Assembly: GCF_003334765.1 (NCBI RefSeq) | Contig: NZ_QOWT01000009.1 | Strand: one strand, 5' to 3' | Length of the DNA stretch: 64,000 nucleotides | DNA from: Escherichia coli | GTDB lineage: Bacteria > Pseudomonadota > Gammaproteobacteria > Enterobacterales > Enterobacteriaceae | Part shown: positions 1-64,000 of the stretch, piece after piece | How positions within the stretch are numbered: the stretch's first letter is position 1 | Layout: the number at the start of each line of letters is the position of its first letter | Notes under the pieces: generated by a model | Databases searched by the model: none | The model's input: the letters and a program-made list of their open reading frames with translations, nothing else | Told to the model about the DNA's origin: nothing | Made by a program: the position numbers and the translations under genes

Positions 1-183
1 GGGGTCAGCCCCCGGGAAAAAAACTTTACCTAATGCGTAAGCAACAAAACCATAAACACCAAAATCGAACCATTCCATTGCATTACCCAGTGATGCTGCG
101 GTAATGGCTTTACGCAGTTTACCGTCATCAATAATGGTGACATCACGAAGGGTAATCGGTTTTACTTTTTTCCTTTTCAGCAT
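1..183 (-). CDS. proP: Proline/glycine-betaine:H+ symporter ProP, N-terminal 61 codons only; gene continues beyond window start
   Basis: Reverse-complement of 1..183 translates from ATG (183..181) as MLKRKKVKPITLRDVTIIDDGKLRKAITAASLGNAMEWFDFGVYGFVAYALGKVFFPGADP, recognised as the ProP N-terminus; not in ORF track because it runs off the edge. Confidence 0.88.
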   Translation of the reverse strand, partial: MLKRKKVKPITLRDVTIIDDGKLRKAITAASLGNAMEWFDFGVYGFVAYALGKVFFPGADP

Positions 184-391
184 AGCTTTCCTCGCAGAGT
201 TGGCCCATTTCCGCAAACGCCAGAAAAATCAGCGCGACGGCCGCAAAAGGGGAGCGGGAATTGCAGGATGCAATCTCTGTAACAAGCGTAGCGGGTTTGC
301 TTACACCCTCCGGTTAAGGAATGTACAATCAAACCAGTTGACGCCTGAATTGGGCAGTTAATGACCTTTTTACCCTACCAGTGTTTAAATT

Positions 392-407
392 TGTGATCAA
401 CTTCACA
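392..407. promoter_or_regulatory. CRP-binding palindrome in proP upstream region
   Basis: Perfect TGTGA-N6-TCACA (tgtgatcaacttcaca) about 210 bp upstream of proP ATG; consistent with the known CRP-controlled proP P1 promoter. Confidence 0.55.
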
Positions 408-446
408 CATGGATTTCGTTTAGGACTCATTGATGTAACTGATTAT

Positions 447-1325
447 TTACGCCAAATTTACAGAGAAGATTTCCTCGAGCATTGCCCCCGCCAGACGCTG
501 CGCTGAACAGAGTCGTGGCATCCCCAGCGCGACAGTTTGCCAGCGTTGGGTCACTGACCAGCAAACGGGTTGTTTATCTGCCGTGGTCCACTTTCCCAGC
601 CAACTTAAAAAATCAGCATGCTCCCCGCCCGTCGGAACGGTCGAAGAGGCAAACCACTGATGGTAATAGTGACGCGTGGTCGGTGCCGCATTGATACTCT
701 CTGCCAGATGTTGTGTCGCTTTCTCGAGCAAATCACCCAGCAACAACGCCACCGCTTGCGGGCTTCCCAGACGGCAGGCATCGCCAAATGCCCCCCAGCG
801 CAACTCCTCCAGAACGATAAAACAGCGCCCAGGCAACGACCAGGCGTTATACGCCCCAGCACGCCAGCGGGTAAAAATTTGCTCGCTCTGATCACCTGCC
901 TGCACCAGTAGGCCTCGTTGCGTTAACGCCTTTTCCTTCCAGCGACAACGGGCTGAAAACCACTCATACAAGGCGGCAATTTGCTGGGGGAGCTCCGGGA
1001 AAGCAGAGTGCTGGCGGTGATCCATTTTTTGCAGCAGCGCCAGATGCTGCGCGATCTGCGTCAGTGCCAGATGACCGGGATCCAGCATCGACGCCAGTTT
1101 TTCCACCAATGTCAGACGCAGGCTAAGCGGCGCATTTAACATGCCGCCGTTCGTCCATGTCTGAAGCTGCACACGCGAAAGAAGTTCCTGCATCAGTCGT
1201 TCACGAAACTGCTGCTGATGGGCTTGTGGAAGGCGGGCATCATCACCCTGCGCCAGATCCACTAAAAAGCGGGGATAAACCGACTCCAGCACGCGACCGG
1301 GGCCGTCAAGTAACGTCTTGGTCAA
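447..1325 (-). CDS. yjcZ: Uncharacterised protein YjcZ (292 aa), co-operonic with crfC
   Basis: ORF track 447..1325; start ATG overlaps crfC stop by 4 bp (ATGA on minus strand). Confidence 0.88.
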   Translation of the reverse strand: MTKTLLDGPGRVLESVYPRFLVDLAQGDDARLPQAHQQQFRERLMQELLSRVQLQTWTNGGMLNAPLSLRLTLVEKLASMLDPGHLALTQIAQHLALLQKMDHRQHSAFPELPQQIAALYEWFSARCRWKEKALTQRGLLVQAGDQSEQIFTRWRAGAYNAWSLPGRCFIVLEELRWGAFGDACRLGSPQAVALLLGDLLEKATQHLAESINAAPTTRHYYHQWFASSTVPTGGEHADFLSWLGKWTTADKQPVCWSVTQRWQTVALGMPRLCSAQRLAGAMLEEIFSVNLA

Positions 1326-3550
1326 TATCGTTCTGCCGTGAAAAGTGTTTGAATATCATCGCGTAACAGCTGGGCGTCGGTGTAAATCCAGCCGTGAGTC
1401 ATCACAGTCTGCTGCAATTGCTGCTGCATCAGCCTGACCACCGATTCATTTTGTTGACGCAGAGCCAGACTTTCGCGTAAACGCGTCTGTAATTCCGTCA
1501 AACATGAAGCGAACTCAGCGAAAAAAGTATTCATGCCTGCCGTAACAGATTCATCGACCTGCTCTGCCAGAACTTTAGCCATTTGTTGGCAATAGAGATC
1601 GACTTCTGCGCTTAATGCTCGTTGCAACACACTGTAATCAACCGTTTCTGTCGGTGATTTCTCATTTCCCCGTCCCCAGTCGGGCTGATTCAACCAGCGC
1701 GAAAAAGTCTCACGCACAACGCCTAAACGCGTGCTCTGCTCGTCCGTTGCTTCCTGGCGCGAAATGACTTCACTGAACAGCTGGCGAGTGTTGAAGTGGG
1801 GAACTACGCCGTGAAAAACAGGAAAATGAAACCCAGGACGAAACCCTGACTCGCTCAATTCCATTTTGACTTGTTGCTCAATGGGGCGAATAACATCGGT
1901 TAACACCCGGCAAAGGGTGGATTCAAGCTCGGCAAAACGCAGCGTAAAGTCGCGACTGATGGTGTTCTGCGCCGTCTGTAACAGTGTCTCACAGCGGGTA
2001 CGAATCTCGCTTAACGGCTCCGAATCATCCTGAAACAAGGCGGCTAACTGCACCTTCAGCGCATCTTGCTGTTGACGCAGAAAGTGGTTGGCGGAGGTCA
2101 GGGCCAGCTCGATTTCATGTTTAATCTCGCCGCTCACCTGCGCCTGATTGAGTTGCAATAGCTGCAAACTTTCTTCGATCTGGTGGATATTTTGCCGCAA
2201 TTGTTCACAAGCGACGTTTAACCCGTGCGCACGAAAATCCAGGTATTCCCGCGCCTGCTGCGCGTAATTCAACAGTTTATGCGCGGCAGATCGCAGAGCA
2301 TACAACGAGGCGTTAGCGTAAGCGGCATGAAGCAACGCCTGAATTGGCTGGGCGAACAGCGAATCTTCCCACAACTGATCGGCAGCATGACGAATATGTT
2401 CGAGGTCCGCCAGATCGGCATGACGCCAGCGCCTGCCAAGCGCGGCATGGGCAAAATCTTCCACCCAGCGTTGTTGCTCTGGCGGTGGTAACTTACCGTT
2501 GTTGGCTAACTCATAGCGCGCCCGATTCGCCAGGTAGCCCCACATCGACGACACCGGAAATATCTGCTGTGGCGTAATACAGCCTTTCATCAGCGTCCCG
2601 GAAATCAGTGCCCGCACCTGGTCGGCGTCGTCACTGTTACGATCCTGTTGATCGAACTTATTGACCAGCACGTACAGCGGCACCGATTGCCCCACCGCCA
2701 AAATCGCCTCACGGACCTCTTCATCGGAGATCGATTTCAGTTGCGTATAATCCAGCACCGCCAGTACCGCCGAGGCGCGTGCCAGCTGCTGGTTAAGCAT
2801 TTTTTGCAGATGCGGTTGCCCGGCTTCATTTGGCCCGGGGGTATCCAGTAACGTCAACTGACCGGGATAACTCTCCAGCCCCGCTAGATGGACAAACTCC
2901 ACTTCAATCACGGGAATATGCTCAATGGCGGCGTAAGCAGAAAAAGGAAAATCGACGTCCAGCGCCTTCGCCAGTCGCACTAAATCATTCAAACTTTTCA
3001 GACAATGAAAAATAGGCTGGGCACCCAGATAATATTTTTCGAAAGCGACGCCATTTTCGATCCGCTGCATAAGCGCACGCATATCTTTATCTATTTCCAG
3101 CACATCGGTCAGATGCTTAATATCGCAATCACGCAGGCGCTGTTGTAATTGTTGAATTAAACAATCGATTGGCGCGACATGTGAAAAATGCAGTACCGGT
3201 TCCTTTTGCCCGGGCGTATGGCGAATAAGCGTCGGCAGCGCAGTCATTGGGCGATTACGATTAGGCAGAACCTCCGTACCAACAATGGCATTAATGGTGG
3301 TTGATTTCCCTGCTTTCATGGTACCGACAATTGCAAGCACCATTTCCAGTCGGGAAATTTTACGCAACTCATTATTCAGCATCGCGTGACGTTCGGCGAT
3401 ATTAGGCTGACTCCAGGGTAAAGCCAGTTGTGGCGCGTCGTCTCCGGGTACAGAGAGAGGCATTTTTTCCAGTAACTGCAACTGTTGGCGAGAAAGCTGT
3501 AACAGGCGTTCAGCCTCCTGACTTAACTCATACAGGGTCTGTGTGTACAT
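1322..3550 (-). CDS. crfC: Dynamin-like GTPase CrfC/YjdA (742 aa)
   Basis: ORF track; GTPase P-loop GTMKAGKST and long coiled-coil-like C-terminal region visible in translation. Confidence 0.9.
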   Translation of the reverse strand: MYTQTLYELSQEAERLLQLSRQQLQLLEKMPLSVPGDDAPQLALPWSQPNIAERHAMLNNELRKISRLEMVLAIVGTMKAGKSTTINAIVGTEVLPNRNRPMTALPTLIRHTPGQKEPVLHFSHVAPIDCLIQQLQQRLRDCDIKHLTDVLEIDKDMRALMQRIENGVAFEKYYLGAQPIFHCLKSLNDLVRLAKALDVDFPFSAYAAIEHIPVIEVEFVHLAGLESYPGQLTLLDTPGPNEAGQPHLQKMLNQQLARASAVLAVLDYTQLKSISDEEVREAILAVGQSVPLYVLVNKFDQQDRNSDDADQVRALISGTLMKGCITPQQIFPVSSMWGYLANRARYELANNGKLPPPEQQRWVEDFAHAALGRRWRHADLADLEHIRHAADQLWEDSLFAQPIQALLHAAYANASLYALRSAAHKLLNYAQQAREYLDFRAHGLNVACEQLRQNIHQIEESLQLLQLNQAQVSGEIKHEIELALTSANHFLRQQQDALKVQLAALFQDDSEPLSEIRTRCETLLQTAQNTISRDFTLRFAELESTLCRVLTDVIRPIEQQVKMELSESGFRPGFHFPVFHGVVPHFNTRQLFSEVISRQEATDEQSTRLGVVRETFSRWLNQPDWGRGNEKSPTETVDYSVLQRALSAEVDLYCQQMAKVLAEQVDESVTAGMNTFFAEFASCLTELQTRLRESLALRQQNESVVRLMQQQLQQTVMTHGWIYTDAQLLRDDIQTLFTAERY

Positions 3551-3950
3551 AGAAAATTCTTCCTTAAAGCAAATTTTGTTATTTTATTTAGCCAGATTGT
3601 TTTTGAGTTCTGTTTTCGGCTTTTATAATTACTGCAAGAAATAATTTTATATTTAGTGTGTTGTTTTTTATCAGAATAAATAACGTCTTCTGATACGTTT
3701 AAAACGTCAGAAAGATAAAAATATCATGTGAATTAAAAAAAGAACAAGTAGAGCATTAACATTATCTTAAATAATAAATAGAGGCAAAAAGATTATTTTC
3801 TTTTTGCGTTTCCTTTCAAATGAAAACGATCGTCGTCTAAAATCAGCAGTACCCCCGACAAACTCAGGGATTTTGTGTATAATTGCGGCCTTTTTCGGCA
3901 ATCTGCCGTTTTTTGGCGCTTTTGCCCTGCTGACTTTTGAGGAAATCCAC

Positions 3951-4286
3951 ATGTCATTACCACACTGCCCAAAATGCAACTCCGAATACACCTACGAAGA
4001 TAACGGCATGTACATCTGCCCGGAATGTGCCTACGAATGGAACGACGCAGAACCTGCACAGGAAAGCGACGAGCTGATCGTTAAAGATGCTAACGGCAAT
4101 CTGCTGGCTGACGGCGACAGCGTTACCATCATTAAAGATCTGAAGGTGAAAGGTAGCTCTTCGATGCTGAAAATTGGCACCAAAGTGAAAAACATCCGCC
4201 TGGTTGAAGGCGACCATAACATCGATTGCAAAATCGACGGTTTTGGTCCGATGAAACTGAAATCTGAGTTTGTGAAAAAGAACTGA
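3951..4286 (+). CDS. yjdM: Zinc-ribbon protein YjdM (formerly PhnA), 111 aa
   Basis: Internal ATG of ORF 3804..4286 preceded by gagga RBS; translation [30 protein letters not shown] with CxxC...CxxC zinc ribbon. Confidence 0.9.
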
Positions 4287-4304
4287 TTGTATTGTGATCG
4301 GTAA

Positions 4305-4580
<276 letters not shown>

Positions 4581-4643
4581 GCCTCTCATCTGTATAAATT
4601 TCGAACTACACTTAACTGGCTTCTCTTAACTGAGGTCACCATC

Positions 4644-5087
4644 ATGCCGTTAAGTCCCTACCTCTCTTTTGCCGGTAACTGTTCCGACGCGATTGCCTAT
4701 TATCAACGTACGTTGGGCGCGGAACTGCTCTATAAAATCAGCTTCGGCGAAATGCCAAAATCAGCGCAGGACAGCGCCGAGAACTGCCCTTCCGGAATGC
4801 AATTTCCCGATACCGCCATCGCCCACGCCAATGTGCGCATTGCCGGAAGCGACATCATGATGAGCGATGCCATGCCGTCAGGAAAAGCCAGCTACTCCGG
4901 CTTTACGCTGGTGCTCGATTCGCAACAGGTCGAAGAAGGAAAACGCTGGTTTGACAATCTTGCCGCTAACGGAAAAATCGAAATGGCCTGGCAGGAAACT
5001 TTCTGGGCGCATGGCTTTGGCAAAGTCACCGATAAATTTGGCGTACCGTGGATGATTAATGTCGTCAAACAACAACCAACGCAATAA
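4644..5087 (+). CDS. yjdN: Glyoxalase/VOC-family protein YjdN (PhnB), 147 aa
   Basis: ORF track 4644..5087; recognised sequence. Confidence 0.88.
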   Translation: MPLSPYLSFAGNCSDAIAYYQRTLGAELLYKISFGEMPKSAQDSAENCPSGMQFPDTAIAHANVRIAGSDIMMSDAMPSGKASYSGFTLVLDSQQVEEGKRWFDNLAANGKIEMAWQETFWAHGFGKVTDKFGVPWMINVVKQQPTQ

Positions 5088-5142
5088 CCCGCCGGGAGGC
5101 CCGCCCTCCCGCACTGTCATCGAATTCCCGTTAACTCTTCAT

Positions 5143-5180
5143 CTGTTAGTCACTTTTAATTAACCAAATCGTCACAATAA
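5143..5180 (+). promoter_or_regulatory. Pho box (PhoB binding site) of the phnC promoter
   Basis: ctgttagtcacttttaattaaccaaatcgtcacaataat shows direct repeats of CTGTyA/GTCAC-type half sites with 11-bp phasing, about 40-75 bp upstream of phnC ATG. Confidence 0.7.
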
Positions 5181-5219
5181 TCCGCCACGATGGAGCCACT
5201 TTTTTAGGGAGGCTGCATC

Positions 5220-6008
5220 ATGCAAACGATTATCCGTGTCGAGAAGCTCGCCAAAACCTTCAATCAGCATCAGGCGCTGCATGCGGTTGATCTGAACATT
5301 CATCACGGTGAAATGGTGGCTCTGCTTGGGCCGTCGGGTTCCGGAAAATCCACCCTTTTACGTCACTTAAGCGGTTTGATTACCGGCGATAAATCTGTCG
5401 GTAGCCATATCGAGCTGCTGGGCCGCACAGTCCAGCGCGAAGGCCGCCTGGCCCGCGATATCCGCAAAAGCCGCGCCCATACCGGCTACATATTCCAACA
5501 ATTCAACCTGGTGAACCGCCTGAGCGTACTGGAGAACGTGCTGATTGGCGCGCTCGGCAGCACGCCGTTCTGGCGCACCTGTTTTAGCTGGTTCACCGGC
5601 GAGCAGAAACAGCGCGCGTTACAGGCGCTGACCCGCGTTGGCATGGTGCATTTTGCCCATCAGCGCGTTTCCACCCTCTCCGGCGGCCAGCAGCAACGTG
5701 TGGCGATTGCCCGTGCGCTGATGCAGCAGGCGAAAGTGATTCTGGCCGATGAACCCATCGCCTCGCTGGACCCAGAATCAGCGCGCATCGTGATGGACAC
5801 CCTGCGCGACATCAACCAGAACGACGGCATCACCGTGGTCGTCACGCTGCATCAGGTGGATTACGCCCTGCGCTACTGCGAACGCATCGTCGCCCTGCGC
5901 CAGGGGCACGTCTTCTACGACGGCAGCAGCCAACAGTTTGATAACGAACGTTTTGACCATCTCTACCGCAGCATTAACCGCGTCGAAGAGAACGCGAAAG
6001 CTGCCTGA
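5220..6008 (+). CDS. phnC: Phosphonate ABC transporter ATP-binding protein PhnC
   Basis: ORF track; Walker [13 protein letters not shown] signature [12 protein letters not shown] gggagg upstream. Confidence 0.96.
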
Positions 6009-6032
6009 CATCCCCATCATTGAGGAAAACGA

Positions 6033-7049
6033 ATGAACGCTAAGATAATTGCCTCGCTGGCCTTCACCAGCATGTTCAGCCTCAGCACCCTGTTAAGCCC
6101 GGCGCACGCCGAAGAGCAGGAAAAGGCGTTGAATTTCGGCATTATTTCAACGGAATCACAGCAAAACCTGAAACCGCAATGGACGCCGTTCTTGCAGGAT
6201 ATGGAGAAGAAGCTGGGCGTGAAGGTCAACGCCTTCTTTGCCCCGGACTACGCGGGCATTATCCAGGGGATGCGCTTCAATAAAGTGGATATCGCCTGGT
6301 ACGGCAATCTGTCGGCGATGGAAGCGGTGGATCGCGCCAATGGCCAGGTCTTCGCCCAGACGGTCGCGGCGGATGGATCGCCGGGTTACTGGAGCGTGTT
6401 GATCGTCAACAAAGACAGTCCGATCAACAACCTGAACGATCTGCTGGCGAAGCGGAAAGATCTCACCTTTGGCAATGGCGATCCTAACTCCACCTCTGGC
6501 TTCCTCGTCCCCGGCTACTACGTCTTCGCCAAAAACAATATCTCCGCCAGCGACTTCAAGCGCACCGTCAACGCCGGGCATGAAACCAACGCGCTGGCCG
6601 TCGCCAACAAGCAGGTGGATGTTGCCACCAACAACACCGAAAACCTCGACAAGCTGAAAACCTCCGCGCCAGAGAAGCTGAAAGAACTGAAGGTGATCTG
6701 GAAGTCGCCGCTGATCCCAGGCGATCCGATCGTCTGGCGCAAGAATCTTTCCGAAACCACCAAAGACAAGATCTACGACTTCTTTATGAACTACGGCAAA
6801 ACGCCGGAAGAAAAAGCGGTGCTGGAACGCCTGGGCTGGGCGCCATTCCGCGCTTCCAGCGACCTGCAACTGGTGCCGATTCGCCAGCTCGCGCTGTTTA
6901 AAGAGATGCAGGGCGTGAAAAGCAATAAAGGACTGAATGAGCAGGACAAGCTGGCAAAAACCACCGAGATTCAGGCGCAGCTGGATGACCTGGACCGCCT
7001 GAACAACGCGCTAAGCGCGATGAGTTCGGTGAGTAAAGCGGTGCAGTAA
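6033..7049 (+). CDS. phnD: Phosphonate ABC transporter periplasmic binding protein PhnD
   Basis: ORF track; N-terminal signal peptide then recognised PhnD sequence. Confidence 0.96.
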   Translation: MNAKIIASLAFTSMFSLSTLLSPAHAEEQEKALNFGIISTESQQNLKPQWTPFLQDMEKKLGVKVNAFFAPDYAGIIQGMRFNKVDIAWYGNLSAMEAVDRANGQVFAQTVAADGSPGYWSVLIVNKDSPINNLNDLLAKRKDLTFGNGDPNSTSGFLVPGYYVFAKNNISASDFKRTVNAGHETNALAVANKQVDVATNNTENLDKLKTSAPEKLKELKVIWKSPLIPGDPIVWRKNLSETTKDKIYDFFMNYGKTPEEKAVLERLGWAPFRASSDLQLVPIRQLALFKEMQGVKSNKGLNEQDKLAKTTEIQAQLDDLDRLNNALSAMSSVSKAVQ

Positions 7050-7053
7050 ATCG

Positions 7054-7140
7054 TAGGTCGGATAAGACGCCCCGGCGTCGCATCCGACAATGTGCAGGCG
7101 TTGATGCCGGATGCGGTGCAAGCACCTTATCCGGCCTACA
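7054..7140. repeat. REP element pair (BIME) between phnD and phnE
   Basis: taggtcggataagacgc...gcgtcgcatccgaca and gccggatgcgg...ccttatccggcctaca palindromes. Confidence 0.85.
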
Positions 7141-7154
7141 GACCGGAGCCAAAC

Positions 7155-7942
7155 ATGCAAACCATCACCATCGCCCCACCCAAGCGCAGCTGGTTCTCGC
7201 TTCTGAGCTGGGCCGTTGTACTCGCCGTGTTGGTCGTCTCGTGGCAGGGCGCGGAAATGGCCCCGCTTACGCTGATCAAAGACGGCGGCAACATGGCGAC
7301 GTTCGCCGCCGACTTCTTCCCGCCCGATTTCAGCCAGTGGCAGGATTACCTCACCGAAATGGCCGTCACGCTGCAAATCGCCGTCTGGGGCACCGCGCTG
7401 GCGGTGGTTCTCTCCATCCCCTTTGGCCTGATGAGCGCCGAAAACCTGGTGCCGTGGTGGGTTTACCAGCCCGTTCGCCGCCTGATGGACGCCTGCCGCG
7501 CCATTAACGAAATGGTCTTCGCCATGCTGTTCGTGGTCGCCGTCGGCCTCGGCCCGTTCGCTGGCGTGCTGGCGTGCTGGCGCTGTTTATCCACACCACC
7601 GGCGTGCTCTCCAAGCTGCTTTCCGAAGCGGTGGAAGCGATTGAACCCGGCCCGGTGGAAGGCATTCGCGCCACCGGTGCCAACAAGCTCGAAGAGATCC
7701 TCTACGGCGTGCTGCCACAGGTGATGCCACTGCTGATCTCCTACTCCCTCTATCGCTTCGAATCCAACGTCCGCTCGGCGACCGTCGTCGGCATGGTCGG
7801 CGCAGGCGGGATCGGCGTCACCCTGTGGGAAGCGATTCGCGGTTTCCAGTTCCAACAAACCTGCGCCCTGATGGTGCTTATCATCGTCACGGTCAGCCTG
7901 CTGGATTTCCTCTCTCAACGGTTGCGTAAGCACTTTATCTGA
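7155..7942 (+). pseudogene. phnE: phnE phosphonate ABC permease, frameshifted (cryptic K-12-type allele)
   Basis: N-terminal part in frame 0 (ATG 7155), C-terminal permease part in a different frame (ORF 7574..7942); frames separated by an 8-bp repeat tract at 7560..7583. Confidence 0.9.
7560..7583 (+). repeat. Three tandem 8-bp units (gctggcgt gctggcgt gctggcgc) causing the phnE frameshift
   Basis: Read directly in sequence; loss of one 8-bp unit would join frame 0 to the downstream frame. Confidence 0.9.
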
Positions 7943-7962
7943 TAAGCGAGGCATTGATATCT

Positions 7963-8688
7963 ATGCACTTGTCTACACATCCGACCAGCTACCCAACACG
8001 CTATCAAGAGATAGCCGCAAAACTTGAGCAGGAGCTTCGTCAACACTACCGCTGCGGCGACTATCTTCCCGCCGAGCAGCAACTGGCAGCGCGCTTTGAG
8101 GTGAATCGCCACACCCTGCGCCGCGCCATCGACCAACTGGTGGAAAAAGGCTGGGTACAGCGCCGTCAGGGCGTCGGCGTGCTGGTGCTGATGCGCCCGT
8201 TCGATTACCCGCTCAACGCCCAGGCGCGTTTTAGCCAGAATCTGCTGGATCAGGGCAGCCATCCCACCAGCGAAAAACTGCTTTCGGTATTGCGCCCCGC
8301 GTCCGGCCACGTCGCTGACGCACTGGGGATTACCGAGGGGGAGAACGTCATCCACCTGCGCACCCTGCGTCGTGTCAACGGCGTCGCGCTCTGTTTAATC
8401 GACCACTACTTCGCGGACCTCACCCTCTGGCCGACGCTGCAACGCTTCGACAGCGGCTCGCTGCACGATTTTCTGCGCGAGCAAACCGGAATTGCGCTGC
8501 GCCGCAGCCAGACGCGGATCAGCGCCCGCCGCGCCCAGGCCAAAGAGTGCCAGCGTCTTGAAATCCCGAATATGTCGCCGCTGCTGTGCGTGCGCACCCT
8601 TAACCACCGTGACGGTGAAAGCAGCCCGGCGGAGTACTCCGTCAGCCTGACGCGCGCCGACATGATTGAATTCACTATGGAGCACTGA
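7963..8688 (+). CDS. phnF: GntR-family transcriptional regulator PhnF (241 aa)
   Basis: ATG at 7963 within ORF 7954..8688 (track starts at an upstream TTG); N-terminal HTH region. Confidence 0.93.
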   Translation: MHLSTHPTSYPTRYQEIAAKLEQELRQHYRCGDYLPAEQQLAARFEVNRHTLRRAIDQLVEKGWVQRRQGVGVLVLMRPFDYPLNAQARFSQNLLDQGSHPTSEKLLSVLRPASGHVADALGITEGENVIHLRTLRRVNGVALCLIDHYFADLTLWPTLQRFDSGSLHDFLREQTGIALRRSQTRISARRAQAKECQRLEIPNMSPLLCVRTLNHRDGESSPAEYSVSLTRADMIEFTMEH

Positions 8689-9141
8689 ATGCACGCAGAT
8701 ACCGCGACCCGCCAGCACTGGATGTCCGTGCTGGCGCACAGCCAACCGGCTGAACTGGCAGCACGCCTGAACGCGCTAAACATCACCGCCGACTATGAGG
8801 TGATCCGCGCCGCTGAAACTGGCCTGGTACAGATTCAGGCGCGGATGGGCGGCACCGGCGAACGTTTTTTTGCCGGCGACGCCACGCTGACCCGCGCCGC
8901 CGTGCGCCTGACTGACGGCACGCTCGGCTACAGCTGGGTGCAGGGGCGTGATAAACAGCACGCCGAACGCTGCGCGCTGATTGACGCGCTGATGCAGCAA
9001 TCTCGCCACTTTCAAAACTTATCAGAAACCCTTATTGCCCCGCTGGACGCTGACCGTATGACACGCATTGCCGCACGCCAGGCCGAAGTGAACGCCAGCC
9101 GGGTCGACTTCTTTACGATGGTTCGCGGAGACAACGCATGA
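8689..9141 (+). CDS. phnG: C-P lyase complex subunit PhnG
   Basis: ORF track; start directly abuts phnF stop. Confidence 0.95.
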
Positions 9142-9722
9142 CCCTGGAAACCGCTTTTATGCTTCCCGTGCAGGATGCCCAGCACAGTTTTCGTCGCCTG
9201 TTAAAGGCCATGAGCGAGCCGGGCGTGATTGTCGCCCTGCATCAGCTCAAACGCGGCTGGCAACCGCTGAATATCGCCACCACCAGCGTGCTGCTGACGC
9301 TGGCCGATAACGACACGCCGGTGTGGCTTTCTACCCCATTAAATAACGATATCGTCAACCAGAGCCTGCGTTTTCATACCAACGCGCCGCTGGTCAGCCA
9401 GCCGGAACAGGCGACCTTCGCGGTGACGGATGAGGCGATTTCCAGCGAACAGCTCAACGCCCTTTCCACCGGCACCGCCGTTGCGCCGGAAGCGGGTGCG
9501 ACGCTGATTTTACAGGTCGCCAGCCTGAGCGGCGGACGCATGTTGCGCCTTACTGGTGCGGGTATTGCCGAAGAACGAATGATCGCTCCGCAGCTGCCGG
9601 AGTGCATTCTGCACGAACTCACCGAGCGCCCGCATCCGTTCCCGCTCGGCATCGACCTGATCCTGACCTGTGGCGAGCGCCTGCTGGCTATTCCGCGAAC
9701 CACTCATGTGGAGGTGTGCTGA
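9138..9722 (+). CDS. phnH: C-P lyase complex subunit PhnH
   Basis: ORF track; start overlaps phnG stop (ATGA). Confidence 0.95.
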
Positions 9723-10786
9723 TGTACGTTGCCGTGAAAGGGGGCGAGAAGGCGATCGACGCCGCCCACGCCCTGCAAGAGAGCCGACGCCGAGGCGATA
9801 CCGATTTGCCCGAACTGAGCGTCGCCCAGATTGAACAGCAGCTTAACCTCGCGGTAGATCGCGTGATGACCGAAGGCGGCATTGCCGACCGCGAACTGGC
9901 GGCGCTGGCGCTGAAACAGGCCAGCGGCGATAACGTTGAAGCGATTTTCCTGCTGCGCGCCTACCGCACCACGTTGGCGAAGCTGGCGGTAAGCGAGCCG
10001 CTCGACACCACCGGGATGCGTCTCGAACGCCGTATCTCCGCCGTTTATAAAGACATTCCCGGCGGCCAGCTGCTTGGCCCAACCTACGACTACACCCATC
10101 GCCTGCTCGATTTTACCCTGCTGGCAAACGGCGAAGCGCCGACGCTGACCACCGCCGACAGCGAACAGCAGCCGTCGCCGCACGTTTTCAGCCTGCTGGC
10201 GCGTCAGGGGCTGGCGAAGTTTGAAGAGGATAGCGGCGCACAGCCGGATGACATCACCCGCACGCCGCCGGTTTACCCCTGCTCACGCTCCTCCCGTTTG
10301 CAGCAGTTGATGCGCGGCGACGAAGGCTATTTGCTGGCGCTGGCCTACTCCACCCAACGCGGTTACGGGCGCAATCACCCGTTCGCAGGCGAGATCCGCA
10401 GCGGCTATATCGACGTGTCGATTGTGCCGGAAGAGCTGGGATTTGCGGTGAACGTCGGCGAACTGCTGATGACTGAGTGTGAAATGGTTAACGGTTTTAT
10501 CGACCCGCCGGGTGAGCCGCCGCACTTCACGCGCGGCTACGGGCTGGTGTTCGGCATGAGCGAGCGCAAAGCGATGGCGATGGCGCTGGTCGACCGCGCT
10601 CTGCAAGCCCCGGAGTACGGCGAGCACGCGACAGGCCCGGCGCAGGATGAAGAGTTCGTGCTGGCACATGCCGACAACGTCGAAGCCGCAGGCTTTGTCT
10701 CACACCTCAAACTCCCCCACTACGTCGATTTCCAGGCCGAACTGGAGCTACTCAAACGTCTGCAACAGGAGCAGAACCATGGCTAA
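9722..10786 (+). CDS. phnI: C-P lyase complex subunit PhnI (354 aa)
   Basis: Internal ATG 9722 ([13 protein letters not shown]...) overlapping phnH stop as TGATG; ORF track shows longer upstream extension that overlaps phnH. Confidence 0.93.
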   Translation: MYVAVKGGEKAIDAAHALQESRRRGDTDLPELSVAQIEQQLNLAVDRVMTEGGIADRELAALALKQASGDNVEAIFLLRAYRTTLAKLAVSEPLDTTGMRLERRISAVYKDIPGGQLLGPTYDYTHRLLDFTLLANGEAPTLTTADSEQQPSPHVFSLLARQGLAKFEEDSGAQPDDITRTPPVYPCSRSSRLQQLMRGDEGYLLALAYSTQRGYGRNHPFAGEIRSGYIDVSIVPEELGFAVNVGELLMTECEMVNGFIDPPGEPPHFTRGYGLVFGMSERKAMAMALVDRALQAPEYGEHATGPAQDEEFVLAHADNVEAAGFVSHLKLPHYVDFQAELELLKRLQQEQNHG

Positions 10787-11624
10787 TCTGAGCGGCTACA
10801 ACTTTGCCTACCTCGACGAGCAGACCAAACGCATGATCCGCCGCGCCATCTTAAAAGCGGTGGCGATCCCCGGTTATCAGGTGCCGTTTGGCGGGCGCGA
10901 GATGCCGATGCCGTACGGCTGGGGAACCGGCGGCATTCAGCTTACCGCCAGCGTGATTGGCGAAAGCGACGTGCTGAAGGTGATTGACCAGGGCGCGGAT
11001 GACACCACCAACGCCGTGTCGATTCGCAACTTCTTCAAGCGCGTGACCGGGGTAAACACCACGGAACGTACGGACGATGCGACGGTTATCCAGACGCGTC
11101 ACCGCATCCCCGAAACGCCGCTGACCGAAGATCAGATAATTATCTTCCAGGTGCCAATCCCCGAGCCGCTGCGCTTTATCGAGCCGCGCGAAACGGAAAC
11201 CCGCACCATGCACGCGCTGGAAGAGTACGGCGTGATGCAGGTGAAACTGTATGAAGATATCGCCCGCTTCGGTCATATCGCCACCACCTACGCCTATCCG
11301 GTGAAGGTAAATGGGCGCTACGTGATGGACCCGTCGCCGATCCCGAAATTCGATAACCCAAAAATGGACATGATGCCCGCCCTGCAACTGTTCGGCGCGG
11401 GGCGCGAGAAGCGCATCTATGCGGTGCCGCCGTTTACCCGCGTGGAAAGTCTCGATTTCGACGATCACCCGTTCACCGTTCAGCAGTGGGATGAGCCATG
11501 CGCCATCTGCGGATCGACCCACAGCTATCTTGATGAAGTGGTGCTGGATGACGCCGGAAACCGCATGTTTGTCTGCTCCGATACCGATTATTGCCGCCAA
11601 CAGAGCGAGGCAAAAAACCAATGA
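10779..11624 (+). CDS. phnJ: C-P lyase catalytic subunit PhnJ (281 aa)
   Basis: Internal ATG 10779 (MANLSGYNFAYLDEQ...); C-terminal Cys cluster CAICGS...CSDTDYC. Confidence 0.93.
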   Translation: MANLSGYNFAYLDEQTKRMIRRAILKAVAIPGYQVPFGGREMPMPYGWGTGGIQLTASVIGESDVLKVIDQGADDTTNAVSIRNFFKRVTGVNTTERTDDATVIQTRHRIPETPLTEDQIIIFQVPIPEPLRFIEPRETETRTMHALEEYGVMQVKLYEDIARFGHIATTYAYPVKVNGRYVMDPSPIPKFDNPKMDMMPALQLFGAGREKRIYAVPPFTRVESLDFDDHPFTVQQWDEPCAICGSTHSYLDEVVLDDAGNRMFVCSDTDYCRQQSEAKNQ

Positions 11625-12379
11625 ATCAACCGTTACTTTCGGTCAATAACCTGACCCACCTTTACGCGCCGGGCAAAGGCTTTAGCGATGTCTCTTTTGA
11701 TTTATGGCCGGGGGAAGTGCTGGGCATTGTCGGGGAATCCGGCTCCGGGAAGACCACGCTGCTGAAGTCGATCTCCGCGCGCCTGACGCCGCAGCAGGGG
11801 GAAATTCACTACGAGAACCGTTCGCTGTATGCAATGAGCGAGGCCGACCGCCGTCGCCTGCTGCGTACCGAATGGGGCGTGGTGCATCAGCATCCACTCG
11901 ACGGCCTGCGCCGCCAGGTGTCGGCGGGCGGCAATATCGGCGAGCGGCTGATGGCGACCGGGGCACGTCATTACGGCGATATTCGTGCCACCGCGCAGAA
12001 GTGGCTGGAAGAGGTGGAGATTCCCGCCAACCGGATCGACGACCTGCCGACCACCTTTTCCGGCGGTATGCAGCAGCGTTTGCAGATTGCCCGCAACCTG
12101 GTGACGCATCCGAAGCTGGTGTTTATGGATGAACCGACCGGCGGGCTGGATGTGTCGGTGCAGGCCCGCCTGCTCGACCTGCTGCGCGGCCTGGTGGTGG
12201 AGCTGAACCTCGCGGTGGTGATTGTCACCCATGATTTAGGCGTCGCCCGCCTGCTGGCGGACCGTTTGCTGGTGATGAAGCAGGGGCAAGTGGTGGAGAG
12301 TGGGTTAACCGACCGCGTGCTCGACGACCCGCATCATCCGTATACACAGCTGCTGGTGTCATCGGTTTTGCAGAATTGA
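11621..12379 (+). CDS. phnK: C-P lyase-associated ABC-type ATPase PhnK
   Basis: ATG 11621 overlaps phnJ stop (ATGA); Walker [10 protein letters not shown]. Confidence 0.95.
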
Positions 12380-12384
12380 GCCGG

Positions 12385-12470
<86 letters not shown>

Positions 12471-12489
12471 CCGAACCACGAGGCGAAAA

Positions 12490-13170
12490 ATGATTAACGT
12501 ACAAAACGTCAGTAAAACCTTCATCCTGCACCAGCAAAACGGCGTGCGCCTGCCCGTCCTCAATCGCGCCTCGCTCACCGTCAACGCGGGCGAATGCGTG
12601 GTGCTCCACGGCCATTCCGGCAGCGGCAAATCAACTCTGCTACGCTCGCTGTACGCCAACTATCTGCCCGACGAAGGTCAAATCCAGATCAAACACGGTG
12701 ACGAGTGGGTAGACCTGGTCACCGCGCCAGCGCGCAAAGTGGTGGAAATCCGCAAAACCACCGTCGGCTGGGTGAGCCAGTTTCTGCGCGTCATCCCGCG
12801 TATCTCAGCACTGGAAGTGGTGATGCAGCCGCTGCTCGATACCGGCGTTCCGCGTGAAGCCTGCGCCGCTAAAGCCGCGCGTCTTCTCACCCGCCTGAAC
12901 GTGCCGGAACGCCTGTGGCACCTGGCACCATCGACATTTTCCGGTGGCGAACAGCAGCGCGTCAACATCGCCCGCGGCTTTATCGTCGACTACCCCATTC
13001 TGCTGCTTGACGAACCTACCGCCTCGCTGGACGCCAAAAACAGCGCCGCGGTGGTGGAACTGATTCGCGAAGCCAAAACCCGTGGCGCAGCCATCGTAGG
13101 CATCTTCCATGACGAAGCTGTACGTAATGACGTCGCCGACCGCCTGCACCCAATGGGAGCCTCTTCATGA
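12490..13170 (+). CDS. phnL: C-P lyase-associated ABC-type ATPase PhnL (226 aa)
   Basis: ATG 12490 ([11 protein letters not shown]...); Walker [10 protein letters not shown]; ORF-track upstream extension runs through the REP element and is rejected. Confidence 0.93.
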
Positions 13171-14303
13171 TTATCAATAACGTTAAGCTGGTGCTGGAAA
13201 ACGAGGTGGTAAGCGGTTCGCTGGAGGTGCAGAACGGCGAAATCCGCGCCTTTGCCGAAAGCCAGAGCCGCCTGCCGGAGGCGATGGACGGCGAAGGCGG
13301 CTGGCTGCTGCCGGGGCTGATTGAGCTGCATACCGATAATCTGGATAAATTCTTCACCCCGCGCCCGAAAGTTGACTGGCCTGCCCACTCGGCGATGAGC
13401 AGCCACGACGCGCTGATGGTGGCGAGCGGCATCACCACCGTACTGGATGCCGTGGCAATTGGCGACGTGCGCGACGGCGGCGATCGGCTGGAGAATCTGG
13501 AGAAGATGATCAACGCCATCGAAGAGACGCAGAAACGCGGCGTCAACCGCGCCGAGCACCGTCTGCATCTGCGCTGCGAACTGCCGCATCACACCACGCT
13601 GCCGCTGTTTGAAAAACTGGTGCAGCGCGAGCCGGTGACGCTGGTGTCGCTGATGGACCACTCGCCGGGCCAGCGCCAGTTCGCCAACCGCAAGAAGTAT
13701 CGCGAATATTATCAGGGCAAATACTCCCTCACTGATGCGCAGATGCAGCAGTACGAAGAAGAGCAACTGGCGCTCGCCGCACGCTGGTCGCAGCCGAATC
13801 GCGAATCCATCGCCGCCCTGTGCCGCGCGCGAAAAATTGCGCTTGCCAGCCACGATGACGCCACCCACGCCCACGTTGCTGAATCTCACCAGCTTGGCAG
13901 CGTGATCGCCGAATTTCCCACCACGTTCGAAGCGGCGGAAGCCTCGCGCAAGCATGGCATGAACGTGCTGATGGGCGCGCCGAATATTGTGCGCGGCGGC
14001 TCGCACTCCGGCAACGTGGCGGCCAGTGAACTGGCGCAGCTTGGCCTGCTGGATATCCTCTCTTCCGACTACTACCCCGCCAGCCTGCTCGATGCGGCAT
14101 TTCGCGTCGCCGATGACCAGAGCAACCGCTTTACGCTGCCGCAGGCGGTGAAGCTGGTGACTAAAAATCCAGCGCAGGCGCTTAATCTCCAGGATCGCGG
14201 GGTGATTGGCGAGGGCAAACGCGCCGACCTGGTGCTGGCGCATCGCAAGGACAATCATATTCATATCGACCACGTCTGGCGTCAGGGTAAAAGGGTGTTC
14301 TGA
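13167..14303 (+). CDS. phnM: Amidohydrolase-family PhnM (ribose-triphosphate diphosphohydrolase of the C-P lyase pathway)
   Basis: ORF track; start overlaps phnL stop. Confidence 0.95.
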
Positions 14304-14860
14304 TGATGGGAAAACTGATTTGGTTAATGGGGCCGTCCGGCTCCGGGAAAGACAGCCTGCTGGCGGAACTCCGCCTGCGGGAACAAACTCAGTTACTGGT
14401 GGCGCATCGCTACATCACGCGCGATGCCAGCGCCGGAAGTGAAAACCATATCGCCCTGAGCGAGCAGGAGTTTTTTACCCGCGCGGGGCAAAATCTGTTG
14501 GCCTTAAGCTGGCACGCTAACGGTCTGTATTATGGCGTCGGCGTCGAGATTGATCTCTGGCTGCACGCCGGATTCGACGTGCTGGTCAACGGCTCACGCG
14601 CCCATCTGCCGCAGGCGCGGGCGCGCTATCAATCGGCGCTGCTGCCCGTCTGTTTACAGGTTTCGCCGGAGATCCTCCGCCAGCGCCTGGAAAACCGTGG
14701 CCGTGAAAACGCCAGTGAAATTAACGCCCGCCTGGCGCGCGCCGCCCGCTATACTCCACAGGATTGCCATACGCTCAACAATGACGGCAGCCTGCGCCAG
14801 TCGGTCGACACGCTGCTGACGCTGATCCATCAGAAGGAGAAACACCATGCCTGCTTGTGA
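14303..14860 (+). CDS. phnN: Ribose 1,5-bisphosphate phosphokinase PhnN
   Basis: ORF track; P-loop GPSGSGKDS; start overlaps phnM stop (TGATG). Confidence 0.95.
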
Positions 14861-15281
14861 GCTTCGCCCGGCCACGCAGTACGACACCGACGCGGTTTAC
14901 GCGCTGATTTGTGAGCTAAAACAGGCGGAGTTTGACCACCACGCGTTTCGCGTGGGTTTTAACGCCAATCTGCGCGACCCAAACATGCGCTACCATCTGG
15001 CGCTGCTTGATGGCGAAGTTGTCGGCATGATCGGCCTGCATTTGCAGTTTCATCTGCATCATGTCAACTGGATCGGCGAAATTCAGGAGTTGGTGGTAAT
15101 GCCGCAGGCGCGCGGTCTGAACGTCGGCAGTAAGTTACTGGCGTGGGCAGAAGAAGAAGCCCGCCAGGCCGGGGCCGAAATGACCGAACTTTCGACCAAC
15201 GTGAAGCGCCACGACGCGCACCGTTTCTATCTGCGCGAAGGCTACGAGCAGAGCCACTTCCGCTTCACCAAGGCGCTGTAA
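14847..15281 (+). CDS. phnO: GNAT acetyltransferase PhnO (aminoalkylphosphonate N-acetyltransferase)
   Basis: ORF track; overlaps phnN end. Confidence 0.94.
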
Positions 15282-15282
15282 C

Positions 15283-16041
15283 ATGAGCCTGACCCTCACG
15301 CTCACCGGCACCGGCGGCGCACAGGGCGTTCCGGCATGGGGCTGCGAGTGTGCGGCCTGCGCCAGAGCGCGGCGCTCGCCGCAGTATCGCCGCCAACCGT
15401 GCAGCGGCGTAGTGAAGTTTAACGACGCAATCACCCTGATCGACGCCGGGCTGCACGATCTCGCCGATCGCTGGTCGCCCGGATCGTTCCAGCAGTTTTT
15501 GCTGACGCATTATCATATGGATCACGTCCAGGGGCTGTTTCCGCTGCGCTGGGGCGTTGGCGATCCGATCCCGGTTTACGGCCCGCCGGATGAACAGGGC
15601 TGCGACGATCTGTTTAAACATCCGGGCCTGCTTGATTTCAGCCACACGGTGGAACCGTTTGTGGTGTTTGATTTGCAGGGGTTACAGGTCACGCCCCTGC
15701 CGCTCAACCACTCAAAACTGACCTTCGGTTATCTGCTGGAAACGGCACACAGCCGGGTGGCGTGGCTGTCTGACACCGCAGGCTTGCCGGAAAAAACGCT
15801 GAAATTTTTACGCAATAATCAGCCGCAGGTAATGGTGATGGATTGCAGTCACCCGCCGCGCGCGGATGCACCGCGTAATCACTGTGATTTAAATACCGTG
15901 CTTGCGCTGAATCAGGTTATCCGCTCGCCACGGGTGATTCTGACCCATATCAGCCACCAGTTTGATGCGTGGCTGATGGAAAACGCACTACCGTCAGGGT
16001 TTGAGGTGGGGTTTGATGGGATGGAGATTGGGGTGGCGTGA
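15283..16041 (+). CDS. phnP: Metallo-beta-lactamase-fold phosphodiesterase PhnP
   Basis: ORF track; HxHxDH motif (THYHMDH) in translation. Confidence 0.95.
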
Positions 16042-16059
16042 TGAGAGGGAATGTGCGCG

Positions 16060-16170
16060 CTGGCCCCCTCACCCTAACCCTCTCCCCAGAGGGGCGAGGG
16101 GACCGATTGTGCTCGATATTGAATATTGCGCTCGTTTTCTCCCTCTCCCCATTGGGGTGAGGGGCGATGC
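16060..16170. repeat. Pair of GC-rich imperfect palindromes (ccctctcccc-N3-ggggNgagggg) downstream of phnP
   Basis: Two copies read directly (16066..16103 and 16141..16167); family assignment not possible without a search. Confidence 0.6.
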
Positions 16171-16187
16171 CTGCTCCATACCCAACC

Positions 16188-16517
16188 TCATCGCCCATAC
16201 TCATCTTCCATTCTCCGCTCTTCATCCTCCAGTTGCCGACGCTCCTGATCAAGCTGGCGCTGGCGATCGTCCAGCTGCCTGCGGCGATCTTCAAACTGGC
16301 GGCGGCGGTCGTCATATTGTCTGCGCCGATCGTCGCTCACTTCACGCTGCCAGCCGTCGTCGCGCGAATCTTCATAGTCTCGCCCACGGTCAGGGTTATA
16401 AGCGTCATTAATCGCCTGCTGAATATTGCCAATGGTGTCGTCGATAATATCGGCCTGGGCCGGAACGGTGGACAGCGTGAGCAGGGTGAATAAAAGAAAT
16501 AGCGGAAAGCGTTTCAT
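16188..16517 (-). CDS. yjdP: Secreted low-complexity protein YjdP (109 aa)
   Basis: ORF track; signal peptide then highly charged repetitive D/R/Q/E-rich region (DDRRRQ-like repeats). Confidence 0.85.
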   Translation of the reverse strand: MKRFPLFLLFTLLTLSTVPAQADIIDDTIGNIQQAINDAYNPDRGRDYEDSRDDGWQREVSDDRRRQYDDRRRQFEDRRRQLDDRQRQLDQERRQLEDEERRMEDEYGR

Positions 16518-16585
16518 TAGCCAACCTCAAAAAGAAACTCTATCCACATTAATCATTACTCATCCATGCAAGTAGTGGATGAATC

Positions 16586-17035
16586 TCAATTTCTCCGCTG
16601 CTCTATTGCCGTAATCGCCTCCACGCGTTGTTGATGACGACCGCCTTCGTACTGTGCGCCCAGCCACGCATCCACAATCATTTTTGCCAGTTCGAGGCCA
16701 ACCACTCGTGAACCAAAAGCCAGCACGTTGGTGTCGTTATGCTGCCGCGAAAGTTGCGCGGAATAAGGTTCGCTACAGACGACCGCGCGAATTCCGGCAA
16801 ACTTGTTCGCCGCTATCGAAATACCGACGCCAGTACCACAAATCAAAATCCCGCCATCAACCTCTCCGCCAGCAACAGCCAGTGCGACTTGACTGGCGTA
16901 ATGTGGATAATCAGTACGCTCTGACGACCAGGTTCCTTTATCAATCACTTCAACGCCACGCTCAACTAAATGTGCCACTATTTCATGTTTTAAAATGAAA
17001 CCGACATGATCACAGCCAAATGCAATCTTTTTCAT
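16586..17035 (-). CDS. rpiB: Ribose-5-phosphate isomerase B / allose-6-phosphate isomerase
   Basis: ORF track, 149 aa, recognised RpiB/LacAB-family sequence. Confidence 0.95.
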   Translation of the reverse strand: MKKIAFGCDHVGFILKHEIVAHLVERGVEVIDKGTWSSERTDYPHYASQVALAVAGGEVDGGILICGTGVGISIAANKFAGIRAVVCSEPYSAQLSRQHNDTNVLAFGSRVVGLELAKMIVDAWLGAQYEGGRHQQRVEAITAIEQRRN

Positions 17036-17393
17036 TCATCTTCCCCGTCCGTGCAAAACTTCACAATCAAAAAACATTTGTGATGTTAATGAATTAAAAA
17101 CACCCAAAATCGATGAATTACGCCTTCCTGATCTGTTTTACAGAGTTACATCTGACAGCGCAATAGCGTTAAAGACACTCACCATCCAGCAACATCTATC
17201 ATCTAAAAAACCAGAAAAACAAATAACATCATGTTTTTAAACTAATTAAATGAAATAAAATTTTAAGCCACTCGCCATTGTTCACAATAAAATAAACTTT
17301 ATAAATTTTATTTTTTTGTGAAGTCGCCAGCATCTTTTCTGTTCTTGCTGTGGTGATATAGTGGCGTCTTCAATTCAAGGACAAGAGAACGTG

Positions 17394-18284
17394 ATGAGCC
17401 AGTCAGAGTTTGATTCAGCGCTTCCGAACGGTATAGGGTTAGCGCCTTACCTGCGAATGAAGCAGGAAGGAATGACAGAAAATGAAAGCCGCATCGTGGA
17501 GTGGTTACTCAAACCCGGTAACCTGAGTTGTGCACCCGCAATTAAAGATGTCGCAGAAGCTCTGGCGGTATCTGAAGCGATGATAGTTAAGGTATCAAAG
17601 CTGCTGGGGTTTAGCGGCTTTCGTAACTTACGCAGTGCGCTGGAAGATTATTTTTCTCAGTCAGAACAGGTATTGCCTTCCGAGTTGGCTTTTGATGAAG
17701 CGCCGCAGGATGTGGTGAATAAGGTATTTAACATCACTTTACGCACCATTATGGAAGGTCAGTCGATCGTCAACGTTGATGAGATCCACCGTGCCGCCCG
17801 CTTTTTCTATCAGGCCAGACAGCGGGATTTGTACGGTGCCGGAGGATCAAATGCTATCTGTGCTGATGTACAGCACAAGTTCTTGCGCATTGGCGTACGC
17901 TGTCAGGCCTATCCTGATGCTCACATCATGATGATGTCCGCTTCGTTGTTACAGGAAGGAGATGTTGTGCTGGTAGTGACCCATTCCGGGCGAACCAGTG
18001 ATGTAAAAGCGGCCGTAGAACTGGCAAAAAAGAACGGGGCAAAGATTATTTGTATAACCCATAGCTACCATTCACCGATAGCGAAACTGGCCGATTATAT
18101 TATTTGCTCACCAGCCCCGGAAACGCCGTTATTAGGTCGTAATGCCTCGGCAAGAATATTACAACTAACTTTGCTGGACGCTTTTTTTGTCTCTGTCGCC
18201 CAGCTCAACATTGAACAAGCTAATATTAATATGCAAAAAACCGGCGCAATTGTTGATTTCTTCTCACCAGGCGCGCTGAAATAA
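17394..18284 (+). CDS. rpiR: RpiR/AlsR transcriptional repressor (HTH + SIS domain), 296 aa
   Basis: ATG 17394 with aagga RBS within ORF 17361..18284. Confidence 0.92.
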   Translation: MSQSEFDSALPNGIGLAPYLRMKQEGMTENESRIVEWLLKPGNLSCAPAIKDVAEALAVSEAMIVKVSKLLGFSGFRNLRSALEDYFSQSEQVLPSELAFDEAPQDVVNKVFNITLRTIMEGQSIVNVDEIHRAARFFYQARQRDLYGAGGSNAICADVQHKFLRIGVRCQAYPDAHIMMMSASLLQEGDVVLVVTHSGRTSDVKAAVELAKKNGAKIICITHSYHSPIAKLADYIICSPAPETPLLGRNASARILQLTLLDAFFVSVAQLNIEQANINMQKTGAIVDFFSPGALK

Positions 18285-18342
18285 GAAAAAGGTAATTCCG
18301 CCATCGCGGAGTTACCTGTCCCCTTACCGTGAGAACATTATT

Positions 18343-19278
18343 ATGAATAAATATCTGAAATATTTCAGCGGCACACTCGTGGGCTTAATGTTGTCAACCA
18401 GCGCTTTTGCTGCCGCCGAATATGCTGTCGTATTGAAAACCCTCTCCAACCCATTTTGGGTAGATATGAAAAAAGGCATTGAAGATGAAGCAAAAACACT
18501 GGGCGTCAGCGTTGATATTTTTGCCTCTCCTTCAGAAGGCGATTTTCAATCTCAATTGCAGTTATTTGAAGATCTCAGTAATAAAAATTACAAAGGTATC
18601 GCCTTCGCTCCATTATCCTCAGTGAATCTGGTCATGCCTGTCGCCCGCGCATGGAAAAAAGGCATTTATCTGGTTAATCTCGATGAAAAAATCGACATGG
18701 ATAATCTGAAAAAAGCTGGCGGCAATGTGGAAGCTTTTGTCACCACCGATAACGTTGCTGTCGGGGCGAAAGGCGCGTCGTTCATTATTGACAAATTGGG
18801 CGCTGAAGGTGGTGAAGTCGCAATCATTGAGGGTAAAGCCGGTAACGCCTCCGGTGAAGCGCGTCGTAATGGTGCCACCGAAGCCTTCAAAAAAGCAAGC
18901 CAGATCAAGCTTGTCGCCAGCCAGCCTGCCGACTGGGACCGCATTAAAGCACTGGATGTCGCCACTAACGTGTTGCAACGTAATCCGAATATTAAAGCGA
19001 TCTATTGCGCGAATGACACGATGGCAATGGGTGTTGCTCAGGCAGTCGCAAACGCCGGAAAAACGGGAAAAGTGCTGGTCGTCGGTACAGATGGCATTCC
19101 GGAAGCCCGCAAAATGGTGGAAGCCGGACAAATGACCGCGACGGTTGCCCAGAACCCGGCGGATATCGGCGCAACGGGTCTGAAGCTGATGGTTGACGCT
19201 GAGAAATCCGGCAAGGTTATCCCGCTGGATAAAGCACCGGAATTTAAACTGGTCGATTCAATCCTGGTCACTCAATAA
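18343..19278 (+). CDS. alsB: D-allose ABC transporter periplasmic binding protein
   Basis: ORF track; signal peptide; recognised sequence. Confidence 0.95.
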   Translation: MNKYLKYFSGTLVGLMLSTSAFAAAEYAVVLKTLSNPFWVDMKKGIEDEAKTLGVSVDIFASPSEGDFQSQLQLFEDLSNKNYKGIAFAPLSSVNLVMPVARAWKKGIYLVNLDEKIDMDNLKKAGGNVEAFVTTDNVAVGAKGASFIIDKLGAEGGEVAIIEGKAGNASGEARRNGATEAFKKASQIKLVASQPADWDRIKALDVATNVLQRNPNIKAIYCANDTMAMGVAQAVANAGKTGKVLVVGTDGIPEARKMVEAGQMTATVAQNPADIGATGLKLMVDAEKSGKVIPLDKAPEFKLVDSILVTQ

Positions 19279-19404
19279 AACTGAATGATGCCGGATGATG
19301 ATGCTAATGAAGTGTCTTATCCGGCCAACAAAATAACCTGAACGTAGACCTGATAAATGTAGCCATCAGGCAATAATACGATATTTCGTGCAGAGAGGTT
19401 ATTT

Positions 19405-20937
19405 ATGGCCACGCCATATATATCGATGGCGGGGATCGGCAAGTCCTTTGGTCCGGTTCACGCATTAAAGTCGGTTAATTTAACGGTTTATCCTGGTGAA
19501 ATACATGCATTACTAGGAGAAAATGGCGCGGGTAAATCCACGCTAATGAAAGTTTTATCCGGAATACATGAGCCGACCAAAGGCACCATTACCATTAATA
19601 ACATTAGCTATAACAAGCTGGATCATAAATTAGCGGCACAACTCGGTATCGGGATTATTTATCAGGAACTCAGCGTTATTGATGAATTAACCGTACTGGA
19701 AAATTTATATATTGGTCGTCATCTGACGAAAAAAATCTGTGGCGTCAATATTATCGACTGGCGAGAAATGCGTGTCCGCGCCGCCATGATGTTATTACGC
19801 GTGGGCTTGAAAGTTGATCTAGATGAGAAAGTGGCGAATTTATCTATCAGCCACAAGCAGATGCTAGAAATTGCCAAAACGCTGATGCTCGATGCCAAAG
19901 TCATCATCATGGATGAACCCACCTCCTCACTCACCAATAAAGAGGTGGACTATCTGTTTCTGATCATGAATCAGTTGCGTAAAGAGGGTACGGCCATCGT
20001 CTATATCTCGCATAAGTTGGCGGAAATTCGCCGTATTTGCGACCGCTATACGGTGATGAAAGACGGCAGCAGCGTTTGCAGCGGCATAGTAAGCGATGTG
20101 TCAAATGACGATATCGTCCGTCTGATGGTAGGCCGCGAACTGCAAAACCGTTTTAACGCGATGAAGGAGAATGTCAGCAACCTTGCGCACGAAACGGTTT
20201 TTGAGGTGCGGAACGTCACCAGTCGTGACAGAAAAAAGGTCCGGGATATCTCATTTAGCGTCTGCCGGGGAGAAATATTAGGCTTTGCCGGACTGGTCGG
20301 TTCCGGACGTACTGAACTGATGAATTGTCTGTTTGGCGTGGATAAACGCGCTGGCGGAGAAATCCGTCTTAATGGCAAAGATATCTCTCCACGTTCACCC
20401 CTGGATGCCGTGAAAAAAGGGATGGCTTACATCACTGAAAGCCGCCGGGATAACGGTTTTTTCCCCAACTTTTCCATCGCTCAGAACATGGCGATCAGCC
20501 GCAGTCTGAAAGACGGCGGCTATAAAGGCGCGATGGGCTTGTTTCATGAAGTTGACGAGCAACGTACCGCTGAAAATCAACGCGAACTGCTGGCGCTGAA
20601 ATGTCATTCGGTAAACCAGAATATCACCGAACTCTCCGGGGGAAATCAGCAGAAAGTCCTGATCTCCAAATGGCTGTGCTGTTGCCCGGAAGTGATTATT
20701 TTCGATGAACCTACCCGCGGCATCGACGTTGGCGCGAAAGCCGAAATTTACAAAGTGATGCGCCAACTGGCGGACGACGGAAAAGTCATCCTGATGGTGT
20801 CATCTGAACTACCTGAAATTATCACCGTCTGCGACCGCATCGCCGTGTTCTGCGAAGGACGACTGACGCAAATCCTGACGAATCGCGATGACATGAGCGA
20901 AGAGGAGATTATGGCATGGGCTTTACCACAAGAGTAA
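19405..20937 (+). CDS. alsA: D-allose ABC transporter ATP-binding protein (two ABC modules)
   Basis: ORF track; Walker A GENGAGKST and second ABC domain. Confidence 0.95.
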   Translation: MATPYISMAGIGKSFGPVHALKSVNLTVYPGEIHALLGENGAGKSTLMKVLSGIHEPTKGTITINNISYNKLDHKLAAQLGIGIIYQELSVIDELTVLENLYIGRHLTKKICGVNIIDWREMRVRAAMMLLRVGLKVDLDEKVANLSISHKQMLEIAKTLMLDAKVIIMDEPTSSLTNKEVDYLFLIMNQLRKEGTAIVYISHKLAEIRRICDRYTVMKDGSSVCSGIVSDVSNDDIVRLMVGRELQNRFNAMKENVSNLAHETVFEVRNVTSRDRKKVRDISFSVCRGEILGFAGLVGSGRTELMNCLFGVDKRAGGEIRLNGKDISPRSPLDAVKKGMAYITESRRDNGFFPNFSIAQNMAISRSLKDGGYKGAMGLFHEVDEQRTAENQRELLALKCHSVNQNITELSGGNQQKVLISKWLCCCPEVIIFDEPTRGIDVGAKAEIYKVMRQLADDGKVILMVSSELPEIITVCDRIAVFCEGRLTQILTNRDDMSEEEIMAWALPQE

Positions 20938-21896
20938 AAAGCGAAGCGAGCGAGAAGAAACCGTTCAACTTTGCGCTGTTCTGGGATAAATACGGCACCT
21001 TTTTTATCCTGGCGATCATCGTCGCCATCTTTGGTTCGCTGTCACCAGAATATTTTCTGACCACCAATAATATTACCCAGATTTTTGTTCAAAGCTCCGT
21101 GACGGTATTGATCGGCATGGGCGAGTTTTTCGCTATCCTGGTCGCTGGTATCGACCTCTCGGTTGGCGCGATTCTGGCGCTTTCCGGTATGGTGACCGCC
21201 AAACTGATGTTGGCAGGTGTTGACCCGTTTCTCGCAGCGATGATTGGCGGTGTACTGGTTGGCGGCGCACTGGGGGCGATCAACGGCTGCCTGGTCAACT
21301 GGACGGGGCTACACCCGTTCATCATCACCCTTGGCACCAACGCGATTTTCCGTGGGATCACGCTGGTGATCTCCGATGCCAACTCGGTATACGGCTTCTC
21401 ATTTGACTTCGTGAACTTCTTTGCCGCCAGCGTAATTGGGATACCTGTCCCCGTTATCTTCTCACTAATTGTCGCGCTCATCCTTTGGTTTCTGACAACG
21501 CGTATGCGGCTCGGGCGCAACATCTACGCACTGGGCGGCAACAAAAATTCGGCGTTCTATTCCGGGATTGACGTGAAATTCCACATCCTGGTGGTGTTTA
21601 TCATCTCCGGTGTTTGTGCAGGTCTGGCAGGCGTCGTCTCAACTGCACGACTCGGTGCCGCAGAACCGCTTGCCGGTATGGGTTTTGAAACCTATGCCAT
21701 TGCCAGCGCCATCATTGGCGGCACCAGTTTCTTCGGCGGCAAGGGGCGCATTTTCTCTGTGGTGATTGGCGGGTTGATCATCGGCACCATCAACAACGGT
21801 CTGAATATTTTGCAGGTACAAACCTATTACCAACTGGTGGTGATGGGCGGATTAATTATCGCGGCTGTCGCCCTTGACCGTCTTATCAGTAAGTAA
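20916..21896 (+). CDS. alsC: D-allose ABC transporter permease
   Basis: ORF track; polytopic membrane protein overlapping alsA end. Confidence 0.95.
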   Translation: MGFTTRVKSEASEKKPFNFALFWDKYGTFFILAIIVAIFGSLSPEYFLTTNNITQIFVQSSVTVLIGMGEFFAILVAGIDLSVGAILALSGMVTAKLMLAGVDPFLAAMIGGVLVGGALGAINGCLVNWTGLHPFIITLGTNAIFRGITLVISDANSVYGFSFDFVNFFAASVIGIPVPVIFSLIVALILWFLTTRMRLGRNIYALGGNKNSAFYSGIDVKFHILVVFIISGVCAGLAGVVSTARLGAAEPLAGMGFETYAIASAIIGGTSFFGGKGRIFSVVIGGLIIGTINNGLNILQVQTYYQLVVMGGLIIAAVALDRLISK

Positions 21897-21906
21897 GGAA
21901 TTGAAC

Positions 21907-23515
<1,609 letters not shown>

Positions 23516-23787
23516 GTAAAACGTTGGCACAGTAGCGCAATGTCCCGCTGTGCCAACGACAGGTACAATATATATAATAAACACATAAAACGACTCATAT
23601 TATTTTCTGCAATGATAGTTTTACTGTAATTTTCCCTCTTCAGCACAAATGCCTAATAAAATGGCGCGTTCCGCTCACACTTCCACTTATTAAAGTCGCA
23701 ATTTCCCAATTATGATAACGCCAGCTTTAAATGACGTATTTTGCATGGATTACATATTTACGACATAAATGATAAATGGAGATTTAT

Positions 23788-25773
23788 ATGAATAACTCTC
23801 GGTTATTCCGTTTGAGCAGGATTGTTATTGCGTTAACTGCCGCCAGCGGCATGATGGTAAATACCGCTAACGCGAAAGAGGAAGCGAAAGCCGCCACTCA
23901 ATATACCCAACAGGTTAATCAGAATTACGCCAAATCATTACCGTTTAGCGATCGTCAGGATTTTGACGATGCCCAGCGTGGATTTATCGCCCCGCTGCTG
24001 GATGAAGGTATTCTGCGTGATGCGAACGGTAAAGTTTACTACCGCGCGGACGATTACAAATTTGATATTAATGCCGCAGCGCCGGAAACCGTAAACCCCA
24101 GCCTGTGGCGTCAGTCGCAAATCAACGGTATTTCTGGCCTGTTCAAAGTCACCGATAAAATGTATCAGGTGCGCGGCCAGGATATCTCTAACATTACGTT
24201 CGTTGAGGGCGAGAAAGGCATTATTGTTATCGACCCGCTGGTGACGCCGCCTGCCGCAAAAGCCGCACTTGACCTTTACTTCCAGCATCGTCCGCAAAAA
24301 CCGATTGTTGCCGTTATCTACACTCACAGCCACACCGACCACTATGGTGGCGTGAAAGGCATTATCTCTGAAGCCGATGTTAAATCCGGCAAAGTTCAGG
24401 TGATTGCCCCTGCAGGCTTTATGGACGAAGCCATCAGCGAAAACGTGCTGGCGGGTAACATCATGAGCCGCCGTGCGCTCTACTCTTACGGTCTGTTACT
24501 GCCGCACAACGCGCAAGGCAATGTGGGTAATGGCCTTGGCGTGACGCTGGCAACGGGCGACCCGAGCATTATTGCACCGACGAAAACTATCGTCAGAACT
24601 GGCGAGAAGATGATTATCGACGGCCTGGAGTTTGACTTCCTGATGACCCCAGGTAGCGAAGCGCCAGCCGAAATGCACTTCTATATTCCGGCCCTGAAAG
24701 CCCTGTGTACCGCCGAGAACGCCACGCATACCCTGCACAACTTCTACACTCTGCGCGGCGCGAAAACCCGCGACACCAGCAAGTGGACCGAGTATCTGAA
24801 CGAAACGCTGGATATGTGGGGTAACGACGCGGAAGTGCTGTTTATGCCGCACACCTGGCCGGTCTGGGGCAATAAGCATATCAATGATTATATTGGTAAA
24901 TACCGCGATACCATCAAGTACATTCACGACCAGACCCTGCACCTGGCGAACCAGGGCTACACCATGAATGAAATCGGCGACATGATTAAGCTGCCGCCTG
25001 CACTTGCCAATAACTGGGCCAGCCGCGGCTATTACGGTTCTGTCAGCCACAACGCCCGCGCGGTGTATAACTTCTATCTTGGCTATTACGACGGTAACCC
25101 GGCTAACCTGCATCCGTATGGTCAGGTGGAGATGGGTAAACGTTACGTGCAGGCGCTGGGCGGTTCTGCCCGTGTCATCAACCTGGCGCAAGAAGCGAAC
25201 AAGCAAGGTGATTACCGCTGGTCGGCAGAACTGCTGAAACAGGTGATTGCCGCCAACCCGGGTGACCAGGTCGCGAAGAATCTGCAAGCGAATAACTTTG
25301 AACAGCTGGGCTATCAGGCCGAGTCCGCCACATGGCGCGGTTTCTACCTGACCGGCGCGAAAGAGCTGCGCGAAGGGGTGCATAAGTTCAGCCACGGCAC
25401 CACCGGTTCCCCGGACACCATTCGCGGGATGTCGGTCGAAATGCTGTTCGACTTTATGGCCGTTCGCCTCGATAGCGCGAAAGCTGCGGGTAAAAATATC
25501 AGCCTGAACTTCAATATGAGCAACGGCGATAACCTCAACCTGACGCTGAACGATAGCGTGCTTAACTACCGGAAAACGCTGCAACCGCAAGCCGACGCCT
25601 CTTTCTACATCAGCCGTGAAGATCTGCACGCCGTGCTGACCGGACAAGCCAAAATGGCGGATCTGGTAAAAGCGAAGAAAGCCAAAATTATTGGCAATGG
25701 CGCGAAACTGGAAGAAATTATCGCCTGTCTGGATAATTTCGATTTGTGGGTGAATATCGTAACCCCAAATTAA
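23788..25773 (+). CDS. yjcS: Putative alkyl/aryl-sulfatase, metallo-beta-lactamase fold (661 aa)
   Basis: ATG 23788 (MNNSRLFRL...) in ORF 23776..25773; signal peptide; [10 protein letters not shown] motif. Confidence 0.9.
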
Positions 25774-25782
25774 TGTCACTCG

Positions 25783-25820
25783 CTTTTGGGGGCGCTGAAG
25801 CCCCCAAAAGTATTTATTTT
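25783..25820 (+). terminator. Rho-independent terminator after yjcS
   Basis: GC stem cttttgggggc/gcccccaaaag followed by T-rich run. Confidence 0.75.
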
Positions 25821-25981
25821 AAAAATATATACAGCCAATTAATAAATAAAATATATAAGTTATGAATGCGGTGGCTGAATAAAGCTATTTTTATTCATCA
25901 AGAAAATAGCCATACTGACGCCTTCAATGGATATTGATATTCACTACAGATATTGTTCGCAGCAGACAGGATGTATTTAAT

Positions 25982-26257
25982 ATGCCAACAGTTCTCTCTC
26001 GCATGGCGATGCAACTCAAAAAAACAGCCTGGATAATTCCCGTCTTCATGGTTTCGGGATGCTCATTATCTCCGGCAATCCCGGTGATCGGCGCTTATTA
26101 TCCCAGCTGGTTTTTCTGCGCCATTGCCAGCCTTATTTTGACGCTCATCACGAGGCGAGTTATTCAGCGGGCAAATATCAATCTGGCATTTGTCGGAATT
26201 ATTTATACCGCCCTTTTTGCTCTCTACGCCATGCTGTTCTGGCTGGCATTTTTCTAA
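25982..26257 (+). CDS. ytcA: Small membrane lipoprotein YtcA (91 aa) upstream of mdtNOP
   Basis: Internal ATG 25982 (MPTVLSRMAMQLKK...) with lipobox-like VSGCS and two hydrophobic segments. Confidence 0.8.
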   Translation: MPTVLSRMAMQLKKTAWIIPVFMVSGCSLSPAIPVIGAYYPSWFFCAIASLILTLITRRVIQRANINLAFVGIIYTALFALYAMLFWLAFF

Positions 26258-26275
26258 TCTATTTGAGACGCGCTC

Positions 26276-27307
26276 ATGGAAAGTACGCCGAAAAAAGCTC
26301 CTCGCAGTAAATTCCCTGCTCTGTTAGTGGTTGCGTTGGCGCTGGTTGCCCTTGTTTTCGTTATCTGGCGCGTAGACAGTGCGCCATCAACTAATGACGC
26401 TTACGCGTCAGCAGATACCATTGATGTGGTACCGGAAGTCAGCGGCCGCATTGTAGAACTGGCGGTCACCGACAACCAGGCAGTCAAACAGGGCGATTTG
26501 CTGTTCCGCATCGACCCGCGCCCGTACGAAGCCAATCTGGCGAAAGCTGAAGCCTCCCTCGCGGCGCTGGATAAGCAAATTATGCTCACCCAGCGTAGCG
26601 TTGACGCGCAACAGTTTGGTGCCGACTCGGTTAATGCCACGGTAGAAAAAGCCCGTGCCGCCGCGAAACAGGCCACAGATACATTACGCCGCACCGAGCC
26701 ATTACTGAAAGAAGGTTTTGTCTCAGCGGAAGATGTTGACCGTGCAAGAACGGCGCAGCGCGCCGCAGAAGCGGATCTTAATGCCGTATTGTTACAGGCG
26801 CAGTCAGCCGCCAGCGCCGTCAGCGGCGTGGATGCATTAGTTGCCCAGCGTGCGGCGGTCGAAGCGGATATTGCCCTGACCAAACTGCATCTGGAAATGG
26901 CGACCGTTCGCGCGCCGTTTGATGGCCGGGTCATTTCCCTCAAAACCTCCGTCGGGCAATTTGCTTCTGCCATGCGCCCTATTTTTACCCTAATCGACAC
27001 TCGTCACTGGTATGTGATCGCCAACTTCCGCGAAACCGATCTGAAAAATATTCGCTCAGGTACACCCGCAACGATTCGCCTGATGAGTGACAGCGGCAAA
27101 ACCTTCGAGGGTAAAGTGGATTCGATTGGCTACGGCGTGCTACCGGATGACGGCGGCCTGGTGCTGGGCGGCCTGCCGAAAGTGTCTCGTTCTATTAACT
27201 GGGTCCGCGTTGCCCAGCGTTTTCCGGTCAAAATCATGGTCGATAAACCTGACCCGGAAATGTTCCGCATCGGCGCTTCGGCAGTCGCTAATCTTGAGCC
27301 GCAATAA
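26276..27307 (+). CDS. mdtN: Membrane fusion protein (HlyD family) of MdtNOP efflux system
   Basis: ORF track 343 aa. Confidence 0.93.
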   Translation: MESTPKKAPRSKFPALLVVALALVALVFVIWRVDSAPSTNDAYASADTIDVVPEVSGRIVELAVTDNQAVKQGDLLFRIDPRPYEANLAKAEASLAALDKQIMLTQRSVDAQQFGADSVNATVEKARAAAKQATDTLRRTEPLLKEGFVSAEDVDRARTAQRAAEADLNAVLLQAQSAASAVSGVDALVAQRAAVEADIALTKLHLEMATVRAPFDGRVISLKTSVGQFASAMRPIFTLIDTRHWYVIANFRETDLKNIRSGTPATIRLMSDSGKTFEGKVDSIGYGVLPDDGGLVLGGLPKVSRSINWVRVAQRFPVKIMVDKPDPEMFRIGASAVANLEPQ

Positions 27308-29358
27308 TGAGCGCGCTCAACTCCCTGCCATTACCGGTGGTCAGGCTGCTGGCGTTCTTTCATGAAGAGTTAAGCGAGCGGCGACCAGGTCGCGTGCCGC
27401 AGACCGTGCAACTCTGGGTAGGCTGCCTGCTGGTGATTCTGATCTCGATGACCTTTGAGATCCCTTTTGTGGCGTTATCGCTGGCAGTGCTGTTTTACGG
27501 TATTCAGTCGAACGCGTTTTACACCAAATTTGTCGCGATCTTGTTTGTGGTTGCCACGGTGCTGGAGATCGGCAGCCTGTTTTTGATCTACAAATGGTCA
27601 TACGGCGAACCGTTGATCCGATTGATCATCGCCGGACCGATCCTGATGGGCTGCATGTTTTTGATGCGCACCCATCGCTTGGGGCTGGTCTTTTTCGCCG
27701 TCGCCATTGTCGCTATTTACGGGCAAACCTTCCCCGCCATGCTCGACTATCCGGAAGTGGTCGTGCGCTTAACGCTGTGGTGTATCGTTGTTGGCCTCTA
27801 TCCAACCTTGCTGATGACGTTAATCGGCGTGCTGTGGTTTCCCAGTCGTGCCATTTCGCAAATGCATCAGGCGCTTAATGATCGGCTTGATGATGCCATT
27901 AGTCACCTGACAGACAGCCTCGCACCGCTACCCGAAACGCGGATTGAAAGAGAGGCGCTGGCGCTACAAAAACTCAATGTCTTTTGCCTCGCGGACGATG
28001 CCAACTGGCGAACTCAAAACGCATGGTGGCAAAGCTGCGTGGCAACGGTAACCTACATTTACTCGACGCTGAATCGCTACGATCCCACCTCTTTTGCTGA
28101 TTCTCAGGCAATTATTGAATTCCGACAAAAATTAGCTTCAGAAATCAACAAGCTGCAGCATGCCGTTGCTGAAGGTCAGTGCTGGCAAAGCGACTGGCGG
28201 ATCAGTGAAAGTGAAGCGATGGCGGCACGGGAATGTAACCTGGAGAATATCTGCCAGACGTTGTTACAACTGGGTCAGATGGACCCGAATACGCCGCCAA
28301 CGCCCGCAGCCAAACCGCCATCAATGGCCGCCGATGCTTTTACCAATCCAGACTATATGCGCTACGCGGTAAAAACGCTGCTCGCCTGTTTGATCTGTTA
28401 CACCTTTTACAGCGGCGTGGACTGGGAAGGCATTCACACCTGTATGCTGACATGCGTGATCGTCGCTAACCCAAATGTCGGTTCGTCGTACCAGAAGATG
28501 GTGCTGCGTTTTGGCGGGGCCTTTTGCGGCGCGATTCTGGCGCTGTTATTCACGCTACTGGTCATGCCCTGGCTGGACAATATTGTCGAATTGCTGTTTG
28601 TGCTGGCACCGATTTTCCTGTTGGGCGCATGGATTGCCACCAGCTCTGAACGCTCTTCTTATATCGGCACACAGATGGTGGTCACCTTCGCGCTCGCCAC
28701 GCTCGAAAACGTTTTTGGCCCAGTGTACGACCTGGTGGAAATTCGCGATCGCGCCCTGGGTATCATCATTGGTACCGTGGTGTCCGCGGTGATTTACACC
28801 TTTGTCTGGCCTGAAAGTGAAGCGCGCACACTGCCGCAAAAACTGGCTGGCACGCTGGGTATGTTAAGTAAAGTAATGCGGATCCCACGCCAGCAGGAAG
28901 TCACGGCTCTGCGCACTTATCTGCAAATTCGTATCGGTCTGCATGCGGCGTTTAATGCCTGTGAAGAGATGTGCCAACGCGTGGCGCTGGAGCGTCAACT
29001 GGACAGCGAAGAACGCGCATTACTGATTGAACGTTCGCAAACGGTTATTCGTCAGGGCCGCGATCTTCTTCACGCCTGGGATGCCACCTGGAACTCGGCG
29101 CAGGCGCTGGATAACGCACTACAGCCGGACAGAGCAGGTCAGTTTGCCGACGCCCTGGAGAAATACGCTGCCGGTCTGGCAACCGCACTCAGCCGTTCTC
29201 CTCAAATAACGCTTGAAGAGACACCCGCCTCTCAGGCCATCCTGCCCACCTTATTAAAACAGGAGCAACACGTCTGCCAGCTTTTCGCCCGCTTGCCAGA
29301 CTGGACAGCCCCGGCATTAACGCCCGCCACGGAACAGGCACAAGGAGCCACGCAATGA
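27307..29358 (+). CDS. mdtO: Inner-membrane efflux component MdtO (FUSC/aromatic acid exporter family)
   Basis: ORF track 683 aa; start overlaps mdtN stop. Confidence 0.93.
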   Translation: MSALNSLPLPVVRLLAFFHEELSERRPGRVPQTVQLWVGCLLVILISMTFEIPFVALSLAVLFYGIQSNAFYTKFVAILFVVATVLEIGSLFLIYKWSYGEPLIRLIIAGPILMGCMFLMRTHRLGLVFFAVAIVAIYGQTFPAMLDYPEVVVRLTLWCIVVGLYPTLLMTLIGVLWFPSRAISQMHQALNDRLDDAISHLTDSLAPLPETRIEREALALQKLNVFCLADDANWRTQNAWWQSCVATVTYIYSTLNRYDPTSFADSQAIIEFRQKLASEINKLQHAVAEGQCWQSDWRISESEAMAARECNLENICQTLLQLGQMDPNTPPTPAAKPPSMAADAFTNPDYMRYAVKTLLACLICYTFYSGVDWEGIHTCMLTCVIVANPNVGSSYQKMVLRFGGAFCGAILALLFTLLVMPWLDNIVELLFVLAPIFLLGAWIATSSERSSYIGTQMVVTFALATLENVFGPVYDLVEIRDRALGIIIGTVVSAVIYTFVWPESEARTLPQKLAGTLGMLSKVMRIPRQQEVTALRTYLQIRIGLHAAFNACEEMCQRVALERQLDSEERALLIERSQTVIRQGRDLLHAWDATWNSAQALDNALQPDRAGQFADALEKYAAGLATALSRSPQITLEETPASQAILPTLLKQEQHVCQLFARLPDWTAPALTPATEQAQGATQ

Positions 29359-30821
29359 TCAATCGTCAACTTTCACGTCTGCTGTTGTGCAGCATTCTCG
29401 GCAGCACGACGCTGATTTCCGGCTGTGCCCTGGTACGTAAGGATTCTGCACCTCATCAACAGCTCAAACCGGAACAAATCAAACTGGCCGACGATATTCA
29501 TCTTGCCAGCTCCGGCTGGCCGCAGGCGCAGTGGTGGAAACAACTCAATGACCCGCAGCTGGATGCGCTGATCCAACGGACGCTAAGTGGTTCACACACC
29601 CTCGCCGAAGCGAAACTGCGGGAAGAAAAAGCGCAGTCCCAGGCCGATTTGTTAGATGCCGGTTCACAATTACAGGTCGCAGCGTTAGGGATGCTCAACC
29701 GCCAACGTGTCTCGGCGAACGGCTTTTTAAGCCCTTATTCAATGGATGCGCCAGCACTGGGTATGGACGGGCCGTACTATACGGAAGCCACAGTAGGTTT
29801 GTTTGCCGGACTGGATCTTGATTTGTGGGGTGTGCATCGCTCAGCGGTTGCCGCCGCCATTGGCGCGCATAATGCCGCGCTGGCAGAAACCGCAGCAGTA
29901 GAGCTATCGCTGGCCACGGGCGTAGCGCAGCTTTATTACAGTATGCAGGCCAGCTATCAGATGCTCGATCTGTTAGAACAAACTCACGATGTGATTGATT
30001 ACGCGGTGAAAGCGCACCAGAGTAAAGTGGCGCACGGTCTGGAAGCGCAAGTGCCTTTCCACGGCGCGCGGGCACAGATTCTGGCGGTCGATAAACAAAT
30101 TGTTGCCGTCAAAGGGCAAATCACCGAAACGCGAGAATCTCTGCGTGCATTGATTGGCGCGGGAGCCAGCGATATGCCGGAGATCAGACCGGTGGCATTA
30201 CCGCAAGTCCAGACCGGCATTCCGGCGACACTCTCTTATGAGTTGCTCGCCAGACGCCCGGATCTGCAAGCCATGCGCTGGTATGTTCAGGCGTCATTAG
30301 ATCAGGTGGATTCCGCGCGGGCGTTGTTCTATCCGAGCTTTGATATCAAAGCGTTTTTCGGTCTGGACTCCATCCATCTGCATACCTTATTCAAAAAAAC
30401 CAGTCGCCAGTTCAACTTCATCCCGGGTCTGAAATTGCCGCTGTTTGACGGTGGACGGTTGAATGCCAATCTCGAAGGCACGCGCGCCGCCAGCAACATG
30501 ATGATTGAACGTTACAACCAGTCAGTACTGAACGCGGTGCGTGACGTTGCCGTCAACGGCACGCGTCTGCAAACGCTCAACGACGAGCGAGAAATGCAGG
30601 CTGAACGCGTGGAAGCCACGCGCTTTACCCAGCGCGCTGCCGAGGCCGCCTATCAGCGCGGCTTAACCAGCCGCTTACAGGCCACCGAAGCCCGGTTGCC
30701 AGTGCTTGCCGAAGAGATGTCATTACTGATGCTGGACAGCCGCCGGGTGATCCAAAGCATTCAGTTGATGAAATCGCTGGGCGGCGGGTATCAGGCAGGT
30801 CCCGTCGTCGAGAAAAAATAA
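29355..30821 (+). CDS. mdtP: Outer membrane factor lipoprotein MdtP
   Basis: ORF track 488 aa; lipobox LISGCAL; overlaps mdtO stop. Confidence 0.93.
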   Translation: MINRQLSRLLLCSILGSTTLISGCALVRKDSAPHQQLKPEQIKLADDIHLASSGWPQAQWWKQLNDPQLDALIQRTLSGSHTLAEAKLREEKAQSQADLLDAGSQLQVAALGMLNRQRVSANGFLSPYSMDAPALGMDGPYYTEATVGLFAGLDLDLWGVHRSAVAAAIGAHNAALAETAAVELSLATGVAQLYYSMQASYQMLDLLEQTHDVIDYAVKAHQSKVAHGLEAQVPFHGARAQILAVDKQIVAVKGQITETRESLRALIGAGASDMPEIRPVALPQVQTGIPATLSYELLARRPDLQAMRWYVQASLDQVDSARALFYPSFDIKAFFGLDSIHLHTLFKKTSRQFNFIPGLKLPLFDGGRLNANLEGTRAASNMMIERYNQSVLNAVRDVAVNGTRLQTLNDEREMQAERVEATRFTQRAAEAAYQRGLTSRLQATEARLPVLAEEMSLLMLDSRRVIQSIQLMKSLGGGYQAGPVVEKK

Positions 30822-30951
30822 AATGTCTGCCGCGTGATGGCTGTCACGCGGTATTTCGTTTCGTCACGTCAAAACTGACGACAGCCTGTTTTTCGTCAGA
30901 GTTTTGAATAAATAGTGCCCGTAATATCAGGGAATGACCCCACATAAAATG

Positions 30952-30968
30952 TGGCATAAAAGATGCAT
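30952..30968 (+). promoter_or_regulatory. Sigma-54 (-24/-12) promoter of fdhF
   Basis: tGGcataaaagaTGCat matches GG-N10-GC spacing about 50 bp upstream of fdhF ATG; upstream inverted repeats (cgtcacgtcaaaactgacgacag) are consistent with an FhlA UAS. Confidence 0.7.
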
Positions 30969-31018
30969 ACTGTAGTCGAGAGCGCGTATGCGTGATTTGA
31001 TTAACTGGAGCGAGACCG

Positions 31019-33166
31019 ATGAAAAAAGTCGTCACGGTTTGCCCCTATTGCGCATCAGGTTGCAAAATCAACCTGGTCGTCGATAACGGCAAAATCGTCC
31101 GGGCGGAGGCAGCGCAGGGGAAAACCAACCAGGGTACCCTGTGTCTGAAGGGTTATTATGGCTGGGACTTCATTAACGATACCCAGATCCTGACCCCGCG
31201 CCTGAAAACCCCCATGATCCGTCGCCAGCGTGGCGGCAAACTCGAACCTGTTTCCTGGGATGAGGCACTGAATTACGTTGCCGAGCGCCTGAGCGCCATC
31301 AAAGAGAAGTACGGTCCGGATGCCATCCAGACGACCGGCTCCTCGCGTGGTACGGGTAACGAAACCAACTATGTAATGCAAAAATTTGCGCGCGCCGTTA
31401 TTGGTACCAATAACGTTGACTGCTGCGCTCGTGTCTGACACGGCCCATCGGTTGCAGGTCTGCACCAATCGGTCGGTAATGGCGCAATGAGCAATGCTAT
31501 TAACGAAATTGATAATACCGATTTAGTGTTCGTTTTCGGGTACAACCCGGCGGATTCCCACCCAATCGTGGCGAATCACGTAATTAACGCTAAACGTAAC
31601 GGGGCGAAAATTATCGTCTGCGATCCGCGCAAAATTGAAACCGCGCGCATTGCTGACATGCACATTGCACTGAAAAACGGCTCGAACATCGCGCTGTTGA
31701 ATGCGATGGGCCATGTCATTATTGAAGAAAATCTGTACGACAAAGCGTTCGTCGCTTCACGTACAGAAGGCTTTGAAGAGTATCGTAAAATCGTTGAAGG
31801 CTACACGCCGGAGTCGGTTGAAGATATCACCGGCGTCAGCGCCAGTGAGATTCGTCAGGCGGCACGGATGTATGCCCAGGCGAAAAGCGCCGCCATCCTG
31901 TGGGGCATGGGTGTAACCCAGTTCTACCAGGGCGTGGAAACCGTGCGTTCTCTGACCAGCCTCGCGATGCTGACCGGTAACCTCGGTAAGCCGCATGCGG
32001 GTGTTAACCCGGTTCGTGGTCAGAACAACGTTCAGGGTGCCTGCGATATGGGCGCGCTGCCGGATACGTATCCGGGATACCAGTACGTGAAAGATCCGGC
32101 TAACCGCGAGAAATTCGCCAAAGCCTGGGGCGTGGAAAGCCTGCCAGCGCATACCGGCTATCGCATCAGCGAGCTGCCGCACCGCGCAGCGCATGGCGAA
32201 GTGCGTGCCGCGTACATTATGGGCGAAGATCCGCTACAAACTGACGCGGAGCTGTCGGCAGTACGTAAAGCCTTTGAAGATCTGGAACTGGTTATCGTTC
32301 AGGACATCTTTATGACCAAAACCGCGTCGGCGGCGGATGTTATTTTACCGTCAACGTCGTGGGGCGAGCATGAAGGCGTGTTTACTGCGGCTGACCGTGG
32401 CTTCCAGCGTTTCTTCAAGGCGGTTGAACCGAAATGGGATCTGAAAACGGACTGGCAAATCATCAGTGAAATCGCCACCCGTATGGGTTATCCGATGCAC
32501 TACAACAACACCCAGGAGATCTGGGATGAGTTGCGTCATCTGTGCCCGGATTTCTACGGTGCGACTTACGAGAAAATGGGCGAACTGGGCTTCATTCAGT
32601 GGCCTTGCCGCGATACTTCAGATGCCGATCAGGGGACTTCTTATCTGTTTAAAGAGAAGTTTGATACCCCGAACGGTCTGGCGCAGTTCTTCACCTGCGA
32701 CTGGGTAGCGCCAATCGACAAACTCACCGACGAGTACCCGATGGTACTGTCAACGGTGCGTGAAGTTGGTCACTACTCTTGCCGTTCGATGACCGGTAAC
32801 TGTGCGGCACTGGCGGCGCTGGCTGATGAACCTGGCTACGCACAAATCAATACCGAAGACGCCAAACGTCTGGGTATTGAAGATGAGGCATTGGTTTGGG
32901 TGCACTCGCGTAAAGGCAAAATTATCACCCGTGCGCAGGTCAGCGATCGTCCGAACAAAGGGGCGATTTACATGACCTACCAGTGGTGGATTGGTGCCTG
33001 TAACGAGCTGGTTACTGAAAACTTAAGCCCGATTACGAAAACGCCGGAGTACAAATACTGCGCCGTTCGCGTCGAGCCGATCGCCGATCAGCGCGCCGCC
33101 GAGCAGTACGTGATTGACGAGTACAACAAGTTGAAAACTCGCCTGCGCGAAGCGGTACTGGCGTAA
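31019..33166 (+). CDS. fdhF: Formate dehydrogenase H (selenoprotein, 715 aa) with in-frame UGA-Sec at codon 140
   Basis: ORFs 31019..31438 and 31487..33166 are in the same frame, separated only by TGA at 31436..31438; N-terminal CPYCASGC Fe-S motif; recognised sequence. Confidence 0.95.
31436..31478 (+). other. SECIS stem-loop directing selenocysteine insertion at fdhF UGA
   Basis: tgacacggcccatcggttgcaggtctgcaccaatcggtcggtaatgg immediately 3' of the UGA; matches the classical fdhF SECIS hairpin. Confidence 0.85.
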
Positions 33167-33180
33167 TACCGTCCTTTCTA

Positions 33181-33207
33181 CAGCCTCCTTTCGGAGGCTG
33201 TTTTTTT
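33181..33207 (+). terminator. Rho-independent terminator of fdhF
   Basis: cagcctcc-tttc-ggaggctg stem followed by ttttttt. Confidence 0.85.
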
Positions 33208-33259
33208 ATCCATTCGAACTCTTTATACTGGTTACTCCCTACCCAATCGTATTATCAAA

Positions 33260-33949
33260 ATGAAAAAAATTATCGCATTGATGTTGTTTTTGACATTCTT
33301 TGCCCACGCCAACGACTCCGAGCCTGGCAGCCAGTATTTAAAGGCAGCAGAGGCCGGGGACCGACGCGCACAATATTTTCTTGCCGACAGCTGGTTTAGC
33401 TCCGGCGATTTGAGCAAAGCCGAATATTGGGCACAGAAAGCCGCCGACAGCGGTGATGCTGATGCCTGCGCGCTGCTGGCGCAGATCAAAATCACCAATC
33501 CGGTCAGTCTGGACTATCCACAAGCAAAAGTTCTTGCAGAGAAAGCGGCGCAAGCGGGCAGTAAAGAAGGTGAAGTAACGCTGGCGCATATTCTGGTAAA
33601 TACTCAAGCGGGTAAACCGGATTATCCAAAGGCAATTTCGCTGTTAGAAAACGCCTCGGAAGATCTGGAGAACGACTCTGCCGTCGATGCCCAAATGCTG
33701 CTTGGTTTGATTTACGCCAACGGCGTGGGCATTAAGGCCGACGATGACAAGGCAACCTGGTATTTCAAACGCAGCTCTGCAATTTCCCGAACCGGTTATT
33801 CCGAGTACTGGGCGGGAATGATGTTCTTAAACGGTGAAGAAGGTTTTATCGAGAAGAACAAGCAAAAGGCGCTGCACTGGTTGAACCTGAGCTGTATGGA
33901 AGGGTTTGATACCGGGTGTGAAGAGTTTGAAAAATTAACCAACGGTTAA
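33260..33949 (+). CDS. yjcO: Sel1-repeat (TPR-like) periplasmic protein YjcO
   Basis: ORF track 229 aa; signal peptide. Confidence 0.88.
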   Translation: MKKIIALMLFLTFFAHANDSEPGSQYLKAAEAGDRRAQYFLADSWFSSGDLSKAEYWAQKAADSGDADACALLAQIKITNPVSLDYPQAKVLAEKAAQAGSKEGEVTLAHILVNTQAGKPDYPKAISLLENASEDLENDSAVDAQMLLGLIYANGVGIKADDDKATWYFKRSSAISRTGYSEYWAGMMFLNGEEGFIEKNKQKALHWLNLSCMEGFDTGCEEFEKLTNG

Positions 33950-33952
33950 GAT

Positions 33953-64000: not shown

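What the first reader, a model, noticed from the sequence alone, without database searches (positions are those of the whole stretch)
184..446. Perfect CRP palindrome upstream of proP
TGTGA-N6-TCACA (392..407) lies about 210 bp upstream of the proP ATG, consistent with the distal proP P1 promoter being CRP-controlled.
Basis: partly seen in the sequence, partly recalled or inferred. Interest (0 to 1): 0.25.

Follow-up and report, generated by a model that had tools for sequence, protein, structure and literature searches.

The report
Known CRP site in proP promoter
The palindrome is real, and it is the already characterised binding site through which the global regulator CRP shuts off the salt-inducible proP P1 promoter and helps switch on the stationary-phase P2 promoter in E. 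coli, so it is a textbook feature and not a discovery.

Summary
TGTGAtcaactTCACA lies at window 392..407, one of two exact matches in 64 kb where 0.04 are expected. The window is identical to E. coli K-12. proP is on the minus strand (ATG at 183..181), and 184..446 is the rdcB(yjcZ)-proP intergenic region.

Published transcript starts are 182 nt (P1) and 95 nt (P2) upstream of the ATG. With these, the palindrome centre (399.5) sits at -34.5 from P1 and -121.5 from P2. The P1 -35 hexamer TTGATC (400..395) lies inside the CRP site.

Across 17 Enterobacteriaceae genera the 16-bp core is 94-99% conserved, and conservation drops to 47% immediately upstream of it. In E. coli the promoter segment is present in 5410 of 5426 complete genomes.

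The literature reports that CRP-cAMP binds here and represses P1 in an osmolarity-sensitive way. The same CRP, together with Fis, co-activates the RpoS-dependent P2.

What needed adding is the direction: repression of P1 by promoter occlusion, not activation. This is already known, so interest is low.

The parts
389..410 (-). 22-bp CRP-cAMP binding site. The core TGTGAAGTTGATCACA (proP orientation) is at 407..392 and its centre is 399.5, which is -34.5 relative to P1 and -121.5 relative to P2.
   Evidence: Exact core match; 15 of 22 to the consensus. Core conservation is 0.94-0.99 across 17 genera against 0.47 in the upstream flank. The literature reports CRP binding and repression here.
395..400 (-). 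proP P1 -35 hexamer TTGATC, lying inside the CRP site.
   Evidence: Placed from the published P1 start and a 17-bp spacer to TAGGGT. Invariant in all 17 genera.
372..377 (-). proP P1 -10 hexamer TAGGGT.
   Evidence: Covers positions -12..-7 relative to window 365. Conservation 0.91. The hexamer assignment is inferred from geometry.
365..365 (-). proP P1 transcription start (G), 182 nt upstream of the ATG. P1 is the sigma-70, osmotically inducible promoter.
   Evidence: The -182 position is taken from PMC3808355, which cites Mellies et al. 1995. Mapped onto the window.
352..366 (-). Probable Fis site II (GGTCATTAACTGCCC, centred about -81 of P2), overlapping the P1 start.
   Evidence: The sequence fits the degenerate G-N13-C Fis core. 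The -81 position comes from my own recollection of Xu & Johnson 1995. PMC3808355 states that Fis binding inhibits P1. Conservation 0.78.
312..326 (-). Probable Fis site I (GTACATTCCTTAACC, centred about -41 of P2), the class II activator position.
   Evidence: G-N13-C core. The title of McLeod et al. 1999, 'Fis ... class II transcriptional activator at ... proP P2', appears in the reference list seen. The exact position is from memory.
285..291 (-). proP P2 extended -10 element CTACGCT, with the -13 C typical of RpoS-dependent promoters.
   Evidence: Covers positions -13..-7 relative to window 278. Conservation 0.97 across 17 genera.
278..278 (-). proP P2 transcription start (A), 95 nt upstream of the ATG. 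P2 is RpoS-dependent and is activated by Fis and CRP.
   Evidence: The -95 position is from PMC3808355. Mapped onto the window.
189..193 (-). proP Shine-Dalgarno sequence GAGGA.
   Evidence: Read directly from the sequence. AGGA is invariant in the 17-genus alignment.
1..183 (-). First 61 codons of proP (osmolyte/H+ symporter); the gene runs off the window start.
   Evidence: 100% identical to K-12 proP. The translation MLKRKKVKPI... was read.
447..1325 (-). rdcB (yjcZ), the co-directional upstream gene. Its stop codon is 40 bp from the edge of the CRP core.
   Evidence: ORF list and K-12 annotation.

Best explanation
The palindrome is the single CRP-cAMP operator of the E. coli proP control region. 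It has two roles because proP has two promoters.

(1) At P1, the distal, sigma-70, osmotically inducible promoter that starts at window 365, the site is centred at -34.5 and physically contains the -35 hexamer TTGATC. Bound CRP therefore occludes RNA polymerase and represses P1. Repression is relieved after an osmotic upshift or on subculture into fresh medium.

(2) At P2, the proximal RpoS-dependent promoter that starts at window 278, the same bound CRP lies at -121.5. Together with Fis bound next to the promoter, it co-activates transcription on entry into stationary phase, through contacts with the alpha C-terminal domains of RNA polymerase.

Shown here: the sequence, its statistical rarity, its geometry relative to the published start sites, its overlap with the -35 hexamer, and its strong conservation. 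Taken from the literature: CRP binding, repression of P1 and co-activation of P2. Inferred: the exact hexamer and Fis-site assignments.
For: Exact core, 2 found against 0.04 expected. The window is identical to K-12, with proP on the minus strand. P1 and P2 starts are at -182 and -95 from the ATG (PMC3808355), which puts the CRP centre at -34.5 and -121.5, with TTGATC-17 bp-TAGGGT as the P1 core promoter.

In an alignment of 17 Enterobacteriaceae genera, the distal half-site scores 0.94, the spacer 0.96, the proximal half-site 0.99 and the -35 hexamer 1.00. The 39 bp immediately upstream score 0.47, so the footprint edge coincides with the edge of the CRP core. The distal TGTGA half lies outside the -35 hexamer yet is conserved, which argues for selection on CRP binding and not only on the promoter.

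The 71-bp segment is present in 5410 of 5426 E. coli genomes. In the three variant E. coli strains I inspected, every substitution falls outside the 16-bp core.

[quoted passage not shown] The same picture appears in PMC5066198 and PMC1635313.
Against: The primary papers (Xu & Johnson 1997; Landis et al. 1999; McLeod et al. 2000, 2002; Mellies et al. 1995) are not held. I could not read the footprints, or the stated -34.5 and -121.5 positions, directly. Those figures are my geometric derivation, and they agree with my recollection of those papers.

The simple promoter scan did not call P1 or P2. Both hexamer pairs are weak matches to the consensus, so their assignment rests on the published start sites.

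The CRP-to-P2 distance is not fixed across genera. It is about 108.5 +/- 2 in 12 of 17, but 97.5 in one and 147.5-153.5 in four (corrected). The P2 co-activator role may therefore not hold everywhere.
Confidence: 0.93

Rival explanations
1. CRP bound at the palindrome activates P1, as at a class II promoter such as galP1.
For: The site is close to the promoter, and CRP is most often an activator.
Against: From established knowledge (Busby & Ebright 1999, listed in the references seen), activation needs the site at -41.5 (class II) or at -61.5 and further upstream in helical steps (class I). Here the centre is at -34.5 and the site contains the -35 hexamer. Three held papers state that CRP represses P1.
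Confidence: 0.03
2. The conserved block is conserved only because it is the P1 core promoter. The TGTGA/TCACA symmetry is incidental, and CRP has no role at this site.
For: The -35 hexamer is the only fully invariant part. The proximal half-site and the spacer overlap it.
Against: The distal half TGTGA (-42..-38) lies outside the -35 hexamer yet is 0.94 conserved, next to a flank at 0.47. An exact 5+5 inverted repeat is rare, with 0.04 expected per window. CRP binding and CRP-dependent regulation are reported.
Confidence: 0.03
3. The palindrome is a chance match with no function.
For: Short inverted repeats do arise by chance. One-mismatch versions occur at chance level in the window (3 found, 1.8 expected).
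Against: The exact match is far above expectation. It is conserved across genera whose upstream flanks cannot be aligned, and there is published experimental work on it.
Confidence: 0.01

Closest known systems
The CRP site of the E. coli proP P1/P2 control region (Xu & Johnson 1997, J Bacteriol 179:2410; Landis et al. 1999, Genes Dev 13:3081; McLeod et al. 2000, J Bacteriol 182:4180; McLeod et al. 2002, J Mol Biol 316:517)
   Same: It is the same DNA. The window is 100% identical to K-12 here. The geometry I derive, -34.5 from P1 and -121.5 from P2, matches what I recall from those papers and the summaries.
   Different: Nothing differs.
Class I and class II CRP-activated promoters (lac P1 at -61.5; galP1 at -41.5)
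   Same: The same protein and the same TGTGA-N6-TCACA core. At P2, CRP acts positively through the alpha C-terminal domain, as at class I promoters.
   Different: At P1 the site is at -34.5 and overlaps the -35 hexamer, so CRP represses. At P2 the site is much further upstream (-121.5) and needs Fis as a partner, which makes it a synergistic, class III-like arrangement.
Promoters repressed by CRP through promoter occlusion (for example cyaA P2; from my own knowledge, not checked here)
   Same: The CRP site overlaps core promoter elements, and cAMP-CRP lowers transcription.
   Different: At proP P1 the repression is reported to be sensitive to osmolarity, so CRP acts as an osmoregulator (Landis et al. 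1999, cited). The same bound protein also activates a second promoter downstream.

Membership tests
CRP-cAMP DNA binding site | Inverted repeat TGTGA-N6-TCACA within a 22-bp twofold-symmetric site | tested here: met
   Exact core at 392..407. 15 of 22 matches to the consensus, placing it in the top 5 of about 64,000 positions in the window.
CRP-cAMP DNA binding site | Lies in a regulatory region at a defined distance from a transcription start | tested here: met
   Lies in the intergenic region 184..446. The centre is -34.5 from P1 and -121.5 from P2, using the published starts.
CRP-cAMP DNA binding site | Conserved above the neutral flank in related species | tested here: met
   Core 0.94-0.99 against an upstream flank of 0.47 in 17 genera. 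The core is intact in the sampled E. coli variants.
CRP-cAMP DNA binding site | Physically bound by CRP-cAMP (footprint, EMSA or ChIP) | not testable with these tools
   [quoted passage not shown] The primary paper is not held.
CRP-cAMP DNA binding site | Expression of the target changes in crp or cya mutants | not testable with these tools
   Reported: P1 is repressed and P2 is co-activated by CRP.
Class I / class II CRP-activated promoter (applied to P1) | Site centred at -41.5 (class II), or at -61.5, -71.5, -82.5 or -92.5 (class I) | tested here: not met
   The centre is at -34.5 and the site contains the -35 hexamer TTGATC. P1 is therefore not a CRP-activated promoter.
Repression by promoter occlusion (applied to P1) | The operator overlaps the -35 and/or -10 element of the repressed promoter | tested here: met
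   The -35 hexamer at 400..395 lies within the CRP core at 407..392. The overlap is invariant in 17 genera.
Synergistic (class III-like) co-activation (applied to P2) | A second activator is bound next to the promoter, with CRP further upstream on a compatible helical face | tested here: inconclusive
   Fis-like G-N13-C cores are centred near -41 and -81, but the Fis motif is too degenerate to prove binding. The CRP-to-P2 -10 distance is 106.5-111.5 in 12 genera, 97.5 in one and 147.5-153.5 in four (corrected by 1). These shifts are roughly whole helical turns, but the sample is small. Co-activation is reported for E. coli.

The most novel reading that the evidence does not exclude
No terminator is detectable in the 40 bp between the rdcB(yjcZ) stop codon and the CRP site. 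CRP bound here could therefore also act as a roadblock, or as a gate, on transcription reading through from crfC-rdcB into proP. That would add a third role to the site in Escherichia, the only lineage in my sample where these genes sit directly upstream. My evidence neither supports nor excludes this.
Probability: 0.07. Interest if true: 0.25.

Novelty: already known. Interest (0 to 1): 0.06.

Why it matters
The site explains how one bound regulator gives opposite outputs at two promoters of an osmoprotectant transporter gene. It keeps the salt-inducible promoter off in low-osmolarity growth and helps the stationary-phase promoter fire. This was worked out in the 1990s and early 2000s, so re-finding it has no discovery value. 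It does show that the first-stage reader can recognise real operators.

The overlap of the CRP site with the P1 -35 hexamer is invariant across at least 17 enterobacterial genera, whereas the distance to P2 varies. This suggests that repression of P1 is the more strongly constrained of the two roles.

Tried and rejected
- **Primary papers.** The proP promoter papers (PMID 9079929, PMC178980, PMC101903, PMC317180, PMC176566) are not held.
- **Full-text searches for the positions.** Searches for '34.5' or '121.5' together with proP returned only clinical papers on C-reactive protein, or nothing.
- **Independent start-site data.** I looked for proP starts in the Cappable-seq supplement, but the stored file is cut to the first eighth and cannot reach 4.33 Mb.
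- **NtrC.** A ChIP-seq peak labelled 'yjcZ-proP' (PMC4066584) lies about 3 kb upstream, inside crfC. It was negative by EMSA and does not concern this region.
- **Consensus promoter and terminator scan of 1..700.** It called neither P1 nor P2. It gave one plus-strand promoter-like hit (300..329) and one weak hairpin in the proP leader (245..233). Both are at chance frequency, so I set them aside.
- **Other papers that mention proP P2.** PMC11434276, PMC3828302, PMC4784862, PMC2885671 and PMC6524683 gave only citations or nothing.
- **FNR.** I considered an FNR site because of the TTGAT. The second half, AATTT, matches ATCAA at only 2 of 5 positions (read), so I rejected it.
- **Upstream 22-mer.** A 22-mer conserved upstream of proP in other genera has no counterpart in the window.

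Full report
**What is in the sequence.** Window 392..407 reads TGTGATCAACTTCACA, an exact TGTGA-N6-TCACA. The pattern occurs twice in the 64-kb window, where dinucleotide-preserving shuffles give 0.04 +/- 0.20, and none of 100 shuffles reached two. Allowing one mismatch adds only one more site and brings the count to chance level (3 found, 1.8 expected). So the signal lies in the exact matches. The 22-mer 389..410 matches the CRP consensus AAATGTGATCTAGATCACATTT at 15 of 22 positions, and only 5 of about 64,000 window positions score that high.

**Where it is.** Window 1..1400 is 100% identical to E. coli K-12 MG1655 and is present in 5415 of 5426 complete E. coli genomes. The annotation and the ORF list place three genes on the minus strand:
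- crfC at 1322..3550;
- rdcB (yjcZ) at 447..1325;
- proP, with its ATG at 183..181, running off the window start.

The finding's range 184..446 is therefore exactly the rdcB-proP intergenic region. The palindrome centre (399.5) is 216.5 nt upstream of the proP ATG.

**Geometry relative to the promoters.** PMC3808355, citing Mellies et al. 1995, places the proP P1 and P2 transcript starts at -182 and -95 from the ATG. These are window 365 (a G on the coding strand) and window 278 (an A).
- The CRP centre is then at -34.5 relative to P1 and -121.5 relative to P2. These are the figures I recall from Xu & Johnson 1997 and McLeod et al. 2000, but I could not read those papers.
- Read in the proP direction, the P1 core promoter is TTGATC (400..395), a 17-bp spacer, then TAGGGT (377..372). 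The -35 hexamer lies inside the CRP core (407..392).
- P2 has the extended -10 element CTACGCT at 291..285.
- Two Fis-like G-N13-C cores are centred near -41 (326..312) and -81 (366..352) of P2. The second overlaps the P1 start. The Fis positions are from my memory plus a fit to the sequence. The held literature supports them only through the statements that Fis is a class II activator at P2 (reference title) and that Fis binding inhibits P1.

**Conservation.** I fetched proP loci from one genome per species and scanned 500 bp upstream of each start codon.
- The core TGTGAAGTTGATCACA, or a one-mismatch version of it, is present 202-265 nt upstream of the ATG in Escherichia, Citrobacter, Lelliottia, Enterobacter, Leclercia, Pseudescherichia, Kosakonia, Phytobacter, Superficieibacter, Kluyvera, Pluralibacter and others. 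It lies 331.5 nt upstream in Pseudocitrobacter.
- In a 17-genus alignment, column identity is 0.94 for the distal half-site, 0.96 for the spacer, 0.99 for the proximal half-site and 1.00 for the -35 hexamer. It is 0.91 for the P1 -10 and 0.97 for the P2 -10. It is only 0.47 for the 39 bp just upstream of the CRP core and 0.47 for the P2 leader.
- The conservation boundary coincides with the outer edge of the CRP core. The distal half-site lies outside the -35 hexamer, so its conservation argues for selection on CRP binding itself.
- Upstream of the site, the other genera cannot be aligned with E. coli. The one I examined, a Citrobacter, has a long AT-rich non-coding stretch there and no rdcB. 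The site therefore travels with proP and not with the upstream gene.
- Within E. coli, the 71-bp promoter segment is found in 5410 of 5426 genomes and is identical in 3547 records. In the three variant E. coli strains I inspected, all substitutions fall outside the 16-bp core.

**Mechanism.** Held papers summarise the experimental work consistently.
- P1 is the distal, osmotically inducible promoter, and it is repressed by CRP-cAMP through binding to the promoter DNA.
- P2 is RpoS-dependent. It is induced on entry into stationary phase and is co-activated synergistically by Fis and CRP. The two proteins bind independently and contact the two alpha C-terminal domains of RNA polymerase.

These statements come from PMC3050693, PMC3808355, PMC5066198 and PMC1635313. 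The geometry found here explains the sign of each effect. A centre at -34.5 that contains the -35 hexamer cannot be an activating position, because class II needs -41.5 and class I needs -61.5 or further upstream. It must compete with RNA polymerase. The same protein at -121.5 of P2 is upstream of the Fis sites, where it can add an alpha-CTD contact.

**A detail that may be new but is minor.** The CRP-to-P1 arrangement (overlap with the -35 hexamer and a 17-bp spacer to the -10) is the same in all aligned genera, whereas the CRP-to-P2 distance is not. The figures printed are 1 too large because of an anchor offset in my script. After correcting them, the distance from the CRP centre to the first T of the P2 -10 is:
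- 106.5-111.5 in 12 genera (109.5 in E. coli);
- 97.5 in Superficieibacter;
- 147.5-153.5 in Kluyvera, Pluralibacter, the isolate RIT691 and Cedecea. In the first three this is due to an insertion of about 40 bp between the P1 -10 and the Fis II region; the Cedecea sequence is poorly alignable there.

These shifts are close to whole helical turns (about -1 and about +4). The sample is small and the scatter is about 3 bp, so I treat this as a hint only. It suggests that repression of P1 is the more tightly constrained role.

**Verdict.** The feature is the well-known proP CRP operator, so there is nothing novel here.

Noticed in passing
window 54860..54875: This is the only other exact TGTGA-N6-TCACA in the window (TGTGATATAGTTCACA). 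It matches the 22-bp CRP consensus at 16 of 22 positions, better than the proP site. It lies in the divergent pdeC (yjcC)-yjcB intergenic region, 140 bp upstream of the yjcB ATG. PhyloScan ranked yjcB among its top predicted CRP targets (PMC1794230). A 2026 study found yjcB up-regulated in a crp deletion (PMC13339887). It is therefore probably a real CRP operator that has been little studied.
   Followed up: partly
window 60616..60637: CTGTGTGATCTTGCGCATATTT matches the 22-bp CRP consensus at 15 of 22 positions, with one good half-site. I did not look at which genes flank it.
   Followed up: no
L003 1024..1045, and the equivalent positions in L004, L006, L009, L010, L012, L013, L015, L016, L018-L020, L024 and L057: A conserved 22-mer, TTTAGTTATCTTCATCACATAT, with the ends TTAGTTA...TCACATA, sits about 165-260 bp upstream of the proP CRP site in Citrobacter, Lelliottia, Enterobacter, Leclercia, Kosakonia, Kluyvera, Phytobacter and Pseudescherichia. 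The surrounding AT-rich DNA is otherwise variable. It has no counterpart in the E. coli window, where crfC-rdcB occupy that position. Its function is unknown.
   Followed up: partly
window 408..446: No terminator-like hairpin was detected between the rdcB (yjcZ) stop codon (449..447) and the CRP site or P1. Transcripts from crfC-rdcB may therefore read through into proP. One paper treats 'yjcZ-proP' as a transcription unit (PMC4066584).
   Followed up: no
alignment A1 columns 136-180 (between window 370 and 369); loci L018, L022, L023: Kluyvera, Pluralibacter and isolate RIT691 carry an insertion of about 40 bp between the P1 -10 and the Fis II region. Cedecea (L028) also carries extra sequence there but is poorly alignable. 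This moves the CRP site about four helical turns further from P2 and leaves its overlap with the P1 -35 hexamer untouched.
   Followed up: partly
window 233..245 (minus strand): There is a weak 5-bp GC hairpin followed by a T-rich run (TGCGGCCGTCGCG CTGATTTTTC) inside the proP 5' leader downstream of P2. Such hits occur at chance frequency in the scan (1 found, 1.0 expected), and the region is poorly conserved.
   Followed up: no

Follow-up and report, generated by a model that had tools for sequence, protein, structure and literature searches.

The overlapping crfC-yjcZ pair of Escherichia coli is the known rdcA-rdcB unit, very probably with two routes of yjcZ expression and a mobile, patatin-linked sister cassette

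What does the short overlap between crfC, the gene of a dynamin-like GTPase, and its downstream neighbour yjcZ imply for how the two proteins are made and what they do together? The pair lies near one end of a 64,000-nt stretch of an E. coli K-12 contig (NZ_QOWT01000009.1), the whole of which is referred to here as the window. A sequence-only reading of the window had described the two genes as overlapping by 4 bp, and both the ORF list and the RefSeq annotation agree with the following coordinates.

3550..1322, minus strand: crfC (yjdA, rdcA) coding sequence, a 742-aa soluble dynamin-like GTPase; ORF list, same coordinates in RefSeq
1325..447, minus strand: yjcZ (rdcB) coding sequence, 292 aa, TTG start, an all-alpha partner; ORF list, same coordinates for rdcB in RefSeq
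1325..1322, minus strand: 4-nt stop/start overlap TTGA, made up of the crfC TGA stop and the yjcZ TTG start; read from the sequence

The overlap had been given as ATGA. On the minus strand it actually reads TTGA, which makes TTG rather than ATG the start codon of yjcZ. The 3' end of yjcZ (447) is followed by 263 bp and then the start of proP (183). In this region a weak hairpin with a T-run is found at 245..233, and no convincing intrinsic terminator was detected after yjcZ (RNA fold z=0.09). The pair was found in 5418 of 5426 complete E. coli genomes.

The crfC-yjcZ pair is the known, published RdcA-RdcB unit, and as first described it adds little. The RdcA/RdcB locus of Pfiffer et al. (2019; PMC6510439) is the same locus, as the DNA is 100% identical to that of E. 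coli K-12 MG1655 and the gene coordinates are the same. In that study RdcA bound RdcB in a bacterial two-hybrid assay, and these two-hybrid data are the basis for the interaction. The description of yjcZ as a gene of unknown function is outdated, since activation of the diguanylate cyclase DgcE needs both RdcA and RdcB (PMC6510439). The genetics of Pfiffer et al. show that the RdcA-RdcB complex docks on the MASE1 domain of DgcE, dependent on the capacity of RdcA for GTP hydrolysis, and that it promotes c-di-GMP synthesis, which acts on the PdeR-DgcM-MlrA-CsgD biofilm switch and slows motility. PMC6510439 is silent on the TTG start, the overlap and the patatin-linked relatives described below. 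In our reading, the locus is very probably this known unit with two routes of yjcZ expression, an RdcA-RdcB complex that acts on DgcE, and the position of a patatin-less sister to a mobile cassette.

The identification of CrfC as a dynamin-like GTPase with the P-loop GTMKAGKST was confirmed by matches to Pfam Dynamin_N (E=7e-18) and to the NCBIfam CrfC equivalog NF007368 (1597 bits). The P-loop region also matched the Nostoc BDLP 2j68 (E=1.7e-6), and the three G-domain motifs of dynamin-like proteins (DLPs) were all present (G1 GxxxxGK[ST], G3 DxxG and G4 [NT]KxD).

3325..3299, minus strand: G1 motif (P-loop) GTMKAGKST, residues 76-84; found in the sequence by regular expression
2845..2834, minus strand: G3 motif DTPG, residues 236-239; conserved in the cassette paralogue
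2662..2651, minus strand: G4 motif NKFD, residues 297-300; conserved in the cassette paralogue
3430..3416, minus strand: beta-clamp-binding motif 41-QLALP; motif as defined in PMC6374313

A Pfam search of the C-terminal half of CrfC returned no domain. Ozaki 2013 reportedly presented CrfC as a clamp-binding nucleoid partition factor. Binding of the beta clamp and a role as clamp-binding nucleoid partition factor are published for the same protein (PMC6374313, Taniguchi 2019), in which 41-QLALP is present and mediates this additional contact; GTP hydrolysis and self-assembly of CrfC are also published (PMC6510439; PMC6374313). Among 81 aligned sequences QLALP was limited to the CrfC of this window, with PLTLP(W) at this position in other Escherichia species and mostly V(L/Q)PLHF in other genera. 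Judged from this alignment, the clamp-binding motif appears to be specific to E. coli. Because the motif Q is missing from the other Escherichia species and genera sampled, the clamp role of CrfC looks recently added, which fits the 'moonlighting' view in PMC6510439. Searches with profiles of the Eleos anti-phage system gave only weak, partial matches of CrfC to LeoBC (E=6e-6) and LeoA (E=3e-5), too weak to assign CrfC to that system, and no LeoA or LeoBC match for YjcZ.

YjcZ matched Pfam PF13990 over its full length (residues 21-287, E=1.3e-143). Its N-terminus, M-x-x-x-L-L-[DE]-G-P-G-R, is kept from codon 1, so the assignment of the yjcZ start is sound. The AF2 model (pLDDT 92, pTM 0.91) is all-alpha, and comparison of this predicted fold revealed no relatives outside its own family and no match to a DLP fold. 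YjcZ also has no P-loop, no G domain and no Dynamin_N match, and PADLOC and NCBIfam profile searches assigned it to no family. The PF13990 gene lies directly downstream of a dynamin-family gene in 80/80 enterobacterial loci, and a YjcZ-family gene does so in 79/80 metagenome loci; the remaining one lies at a contig end. Rather than a dynamin, YjcZ is a dedicated non-GTPase partner of CrfC. The partnership that had been proposed for the two proteins is thus borne out by the gene pairing together with the published two-hybrid interaction.

How YjcZ synthesis depends on that of CrfC was addressed from the anatomy of the junction. The minus strand reads ...CGA TAT TGA, with TTG ACC AAG in the +2 register. 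Across 80 species-level enterobacterial loci the junction was ATGA in 72, TTGA in 3 (all Escherichia), TGATG in 1 and TAAnnATG in 4, and it was tight (genes overlapping, or separated by no more than 2 nt) in all 80. Bacterial genes that overlap do so most often by 4 nt, and given a TGA stop the chance of a start-type codon one base earlier is 75%. Taken alone, the NTGA overlap is weak evidence; it is real but ordinary.

These figures would suit an explanation in which the overlap is incidental compaction and yjcZ is initiated de novo, mostly on a FliA transcript and with no coupling, and so would the almost wholly FliA-dependent yjcZ RNA in published RNA-seq (PMC4183435) and the lack of any special RNA structure hiding the start. 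However, an ATG sits exactly one base before the TGA in 72 of the 80 species compared to 25% expected by chance, and the NTGA overlap at the DLP/YjcZ junction is kept in both deeply diverged clades of the family, the enterobacterial core and the cassette clade introduced below. A Shine-Dalgarno (SD)-like element precedes yjcZ in only 4/81 core loci (none in 77/81), whereas the cassette clade has a good SD at this junction in 64/79, and a TTG without an SD is very poorly suited to independent initiation. We therefore regard incidental overlap as unlikely.

The features of the junction instead favour coupling. In the window the yjcZ start has no SD (anti-SD dG -2.8 versus a background of -2.0 kcal/mol), and the core loci as a whole are similar (-2.5 versus -2.0 kcal/mol). 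The gene thus combines a stop/start overlap with a start that has no ribosome-binding site of its own, and as a sequence feature the SD-less start fits termination-reinitiation coupling. On the full-length mRNA, ribosomes ending crfC at the TGA would re-initiate one base upstream at the SD-less TTG of yjcZ, and this would tie YjcZ synthesis to CrfC synthesis. Occlusion of the start codon by RNA structure was also considered as a coupling mechanism and set aside, as the junction fold was no stabler than shuffled sequence (z=0.19). Of the earlier proposal of translational coupling, the part that rests on junction anatomy (conserved overlap, missing SD) stands, and the part that extends it to strict stoichiometry does not.

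The reason lies within crfC itself, and the region upstream of crfC was scanned as well.

1577..1550, minus strand: sigma-28 (FliA) promoter in crfC codons 658-667, TAAAGTTC-N11-GTCGATGA-A, ~225 nt upstream of the yjcZ start
3551..3950, no strand assigned: crfC-yjdM divergent intergenic region, AT-rich, presumed to hold the crfC promoter
3819..3792, minus strand: candidate sigma-70 site, from a consensus scan alone
~3621..3614, minus strand: sigma-28 -10-like element GCCGAAAA with no -35; from the sequence

The site at 1577..1550 is an exact match to the published FliA ChIP-seq motif (PMC4183435). Compared to a TAAAGTTT-N11-GCCGATAA-like motif, TAAAGTTC-N11-GTCGATGA agrees at 13/16 positions and is near-consensus; the exact sigma-28 consensus, TAAA-N14-16-GCCGATAA, has no match in the window. 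In 61 of the 80 species loci the best FliA-motif match occupies this position, and synonymous change beneath the promoter is constrained (p ~0.003). ChIP-seq and RNA-seq have established that yjcZ is transcribed from a FliA-dependent promoter within crfC, with yjcZ RNA falling from 52 to 1 and yjdA RNA from 111 to 11 (~10-fold) in a fliA mutant (PMC4183435), and a lacZ fusion to the crfC-internal promoter is FliA-dependent (10.1101/188474). As this literature shows, the sigma-28 promoter in the 3' end of crfC gives rise to a yjcZ-only transcript, and the CrfC:YjcZ ratio would accordingly not be fixed but could be tuned along with the flagellar regulon. Since a separate FliA promoter drives yjcZ, the stoichiometric co-expression that had been read from the overlap does not follow. 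The sequence-only reading had itself named the joint finding of separate promoters and no physical interaction as evidence against it; a separate promoter is present, and an interaction is published.

Transcript levels in the fliA mutant (PMC4183435) were 1 for yjcZ while yjdA remained at 11, which suggests that under the conditions used little yjcZ RNA may arise by read-through from the crfC promoter. As full-length crfC is not translated on the FliA transcript, YjcZ initiation at the SD-less TTG would there proceed by another route. An in-frame crfC ATG, that of M673 (1534..1532), is found ~8-10 nt past the predicted FliA transcription start; initiation at this codon might yield a CrfC C-terminal peptide of roughly 70 aa and so bring ribosomes to yjcZ. 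The 10-fold FliA dependence of yjdA RNA is not accounted for by an internal promoter 225 nt from the gene end. A sigma-28 promoter upstream of crfC was rejected as a candidate, since the -10-like GCCGAAAA comes without a -35 and the promoter is termed 'incorrectly predicted' in PMC4183435.

The efficiency of re-initiation at a TTG is expected to fall short of 100%, and this already argues against strict 1:1 co-expression, in which yjcZ would be made solely by ribosomes leaving crfC on a single operon mRNA. The conserved overlap and the absent SD are what such a scheme would predict, and rdcA-rdcB was handled as an operon and complemented jointly by Pfiffer et al. (PMC6510439). Nevertheless, the crfC-internal FliA promoter, the 52-fold drop of yjcZ RNA in the fliA mutant, the active lacZ fusion, and the conserved position and synonymous sites of the promoter make strict co-expression improbable. 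The two-route arrangement has a precedent in the flhC-internal FliA promoter (the motAB-cheAW 'duon', Fitzgerald et al.), which is likewise a sigma-28 promoter in the 3' part of an upstream gene that drives the downstream gene. Unlike in the flhC case, the downstream gene here overlaps the upstream stop and has no SD, so that two expression routes coexist, and conservation of the crfC-internal promoter is confined to Enterobacteriaceae.

Relatives of the pair point to a wider context. Every YjcZ homologue examined outside the enterobacterial core clade lies directly upstream of a patatin phospholipase gene, and most of them belong to an overlapping dynamin-YjcZ-patatin cassette. This cassette is present in about 45-48% of complete E. 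coli genomes and is mobile and variably present, being IS-flanked, carried on plasmids or located in CP4-44-like islands. One E. coli copy is located at 4581-8934 of L173. CrfC aligns with the cassette DLP over the full length at 33% identity (E=4e-126), and YjcZ with the cassette YjcZ-like protein at 31% identity (E=4e-38). At the level of protein sequence this demonstrates that the core pair and the cassette share common ancestry. When a neighbour-joining tree of the DLPs is rooted with the second L180 DLP, the core and cassette clades are sisters, a topology compatible with either loss or gain of the patatin gene. The core pair would thus be the patatin-less sister of a mobile, overlap-coupled cassette. 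The two are alike in having full-length homologous DLP and YjcZ proteins, the same gene order and the NTGA overlap. The cassette differs in its third, patatin gene, which is overlap-coupled and has intact GGGxxG, GxSxG and DGG motifs, in its good SD sites and in its mobility, whereas the core pair is fixed and followed by the spacer to proP. No match to the cassette patatin was found in the window by tblastn, and the locus is accordingly not a cassette. A scan of viral contigs found no relatives of the cassette clade, and clustering of the flanking genes revealed no neighbour common to more than 11/86 cassette loci. Literature searches on dynamin, patatin and anti-phage or defence systems returned nothing relevant, and no functional paper on the cassette was found; it is annotated solely as 'dynamin family protein / RdcB family protein / patatin-like phospholipase'.

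Several cassette loci adjoin JukA/JukB, WYL, HNH, NERD-UvrD or toxin-antitoxin genes, JukA or JukA-JukB directly follows the cassette in nine loci, and one locus (L083) encodes a fusion of the anti-phage sensor JukA with a YjcZ domain, upstream of a patatin gene. This fusion links the family to the Juk anti-jumbo-phage system (JukA sensor and JukB effector; 10.1101/2022.09.17.508391), which differs from the present locus in that the window has neither JukA nor JukB and YjcZ has no match to the PADLOC JukB models. Kinship with the cassette suggests that YjcZ may be an adaptor that hands the state of the GTPase to an effector. More broadly, and tentatively, the core pair might be an effector-less, domesticated relative of an anti-phage or membrane-attack-like cassette, with YjcZ as the adaptor between a sensor or motor (DLP or JukA) and an effector (patatin or DgcE).

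A further step would be that the core pair is still a membrane-stress or anti-phage sensor, with c-di-GMP made through DgcE serving as its output and not as a housekeeping signal of growth phase. The sister cassette's patatin, predicted to be catalytically intact from its motifs, the defence genes beside several cassettes and the YjcZ-JukA fusion lend this some appeal. We nevertheless consider it doubtful at best, because the core pair is a fixed chromosomal feature and not a variable island gene, PADLOC gave no match for it, the rdcAB phenotypes published so far are explained by GTP-pool sensing (PMC6510439), and no phage phenotype has been reported for it.

A split or paired dynamin system like Cj-DLP1/DLP2, DynA or LeoB/LeoC, with YjcZ as its second half, is very improbable: although most bacterial DLP genes form side-by-side pairs (PMC6104087) and YjcZ is preceded by two DLP genes in one relative (L180/L181), the second gene of a paired system is itself a DLP, YjcZ is none by P-loop, Dynamin_N match or fold, and CrfC is listed as an exception to DLP-DLP pairing (PMC6104087). 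The earlier likening of the locus to paired bacterial DLPs is an analogy alone. C. jejuni DLP1/DLP2, B. subtilis DynA, Streptomyces DynA/B and ETEC LeoABC share with it an adjacent, co-expressed and interacting partner; in contrast, the partner of CrfC is not a DLP and has an unrelated all-alpha fold.

Three points about the rdcA-rdcB unit and its relatives are worth noting. Expression of yjcZ very probably takes two routes, coupling at its SD-less start and the conserved FliA promoter within crfC. The link to the cassette is new here and a moderately interesting lead, as the patatin coupling and the JukA fusions lead to a testable hypothesis, that RdcB is a GTPase-to-effector adaptor. If this adaptor reading is true, the name used in RefSeq, 'diguanylate cyclase regulator RdcB family', over-annotates most members. 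The cassette itself may reasonably be viewed as a candidate new system for defence or membrane remodelling, with cross-talk to RdcA/RdcB a possibility.

The stretch belongs to E. coli K-12, with 100% identity to MG1655 across bases 300-3800; of 5426 complete E. coli genomes, 5418 carry this region. The sequence-only reading had described two genes overlapping by 4 nt, which was essentially right apart from the start codon; both are on the minus strand, in agreement with RefSeq. It also named crfC (yjdA, rdcA) as encoding a dynamin-like GTPase (DLP) with a P-loop, and both Pfam Dynamin_N and the NCBIfam CrfC equivalog match the protein. The sole match of YjcZ (RdcB) was PF13990, and no model for it was present among the PADLOC profiles.

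Features of the crfC-yjcZ region
3550..1322, minus strand: crfC, 742 aa (ORF, with RefSeq crfC at the same coordinates)
CrfC residue 76: G1 motif, GTMKAGKS
CrfC residue 236: G3 motif, DTPG
CrfC residue 297: G4 motif, NKFD
1577..1550, minus strand: internal FliA promoter (yjcZ begins 225 nt further downstream)
1325..447, minus strand: yjcZ, 292 aa (ORF, with RefSeq rdcB at the same coordinates)

The locus is altered in some strains. In TOE17 (hit H1), the match to 300-3800 is broken in two, and the annotation beneath it includes an IS1 transposase, which places an IS1 insertion in or beside crfC-yjcZ. In the E. coli proteins P0020, P0021 and P0022, CrfC residues 1-234, before G3, are joined to YjcZ from about residue 88. 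This in-frame deletion, found in some E. coli lineages (ends equivalent to ~2849 and ~1064 in the window; product 438-442 aa), is presumed to be a loss-of-function allele of both genes. Separately, the yjdM-yjdN gap (4298-4597, plus strand) holds a REP/BIME-like palindromic unit in three tandem 100-nt copies; relative to the first, the other two show 92% and 77% identity.

yjdA and yjcZ first came to light through suppression of the pdeH (yhjH) motility defect. They were renamed rdcA and rdcB by Pfiffer et al. 2019, who showed that loss of either gene mimics a dgcE deletion in its effects on curli, cellulose, CsgD and c-di-GMP (PMC6510439). Two-hybrid assays revealed self-association of RdcA, binding of RdcA to RdcB and binding of RdcA to the MASE1 domain of DgcE; the hydrolysis-defective RdcA T103D did not activate DgcE, and K82A was functional (PMC6510439). 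The earlier statement that the function of yjcZ is unknown now holds only for the biochemical mechanism of RdcB. A further role of CrfC is to promote nucleoid equipartition, and its 41-QLALP motif binds the beta clamp (PMC6374313). Among 81 aligned sequences, QLALP (3416-3430, minus strand) was present in the window alone; its equivalents were PLTLP(W) in two other Escherichia species and mostly V(L/Q)PLHF in other genera, suggesting from the alignment that clamp binding may be a recent, lineage-specific gain. Since both bodies of work are published, the interaction and deletion-phenotype checks that had been proposed are largely done, and the crfC-yjcZ finding itself is already known.

The minus strand at the junction reads CGA TAT TGA / TTG ACC, so that the overlap is TTGA with a TTG start for yjcZ, not ATGA as first read. 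An NTGA overlap is by itself weak evidence for a meaningful junction. We surveyed 80 Enterobacteriaceae, one locus per species, and in all of them the crfC homologue terminates at the yjcZ start. The junction was ATGA in 72 (including two loci whose tblastn match started at residue 5), TTGA in three, all Escherichia, TAAnnATG in four and TGATG in one; the TTG start in Escherichia is a derived state. YjcZ was conserved from codon 1 on. A Shine-Dalgarno-like element lay within 17 nt before the yjcZ start at only 4 of 81 loci, the mean anti-SD duplex energy there was -2.5 kcal/mol versus -2.0 at random crfC-internal positions, and no RNA structure stood out when the junction was folded. Such an anatomy is what termination-reinitiation would predict, and the proposed translational coupling is inferred from it.

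Strict stoichiometry does not follow from the overlap, because yjcZ possesses its own conserved promoter inside crfC. FliA (sigma-28) ChIP-seq identified a site within yjdA with the motif TAAAGTTCTGGCAGAGCAGGTCGATGAA, which matches the window exactly; in a fliA mutant, yjcZ RNA fell from 52 to 1 and yjdA RNA from 111 to 11, and the authors considered an earlier predicted FliA promoter upstream of yjdA to be wrong (Fitzgerald et al. 2014, PMC4183435). FliA-dependent activity of the internal promoter was confirmed with a lacZ fusion (10.1101/188474). In 61 of the 80 species loci the best sigma-28-like match coincided exactly with this site, and 56 of these agreed with the consensus at 12 or more of its 16 positions. 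Synonymous third positions at key promoter bases (K659 AAA, A/V660 GCT/GTT, V665 GTC, D666 GAT) were conserved at 0.86 versus 0.65 at other synonymous sites of the same alignment (p ~0.003, a rough test as the sequences are related). Separate promoters and a lack of physical interaction had been named as what would refute the reading; the promoter exists, but so does the interaction. The interpretation was partly right.

An in-frame crfC ATG, M673 (1534..1532, minus strand; 93% conserved), sits ~16 nt after the -10 of this promoter, just past the predicted transcription start. As pure speculation, translation from it could yield a peptide of ~70 aa from the CrfC C-terminus and so bring ribosomes to the SD-less yjcZ start on the FliA transcript, from which full-length crfC is not translated. 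Upstream of crfC, we found a sigma-28 -10-like GCCGAAAA (3614-3621, minus strand) with no matching -35, and an inverted repeat with a 9-bp stem (3784-3807) overlapping the best sigma-70-like -10. No FliA site was found in this region, although the published yjdA RNA is 10-fold FliA-dependent.

In the best-supported account, crfC-yjcZ encodes the RdcA-RdcB complex. Presumed re-initiation at the SD-less TTGA junction would couple production of YjcZ to that of CrfC, with a separate boost from the experimentally established FliA promoter. The complex activates DgcE at the membrane in a manner that, as shown genetically, depends on the ability of RdcA to hydrolyse GTP.

An exhaustive profile search placed the YjcZ family in 262 clusters at 50% identity. 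The E. coli-like clade made up 19 of 91 aligned full-length sequences, the remaining clades being larger and more diverse. The closer relatives (31-43% identity) form two-gene dynamin-YjcZ loci. In all other clades examined, an overlapping patatin-like phospholipase gene follows YjcZ, and usually an overlapping ~800-aa dynamin gene precedes it. In the main clade, 80 loci taken from metagenomes kept this order wherever the contig permits (DLP in 79, patatin in 78), with an NTGA overlap at 67 of 79 DLP/YjcZ junctions and a 4- or 8-nt overlap at 73 of 78 YjcZ/patatin junctions, many loci being near-identical so that the effective n is smaller. Good SD sequences preceded the starts in 64 of 79, and the patatin retains GGGxxG, GxSxG and DGG motifs. 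Across their full length, CrfC and the cassette DLP share 33% identity (E=4e-126); between YjcZ and its cassette counterpart the figure is 31% (E=4e-38). The two genes have therefore moved as a pair.

Hosts of the cassette include Pseudomonas, Methylomonas, Allochromatium, Gallionella, Plesiomonas, Providencia and Lelliottia, and 45 plasmids from E. coli, Klebsiella, Enterobacter, Citrobacter and Nostoc carry it. Of the 5426 complete E. coli genomes, 2613 have it (2443 at >=80% coverage), with up to five copies. Three inspected loci carry this paralogous cassette, outside the window:

L173, 4581-8934: in a CP4-44-like island beside antirestriction-yeeS-yeeT-cbeA-cbtA genes
L174, 9001-13354: in the same setting
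L172, 1372-5743: IS-flanked

Two further loci (L180, 352-6973; L181, 251-6872) begin with a pair of adjacent dynamin genes (786 and 490 aa), then a GYF_2-like 261-aa gene, YjcZ and patatin, and are the true paired-DLP version of the module. For members of the patatin-linked clade in Pseudomonas, Methylomonas, plasmids and elsewhere, RefSeq uses 'diguanylate cyclase regulator RdcB family protein' or 'chemotaxis protein'; this naming is likely over-annotation, as the clade has no known link to DgcE.

The genes flanking the cassette are variable. JukA, which serves as the sensor in a validated defence against jumbo phages (10.1101/2022.09.17.508391), lies directly downstream on the same strand at loci L101, L102, L132, L135-L138 and L146 (~7950-8800), and does so together with the effector JukB at L130 (7980-9766); the PADLOC matches reach E=2e-61 and, for JukA plus JukB at L130, 2.5e-112. 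Other neighbours, depending on the locus, are WYL regulators, an HNH nuclease, an SNF2 helicase, NERD-UvrD helicases, bpMoxR/VWA and HigB/Phd. At L083 (5001-7630), which has no dynamin gene, the gene for a 532-aa JukA-YjcZ fusion (JukA PADLOC E=8e-74) overlaps the patatin gene that comes next; JukA fusions to unknown domains were noted by the Juk authors (10.1101/2022.09.17.508391). The viral contigs searched held no YjcZ relatives, and our literature search found neither a functional study of the cassette nor a paper on YjcZ, dynamin and patatin in defence. In a neighbour-joining tree of the DLPs, the core and cassette clades are sisters, a topology that fits either loss or gain of the patatin gene; loss is favoured by the cassette being found across a far broader range of taxa. 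We suggest, tentatively and with rather less than even confidence, that YjcZ family proteins may be adaptors that connect a sensor or motor (DLP or JukA) to an effector (patatin, or DgcE in the core pair), and that the core pair may be related to a defence-like cassette but domesticated and lacking the effector.

Follow-up and report, generated by a model that had tools for sequence, protein, structure and literature searches.

The three-unit 8-bp repeat in phnE of Escherichia coli: the known cryptic phn allele and its copy number among complete genomes

In the 64-kb stretch of E. coli DNA analyzed here (hereafter the window), the phosphonate permease gene phnE is spread over two overlapping open reading frames that meet at a short tandem repeat. 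RefSeq K-12 records place a phnE pseudogene at the same coordinates (7155–7942, plus strand, 788 nt), annotated as a "frameshifted" phosphonate ABC transporter permease. A preliminary description of the window attributed the frameshift to a triplicated 8-bp unit, and took the locus for a reversible, contingency-type switch rather than a dead gene. The question is whether this repeat is an evolved switch, a relic in a decaying gene, or a revertible lesion that has become the usual state of a lineage. We address it through the anatomy of the tract, the effect of unit number on the reading frame, and the copy number of the unit in complete E. coli genomes.

The repeat tract and the reading frame of phnE

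The triple unit is present at 7560–7583 on the plus strand, as the preliminary description had it, and corresponds to nt 406–429 (codons 136–143) of the phnE ORF. It consists of GCTGGCGT (7560–7567), a second GCTGGCGT (7568–7575), and GCTGGCGC (7576–7583). Tandem Repeats Finder (TRF) reports a perfect period-8 tract of 23 nt at 7560–7582 (2.9 copies, 100% matches), the sole perfect short-period array among the seven that it finds in 64 kb. The length of the three-unit tract is beyond chance, with one period-8 tract of at least 23 nt in the window and 0.0 in 100 shuffles; the 15-nt tract of the two-unit ON form is at chance level, with two tracts of at least 15 nt observed in the window and 2.9 expected from the shuffles. 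Other repeats in the window include a REP-like array of 100-bp period in the yjdM-yjdN spacer (4301–4580; 2.8 copies, 95% matches) and a 21-bp-period repeat in the minus-strand gene yjdP (16262–16334; 3.5 copies, 75% matches), which is in-frame coding sequence of a "DDRRRQL repeat protein".

Both open reading frames named in the preliminary description, 7092..7724 in frame 0 and 7574..7942 in frame 2, exist, and the change from one frame to the other is accounted for by the shift of +8 nt (+2). In RefSeq, phnE begins with the ATG at 7155, which shares its frame with the GTG at 7092; the latter was dropped as a start codon because RefSeq uses the ATG and because the GTG falls within a REP-like element of the spacer upstream of phnE. 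Read from 7155, the gene encodes 140 native residues followed by 49 out-of-frame residues, up to a stop codon at 7722–7724. The C-terminal part is found in the shifted frame on the same strand (7574–7942), opening with a GTG that is itself within the repeat. No Shine-Dalgarno-like sequence is visible in the window directly upstream of this GTG, so that separate translation of the 7574–7942 frame would not be expected.

TIGR01097, the NCBIfam equivalog model for PhnE, has a curated cut-off of 216.7 bits. The phnE gene as encoded in the window yields only fragments of this profile, an N-terminal one of 127.7 bits and a C-terminal one of 176.5 bits, both below the cut-off. The NCBIfam match of the truncated product spans residues 16–140 only, the C-terminal frame covers profile positions 131–251, and the two fragments abut at positions 131–133. 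The frame break falls inside a hydrophobic segment (residues 113–153). In the BPD_transp_1 superfamily the EAA loop contacts the ATPase and couples the permease to it. The corresponding segment of PhnE, EAVEAIEPG...LP at residues 155–185 of the restored protein (coding region 7625–7717, plus strand), aligns with the loop region of MetI. The frameshift is upstream of this segment, which the truncated product lacks; the coupling loop is thus removed together with the C-terminal membrane segments.

When one unit is deleted in silico, a continuous ORF of 259 amino acids (780 nt including the stop codon) is obtained. The single permease ORF anticipated in the preliminary description is therefore borne out, although not its length of about 262 residues. 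Deleting two units or adding one leaves the frame broken, and adding two (five in total) restores it with eight extra residues. Hence the reading frame of phnE depends on how many units this intragenic tandem repeat holds: two or five units are in frame; one, three, and four are out; and seven and ten are out by arithmetic, in agreement with the annotation of the respective records as frameshifted. The restored protein scores 311.5 bits on TIGR01097, above the cut-off of 216.7, and covers positions 8–251 of 252. It carries a BPD_transp_1 domain (Pfam PF00528) at residues 88–258 (E = 5.6e-26), and its nearest solved relative, MetI (6cvl/3dhw), aligns over residues 125–254. It is identical to WP_001193500.1, the protein of the two-unit natural strains 2015C-3101, ETEC1732, and Z217-2, and also to PhnE of the MG1655 record CP032679.1 (São Paulo), a two-unit allele on the K-12 haplotype. 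The latter record would be consistent with a laboratory revertant, namely strain RI57 of Stasi et al. Loss of one unit is thus sufficient in silico to restore both the frame and the wild-type protein.

The gene stands in the context typical of PhnE, next to phnC and phnD and upstream of the C-P lyase genes. The ATPase gene phnC (5220–6008) and the binding protein gene phnD (6033–7049), both on the plus strand, are intact according to the ORF list and the annotated, near-identical K-12 EMG2 record. The plus-strand region from phnF to phnP (7963–16041), comprising the regulator, the C-P lyase core, and accessory genes, is annotated as intact in the EMG2 record, as are all 13 other phn genes of the 14-gene operon. 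The phnD-phnE spacer holds a putative REP-type palindromic element (7050–7150), recognized by its sequence appearance; this spacer is polymorphic, and some lineages align from 7144 onward only (query position 45).

The known cryptic phn allele and its proposed mechanism

The allele in the window is already known: it has been published as the cryptic phn allele (Makino 1991; Iqbal 2004; Stasi 2019). In K-12, PhnCDE is described as cryptic through an 8-bp insertion in phnE (PMC6469041), and growth on phosphonates is reported to be deficient until the unit is lost (PMC6469041, PMC3463581). The nomenclature phn(EcoK0) / phn(EcoK+) is found in PMC3463581. The spontaneous revertant RI57 of Stasi et al. 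is reported to have lost 5'-GCTGGCGT at nt 407–414 of the phnE ORF; the same source states that phnE+ revertants arise via slippage and are easily selected, and that the three-unit junction in K-12 was verified by Sanger sequencing (PMC6469041). An identical 8-bp deletion was reported for all five evolved strains in another study, in which high-frequency slippage between direct repeats was held responsible (PMC4759930). The window shares with phn(EcoK0) of K-12 the gene, the 8-bp unit 5'-GCTGGCGT, its location at ORF nt ~406–414, the three-versus-two logic, and the restored protein. The functional phnE found in E. coli B and the majority of isolates (WP_001193500.1) is likewise matched in its protein after removal of one unit and in its phnCDEFGHIJKLMNOP context, but it contains two units in a continuous frame whereas phnE of the window contains three.

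It is almost certain that phnE of the window represents this known allele, in which a third unit added by slippage inactivates the gene and the loss of one unit restores it. For the slippage mechanism, the Phn- phenotype, and the selection of revertants we rely on the literature, not on sequence analysis. The two-unit wild-type repeat results from the codon choice for Ala-Gly-Val-Leu-Ala-Leu (residues 136–141) in a transmembrane stretch. Replication slippage would duplicate a unit to give the third copy, adding 8 nt and shifting the frame by +2. With a truncated product that lacks the EAA loop and the C-terminal membrane segments, the PhnCDE importer presumably cannot assemble, and phosphonates would not be taken up even though the rest of the 14-gene operon is intact. 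Slippage loss of one unit would then yield the 259-aa PhnE and a Phn+ cell, and reverse slippage would turn the gene OFF again. Reversion by slipped-strand loss of a unit, as put forward in the preliminary description, agrees with the in silico restoration, with the two-unit record CP032679.1, and with the published revertants; none of the observations speaks against this mechanism.

Copy number and haplotypes among complete genomes

Iqbal et al. reportedly observed Phn+ variants at around 10^-2 in 2004, and are said to have judged the OFF form unique to K-12. Our literature search for the distribution of the cryptic allele among natural isolates or phylogroups returned nothing relevant. A census was taken with junction-specific megablast queries against 5,426 complete E. 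coli genomes, the queries being built so that a 28-mer seed exists only at the intended copy number, with exact seeding required. The phnE gene was found in 5,395 of the 5,426 genomes. Three units are present in about 998 of the 5,426 (about 18%), a genome count that does not represent independent events since the collection is rich in clonal and laboratory strains. Two perfect units with flanks like those of the window occur in 2,462 genomes. The repeat is interrupted in the form GCTGGTGT GCTGGCGC (O157:H7 type) in 309 genomes and in the form GCTGGCGT ACTGGCGC in 409. Fourteen genomes have at least four units: 12 with four, and OkiPb01713 with seven and 2013C-4974 with ten, the last two being single, unreplicated records. 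A query for the one-unit allele with 19-nt flanks had no match in the 5,426 genomes. Of the 5,395 genomes with phnE, some 1,200 are outside these classes, some of them because two flanking SNPs next to a perfect two-unit repeat block seeding; L017, L018, and L021, sampled from this group, have such alleles.

Reading individual genes gave a consistent picture of copy number and annotation. All 16 annotated-intact phnE genes that were read have two units, as opposed to the three of the window. An intact gene with three units, which would have contradicted the preliminary description, is absent from these 16, and every allele read with three, four, seven, or ten units is annotated as frameshifted. 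In EC-107, a three-unit strain from chicken, the last unit is GCTGGCAC instead of GCTGGCGC, a point mutation within the frameshifted tract. OkiPb01713 (1511–1566, seven units) and 2013C-4974 (1504–1583, ten units) have identical phnE haplotypes, and PGAP names the gene in both "PhnE/PtxC family ABC transporter permease, frameshifted" and no longer phnE. Three to five matches to the phnE region are on plasmid-classed records, and a few genomes hold two to three copies of the region.

The preliminary description had called the cryptic allele typical of K-12. It is indeed the known K-12 allele but is not peculiar to K-12, as many of the approximately 998 three-unit genomes, and most of those in a sample, are from natural isolates. 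In a spread of 60 three-unit genomes, 34 of the 58 full-length matches are on chromosomes larger than 4.70 Mb, and these strains were isolated from, among others, humans, dogs, cats, pigs, chickens, cattle, seawater, and sediment; the remaining genomes of the spread include the K-12 derivatives BW2952, DH5alpha, C600, and EPI300. The OFF allele, we infer, is no laboratory artefact and came down by inheritance in a large natural lineage to which K-12 belongs.

Copy number also varies among near-identical genomes. The exact phnE haplotype of the window (0 SNPs outside the tract) carries two units in ETEC1732 and Z217-2, three in EC-107, and four in VR50. The seven- and ten-unit alleles share a second haplotype, 0 SNPs apart from each other and 22 SNPs from the window, which carries two units in six exact-match genomes. 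Since this haplotype is otherwise a two-unit one, the expansion to seven and ten units is independent of the haplotype of the window. Expansions have thus arisen on at least two haplotypes, and all of them sit on perfect-repeat backgrounds. The haplotype of the window is represented by about 1000 OFF and about 5–6 ON genomes, one of the latter being the two-unit MG1655 record; lineages other than that of the window are essentially all ON.

The window and K-12 EMG2 share 99.98% identity, with 13 mismatches in 64 kb, one 1-nt gap, and a copy difference in a REP array, and natural isolates score nearly as well. One of the 13 differences, the synonymous position 7645 in phnE (A vs G), sets the window apart from EMG2 and is common to several natural isolates: VR50, EC-107, ETEC1732, and Z217-2 have the base of the window, whereas two MG1655 records differ. 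The window may therefore come from a close relative of K-12 rather than from K-12 itself. All four differences from EMG2 in the first 32 kb are inside the phn operon (the synonymous phnE change at 7645, PhnG A125T at 9061, a synonymous phnK change at 11926, and PhnM E176K at 13692); at 9061, VR50, EC-107, ETEC1732, and Z217-2 have the K-12 base, unlike the window. The only notable length difference concerns a REP/BIME-type tandem array of 113-bp period (33952–34216, 2.3 copies in the window), which has about two copies more in EMG2 (226 nt longer). The window is without an identical match among the complete genomes of the collection.

Evolved switch, dead gene, or standing state of a lineage

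We read the tract as a slippage-prone and genuinely revertible frameshift that a large natural lineage, K-12 included, has inherited as its standing state. The possibility that the extra unit merely reflects sequencing or assembly error is negligible: assemblers may miscount short tandem repeats, and the seven- and ten-unit records are single ones, but about 1,000 complete genomes, assembled independently, show the same three-unit junction, and its Sanger confirmation has been published (PMC6469041). It is likewise highly improbable that the three-unit gene still functions, be it as a split permease (7155..7724 plus 7574..7942) or by ribosomal recoding through the repeat. Each fragment does keep a recognizable half of the PhnE profile, and a TraDIS preprint reports that phn insertions affect the fitness of a three-unit strain under fosfomycin, which suggests that phn is not fully silent. 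Nevertheless, the break is within the hydrophobic segment, the internal GTG at 7574 inside the repeat lacks an upstream ribosome-binding motif, and K-12 is reported to be deficient in phosphonate growth until it loses a unit (PMC6469041, PMC3463581). More serious is the view that phnE is a dead gene, a lineage-specific frameshift on its way to decay whose revertibility is biologically irrelevant. The near-fixation of the OFF state over roughly 1,000 genomes of the lineage would fit it, as would the four units in 12 genomes, which are expected of a tract free of selection. We still regard it as unlikely, because a single 8-bp loss brings back the very protein of functional strains, laboratory revertants are reported to be readily selected (PMC6469041, PMC4759930), phnC, phnD, and phnF to phnP are without secondary lesions in the K-12 record, and rare two-unit alleles exist on the identical haplotype in the natural isolates ETEC1732 and Z217-2.

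Slightly better placed than decay, though improbable too in our judgment, is an evolved contingency locus, in which the repeat is kept by selection for fast ON/OFF switching of phosphonate (and phosphate) uptake, as in surface genes of Haemophilus and Neisseria. The literature itself uses the term "reversible phase variation", in the title of Iqbal 2004 (as cited in PMC6469041 and PMC3463581). As in the contingency loci of Haemophilus, Neisseria, and Campylobacter, the repeat is intragenic, slipped-strand changes in copy number toggle the frame, and the gene faces the environment through nutrient uptake. Two, three, and four units on a single haplotype and the independent expansion to seven and ten on a second are in line with such switching, and so is a remaining operon that is intact despite the OFF phnE. 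The ON state could also carry a plausible cost, as PhnCDE may import fosfomycin-like phosphonates according to the TraDIS preprint. On the other hand, the unit of phnE is long (8 bp) in comparison with those loci, its ON state has only two copies, and its tract is far shorter; the 15-nt ON tract occurs at the frequency expected by chance (2 vs 2.9). In at least 718 genomes (the 309 of the O157:H7 type plus the 409 of the ACTGGCGC type) the repeat is interrupted by synonymous SNPs; the tract is thus not conserved as a repeat across E. coli, and its retention among strains goes no further than chance or codon needs would account for. Unlike in classical contingency loci, ON and OFF are split by lineage in the genome data: one state dominates in each (about 1000 OFF vs about 5 ON in that of the window, essentially all ON elsewhere), and both phases are not common within a lineage. 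Lesions of other kinds, such as an internal stop in phnD of strain 1303 and in phnF of ecoli019, both with a two-unit phnE, and the largely missing phnE of W409 (whose match to the query region is limited to the first 225 nt), suggest ordinary gene loss. The label "contingency-type" of the preliminary description goes further than the data: the locus is revertible and its copy number varies in nature, but we found nothing to indicate that the repeat is kept for the sake of switching.

The revertible frameshift that we favor accounts for annotations in which K-12-like genomes show phnE as a pseudogene or as two ORFs. It is also a warning that such a "pseudogene" is one slippage event away from function. 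The state of the allele also bears on phosphorus-source phenotypes, on adaptive evolution under phosphate starvation, and possibly on fosfomycin susceptibility. The census leaves the established picture of cryptic phn unchanged; its addition is a modest one, namely that natural isolates of the lineage related to K-12 widely carry the OFF allele (about 18% of the clonally biased collection) and that expansion reaches up to 10 units. We tentatively raise the further possibility, which we hold less likely than not, that the three-unit OFF form persists as the standing state of this lineage because the loss of import is perhaps favored in the presence of toxic phosphonates while a one-step return is kept, which would amount to a slow, lineage-scale switch. 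If this is true, the three-unit allele is no curiosity of K-12 or the laboratory but belongs to strains whose hosts and habitats include humans, livestock, pets, wildlife, and water, and the loss of PhnCDE could serve to keep out fosfomycin-like compounds rather than to allow fast phase variation.

Follow-up and report, generated by a model that had tools for sequence, protein, structure and literature searches.

The window, by which we mean the whole stretch of 64,000 nucleotides analysed, consists of K-12-like Escherichia coli DNA and is the reverse complement of the MG1655 chromosome at ~4.31 Mb, window position x corresponding to position 4,330,385 - x of NC_000913.3. According to both the open reading frame list and the NC_000913.3 annotation, phnP and yjdP converge within it on an intergenic spacer of 146 bp, and it is in this spacer that two GC-rich hairpins had been noticed (Table 1). 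Both copies of the hairpin motif named in the original prediction are present, as CCCTCTCCCCAGAGGGGCGAGGGG (hairpin 1) and CCCTCTCCCCATTGGGGTGAGGGG (hairpin 2). The pattern is unique to the spacer within the window, with 0.00 occurrences expected from 100 window shuffles, and all five of the GGGNGAGGG blocks in the window also fall inside the spacer.

Two features had been overlooked, namely a third block, CCCCTCACCC, at 16065-16074, which is joined to hairpin 1 by TAA, and the nature of copy 2, which is a deletion derivative of a three-block element. The presence of the third block beside hairpin 1 makes copy 1 a three-block element on the minus strand. The possibility that the two hairpins are tandem copies of one simple motif was rejected, since they are parts of oppositely oriented units of two types, A and B. 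Predicted RNA folding energies over the hairpins in the spacer range from -17 to -32 kcal/mol, the type A element with short flanks giving -23 kcal/mol on the plus strand and -32 kcal/mol on the minus strand. No repeat feature is listed at the spacer in NC_000913.3, and an Rfam scan of positions 15000-17500 (E <= 10) returned two matches, both at chance level, and no RNA family that fits.

Table 1. Features of the phnP-yjdP junction, in window coordinates.
Feature	Position	Strand	Basis
phnP, last gene of the phn operon (TGA stop 16039-16041)	15283..16041	+	ORF list and NC_000913.3 (b4092)
Mechanical ORF, 136 aa, TTG start, reading across both repeats	16001..16411	+	ORF list
Complete type A BoxC unit, ~56-67 nt with conserved flanks	16049..16115	-	Alignment to five further type A copies from K-12
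Three-block core CCCTCGCCCCTCTGGGGAGAGGGTTAGGGTGAGGGG, 36 nt	16065..16100	-	Exact catalogue match and regular-expression match
Hairpin 1, blocks 2 and 1 of the type A core	16078..16101		Repeat and pattern search
Short AT-rich spacer separating the two head-to-head units	16116..16133		Bounded by conserved unit flanks
Decayed type B BoxC unit with conserved GTTTTCT 5' flank	16134..16178	+	Alignment with intact allele L002 and six type B copies
Hairpin 2, block 1, loop and block 3 of the type B core	16141..16164		Alignment with allele L002
yjdP, DDRRRQL repeat protein, convergent with phnP	16188..16517	-	ORF list, K-12 annotation and NCBIfam
21-nt (7-codon) periodic repeats inside yjdP	16245..16334	-	Repeat family D1; TRF period 21

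BoxC units in the phnP-yjdP spacer

The hairpin pair is an already known and catalogued repeat belonging to the BoxC family, whose literature includes Bergler (1992), Bachellier (1996) and Hoyne & Maher (2000, 2002). BoxC is a known stem-loop family of E. coli, 56 bp in length (PMC2267715), and its members have been called in sequence BoxC, then PIT element and then TMECO (Holder et al. 2015, PMC4666352), the same family having also been published as HPG1/HPG2 (Kaplan et al. 2016, PMC5100583). Copy 1 is one of the 23 TMECO copies catalogued for MG1655: its minus-strand core has exactly the sequence and position given for TMECO no. 22 (type 'A mm', MG1655 4,314,285-4,314,320; Table 1 of PMC4666352), and it is also HPGQ no. 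51 of group HPG1, with a midpoint of 4,314,309 and listed between yjdP and phnP (PMC5100583). The element at this junction has therefore been catalogued by coordinate in two papers, and its instability, described below, is behaviour already published for BoxC.

Copy 1 fits the BoxC consensus CCCTCNCCC-N3-6-GGGNGAGGG-N3-GGGNGAGGG, with a regular-expression match at 16066-16100 on the minus strand. Copy 2, which has two blocks in the window, does not fit it because of a 12-nt deletion, and at the same site the consensus is matched in the allele of strain L002; copy 2 is also absent from the TMECO and HPGQ tables of PMC4666352 and PMC5100583. The second loop is TTA in copy 1 (type A) and CCG in the intact form of copy 2 (type B), the two lying on opposite strands. 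Copy 1 shares with BoxC/PIT/TMECO elements the three-block consensus, the TTA/CCG rule for the second loop, the inverted pairing of A with B, instability among strains and an intergenic site, which is constant in the family; the pair is flanked by the stop codons of phnP (16041) and yjdP (16188).

Alignment of six K-12 type A copies, including copy 1, revealed conserved flanks (..cggtc upstream and g[ag]acaggccagc.. downstream), as did that of copy 2 with the intact L002 element and six further type B copies (gttttct on the upstream side, ..cgcac on the downstream side), from which BoxC units are roughly 56 nt long or slightly longer. Because these flanks reach past the 36-nt core, nearly all of the spacer is BoxC DNA. 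Five paired K-12 loci were compared with phnP-yjdP (lldD-trmL, hrpB-mrcB, fepB-entC, ygfF-gcvP and alx-sstT), and both the inverted A+B pairing and the conserved unit flanks recur at all five. Inverted TMECO pairs are reported always to join one type A with one type B copy (PMC4666352), a rule that the phnP-yjdP pair follows. It differs from most of the family in being arranged head-to-head, as is lldD-trmL, whereas the other four of the five K-12 pairs are tail-to-tail.

Further copies of the motif elsewhere in the genome, which the original prediction had proposed to look for, are plentiful: all 5,426 complete E. coli genomes contain BoxC-type matches, at a median of 19 places each (range 2-34) and at ~96,000 places in total. 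Like REP/BIME elements, BoxC repeats are dispersed, GC-rich, imperfectly palindromic and extragenic and often lie between convergent genes, but the two sequence families are unrelated, BoxC having three blocks instead of two arms and ~20 copies per genome instead of several hundred. The REP consensus palindrome is of the GCCGGATG.. type, and identity of the phnP-yjdP repeats with REP/BIME was rejected on account of their poly-C/poly-G blocks, which are not REP-like, and the absence of a repeat feature at the spacer in NC_000913.3.

Strain alleles and the junction in other genera

TMECO loci have been described as hypervariable, inverted pairs losing small parts yet keeping the ability to form hairpins (PMC4666352). 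At the phnP-yjdP junction, copy 2 lacks exactly 12 nt relative to the L002 allele, GGGGAGAGGGCC, which comprises block 2 and the CCG loop; L002 carries the complete type B element at the hairpin 2 site, reading CCCTCGCCCCATTGGGGAGAGGGCCGGGGTGAGGGG. The deletion falls between direct repeats of the type B core itself and leaves block 1 paired with block 3. Among the 5,426 complete genomes the L002 allele (type A plus intact type B) is found in ~65, and the allele shared by K-12 and the window, with type A and a type B shortened by 12 nt, is included in the ~3,100 with 80% or more of the K-12 spacer. In the O157 allele (L003), 70 nt have been lost precisely between two GAGGGGCGA repeats, which in the window lie at 16089-16097 and 16159-16167, in alleles L004 and L005 a single block remains, and in B2 strains such as EC958 (L006, L007) the spacer measures 27 nt and BoxC is absent. 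Overall, the spacer is mostly or wholly missing in ~40% of these E. coli genomes. The strain series provides a clean worked example of a three-block BoxC element becoming a plain hairpin and then nothing, via deletions between its own short repeats, and the decay would have proceeded by replication slippage between these internal repeats. The BoxC-free spacer of the B2 strains may be either ancestral or the result of deletion, the loci used for comparison having included no Escherichia outgroup.

These loci comprised 80 enterobacterial phnP loci kept from a search of genome contigs with PhnP, none of them from Escherichia or Shigella; in 68 of the 80, yjdP lies convergent downstream of phnP. 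The two genes run directly into each other in Citrobacter amalonaticus, Kluyvera, Pluralibacter and others, where their stop codons touch or overlap (gatTAAcg) and leave zero spacer, which indicates that the spacer of E. coli is lineage-specific inserted repeat DNA and not a conserved regulatory region. BoxC units would thus have arrived by insertion at the convergent junction and been tolerated there.

The junction contains BoxC units in 14 of the 80 loci, in a variety of arrangements. Several Enterobacter species have one type-B-like unit, and in Leclercia (L070:2300-2420, L075:2250-2370) BoxC is accompanied by a REP-like sequence, gccgggtggcggctacgccttacccggcctac... Three or four tandem units of ~65 nt, each with a BoxC core and some of them decayed, are found in Lelliottia sp. 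WAP21 (L082:2300-2470) and Huaxiibacter chinensis (L087:2270-2510), from which it follows that BoxC is part of a larger unit able to amplify in tandem in these genera. In Enterobacter cloacae DSM 26481 (L080:2245-2290) BoxC has been cut to a two-block hairpin, ccctctcc-tgc-GGGAGAGGG, in parallel with the decay that yielded hairpin 2 in E. coli K-12. The Klebsiella michiganensis junction (L031:2250-2290) has a GC-rich hairpin unrelated to BoxC, so that, together with the REP-like sequence of Leclercia, differing repeat families can be seen to have colonised this site.

Pseudocitrobacter also has an A+B BoxC pair at the junction, where the flanks are homologous to those of E. coli and the ~106-nt A-spacer-B composite is inverted, its central spacer included (L008:2043-2148, L009:2285-2371, L035:2284-2389). 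Alignment scores were 104-110 in the reversed orientation compared with 33-38 in the forward one, with window 16065-16164 and the intact form L002:216-328 as references. Either the composite was flipped by recombination between its terminal inverted blocks, which in the window lie at 16065-16077 and 16152-16164 (family I6) and are 92% complementary, or it can insert in both orientations, these results suggest. PhnP of the same three Pseudocitrobacter loci is 94-96% identical to that of E. coli, compared with ~76-84% in the remaining genera of the set (Citrobacter, Kluyvera, Klebsiella, Enterobacter and others), which hints that the phn region has recently passed between Escherichia and Pseudocitrobacter.

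The composite could accordingly be regarded as a small mobile or invertible cassette of the MITE kind that targets convergent junctions, a reading compatible with the one we prefer (see below) and which we nevertheless consider doubtful. Its appeal lies in the terminal inverted blocks, in the inversion of the whole composite between homologous flanks in Pseudocitrobacter, and in the occurrence of BoxC at this one junction in E. coli, Pseudocitrobacter, Enterobacter, Leclercia, Lelliottia and Huaxiibacter when related genera have abutting stops; MITEs such as ERIC/IRU are likewise small non-coding repeats with terminal inverted sequences that occupy orthologous intergenic sites only in some lineages. 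BoxC differs from them in having no recognisable target-site duplication (none is evident by eye in the flanks of the composite) or cognate transposase, and in a composite layout that varies by locus, four of the five K-12 pairs being tail-to-tail, which argues that the composite is not a fixed unit. To our knowledge, BoxC has no dedicated transposase of the RAYT kind. The high identity of Pseudocitrobacter PhnP also means that this locus may share recent ancestry with that of E. coli via gene transfer, and Holder et al. found no association of TMECO with mobile elements (PMC4666352).

Transcript ends at BoxC hairpins

The hairpins had been proposed to act as a transcriptional terminator or insulator between the phn operon and yjdP. 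They do resemble intrinsic terminators, being GC-rich stem-loops downstream of a stop codon, but neither is followed by the U-tract that an intrinsic terminator combines with its stem-loop: sequence inspection and a terminator scan found no T-tract after either hairpin on either strand, the downstream sequences being ACCGATTG, CGATGCCT, AGAAAACG and GCCAGCGC. A scan for consensus terminators and promoters gave nothing at the hairpins, and its two terminator-like matches both lie inside yjdP. According to Holder et al. 2015, who cite Hoyne & Maher 2002 on this point, PIT elements displayed neither promoter nor terminator activity in reporter tests (PMC4666352).

At the level of the family, the published coordinates of other K-12 BoxC copies were overlaid on the Term-seq 3' ends of Adams et al. 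2021. Two transcripts pass through BoxC copies, that of adk ending at 497,939/40 (+), at a canonical hairpin-plus-U terminator ~60 nt beyond the BoxC, and that of ilvC ending past its BoxC at a canonical terminator at 3,959,531 (+). Four copies overall have a 3' end located 3-12 nt past the hairpin. At lldD, where the orientation and context of the BoxC are as after phnP, a 'primary' 3' end lies at 3,781,065 (+), 4 nt past the type A element; at hrpB, in the same orientation as after phnP, one lies at 164,636 (+), 5 nt past the type A element; in the fepB 5' region one lies at 624,567 (-), 12 nt past the type A element; and on the ppiC side one lies at 3,959,467 (-), just past the type B hairpin. 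The lldD 3' end, with an intrinsic-terminator score of 1.32 (threshold 3.0), counts as non-intrinsic and is situated inside a significant Rho termination region. By a rough Poisson estimate these four compare with 0.17 expected under a uniform spread of 3' ends, and the coincidence has P = 0.011 if 3' ends are enriched 5-fold in intergenic regions and P = 0.09 if they are enriched 10-fold. No nearby 3' end appears in the Adams et al. 2021 list at most of the K-12 BoxC copies searched. No relevant later publication connecting BoxC, PIT or TMECO with RNA ends or with mobility came up in a literature search.

REP elements are established as stem-loop barriers marking mRNA 3' ends, and REP/BIME RNA forms stable stem-loops that mark or protect these ends without being intrinsic terminators. 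Our reading is that BoxC hairpins are likewise not terminators by themselves and can mark RNA 3' ends. Rho-terminated transcripts are generally trimmed back by 3' exonucleases to stable structures (Adams et al. 2021), and the 3'-end marking by BoxC would probably reflect, by analogy, an exonuclease barrier after Rho-dependent termination. Where transcribed, BoxC hairpins would most likely be passive REP-like stem-loops at which the 3' ends of read-through or Rho-terminated transcripts gather. The idea of a terminator is thus not supported in the form in which it was put, although the RNA 3' ends past four members of the family lend it partial support. These ends also suggest that a REP-like shaping of 3' ends may have escaped notice when the elements were judged to be without terminator activity.

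The phn operon needs phosphate starvation for its expression. Between 4.312 and 4.316 Mb the curated Term-seq list contains no 3' ends in any of three conditions (Adams et al. 2021), in which the flanking genes were probably poorly expressed, and the TERMITe supplements have no 3' end entry at the phnP-yjdP locus. Given the phosphate requirement of phn and the apparent stress induction of yjdP, this absence is weak evidence. Because no 3' end is reported within the spacer, an RNA-level role at this locus is an extrapolation; if the copies at lldD and hrpB are a guide, the 3' end of the phn mRNA is predicted near window 16104-16106, possibly extending to 16112.

Taken together, the spacer is best explained as two BoxC units arranged head-to-head, a complete type A unit on the minus strand facing a plus-strand type B unit that has lost 12 nt, with most likely a passive, REP-like role at RNA 3' ends, and we put the probability of this reading at roughly 85%. 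The pair is ordinary unstable repeat DNA and no classical terminator; its BoxC identity, the copy number of the family, the series of strain deletions and the absence of the spacer in other genera are direct observations. For the phnP-yjdP locus itself the finding matters little.

A bolder and less likely view may be put forward tentatively, according to which BoxC copies after phnP, lldD and hrpB would be functional RNA elements that define or protect 3' ends in Rho-dependent contexts, the head-to-head pair forming a two-way 3' boundary between convergent operons, and would at the same time still be mobile or invertible, recolonising the junction across genera and flipping as a cassette. If true, it would overturn what has been published, namely that the family plays no part in transcription and does not move.

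Quite unlikely, in our estimation, is the reading of the original prediction that the hairpins are a selected bidirectional terminator or insulator separating convergent phn and yjdP transcripts. It gains something from the position of these stable hairpins between convergent genes, from the head-to-head layout, which presents each transcript with a hairpin first, and from the primary lldD 3' end 4 nt past an identically oriented copy, and a terminator role was also speculated upon by Kaplan et al. (PMC5100583). Against it are the absent U-tract on both strands, the negative tests reported for PIT elements, the read-through at adk and ilvC and the fact that one unit at the junction has already decayed, no 3' end being reported there either. 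Roughly 40% of E. coli genomes have a truncated spacer or none, and the stops abut in other genera, so that an insulator is also not a conserved need.

It is very improbable that the element acts as non-B DNA, in the form of an intrastrand triplex or a switch between G-quadruplex and hairpin, to regulate the neighbouring genes. The type A core does possess four G-tracts and three mutually complementary blocks, and oligonucleotides of the family, including those of the 'A mm' type to which copy 1 belongs, fold into triplex and G4 structures in vitro (PMC4666352, PMC5100583). In vivo DMS footprinting, however, gave no sign of a triplex, a duplex forms when the complementary strand is supplied, and the placing of TMECO copies was found to be unrelated to what nearby genes do, how far away they lie or which way they point (PMC4666352); moreover, hairpin 2 is without the third block on which a triplex or G4 depends, and the phnP-yjdP copy lies downstream of both genes and away from promoters. 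Finally, the notion that the two palindromes are chance GC-rich sequences with no common origin, which has nothing in its favour beyond their short length, can be dismissed in view of the zero copies expected in shuffles, the ~96,000 places in 5,426 genomes and the conserved flanks.

The yjdP gene

The remaining points of the original prediction concern yjdP. Its coding DNA proved to be internally repetitive, a repeat search giving a 21-nt period and TRF the same period with 3.5 copies, and the translation contains the periodic D/R/Q/E-rich repeats described, which run ...DDRRRQY DDRRRQF EDRRRQL DDRQRQL DQERRQL... after an N-terminal MKRFPLFLLFTLLTLSTVPAQA. They are heptad-like, of the form DDRRRQ[YFL], and follow an N-terminus resembling a signal peptide. 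The protein matches NCBIfam NF041443, 'DDRRRQL repeat protein YjdP', over residues 1-103 with 147.9 bits against a cutoff of 90, and the yjdP product bears the same name in RefSeq. As for its secretion, predicted export is the part that stands, the protein having been assigned a 'putative signal peptide' (PMC5105897), which is itself a prediction. Expression of yjdP is induced ~10-fold by an inhibitor of LolCDE, alongside colanic-acid and osmotic-stress genes (PMC5105897), and the gene is among the top repressed ones in an acid-resistance regulatory study.

The mechanical ORF that reads across both repeats was rejected as a real gene, since it overlaps the end of phnP, runs antisense to yjdP, comes mostly from the repeats and carries no annotation in NC_000913.3, and it had reasonably been called spurious. 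As annotated, yjdP itself measures 357 nt in EC958, against 330 nt in K-12.

Follow-up and report, generated by a model that had tools for sequence, protein, structure and literature searches.

YtcA, a predicted lipidated relative of AaeX encoded directly ahead of mdtN in Escherichia coli, as a candidate fourth component of the MdtN-MdtO-MdtP efflux assembly

AcrZ is a small inner-membrane protein that associates with AcrB, as has been shown experimentally, and that modulates the pump without being a transporter itself. Closer to the locus described here are the FUSC-type pumps in which the gene for a small DUF1656 protein lies directly 5' of the adaptor gene, as is the case for AaeX (YhcR) and YdhI of E. 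coli, encoded in aaeX-aaeA-aaeB and ydhI-ydhJ-ydhK, and for FusD of Burkholderia fusC-fusD-fusE. In cofitness data, DUF1656 proteins go together with the neighbouring MFP and FUSC proteins, and they have been annotated as 'component of efflux pump' (bioRxiv 10.1101/072470). Moreover, the FusC pump of Burkholderia has been described as 'tetrapartite' with a small fourth subunit, in a paper that also cites an AcrZ-type small accessory protein of a tripartite pump (PMC7682875), and a small fourth subunit has been described in a Zymomonas operon (PMC11989028). Because the idea of a fourth subunit for FUSC pumps is already published, reading E. coli YtcA as an accessory subunit is not a new kind of proposal and the gain is incremental; the new point here is that mature YtcA (C27–F91) appears to be a lipidated relative of AaeX and YdhI.

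Two other systems invite comparison. With AcrZ (and YajC) of AcrAB-TolC we propose a functional analogy only, as small inner-membrane pump modulators: AcrZ has one helix, is unlipidated and is encoded away from acrAB, and PDB sequence and Foldseek searches revealed no sequence or fold relationship between YtcA and AcrZ. CusF of CusCFBA resembles YtcA in being an extra small protein encoded in a tripartite efflux operon, but it is a soluble periplasmic metallochaperone, whereas YtcA is a predicted hydrophobic hairpin with almost no soluble part, and a substrate-chaperone role is therefore unlikely.

The DNA analysed here (the window) is a K-12-like stretch of 64,000 nucleotides from E. coli, in which the layout ytcA-mdtN-mdtO matches that of the aaeX-aaeA-aaeB and ydhI-ydhJ-ydhK operons. 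Unlike the AaeX and YdhI operons, that of YtcA encodes its own outer-membrane factor. The parts of the locus are as follows.

25782–25811, plus strand: terminator-like hairpin after yjcS, a 12-pair stem followed by a T run, the top match of the terminator scan
25812–25981, plus strand: intergenic promoter and leader region, AT-rich (GC about 0.31)
25982–26257, plus strand: ytcA coding sequence, from the open reading frame, RefSeq name, Pfam match and dN/dS
26258–26275, plus strand: ytcA-mdtN spacer of 18 nt, with a conserved TGAGA(C/T)GC as a weak Shine-Dalgarno sequence
26276–27307, plus strand: mdtN, EmrA/AaeA-type periplasmic adaptor with an N-terminal transmembrane helix (NF007785, 535 bits)
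27307–29358, plus strand: mdtO, FUSC-family inner-membrane component (NF008510; PF04632 FUSC, 1.3e-17)
29355–30821, plus strand: mdtP, outer-membrane factor lipoprotein, overlapping mdtO by 4 nt
30828–30853, plus strand: terminator-like hairpin after mdtP from the terminator scan, the putative downstream boundary of the unit

The ytcA open reading frame consists of 91 codons and a stop, running from the ATG at 25982 to the TAA at 26255–26257, and encodes the 91-residue product MPTVLSRMAMQLKKTAWIIPVFMVSGCSLSPAIPVIGAYYPSWFFCAIASLILTLITRRVIQRANINLAFVGIIYTALFALYAMLFWLAFF. Exactly 18 nt separate its stop codon from the mdtN ATG at 26276. An initial annotation of this DNA had pointed to a 91-residue frame with a lipobox and two hydrophobic helices 18 nt 5' of mdtN, which the sequence, the AF2 model and hydropathy confirm; the span that it gave, 25982–27307, begins correctly at the ytcA ATG but ends with mdtN, as ytcA itself ends at 26257. 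RefSeq already labels the gene ytcA, "YtcA family lipoprotein", and the product is a member of the Pfam family Ytca (PF17090), which it matches with 57.7 bits and E = 1.7e-15 over model positions 1–62 of 62. The ytcA-mdtN segment, labelled ytcA there as well, is carried by 5398 of 5426 complete E. coli genomes, and the relatives of YtcA form 474 clusters at 50% identity (E ≤ 0.001) and 1974 clusters at 90% identity. Values of dN/dS against orthologues of 0.16–0.46 indicate that ytcA is under purifying selection, and residue-specific conservation of the protein spans beta- and gammaproteobacteria. Frameshifted copies of ytcA are found in some assemblies (P0095 and P0096). An alternative start at Met10 (MQLKK) was ruled out: Met10 varies between genera, unlike Met1 and the AGGA ahead of it, which are both conserved. 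Rfam identified no RNA elements in or near ytcA. A literature search, which also covered the names sdsRQP and yjcRQP, returned no functional study of YtcA itself; to that extent the protein was rightly called unrecognised in the initial annotation, although the gene and its family are annotated and DUF1656 proteins have already been called pump components.

The only strong terminator-like hairpins lie 5' of ytcA (25782–25811) and 3' of mdtP (30828–30853) and, as judged from the sequence, they bound a ytcA-mdtNOP transcription unit. The scan detected neither a terminator nor a promoter within the ytcA-mdtN spacer, and further downstream the mdtN stop codon and the mdtO ATG overlap by 1 nt. The 18-nt gap, the location of terminators at the ends only and the conserved junction argue for co-transcription of ytcA with mdtNOP. 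Upstream of the gene, a leader block at about 25937–25981 is kept across genera, and its 3' end holds a Shine-Dalgarno-like AGGA (25968–25971) placed 10 nt before the ATG. In a leader alignment of 10 genera the blocks ATTCAC...ATATTGTTCG...ACAGGATGTATTT are nearly invariant, and the ATG and AGGA are likewise conserved. A consensus scan of the plus strand upstream of ytcA gave no sigma-70 site. The gaps between the ytcA-like and adaptor genes range from −4 to 33 nt across loci, counting only those with an unambiguous mdtN start, and in some relatives translation of the YtcA-like protein and of the adaptor is probably coupled. The operon is reportedly regulated by LeuO and is considered to be weakly expressed under laboratory conditions; sulfa drugs, acriflavine, puromycin, pyrrolomycin and armeniaspirol have been reported as substrates.

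The linkage of the small gene to the adaptor gene extends well beyond E. coli. A YtcA-like gene is located directly 5' of the mdtN homologue in 32 of 32 genome loci, and the order ytcA-like/mdtN/mdtO/mdtP is found wherever the contig reaches that far and the genes are intact. The linkage is also present in a paralogous cluster, the MdtO of which is only 31–36% identical, and two genomes carry both copies. Five informative metagenome loci likewise have the YtcA-like gene immediately 5' of a FUSC-pump adaptor gene; at distant metagenome loci the order is Ytca/MFP/FUSC/OEP or Ytca/MFP/FUSC, and in a split cluster the Ytca and MFP genes alone remain together. No YtcA-adaptor or YtcA-FUSC fusion proteins were found among about 350 listed family members. 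Two long hits considered as fusions, P0100 and P0101, are spurious and consist of translated tandem repeats that accumulate weak scores.

The protein can be divided into the following segments, given with their coding positions.

25982–26059, plus strand: predicted lipoprotein signal peptide, residues 1–26, with R7, K13 and K14 in the n-region, an h-region and the lipobox residues V24-S25-G26
26060–26119, plus strand: Cys27, the predicted lipidation site and mature N-terminus, with the N-motif, residues 27–46, from alignment conservation
26105–26170, plus strand: predicted transmembrane helix 1, residues 42–63 (AF2 pLDDT 85–95; hydropathy)
26153–26191, plus strand: basic stretch, residues 58–70 (RRVIQRANINLAF), running from the predicted cytoplasmic end of helix 1 on into the loop between the helices and overlapping helix 1 at 58–63
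26192–26251, plus strand: predicted transmembrane helix 2, residues 71–90 (AF2 pLDDT 85–95; hydropathy)

The lipobox M-V-S-G-C27, with the Cys codon TGC at 26060–26062, conforms to the lipoprotein pattern [LVI][ASTVI][GAS]C, in which a basic n-region and a hydrophobic h-region come first and the Cys lies no further in than about residue 35; we take these three elements to fit a rule of the PROSITE PS51257 type. The PROSITE-like pattern is found in 102 of 129 representatives of the YtcA family. The most conserved motif of the family, C-x3-P-x5-G-x2-(F/Y)-P-x-W-x2-C, corresponds to residues 27–46 and is predicted to be located at the periplasmic face and the start of helix 1. In particular, C27, G37, P41 and W43 are 100% conserved in alignment A4, and P31 and C46 are conserved to 96%. 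All but three of 132 family representatives (129) have the Cys, and in 113 the distance from Cys to Gly is 10 residues. W87, which is invariant, and F91, which is nearly so, are both at the predicted periplasmic end of helix 2. Identity between genera is 78% both for the N-motif with helix 1 and for helix 2, whereas the signal peptide averages 39% and the loop has 31%. The loop between the two helices is Arg-rich (R58, R59 and R63), and by the positive-inside rule the basic stretch 58–70 is probably cytoplasmic. PDB sequence searches with YtcA, MdtO and AaeX produced no meaningful match, and a Foldseek search of the PDB with the YtcA model gave none below E = 4.7.

An Asp at +2 after the Cys occurs in 3 of 129 family representatives. 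CyoA-type proteins stay in the inner membrane without this residue and resemble YtcA in having transmembrane helices after a lipoprotein signal peptide and lipobox Cys, although CyoA is unrelated and is a large respiratory subunit. Given this arrangement, YtcA would likewise be retained in the inner membrane without the Lol-avoidance Asp at +2. CyoA and YiaM have been listed as lipoproteins that contain transmembrane helices, whereas the same source treats YtcA as an ordinary lipoprotein and does not place it in that group (PMC7139219). The predicted architecture would correct the view of YtcA as an ordinary lipoprotein with a soluble domain.

Several comparisons point to a relationship between mature YtcA and the DUF1656 proteins. 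BLASTP of YtcA against AaeX gave 38% identity over 63 residues (E = 8e-6), pairing YtcA 28–88 with AaeX 2–61, and YtcA residues 27–46 align with M1-S-L-F-P...G-L-S-F-P of AaeX. The alignment is end to end, the mature proteins have a similar size of about 65 residues, and AaeX and YdhI share with YtcA a P-x5-G-x2-F-P motif in the first half that is followed by a basic stretch. A comparison of the YtcA family with DUF1656 by hhalign gave E = 1.6e-4 and a probability of 50%, while the Pfam DUF1656 model (PF07869) matches YtcA weakly, with 18.8 bits and i-E = 1.6e-3 over model positions 4–35 of 56. With an HMM of the YtcA family, AaeX reaches 14.6 bits and YdhI 11.6 bits; of 2000 shuffles, none did as well or better for AaeX and one did for YdhI. 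Several family members (P0011, L041, P0425 and P0433) carry both the Ytca and the DUF1656 label. The two groups also differ. AaeX is without a signal peptide and starts M1-S-L-F-P, whereas YtcA has a predicted cleavable lipoprotein signal peptide of 26 residues and a conserved Cys that aligns exactly with Met1 of AaeX; lipid anchoring is therefore predicted for YtcA. The signature W43, C46 and W87 is specific to the YtcA family, and on these alignments the family is best treated as a sister family of DUF1656, not as a member of it. As for the partner proteins, MdtN shows 29–32% identity to AaeA and YdhJ, and MdtO shows 24% identity to AaeB across 157 residues. It looks as though the three E. 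coli modules arose by duplication of a single ancestral unit of small protein, adaptor and FUSC component.

We propose, with a probability of roughly 0.6, that YtcA is a small inner-membrane protein and a fourth, accessory component of the MdtN-MdtO-MdtP efflux assembly. The comparative evidence, namely the adjacency at all 32 genome loci and the five informative metagenome loci, the short gaps and the homology to AaeX and YdhI, strongly favours the idea of an accessory pump subunit that the initial annotation had put forward. The lipidation, topology, physical association, partner contact and effect on transport that we infer for YtcA are as follows. YtcA would be made from the same mRNA as MdtN, and its 26-residue signal peptide would take the N-terminus across the inner membrane via Sec. 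Cys27 would then be modified with diacylglyceryl, signal peptidase II would cut before it, and N-acylation would follow. The remaining 65 residues would form a two-helix hairpin with both ends periplasmic and the Arg-rich loop cytoplasmic, and, as in CyoA, retention in the inner membrane would be due to the hairpin and not to an Asp at +2. YtcA may pack against the pump within the membrane, at the transmembrane helix of MdtN and/or the membrane domain of MdtO, by way of a contact face composed of the periplasmic-face motif (C-x3-P-x5-G-x2-F-P-x-W) together with W87 and F91. It would stabilise or tune assembly and activity and would not carry the substrate.

A YtcA-MdtN contact gained no support from an AF2 model of a fusion of mature YtcA, a 30-residue Gly/Ser linker and MdtN (19 genome-paired and 44 YtcA-only rows), a crude test in which pLDDT alone was the read-out. 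The conserved N-segment had pLDDT values of 45 and 66 in the fusion versus 59 and 52 in the monomer, and the pLDDT of the helices was slightly lower than in the monomer. In a tolC mutant, an 8855-bp deletion from alsR through ytcA and mdtN conferred high resistance to pyrrolomycin and armeniaspirol that was dependent on mdtOP (PMC8672772). Since this resistance persists without ytcA and mdtN, YtcA is not strictly required for the MdtOP-dependent phenotype.

The deletion genotype bears on two further roles for YtcA. It is unlikely, in our view, that YtcA acts on MdtN only transiently, in its assembly or insertion, and is no stable subunit, being made just before MdtN, aiding the insertion or oligomerisation of the N-terminal helix of the adaptor and then leaving. 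Such a factor would fit the finding that MdtOP works without YtcA and MdtN (PMC8672772), the invariable position of the small gene directly 5' of the adaptor gene wherever the FUSC and OEP genes sit (also seen in PMC7682875 and PMC11989028), and the narrow gaps seen in several relatives, which at −4 to 6 nt suggest translational coupling. The AF2 fusion, however, showed no sign of a YtcA-MdtN interface, and the cofitness of DUF1656 genes with their pumps does not separate a chaperone from a subunit. It also counts against an assembly factor that we know of no precedent for dedicated chaperones of adaptor transmembrane helices. Improbable, too, is a negative or conditional regulator that acts as a gate, binding MdtO or MdtN and holding back transport in the absence of a signal or substrate. 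In favour of a gate, other transporters are known to be modulated by small membrane proteins (AcrZ, MgtS and SgrT), and a regulatory role had been raised in the initial annotation. The sole published genotype with strong MdtOP-dependent resistance is moreover one without ytcA and mdtN, but its authors explain the resistance by the joining of mdtOP to the derepressed als promoter, and this suffices to account for it (PMC8672772). In addition, the DUF1656 relatives are cofit with the pump genes and not opposite to them, and a 65-residue hairpin is without a sensory domain.

More improbable again is a membrane role independent of the pump, in envelope or lipid homeostasis or in connection with the alkyl sulfatase YjcS, for which ytcA would merely share the transcript. 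Genes for yjcS-type alkyl sulfatases do lie upstream in many loci, including the distant L036, but this linkage breaks, being absent in the Kluyvera loci and all paralogous clusters, whereas linkage to the adaptor persists in loci without a sulfatase, in the paralogous clusters and in different neighbourhoods. The homologues AaeX and YdhI, furthermore, belong to other pump operons. That ytcA is not expressed as a protein at all, and is a chance frame, a decaying gene or a leader acting through translation, is hardly credible: the frame is small, the region is AT-rich, the operon behind it is considered weakly expressed and the copies P0095 and P0096 are frameshifted, but the conservation data, comprising the dN/dS values, the residue-specific conservation, the conserved ATG and AGGA and the Pfam match, effectively refute this reading.

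The reading of YtcA as an accessory pump component can be taken a step further, to a proposal that we regard as conceivable though doubtful: YtcA/DUF1656 hairpins may be a fourth subunit that every adaptor-dependent FUSC (ArAE/PET) pump requires in stoichiometric amounts, the hairpins pairing with the adaptor helix in an inner-membrane ring around the transporter, with lipid-anchored YtcA as a distinct solution for fixing the N-terminus at the periplasmic leaflet. If this were true, FUSC pumps would be tetrapartite by design, and past studies of MdtNOP or AaeAB done without the small gene would concern incomplete machines. MdtNOP, AaeAB, YdhJK and the fusaric-acid pumps, all of the FUSC/ArAE type, are without a solved structure. 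Each FUSC pump module seems to carry such a hairpin gene beside its adaptor gene, and we therefore suggest as a rule that the small gene be included in reconstitution, cryo-EM and resistance studies.

Predicted lipidation of the small protein does not follow the presence of an outer-membrane factor. A division in which the lipidated form belongs to operons with such a factor and the non-lipidated form to operons without one was ruled out by locus L042, which has Ytca without an OEP gene, and by the DUF1656 operons of Burkholderia (PMC7682875) and Zymomonas (PMC11989028), which include an outer-membrane gene. On one short contig the order is OEP, then Ytca, then a gene that begins with a transmembrane segment.

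Between 25780 and 27310 the sequence is 100% identical to E. coli K-12 MG1655, and this query was matched in 5398 of the 5426 complete E. coli genomes. RefSeq gives the local order as alsK, yjcS, ytcA, mdtN, mdtO, mdtP and fdhF, and names the ytcA product "YtcA family lipoprotein". The initial annotation had described a 91-residue ORF with a lipobox and two hydrophobic helices 18 nt before mdtN, and ORF reading and AlphaFold2 bore out every one of these details. The span it assigned, 25982–27307, starts correctly at the ytcA ATG, but its end is that of mdtN.

Features around ytcA
23776–25773: yjcS, a YjcS-type alkyl sulfatase gene directly 5' of ytcA-mdtNOP
25782–25811: terminator-like hairpin just 3' of yjcS
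25982–26257: ytcA, from the ATG at 25982 to the TAA at 26255–26257, 91 residues
26276–27307: mdtN, starting exactly 18 nt after ytcA
30828–30853: terminator-like hairpin just 3' of mdtP

The Pfam Ytca model PF17090 matches the product with E = 1.7e-15. A YtcA profile retrieved 474 clusters at E <= 0.001 from 1.84 billion cluster representatives and 1974 clusters from a 90%-identity collection, in which the named matches came from Pseudomonas, Paraburkholderia, Caballeronia, Trinickia, Chitiniphilus and Paludibacterium, plus Enterobacterales. Comparison with orthologues from Citrobacter, Klebsiella, Kluyvera, Salmonella, Pluralibacter and other Escherichia species gave dN/dS values of 0.16–0.46. 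Identity between genera is uneven, reaching 78% in both residues 27–57 and residues 71–91, with 39% in the signal peptide and 31% in the loop. Met1 and an AGGA 10 nt 5' of it are kept across genera, unlike Met10, the other start considered; thus, the annotated start holds. These conservation data rule out the non-gene hypothesis, and ytcA is a real gene.

Some assemblies carry a frameshifted ytcA (P0095 and P0096 from the family searches) or split mdtN, mdtO or mdtP ORFs (loci L005, L011 and L015), examples being Kluyvera genomosp. 3 YDC799 and Citrobacter sp. wls619; such breaks stem either from sequencing errors or from sporadic decay of the operon. Two proteins that ranked high in the profile search, P0100 (1321 aa) and P0101 (1953 aa), are spurious rather than fusions: both are translated tandem repeats with a period of ~70 residues, each repeat matching profile positions 33–57 at ~10 bits.

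The gene is strictly linked to that of the adaptor. When one genome per species was scanned, an mdtN homologue lay directly 3' of the ytcA-like gene in all 32 loci, all from Enterobacterales, followed by mdtO and mdtP homologues wherever the contig reaches and these genes are unbroken. A divergent paralogous cluster in different neighbourhoods accounts for about half of the loci (36–47% identical to the E. coli protein for YtcA, 31–36% for MdtO), and Klebsiella grimontii and Citrobacter sp. wls619 have two clusters each. Six loci of distant family members were looked up. Three have the order Ytca, MFP, FUSC, OEP and one has Ytca, MFP, FUSC; in a split locus, with OEP and FUSC on the opposite strand, only the Ytca and MFP genes stay paired, and a short contig carries OEP, then Ytca, then a gene starting with a transmembrane segment. 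Published operons place a DUF1656 small gene directly 5' of the adaptor gene in both Burkholderia fusC-fusD-fusE (PMC7682875) and Zymomonas, where the order is FUSC, DUF1656, HlyD, TolC (PMC11989028). Therefore, what always stays next to the small gene is the gene for the adaptor rather than that for the transporter.

DUF1656 also appears in the Pfam scan of YtcA, as a weak match of 18.8 bits. It is the family of AaeX, a 67-residue protein encoded 5' of aaeA and aaeB, that is, of an AaeA-type adaptor gene and then a FUSC gene. Using an AaeX sequence confirmed by exact look-up, BLASTP aligned YtcA 28–88 with AaeX 2–61 (38% identity, E = 8e-6), a register that, extended by one residue, sets C27 at the position of AaeX Met1. 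Comparison of a 57-sequence YtcA alignment with a 16-sequence AaeX alignment by hhalign gave E = 1.6e-4 and 50% probability. With a YtcA-family HMM, AaeX reached 14.6 bits and YdhI 11.6 bits, again in this register; of 2000 composition-preserving shuffles, none scored as high as AaeX and one scored at least as high as YdhI. The similarity is weak but consistent across three tests. Several family members carry both Pfam labels and a few lack the Cys. On these sequence comparisons, we place YtcA beside DUF1656, as a probable lipidated sister family, and not within it. Three modules of E. coli K-12 share one layout: aaeX-aaeA-aaeB, ydhI-ydhJ-ydhK and ytcA-mdtN-mdtO-mdtP. MdtO belongs to the FUSC family (PF04632, 1.3e-17) and is 24% identical to AaeB over 157 residues. 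From module to module, the small proteins resemble one another no less than the transporters do, which suggests that the small gene accompanied the pump before the modules diverged.

Features of the YtcA protein
R7, K13 and K14: basic n-region, followed by a hydrophobic h-region
V24-S25-G26-C27: lipobox
Residues 42–63 and 71–90: two long hydrophobic helices (AlphaFold2, pLDDT 85–95)
R58, R59 and R63: Arg-rich stretch where helix 1 meets the inter-helix loop

The lipobox is the defining trait of the family. Of 132 representatives selected for a G-x2-(F/Y)-P-x-W core, all but three carry a Cys 8–15 residues before it (129 in total, with exactly 10 residues in 113), and a PROSITE-like lipobox pattern fits 102 of these 129. 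YtcA is accordingly a predicted lipid-anchored protein. Since Asp at +2 is rare (3 of 129), any inner-membrane retention would have to come from the two helices, not a Lol-avoidance signal, as in CyoA. The top conserved residues, C27, P31, G37, F/Y40, P41, W43, C46, W87 and F91, would all lie at the periplasmic face if, as the positive-inside rule predicts, the basic loop is cytoplasmic. In the AlphaFold2 monomer, built from the 57-sequence alignment, segment 27–41 is modelled at low confidence and without regular structure, which would suit a segment that orders only against a partner.

The two hairpins are the strongest terminator-like ones in 25600–31100, and we infer from the sequence that ytcA and mdtNOP are probably co-transcribed. 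The region from the first hairpin to ytcA is AT-rich (~31% GC) and includes a block conserved across genera: the 45 nt 5' of the start (25937–25981; ATTCAC...ATATTGTTCG...ACAGGATGTATTT) are better conserved than the first 26 ytcA codons, suggesting a regulatory or leader element. A consensus scan of the plus strand before ytcA gave no sigma-70 promoter. The 18-nt spacer before mdtN carries a conserved TGAGA(C/T)GC. Paralogous clusters leave just 4–6 nt between the two genes, too little for a ribosome-binding site, which suggests translational coupling there.

The evidence best supports reading YtcA as an accessory part of the MdtNOP assembly, namely an inner-membrane protein with a lipid anchor and two helices. 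Its site of action would be the periplasmic side of that membrane, and its target the MdtN transmembrane helix and/or MdtO. Gene adjacency favours MdtN as partner, and the precedent of AcrZ favours MdtO; a YtcA-MdtN fusion modelled with AlphaFold2, a crude test whose output gives no contacts, showed no confidence gain. Under rival readings, YtcA would help to assemble the adaptor and act only transiently, would be a negative gate of the pump, or would have a pump-independent function. A deletion of 8855 bp, reaching from alsR into mdtN and taking ytcA with it, gives a tolC mutant resistance to pyrrolomycin and armeniaspirol that further deletion of mdtOP abolishes (PMC8672772). Because this strain is resistant without ytcA, YtcA, like MdtN, is dispensable for the mdtOP overexpression phenotype.

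The suggestion of an unrecognised accessory subunit is well supported by comparative evidence as regards "accessory", but "unrecognised" holds only in part: ytcA is annotated, and such a component is a kind already described for the FUSC pump class. Grund and co-workers reported a "tetrapartite" FusC pump, stating that where its small protein sits and what it does are unknown (PMC7682875). What we add, of modest interest, is that YtcA is explicitly tied to AaeX and YdhI, differs from them in its predicted lipid anchor, and follows a rule of adjacency to the adaptor gene. Our literature search turned up no study of YtcA function. The protein is listed among predicted lipoproteins used for molecular-dynamics simulations, outside the group containing transmembrane helices (PMC7139219), and ytcA was once listed as mutated in an ethanol-tolerance screen.

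Published armeniaspirol-resistant tolC mutants carry a run of MdtO changes at residues 2–9 (S2K ... L9C) (PMC8672772). These map exactly to the overlapping mdtN-stop/mdtO-start junction at 27304–27335 and look like a local frameshift or rearrangement, which may change how mdtO translation starts or join mdtN to mdtO.

A YjcS-type gene lies directly 5' of ytcA-mdtNOP in E. coli and 10 other Enterobacteriaceae loci, and another does so in the distant metagenome locus L036 (3208–5250; sulfatase 47% and MdtO 31% identical to E. coli). A type-I sulfatase adjoins the Ytca-adaptor pair in another distant locus, L041 (8321–9268). The yjcS-type linkage is not universal, being missing in the Kluyvera loci and all paralogous clusters. 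These sulfatase neighbours hint at natural pump substrates that may have to do with alkyl sulfates, detergents or products of these.

Downstream, fdhF (31019–33166) reads as two ORFs, its in-frame TGA at 31439–31441 being the selenocysteine codon. The Rfam SECIS_2 element (31431–31485, 87 bits), a known feature, begins eight bases before this TGA and continues 3'. Rfam also identified eight REP-derived naRNA4 copies and one sRNA, all ordinary E. coli features.

Rfam features elsewhere in the window
4304–4580 (tandem trio), 7056–7136, 33954–34137 and 44673–44743: naRNA4 copies
51981–52121: sraL sRNA

Follow-up and report, generated by a model that had tools for sequence, protein, structure and literature searches.

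UGA codon 140 of Escherichia coli fdhF as a selenocysteine codon with a downstream SECIS hairpin

The plus strand of 31019-33166 in the stretch of E. coli DNA analysed here (64,000 nt; hereafter the window) is almost certainly the chromosomal fdhF gene, in which UGA codon 140 is read as selenocysteine (Sec) with a SECIS hairpin downstream of it. FdhF is a 715-aa molybdopterin/[4Fe-4S] selenoenzyme of the formate hydrogenlyase (FHL) complex. For selenocysteine recoding in bacteria this gene is the founding example, and the mechanism has been worked out on the same sequence. The evidence considered is the identity of the sequence, the in-frame UGA, the match to a SECIS model, conservation and covariation around the codon and the species-wide occurrence of selC. 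Established work on the same gene leads us to expect that binding of SelB, insertion of Sec and ligation of molybdenum would take place here too. The features are listed in Table 1.

Table 1. Sequence features of fdhF and its flanks, in window coordinates
Feature	Coordinates	Strand	Remarks
sigma-54 (-24/-12) promoter of fdhF, GTGGCATAAAAGATGCA	30951..30967	+	52 nt upstream of ATG
Shine-Dalgarno-like GGAG	31007..31010	+	8 nt before ATG; read from sequence
fdhF CDS, formate dehydrogenase H	31019..33166	+	715 codons plus stop, recoded UGA included
Full SECIS, Rfam SECIS_2 (RF01988)	31431..31485	+	87.1 bits, model 1-55 of 55
UGA codon 140, Sec codon	31436..31438	+	sole in-frame stop; aligns with X140 of the structure
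Minimal SelB-binding upper stem-loop, GGUUGCAGGUCUGCACC	31450..31466	+	positions 15-31; fold and covariation
Intrinsic-terminator-like hairpin and T-run	33180..33201	+	14 nt past the fdhF stop; consensus scan only

An earlier note on this DNA had stated that the ORF track splits formate dehydrogenase H at an in-frame TGA (31436..31438), and both the coordinates and the shared frame of the two halves are confirmed. The mechanical ORF list gives 31019..31438 (139 aa) and 31487..33166 (559 aa) in one frame, and the whole interval translates as 716 codons, of which codon 140 is the one internal stop. Downstream of it the frame stays open to 33166, a run of 575 codons that matches the full-length crystal structure. 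The note had also warned that a naive gene caller would annotate two genes or a pseudogene. This holds for the mechanical list, which does split the gene, but not for RefSeq/PGAP, in which fdhF of strain 300709 is one uninterrupted CDS over the same span and not a pseudogene; some records name it ‘selenocysteine-containing’. Mechanical ORF finders, in other words, split selenoprotein genes, and curated pipelines such as PGAP are correct here.

The assignment of the gene to fdhF, also made in the note, stands on several grounds. In several E. coli chromosomes the annotated fdhF shows 100% DNA identity to the window over 2.4 kb spanning the site. The alignment to the selenoprotein that had been suggested as a check was carried out with Cys placed at position 140, and residues 1-715 align to the 715-aa chain of PDB 1AA6/1FDI/1FDO/2IV2/7Z0T with 1667 bits. 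The solved formate dehydrogenase H chain differs from the translated protein at two positions, X140 and A713V, the latter being a single conservative C-terminal substitution relative to the crystallised K-12 enzyme. With the NCBIfam equivalog model TIGR01591, for the alpha subunit of formate dehydrogenase, the protein reaches 1095.7 bits (cutoff 666.25), and the match covers residues 6-685, running across the TGA. The N-terminal [4Fe-4S] motif, C8-x2-C11-x3-C15 ... C42, is present in the translation exactly as in the solved enzyme. In strain 300709, fdhF is preceded by ytcA-mdtN-mdtO-mdtP and followed by yjcO-gltP-nrfGFED. With 714 of 715 residues identical to those of the characterised enzyme, the protein would be expected to oxidise formate within the FHL complex.

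The UGA lies in the motif context CARV-U-HGPS, at the Mo-ligand position aligned to X140 of the 1AA6 chain, and the proposal that it is a selenocysteine codon is borne out by this alignment to a non-standard residue. X140 of 1AA6/1FDO we take to be selenocysteine, the Mo ligand in FDH-H.

The second element of a bacterial recoding site is the hairpin. The covariance model SECIS_2 has a gathering score of 70 bits and matches the region with a posterior probability of 1.00 (E = 8.5e-19 for the 3 kb searched and 1.8e-17 for the whole window), the only SECIS above the gathering score in the 64 kb. The 55-nt element does not differ from the Rfam SECIS_2 consensus at any informative position. SECIS_3 (RF01989), with a gathering score of 63, gave the window element only 35.8 bits. 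The claim that the 40 nt after the TGA form a SECIS stem-loop is thus upheld by the score of 87.1 bits; the interval 31436-31478 is exactly the UGA plus the 40-nt element, and the Rfam model reaches 5 nt further upstream and 7 nt further downstream.

When folded, the ~40-45 nt from the TGA give one stem-loop, whose apical loop is the 4-nt GGUC, with a minimum free energy (MFE) of -14.9 kcal/mol. This energy is not significant (z = -1.56), as an equal or better fold is reached by 12 of 200 dinucleotide-preserving shuffles, and hairpin stability was dropped as a discriminator. Of the ‘stable hairpin with the conserved apical loop’ expected in the note, the loop is therefore there, and is invariant, but the stability is unremarkable. 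Since fold energy alone is not distinctive, the covariance model and the comparative data are taken as the evidence. What discriminates the SECIS is not its stability but the specific apical loop and the bulge, together with the distance of both from the UGA.

For the description of the structure, positions are numbered from the U of the UGA, so that the window coordinate is 31435 + n. The upper minihelix is made of the pairs G15-C31, G16-C30, U18-A29, G19-C28, C20-G27 and A21-U26, with a bulged U17 (31452) and the loop G22-C25 (31457-31460), in which G23 is 31458 and U24 is 31459. The spacing from the UGA to G15 is exactly 11 nt. Below this, positions ~3-14 pair with 32-42 in a lower stem with internal mismatches. 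The published minimal fdhF SECIS is likewise 17 nt long, covers positions 15-31 and lies 11 nt from the UGA, and U17, G23 and U24 are essential in it (reviewed in PMC8659212). For the identical K-12 sequence, both SelB binding and selenium-dependent read-through of the UGA are known from experiment (PMC4513850, PMC8659212).

Within E. coli the site is nearly universal. The fdhF locus was found in 5,420 of 5,426 complete genomes, and 1,676 of 5,421 records show 95-99% identity to the window over the 2.4 kb, a band that is accounted for by synonymous differences between E. coli lineages elsewhere in fdhF. In 5,420 of 5,421 records, identity over the 121 nt that surround the SECIS is at least 99%; for two control segments of fdhF of the same length this level is reached in 1,698 and 5,010 of 5,420 records. 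The lone divergent record, strain 14EC007, carries only synonymous changes in the 66 nt around the UGA and keeps both the UGA and the hairpin. A tRNA-Sec gene (selC) is annotated in 5,425 of the 5,426 complete genomes. The 64-kb window itself contains no tRNA gene, and the Sec machinery is not encoded there.

For comparison beyond E. coli, a single genome of each species was searched with a degenerate DNA pattern encoding C-A-R-V-UGA-H-G-P, and at least 120 loci were returned. The presence of the TGA in these loci is not independent evidence, because the pattern demanded it; by fixing positions -12 to +11, the pattern also leaves alignment columns 1-11 without independent information. The matches listed are mostly from Enterobacterales (Enterobacter, Citrobacter, Klebsiella, Proteus, Providencia, Serratia, Edwardsiella, Hafnia and others) and Pasteurellales, and there are also some from Shewanella, some unclassified Proteobacteria MAGs and some Coriobacteriales. 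Among these listed matches, the frame stays open for at least 20 codons past the TGA in nearly all loci, and nearly all read on as *HGPSVAGL(HQ/QR/LK)SVGNGAMSN. One pattern match, in Rhizobiaceae, meets a stop four codons past the TGA and has no hairpin; it was regarded as chance or degenerate and excluded.

Collapsing the 45 nt from the UGA left 36 distinct sequences among the matches listed, of which 33, from Enterobacterales, Pasteurellales and Shewanella, could be placed in an ungapped alignment. Sequences from four Coriobacteriales loci remained outside it, as their stems are not alignable; they still have GGUC at 22-25. On the literature structure 88.3% of the cells in the alignment are paired, compared with 12.7-47.1% when the 3' partners are slid by 1-3 columns. 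Cells with double changes number 14, against 2.9 +/- 1.3 in column shuffles, and fall mainly on pairs 18-29 and 15-31, although the aligned sequences are related and these changes represent perhaps two or three independent events. Among the 33 distinct sequences from the matches listed, pair 18-29 is UA in 26, AU in six and CG in one, with no broken case; at 15-31, GC occurs in 25 and UA in six. The AU at 18-29 with UA at 15-31 is probably a single event in Pasteurellales. The CG at 18-29 is one event in Shewanella.

The same columns bear on which nucleotide is bulged. The MFE fold prefers a register with U17-A29 paired and U18 bulged, and this was rejected, since U17-A29 is broken in six of the 33 sequences whereas U18-A29 is never broken and covaries. 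The comparison therefore favours U17 as the bulge, as in the literature. U17 and the loop G22-C25 are invariant in all 33 distinct sequences from the matches listed, with the proviso that the conserved Gly-Leu dipeptide encoded there constrains G22-G23 and C25-U26 as well.

The most informative comparative signal is the invariance of synonymous sites. The four-fold-degenerate A21 (Ala146), U24 (Gly147) and G27 (Leu148) do not vary in the 33 distinct sequences from the matches listed, and at the four-fold sites of position 12 (Pro143) and position 42 (Gly153) all four bases are seen in the alignment. Synonymous sites are thus frozen in the apical part and free outside it, which points to selection on the RNA rather than on the protein. 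For the K-12 element, loss of read-through after synonymous disruption of the apical stem-loop has already been reported.

The lower stem behaves differently from the upper minihelix. Its pairing is good in Escherichia and close relatives and degenerate in other genera: of the 33 aligned sequences, 21 lack the pair A12-U34 and 15 the pair A3-U42. This weak conservation is in line with the literature, in which the upper minihelix and its spacing alone are regarded as essential. It is conceivable, though unlikely, that the lower stem tunes recoding efficiency or mRNA stability in a lineage-specific way and is more than a passive spacer.

Three other explanations of the interrupted frame have to be weighed against recoding. 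If the TGA were a disabling nonsense mutation, fdhF would be a pseudogene and the 139-aa fragment its sole product. The mechanical ORF does end at 31438, and some ribosomes do stop at UGA140, where recoding is ~30-40% (PMC4513850). Against this, identity of at least 99% over the 121 nt around the TGA would hardly be kept in all but one of 5,421 E. coli records, nor would 575 conserved open codons downstream match a full-length crystal structure; the frame runs past the equivalent TGA in nearly all loci from other genera among the matches listed, and RefSeq carries no pseudogene flag. The case for two adjacent genes of 139 and 559 aa, sharing a frame by coincidence, draws on the two entries in the ORF list, the second of which has an ATG at 31487. 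It founders on the 16 codons of 31439-31486, which match the solved single chain residue by residue, and on the single HMM, TIGR01591, that spans the TGA between residues 6 and 685. Either explanation is improbable in the extreme.

A subtler alternative accepts the read-through but makes it independent of the SECIS, a near-cognate tRNA (Trp or Cys) suppressing the UGA next to an incidental hairpin. That the hairpin energy is not significantly below that of the shuffles, and that the conserved Gly-Leu codons also constrain much of the loop, would be in keeping with this idea. An incidental hairpin would, however, be at odds with the match to the curated SECIS_2 model, with the frozen synonymous A21, U24 and G27 beside other four-fold sites that are free, and with the compensatory changes at 18-29 and 15-31, and suppression of this kind is highly improbable, if slightly less so than the other two. 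All three rivals also run counter to the published data on selenium- and SECIS-dependence (PMC4513850, PMC8659212), to the full-length identity with a crystallised single chain and to the near-universal conservation around the TGA in E. coli, and the frozen synonymous sites and covariation of the apical element speak against them too; even combined, they amount to a very small probability.

Recoding of UGA140 with the SECIS hairpin would then proceed as follows. The ~40 nt of mRNA directly 3' of UGA140 would fold into the bacterial SECIS hairpin, and the C-terminal domain of SelB would bind the 17-nt minihelix, through loop and bulge, before the hairpin has entered the mRNA channel of the ribosome. 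SelB-GTP with its Sec-tRNA(Sec), whose tRNA comes from selC and has the anticodon UCA, would in this way be tethered beside the oncoming ribosome and, once UGA140 occupies the A site, would hand over selenocysteine. The ribosome would then unwind the hairpin and translate it as codons 141-153 (HGPSVAGLHQSVG), while ribosomes without Sec insertion would be terminated by RF2. Working with fdhF codons 130-179 (Sec140), Kotini, Peske and Rodnina found recoding of 30-40% in vivo and ~40% in vitro, with RF2 acting mainly on ribosomes without inserted Sec (PMC4513850). Recoding is partial because RF2 terminates where Sec insertion has failed, and since it is partial, a 139-aa truncated product is an expected by-product and no refutation.

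The surroundings of the gene are those of an independent transcription unit. The promoter motif GTGGCATAAAAGATGCA is letter-for-letter the motif of a site mapped by sigma-54 ChIP-seq in K-12 and attributed to fdhF (b4079) (PMC4591121, table row OS41). As a statistical test of the promoter, the consensus itself proved uninformative: TGGCAC-N5-TTGCA with 2 mismatches has 21 matches in the window against 27.6 expected and is not rarer than chance, so the assignment rests on the published mapping and on position. The hairpin at 33180-33201 has a 9-bp stem (6 G-C pairs) and a 4-nt loop and is followed by TTTTTTT. A similar terminator-like site lies at 30828-30853, at the end of mdtP. With its own promoter motif and flanking terminator-like sites, fdhF appears to be monocistronic, as is known. 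Another sigma-54-like pattern, at 31441-31456, overlaps the SECIS; it is most probably a chance match, a functional role being the weaker possibility.

The fdhF SECIS is already fully known, and every defining feature of SECIS_2 and of the Fdh-alpha family that can be tested in a sequence was found in the window. The practical use of the site is as a positive control, a genuine recoding site recognisable from raw sequence. The closest known system is fdhF (b4079) of E. coli K-12, whose UGA140 and SECIS are the same element as in the window; the mdtNOP-fdhF-yjcO-gltP-nrf context is shared and the sigma-54 motif identical, and the difference is that the window protein carries A713V. The SECIS of fdnG/fdoG and those of other bacterial families (SECIS_3) follow the same logic, an in-frame UGA directly followed by a hairpin within the coding region, the apical loop of which recruits SelB, but their stem sequences are unlike that of fdhF, and fdnG and fdoG are absent from the window. 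At the level of the protein, Mo/W-bisPGD formate dehydrogenases (PDB 7QV7, 7BKB, 6TG9 and others) belong to the same fold and family, with E values of 1e-198 to 1e-148. At the equivalent position, many members of this family encode Cys (TGC/TGT) and can do without recoding. Eukaryotic and archaeal SECIS elements, too, are RNA structures that act in cis to have UGA read as selenocysteine. They are found in untranslated regions, from which they act at a distance, and those of eukaryotes use a kink-turn motif bound by SBP2, whereas the fdhF element is inside the ORF, begins at the UGA and is itself translated.

Selenocysteine 140 aside, the formate dehydrogenase H encoded by fdhF differs from the crystallised K-12 enzyme in a single amino acid, A713V. 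The gene is absent from only six of the 5,426 complete E. coli genomes, and tRNA-Sec from one; at least one genome of this collection carries two copies of fdhF, and four of the fdhF matches come from plasmid-labelled records.

Repeated motifs of the TCGTCA/TGACGA type (tttcgtttcgtcacgtcaaaactgacgacagcctgtttttcgtcagag) are found ~50-110 nt upstream of the fdhF sigma-54 site, in the region where the literature would place the FhlA upstream activating sequence of fdhF. Within the gene, a sigma-54-like pattern (CGGCCCATCGGTTGCA) overlaps the lower 5' arm and the upper stem of the SECIS, the hairpin just 3' of the UGA. Matches to TGGCAC-N5-TTGCA with two mismatches are fewer in the window than expected by chance, and the one inside the SECIS is probably a coincidence. 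The sigma-54 ChIP-seq study (PMC4591121) names fdhF a single time in its main text, in connection with the promoter site.

The window also holds seven matches to naRNA4, a family derived from REP/BIME elements, two of them in the yjcO-gltP interval. The array in this interval differs in copy number between strains, that of strain 300709 being longer than the window's by 226 nt (two 113-nt units). Around nrfE the two sequences are 99.96% identical, yet nrfE of strain 300709 is annotated as frameshifted. Judged from its sequence, nrfE is probably intact in the window strain, since its reading frame is uninterrupted and the pairwise alignment of the window with strain 300709 has only one gap opening across 33952-39075.

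Features located in the window, with strand and basis
Feature	Position	Strand	Remark
naRNA4 (RF02564), three tandem copies, 100-nt spacing	4304-4580	+	Rfam match
naRNA4 (RF02564)	7056-7136	-	Rfam match
TCGTCA/TGACGA-type repeated motifs	30855-30901	+	mdtP-fdhF intergenic region
sigma-54-like pattern	31441-31456	+	2 mismatches to TGGCAC-N5-TTGCA
fdhF codon 713	33155-33157	+	Val; Ala in crystallised K-12 enzyme
naRNA4 (RF02564)	33954-34137	-	Rfam match
nrfE-position ORF, 560 aa, uninterrupted	36878-38560	-	counterpart annotated frameshifted in strain 300709
naRNA4 (RF02564)	44673-44743	-	Rfam match
sraL (RF01408), Hfq-binding sRNA, full-length match	51981-52121	+	Rfam, 153.3 bits

Among the matches listed for the degenerate CARV-UGA-HGP pattern, two separate loci, both with an fdhF-type SECIS, occur in Pluralibacter gergoviae (L017/L018), Cedecea neteri (L035/L036) and Leclercia adecarboxylata (L080/L081), which suggests that each of these genomes encodes two Sec-containing FdhF paralogues. 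Locus L054, on an uncultured Rhizobiaceae contig, has a second stop four codons past the TGA and lacks a SECIS-like hairpin; the locus probably represents either a decayed gene or a chance hit to the pattern. The same listed matches include Sec-FDH genes with the CARV-UGA-HGP context from Coriobacteriales/Slackia MAGs of the Actinomycetota (L031, L062, L077 and L090). The position of the SECIS loop appears to be kept across phyla, although the comparison is partly confounded by the Gly-Leu codons, because these four loci have GGUC at positions 22-25 after the UGA, as in the fdhF SECIS, despite a stem (CUGUCGUC...GAUUGACA) that is quite different in sequence.
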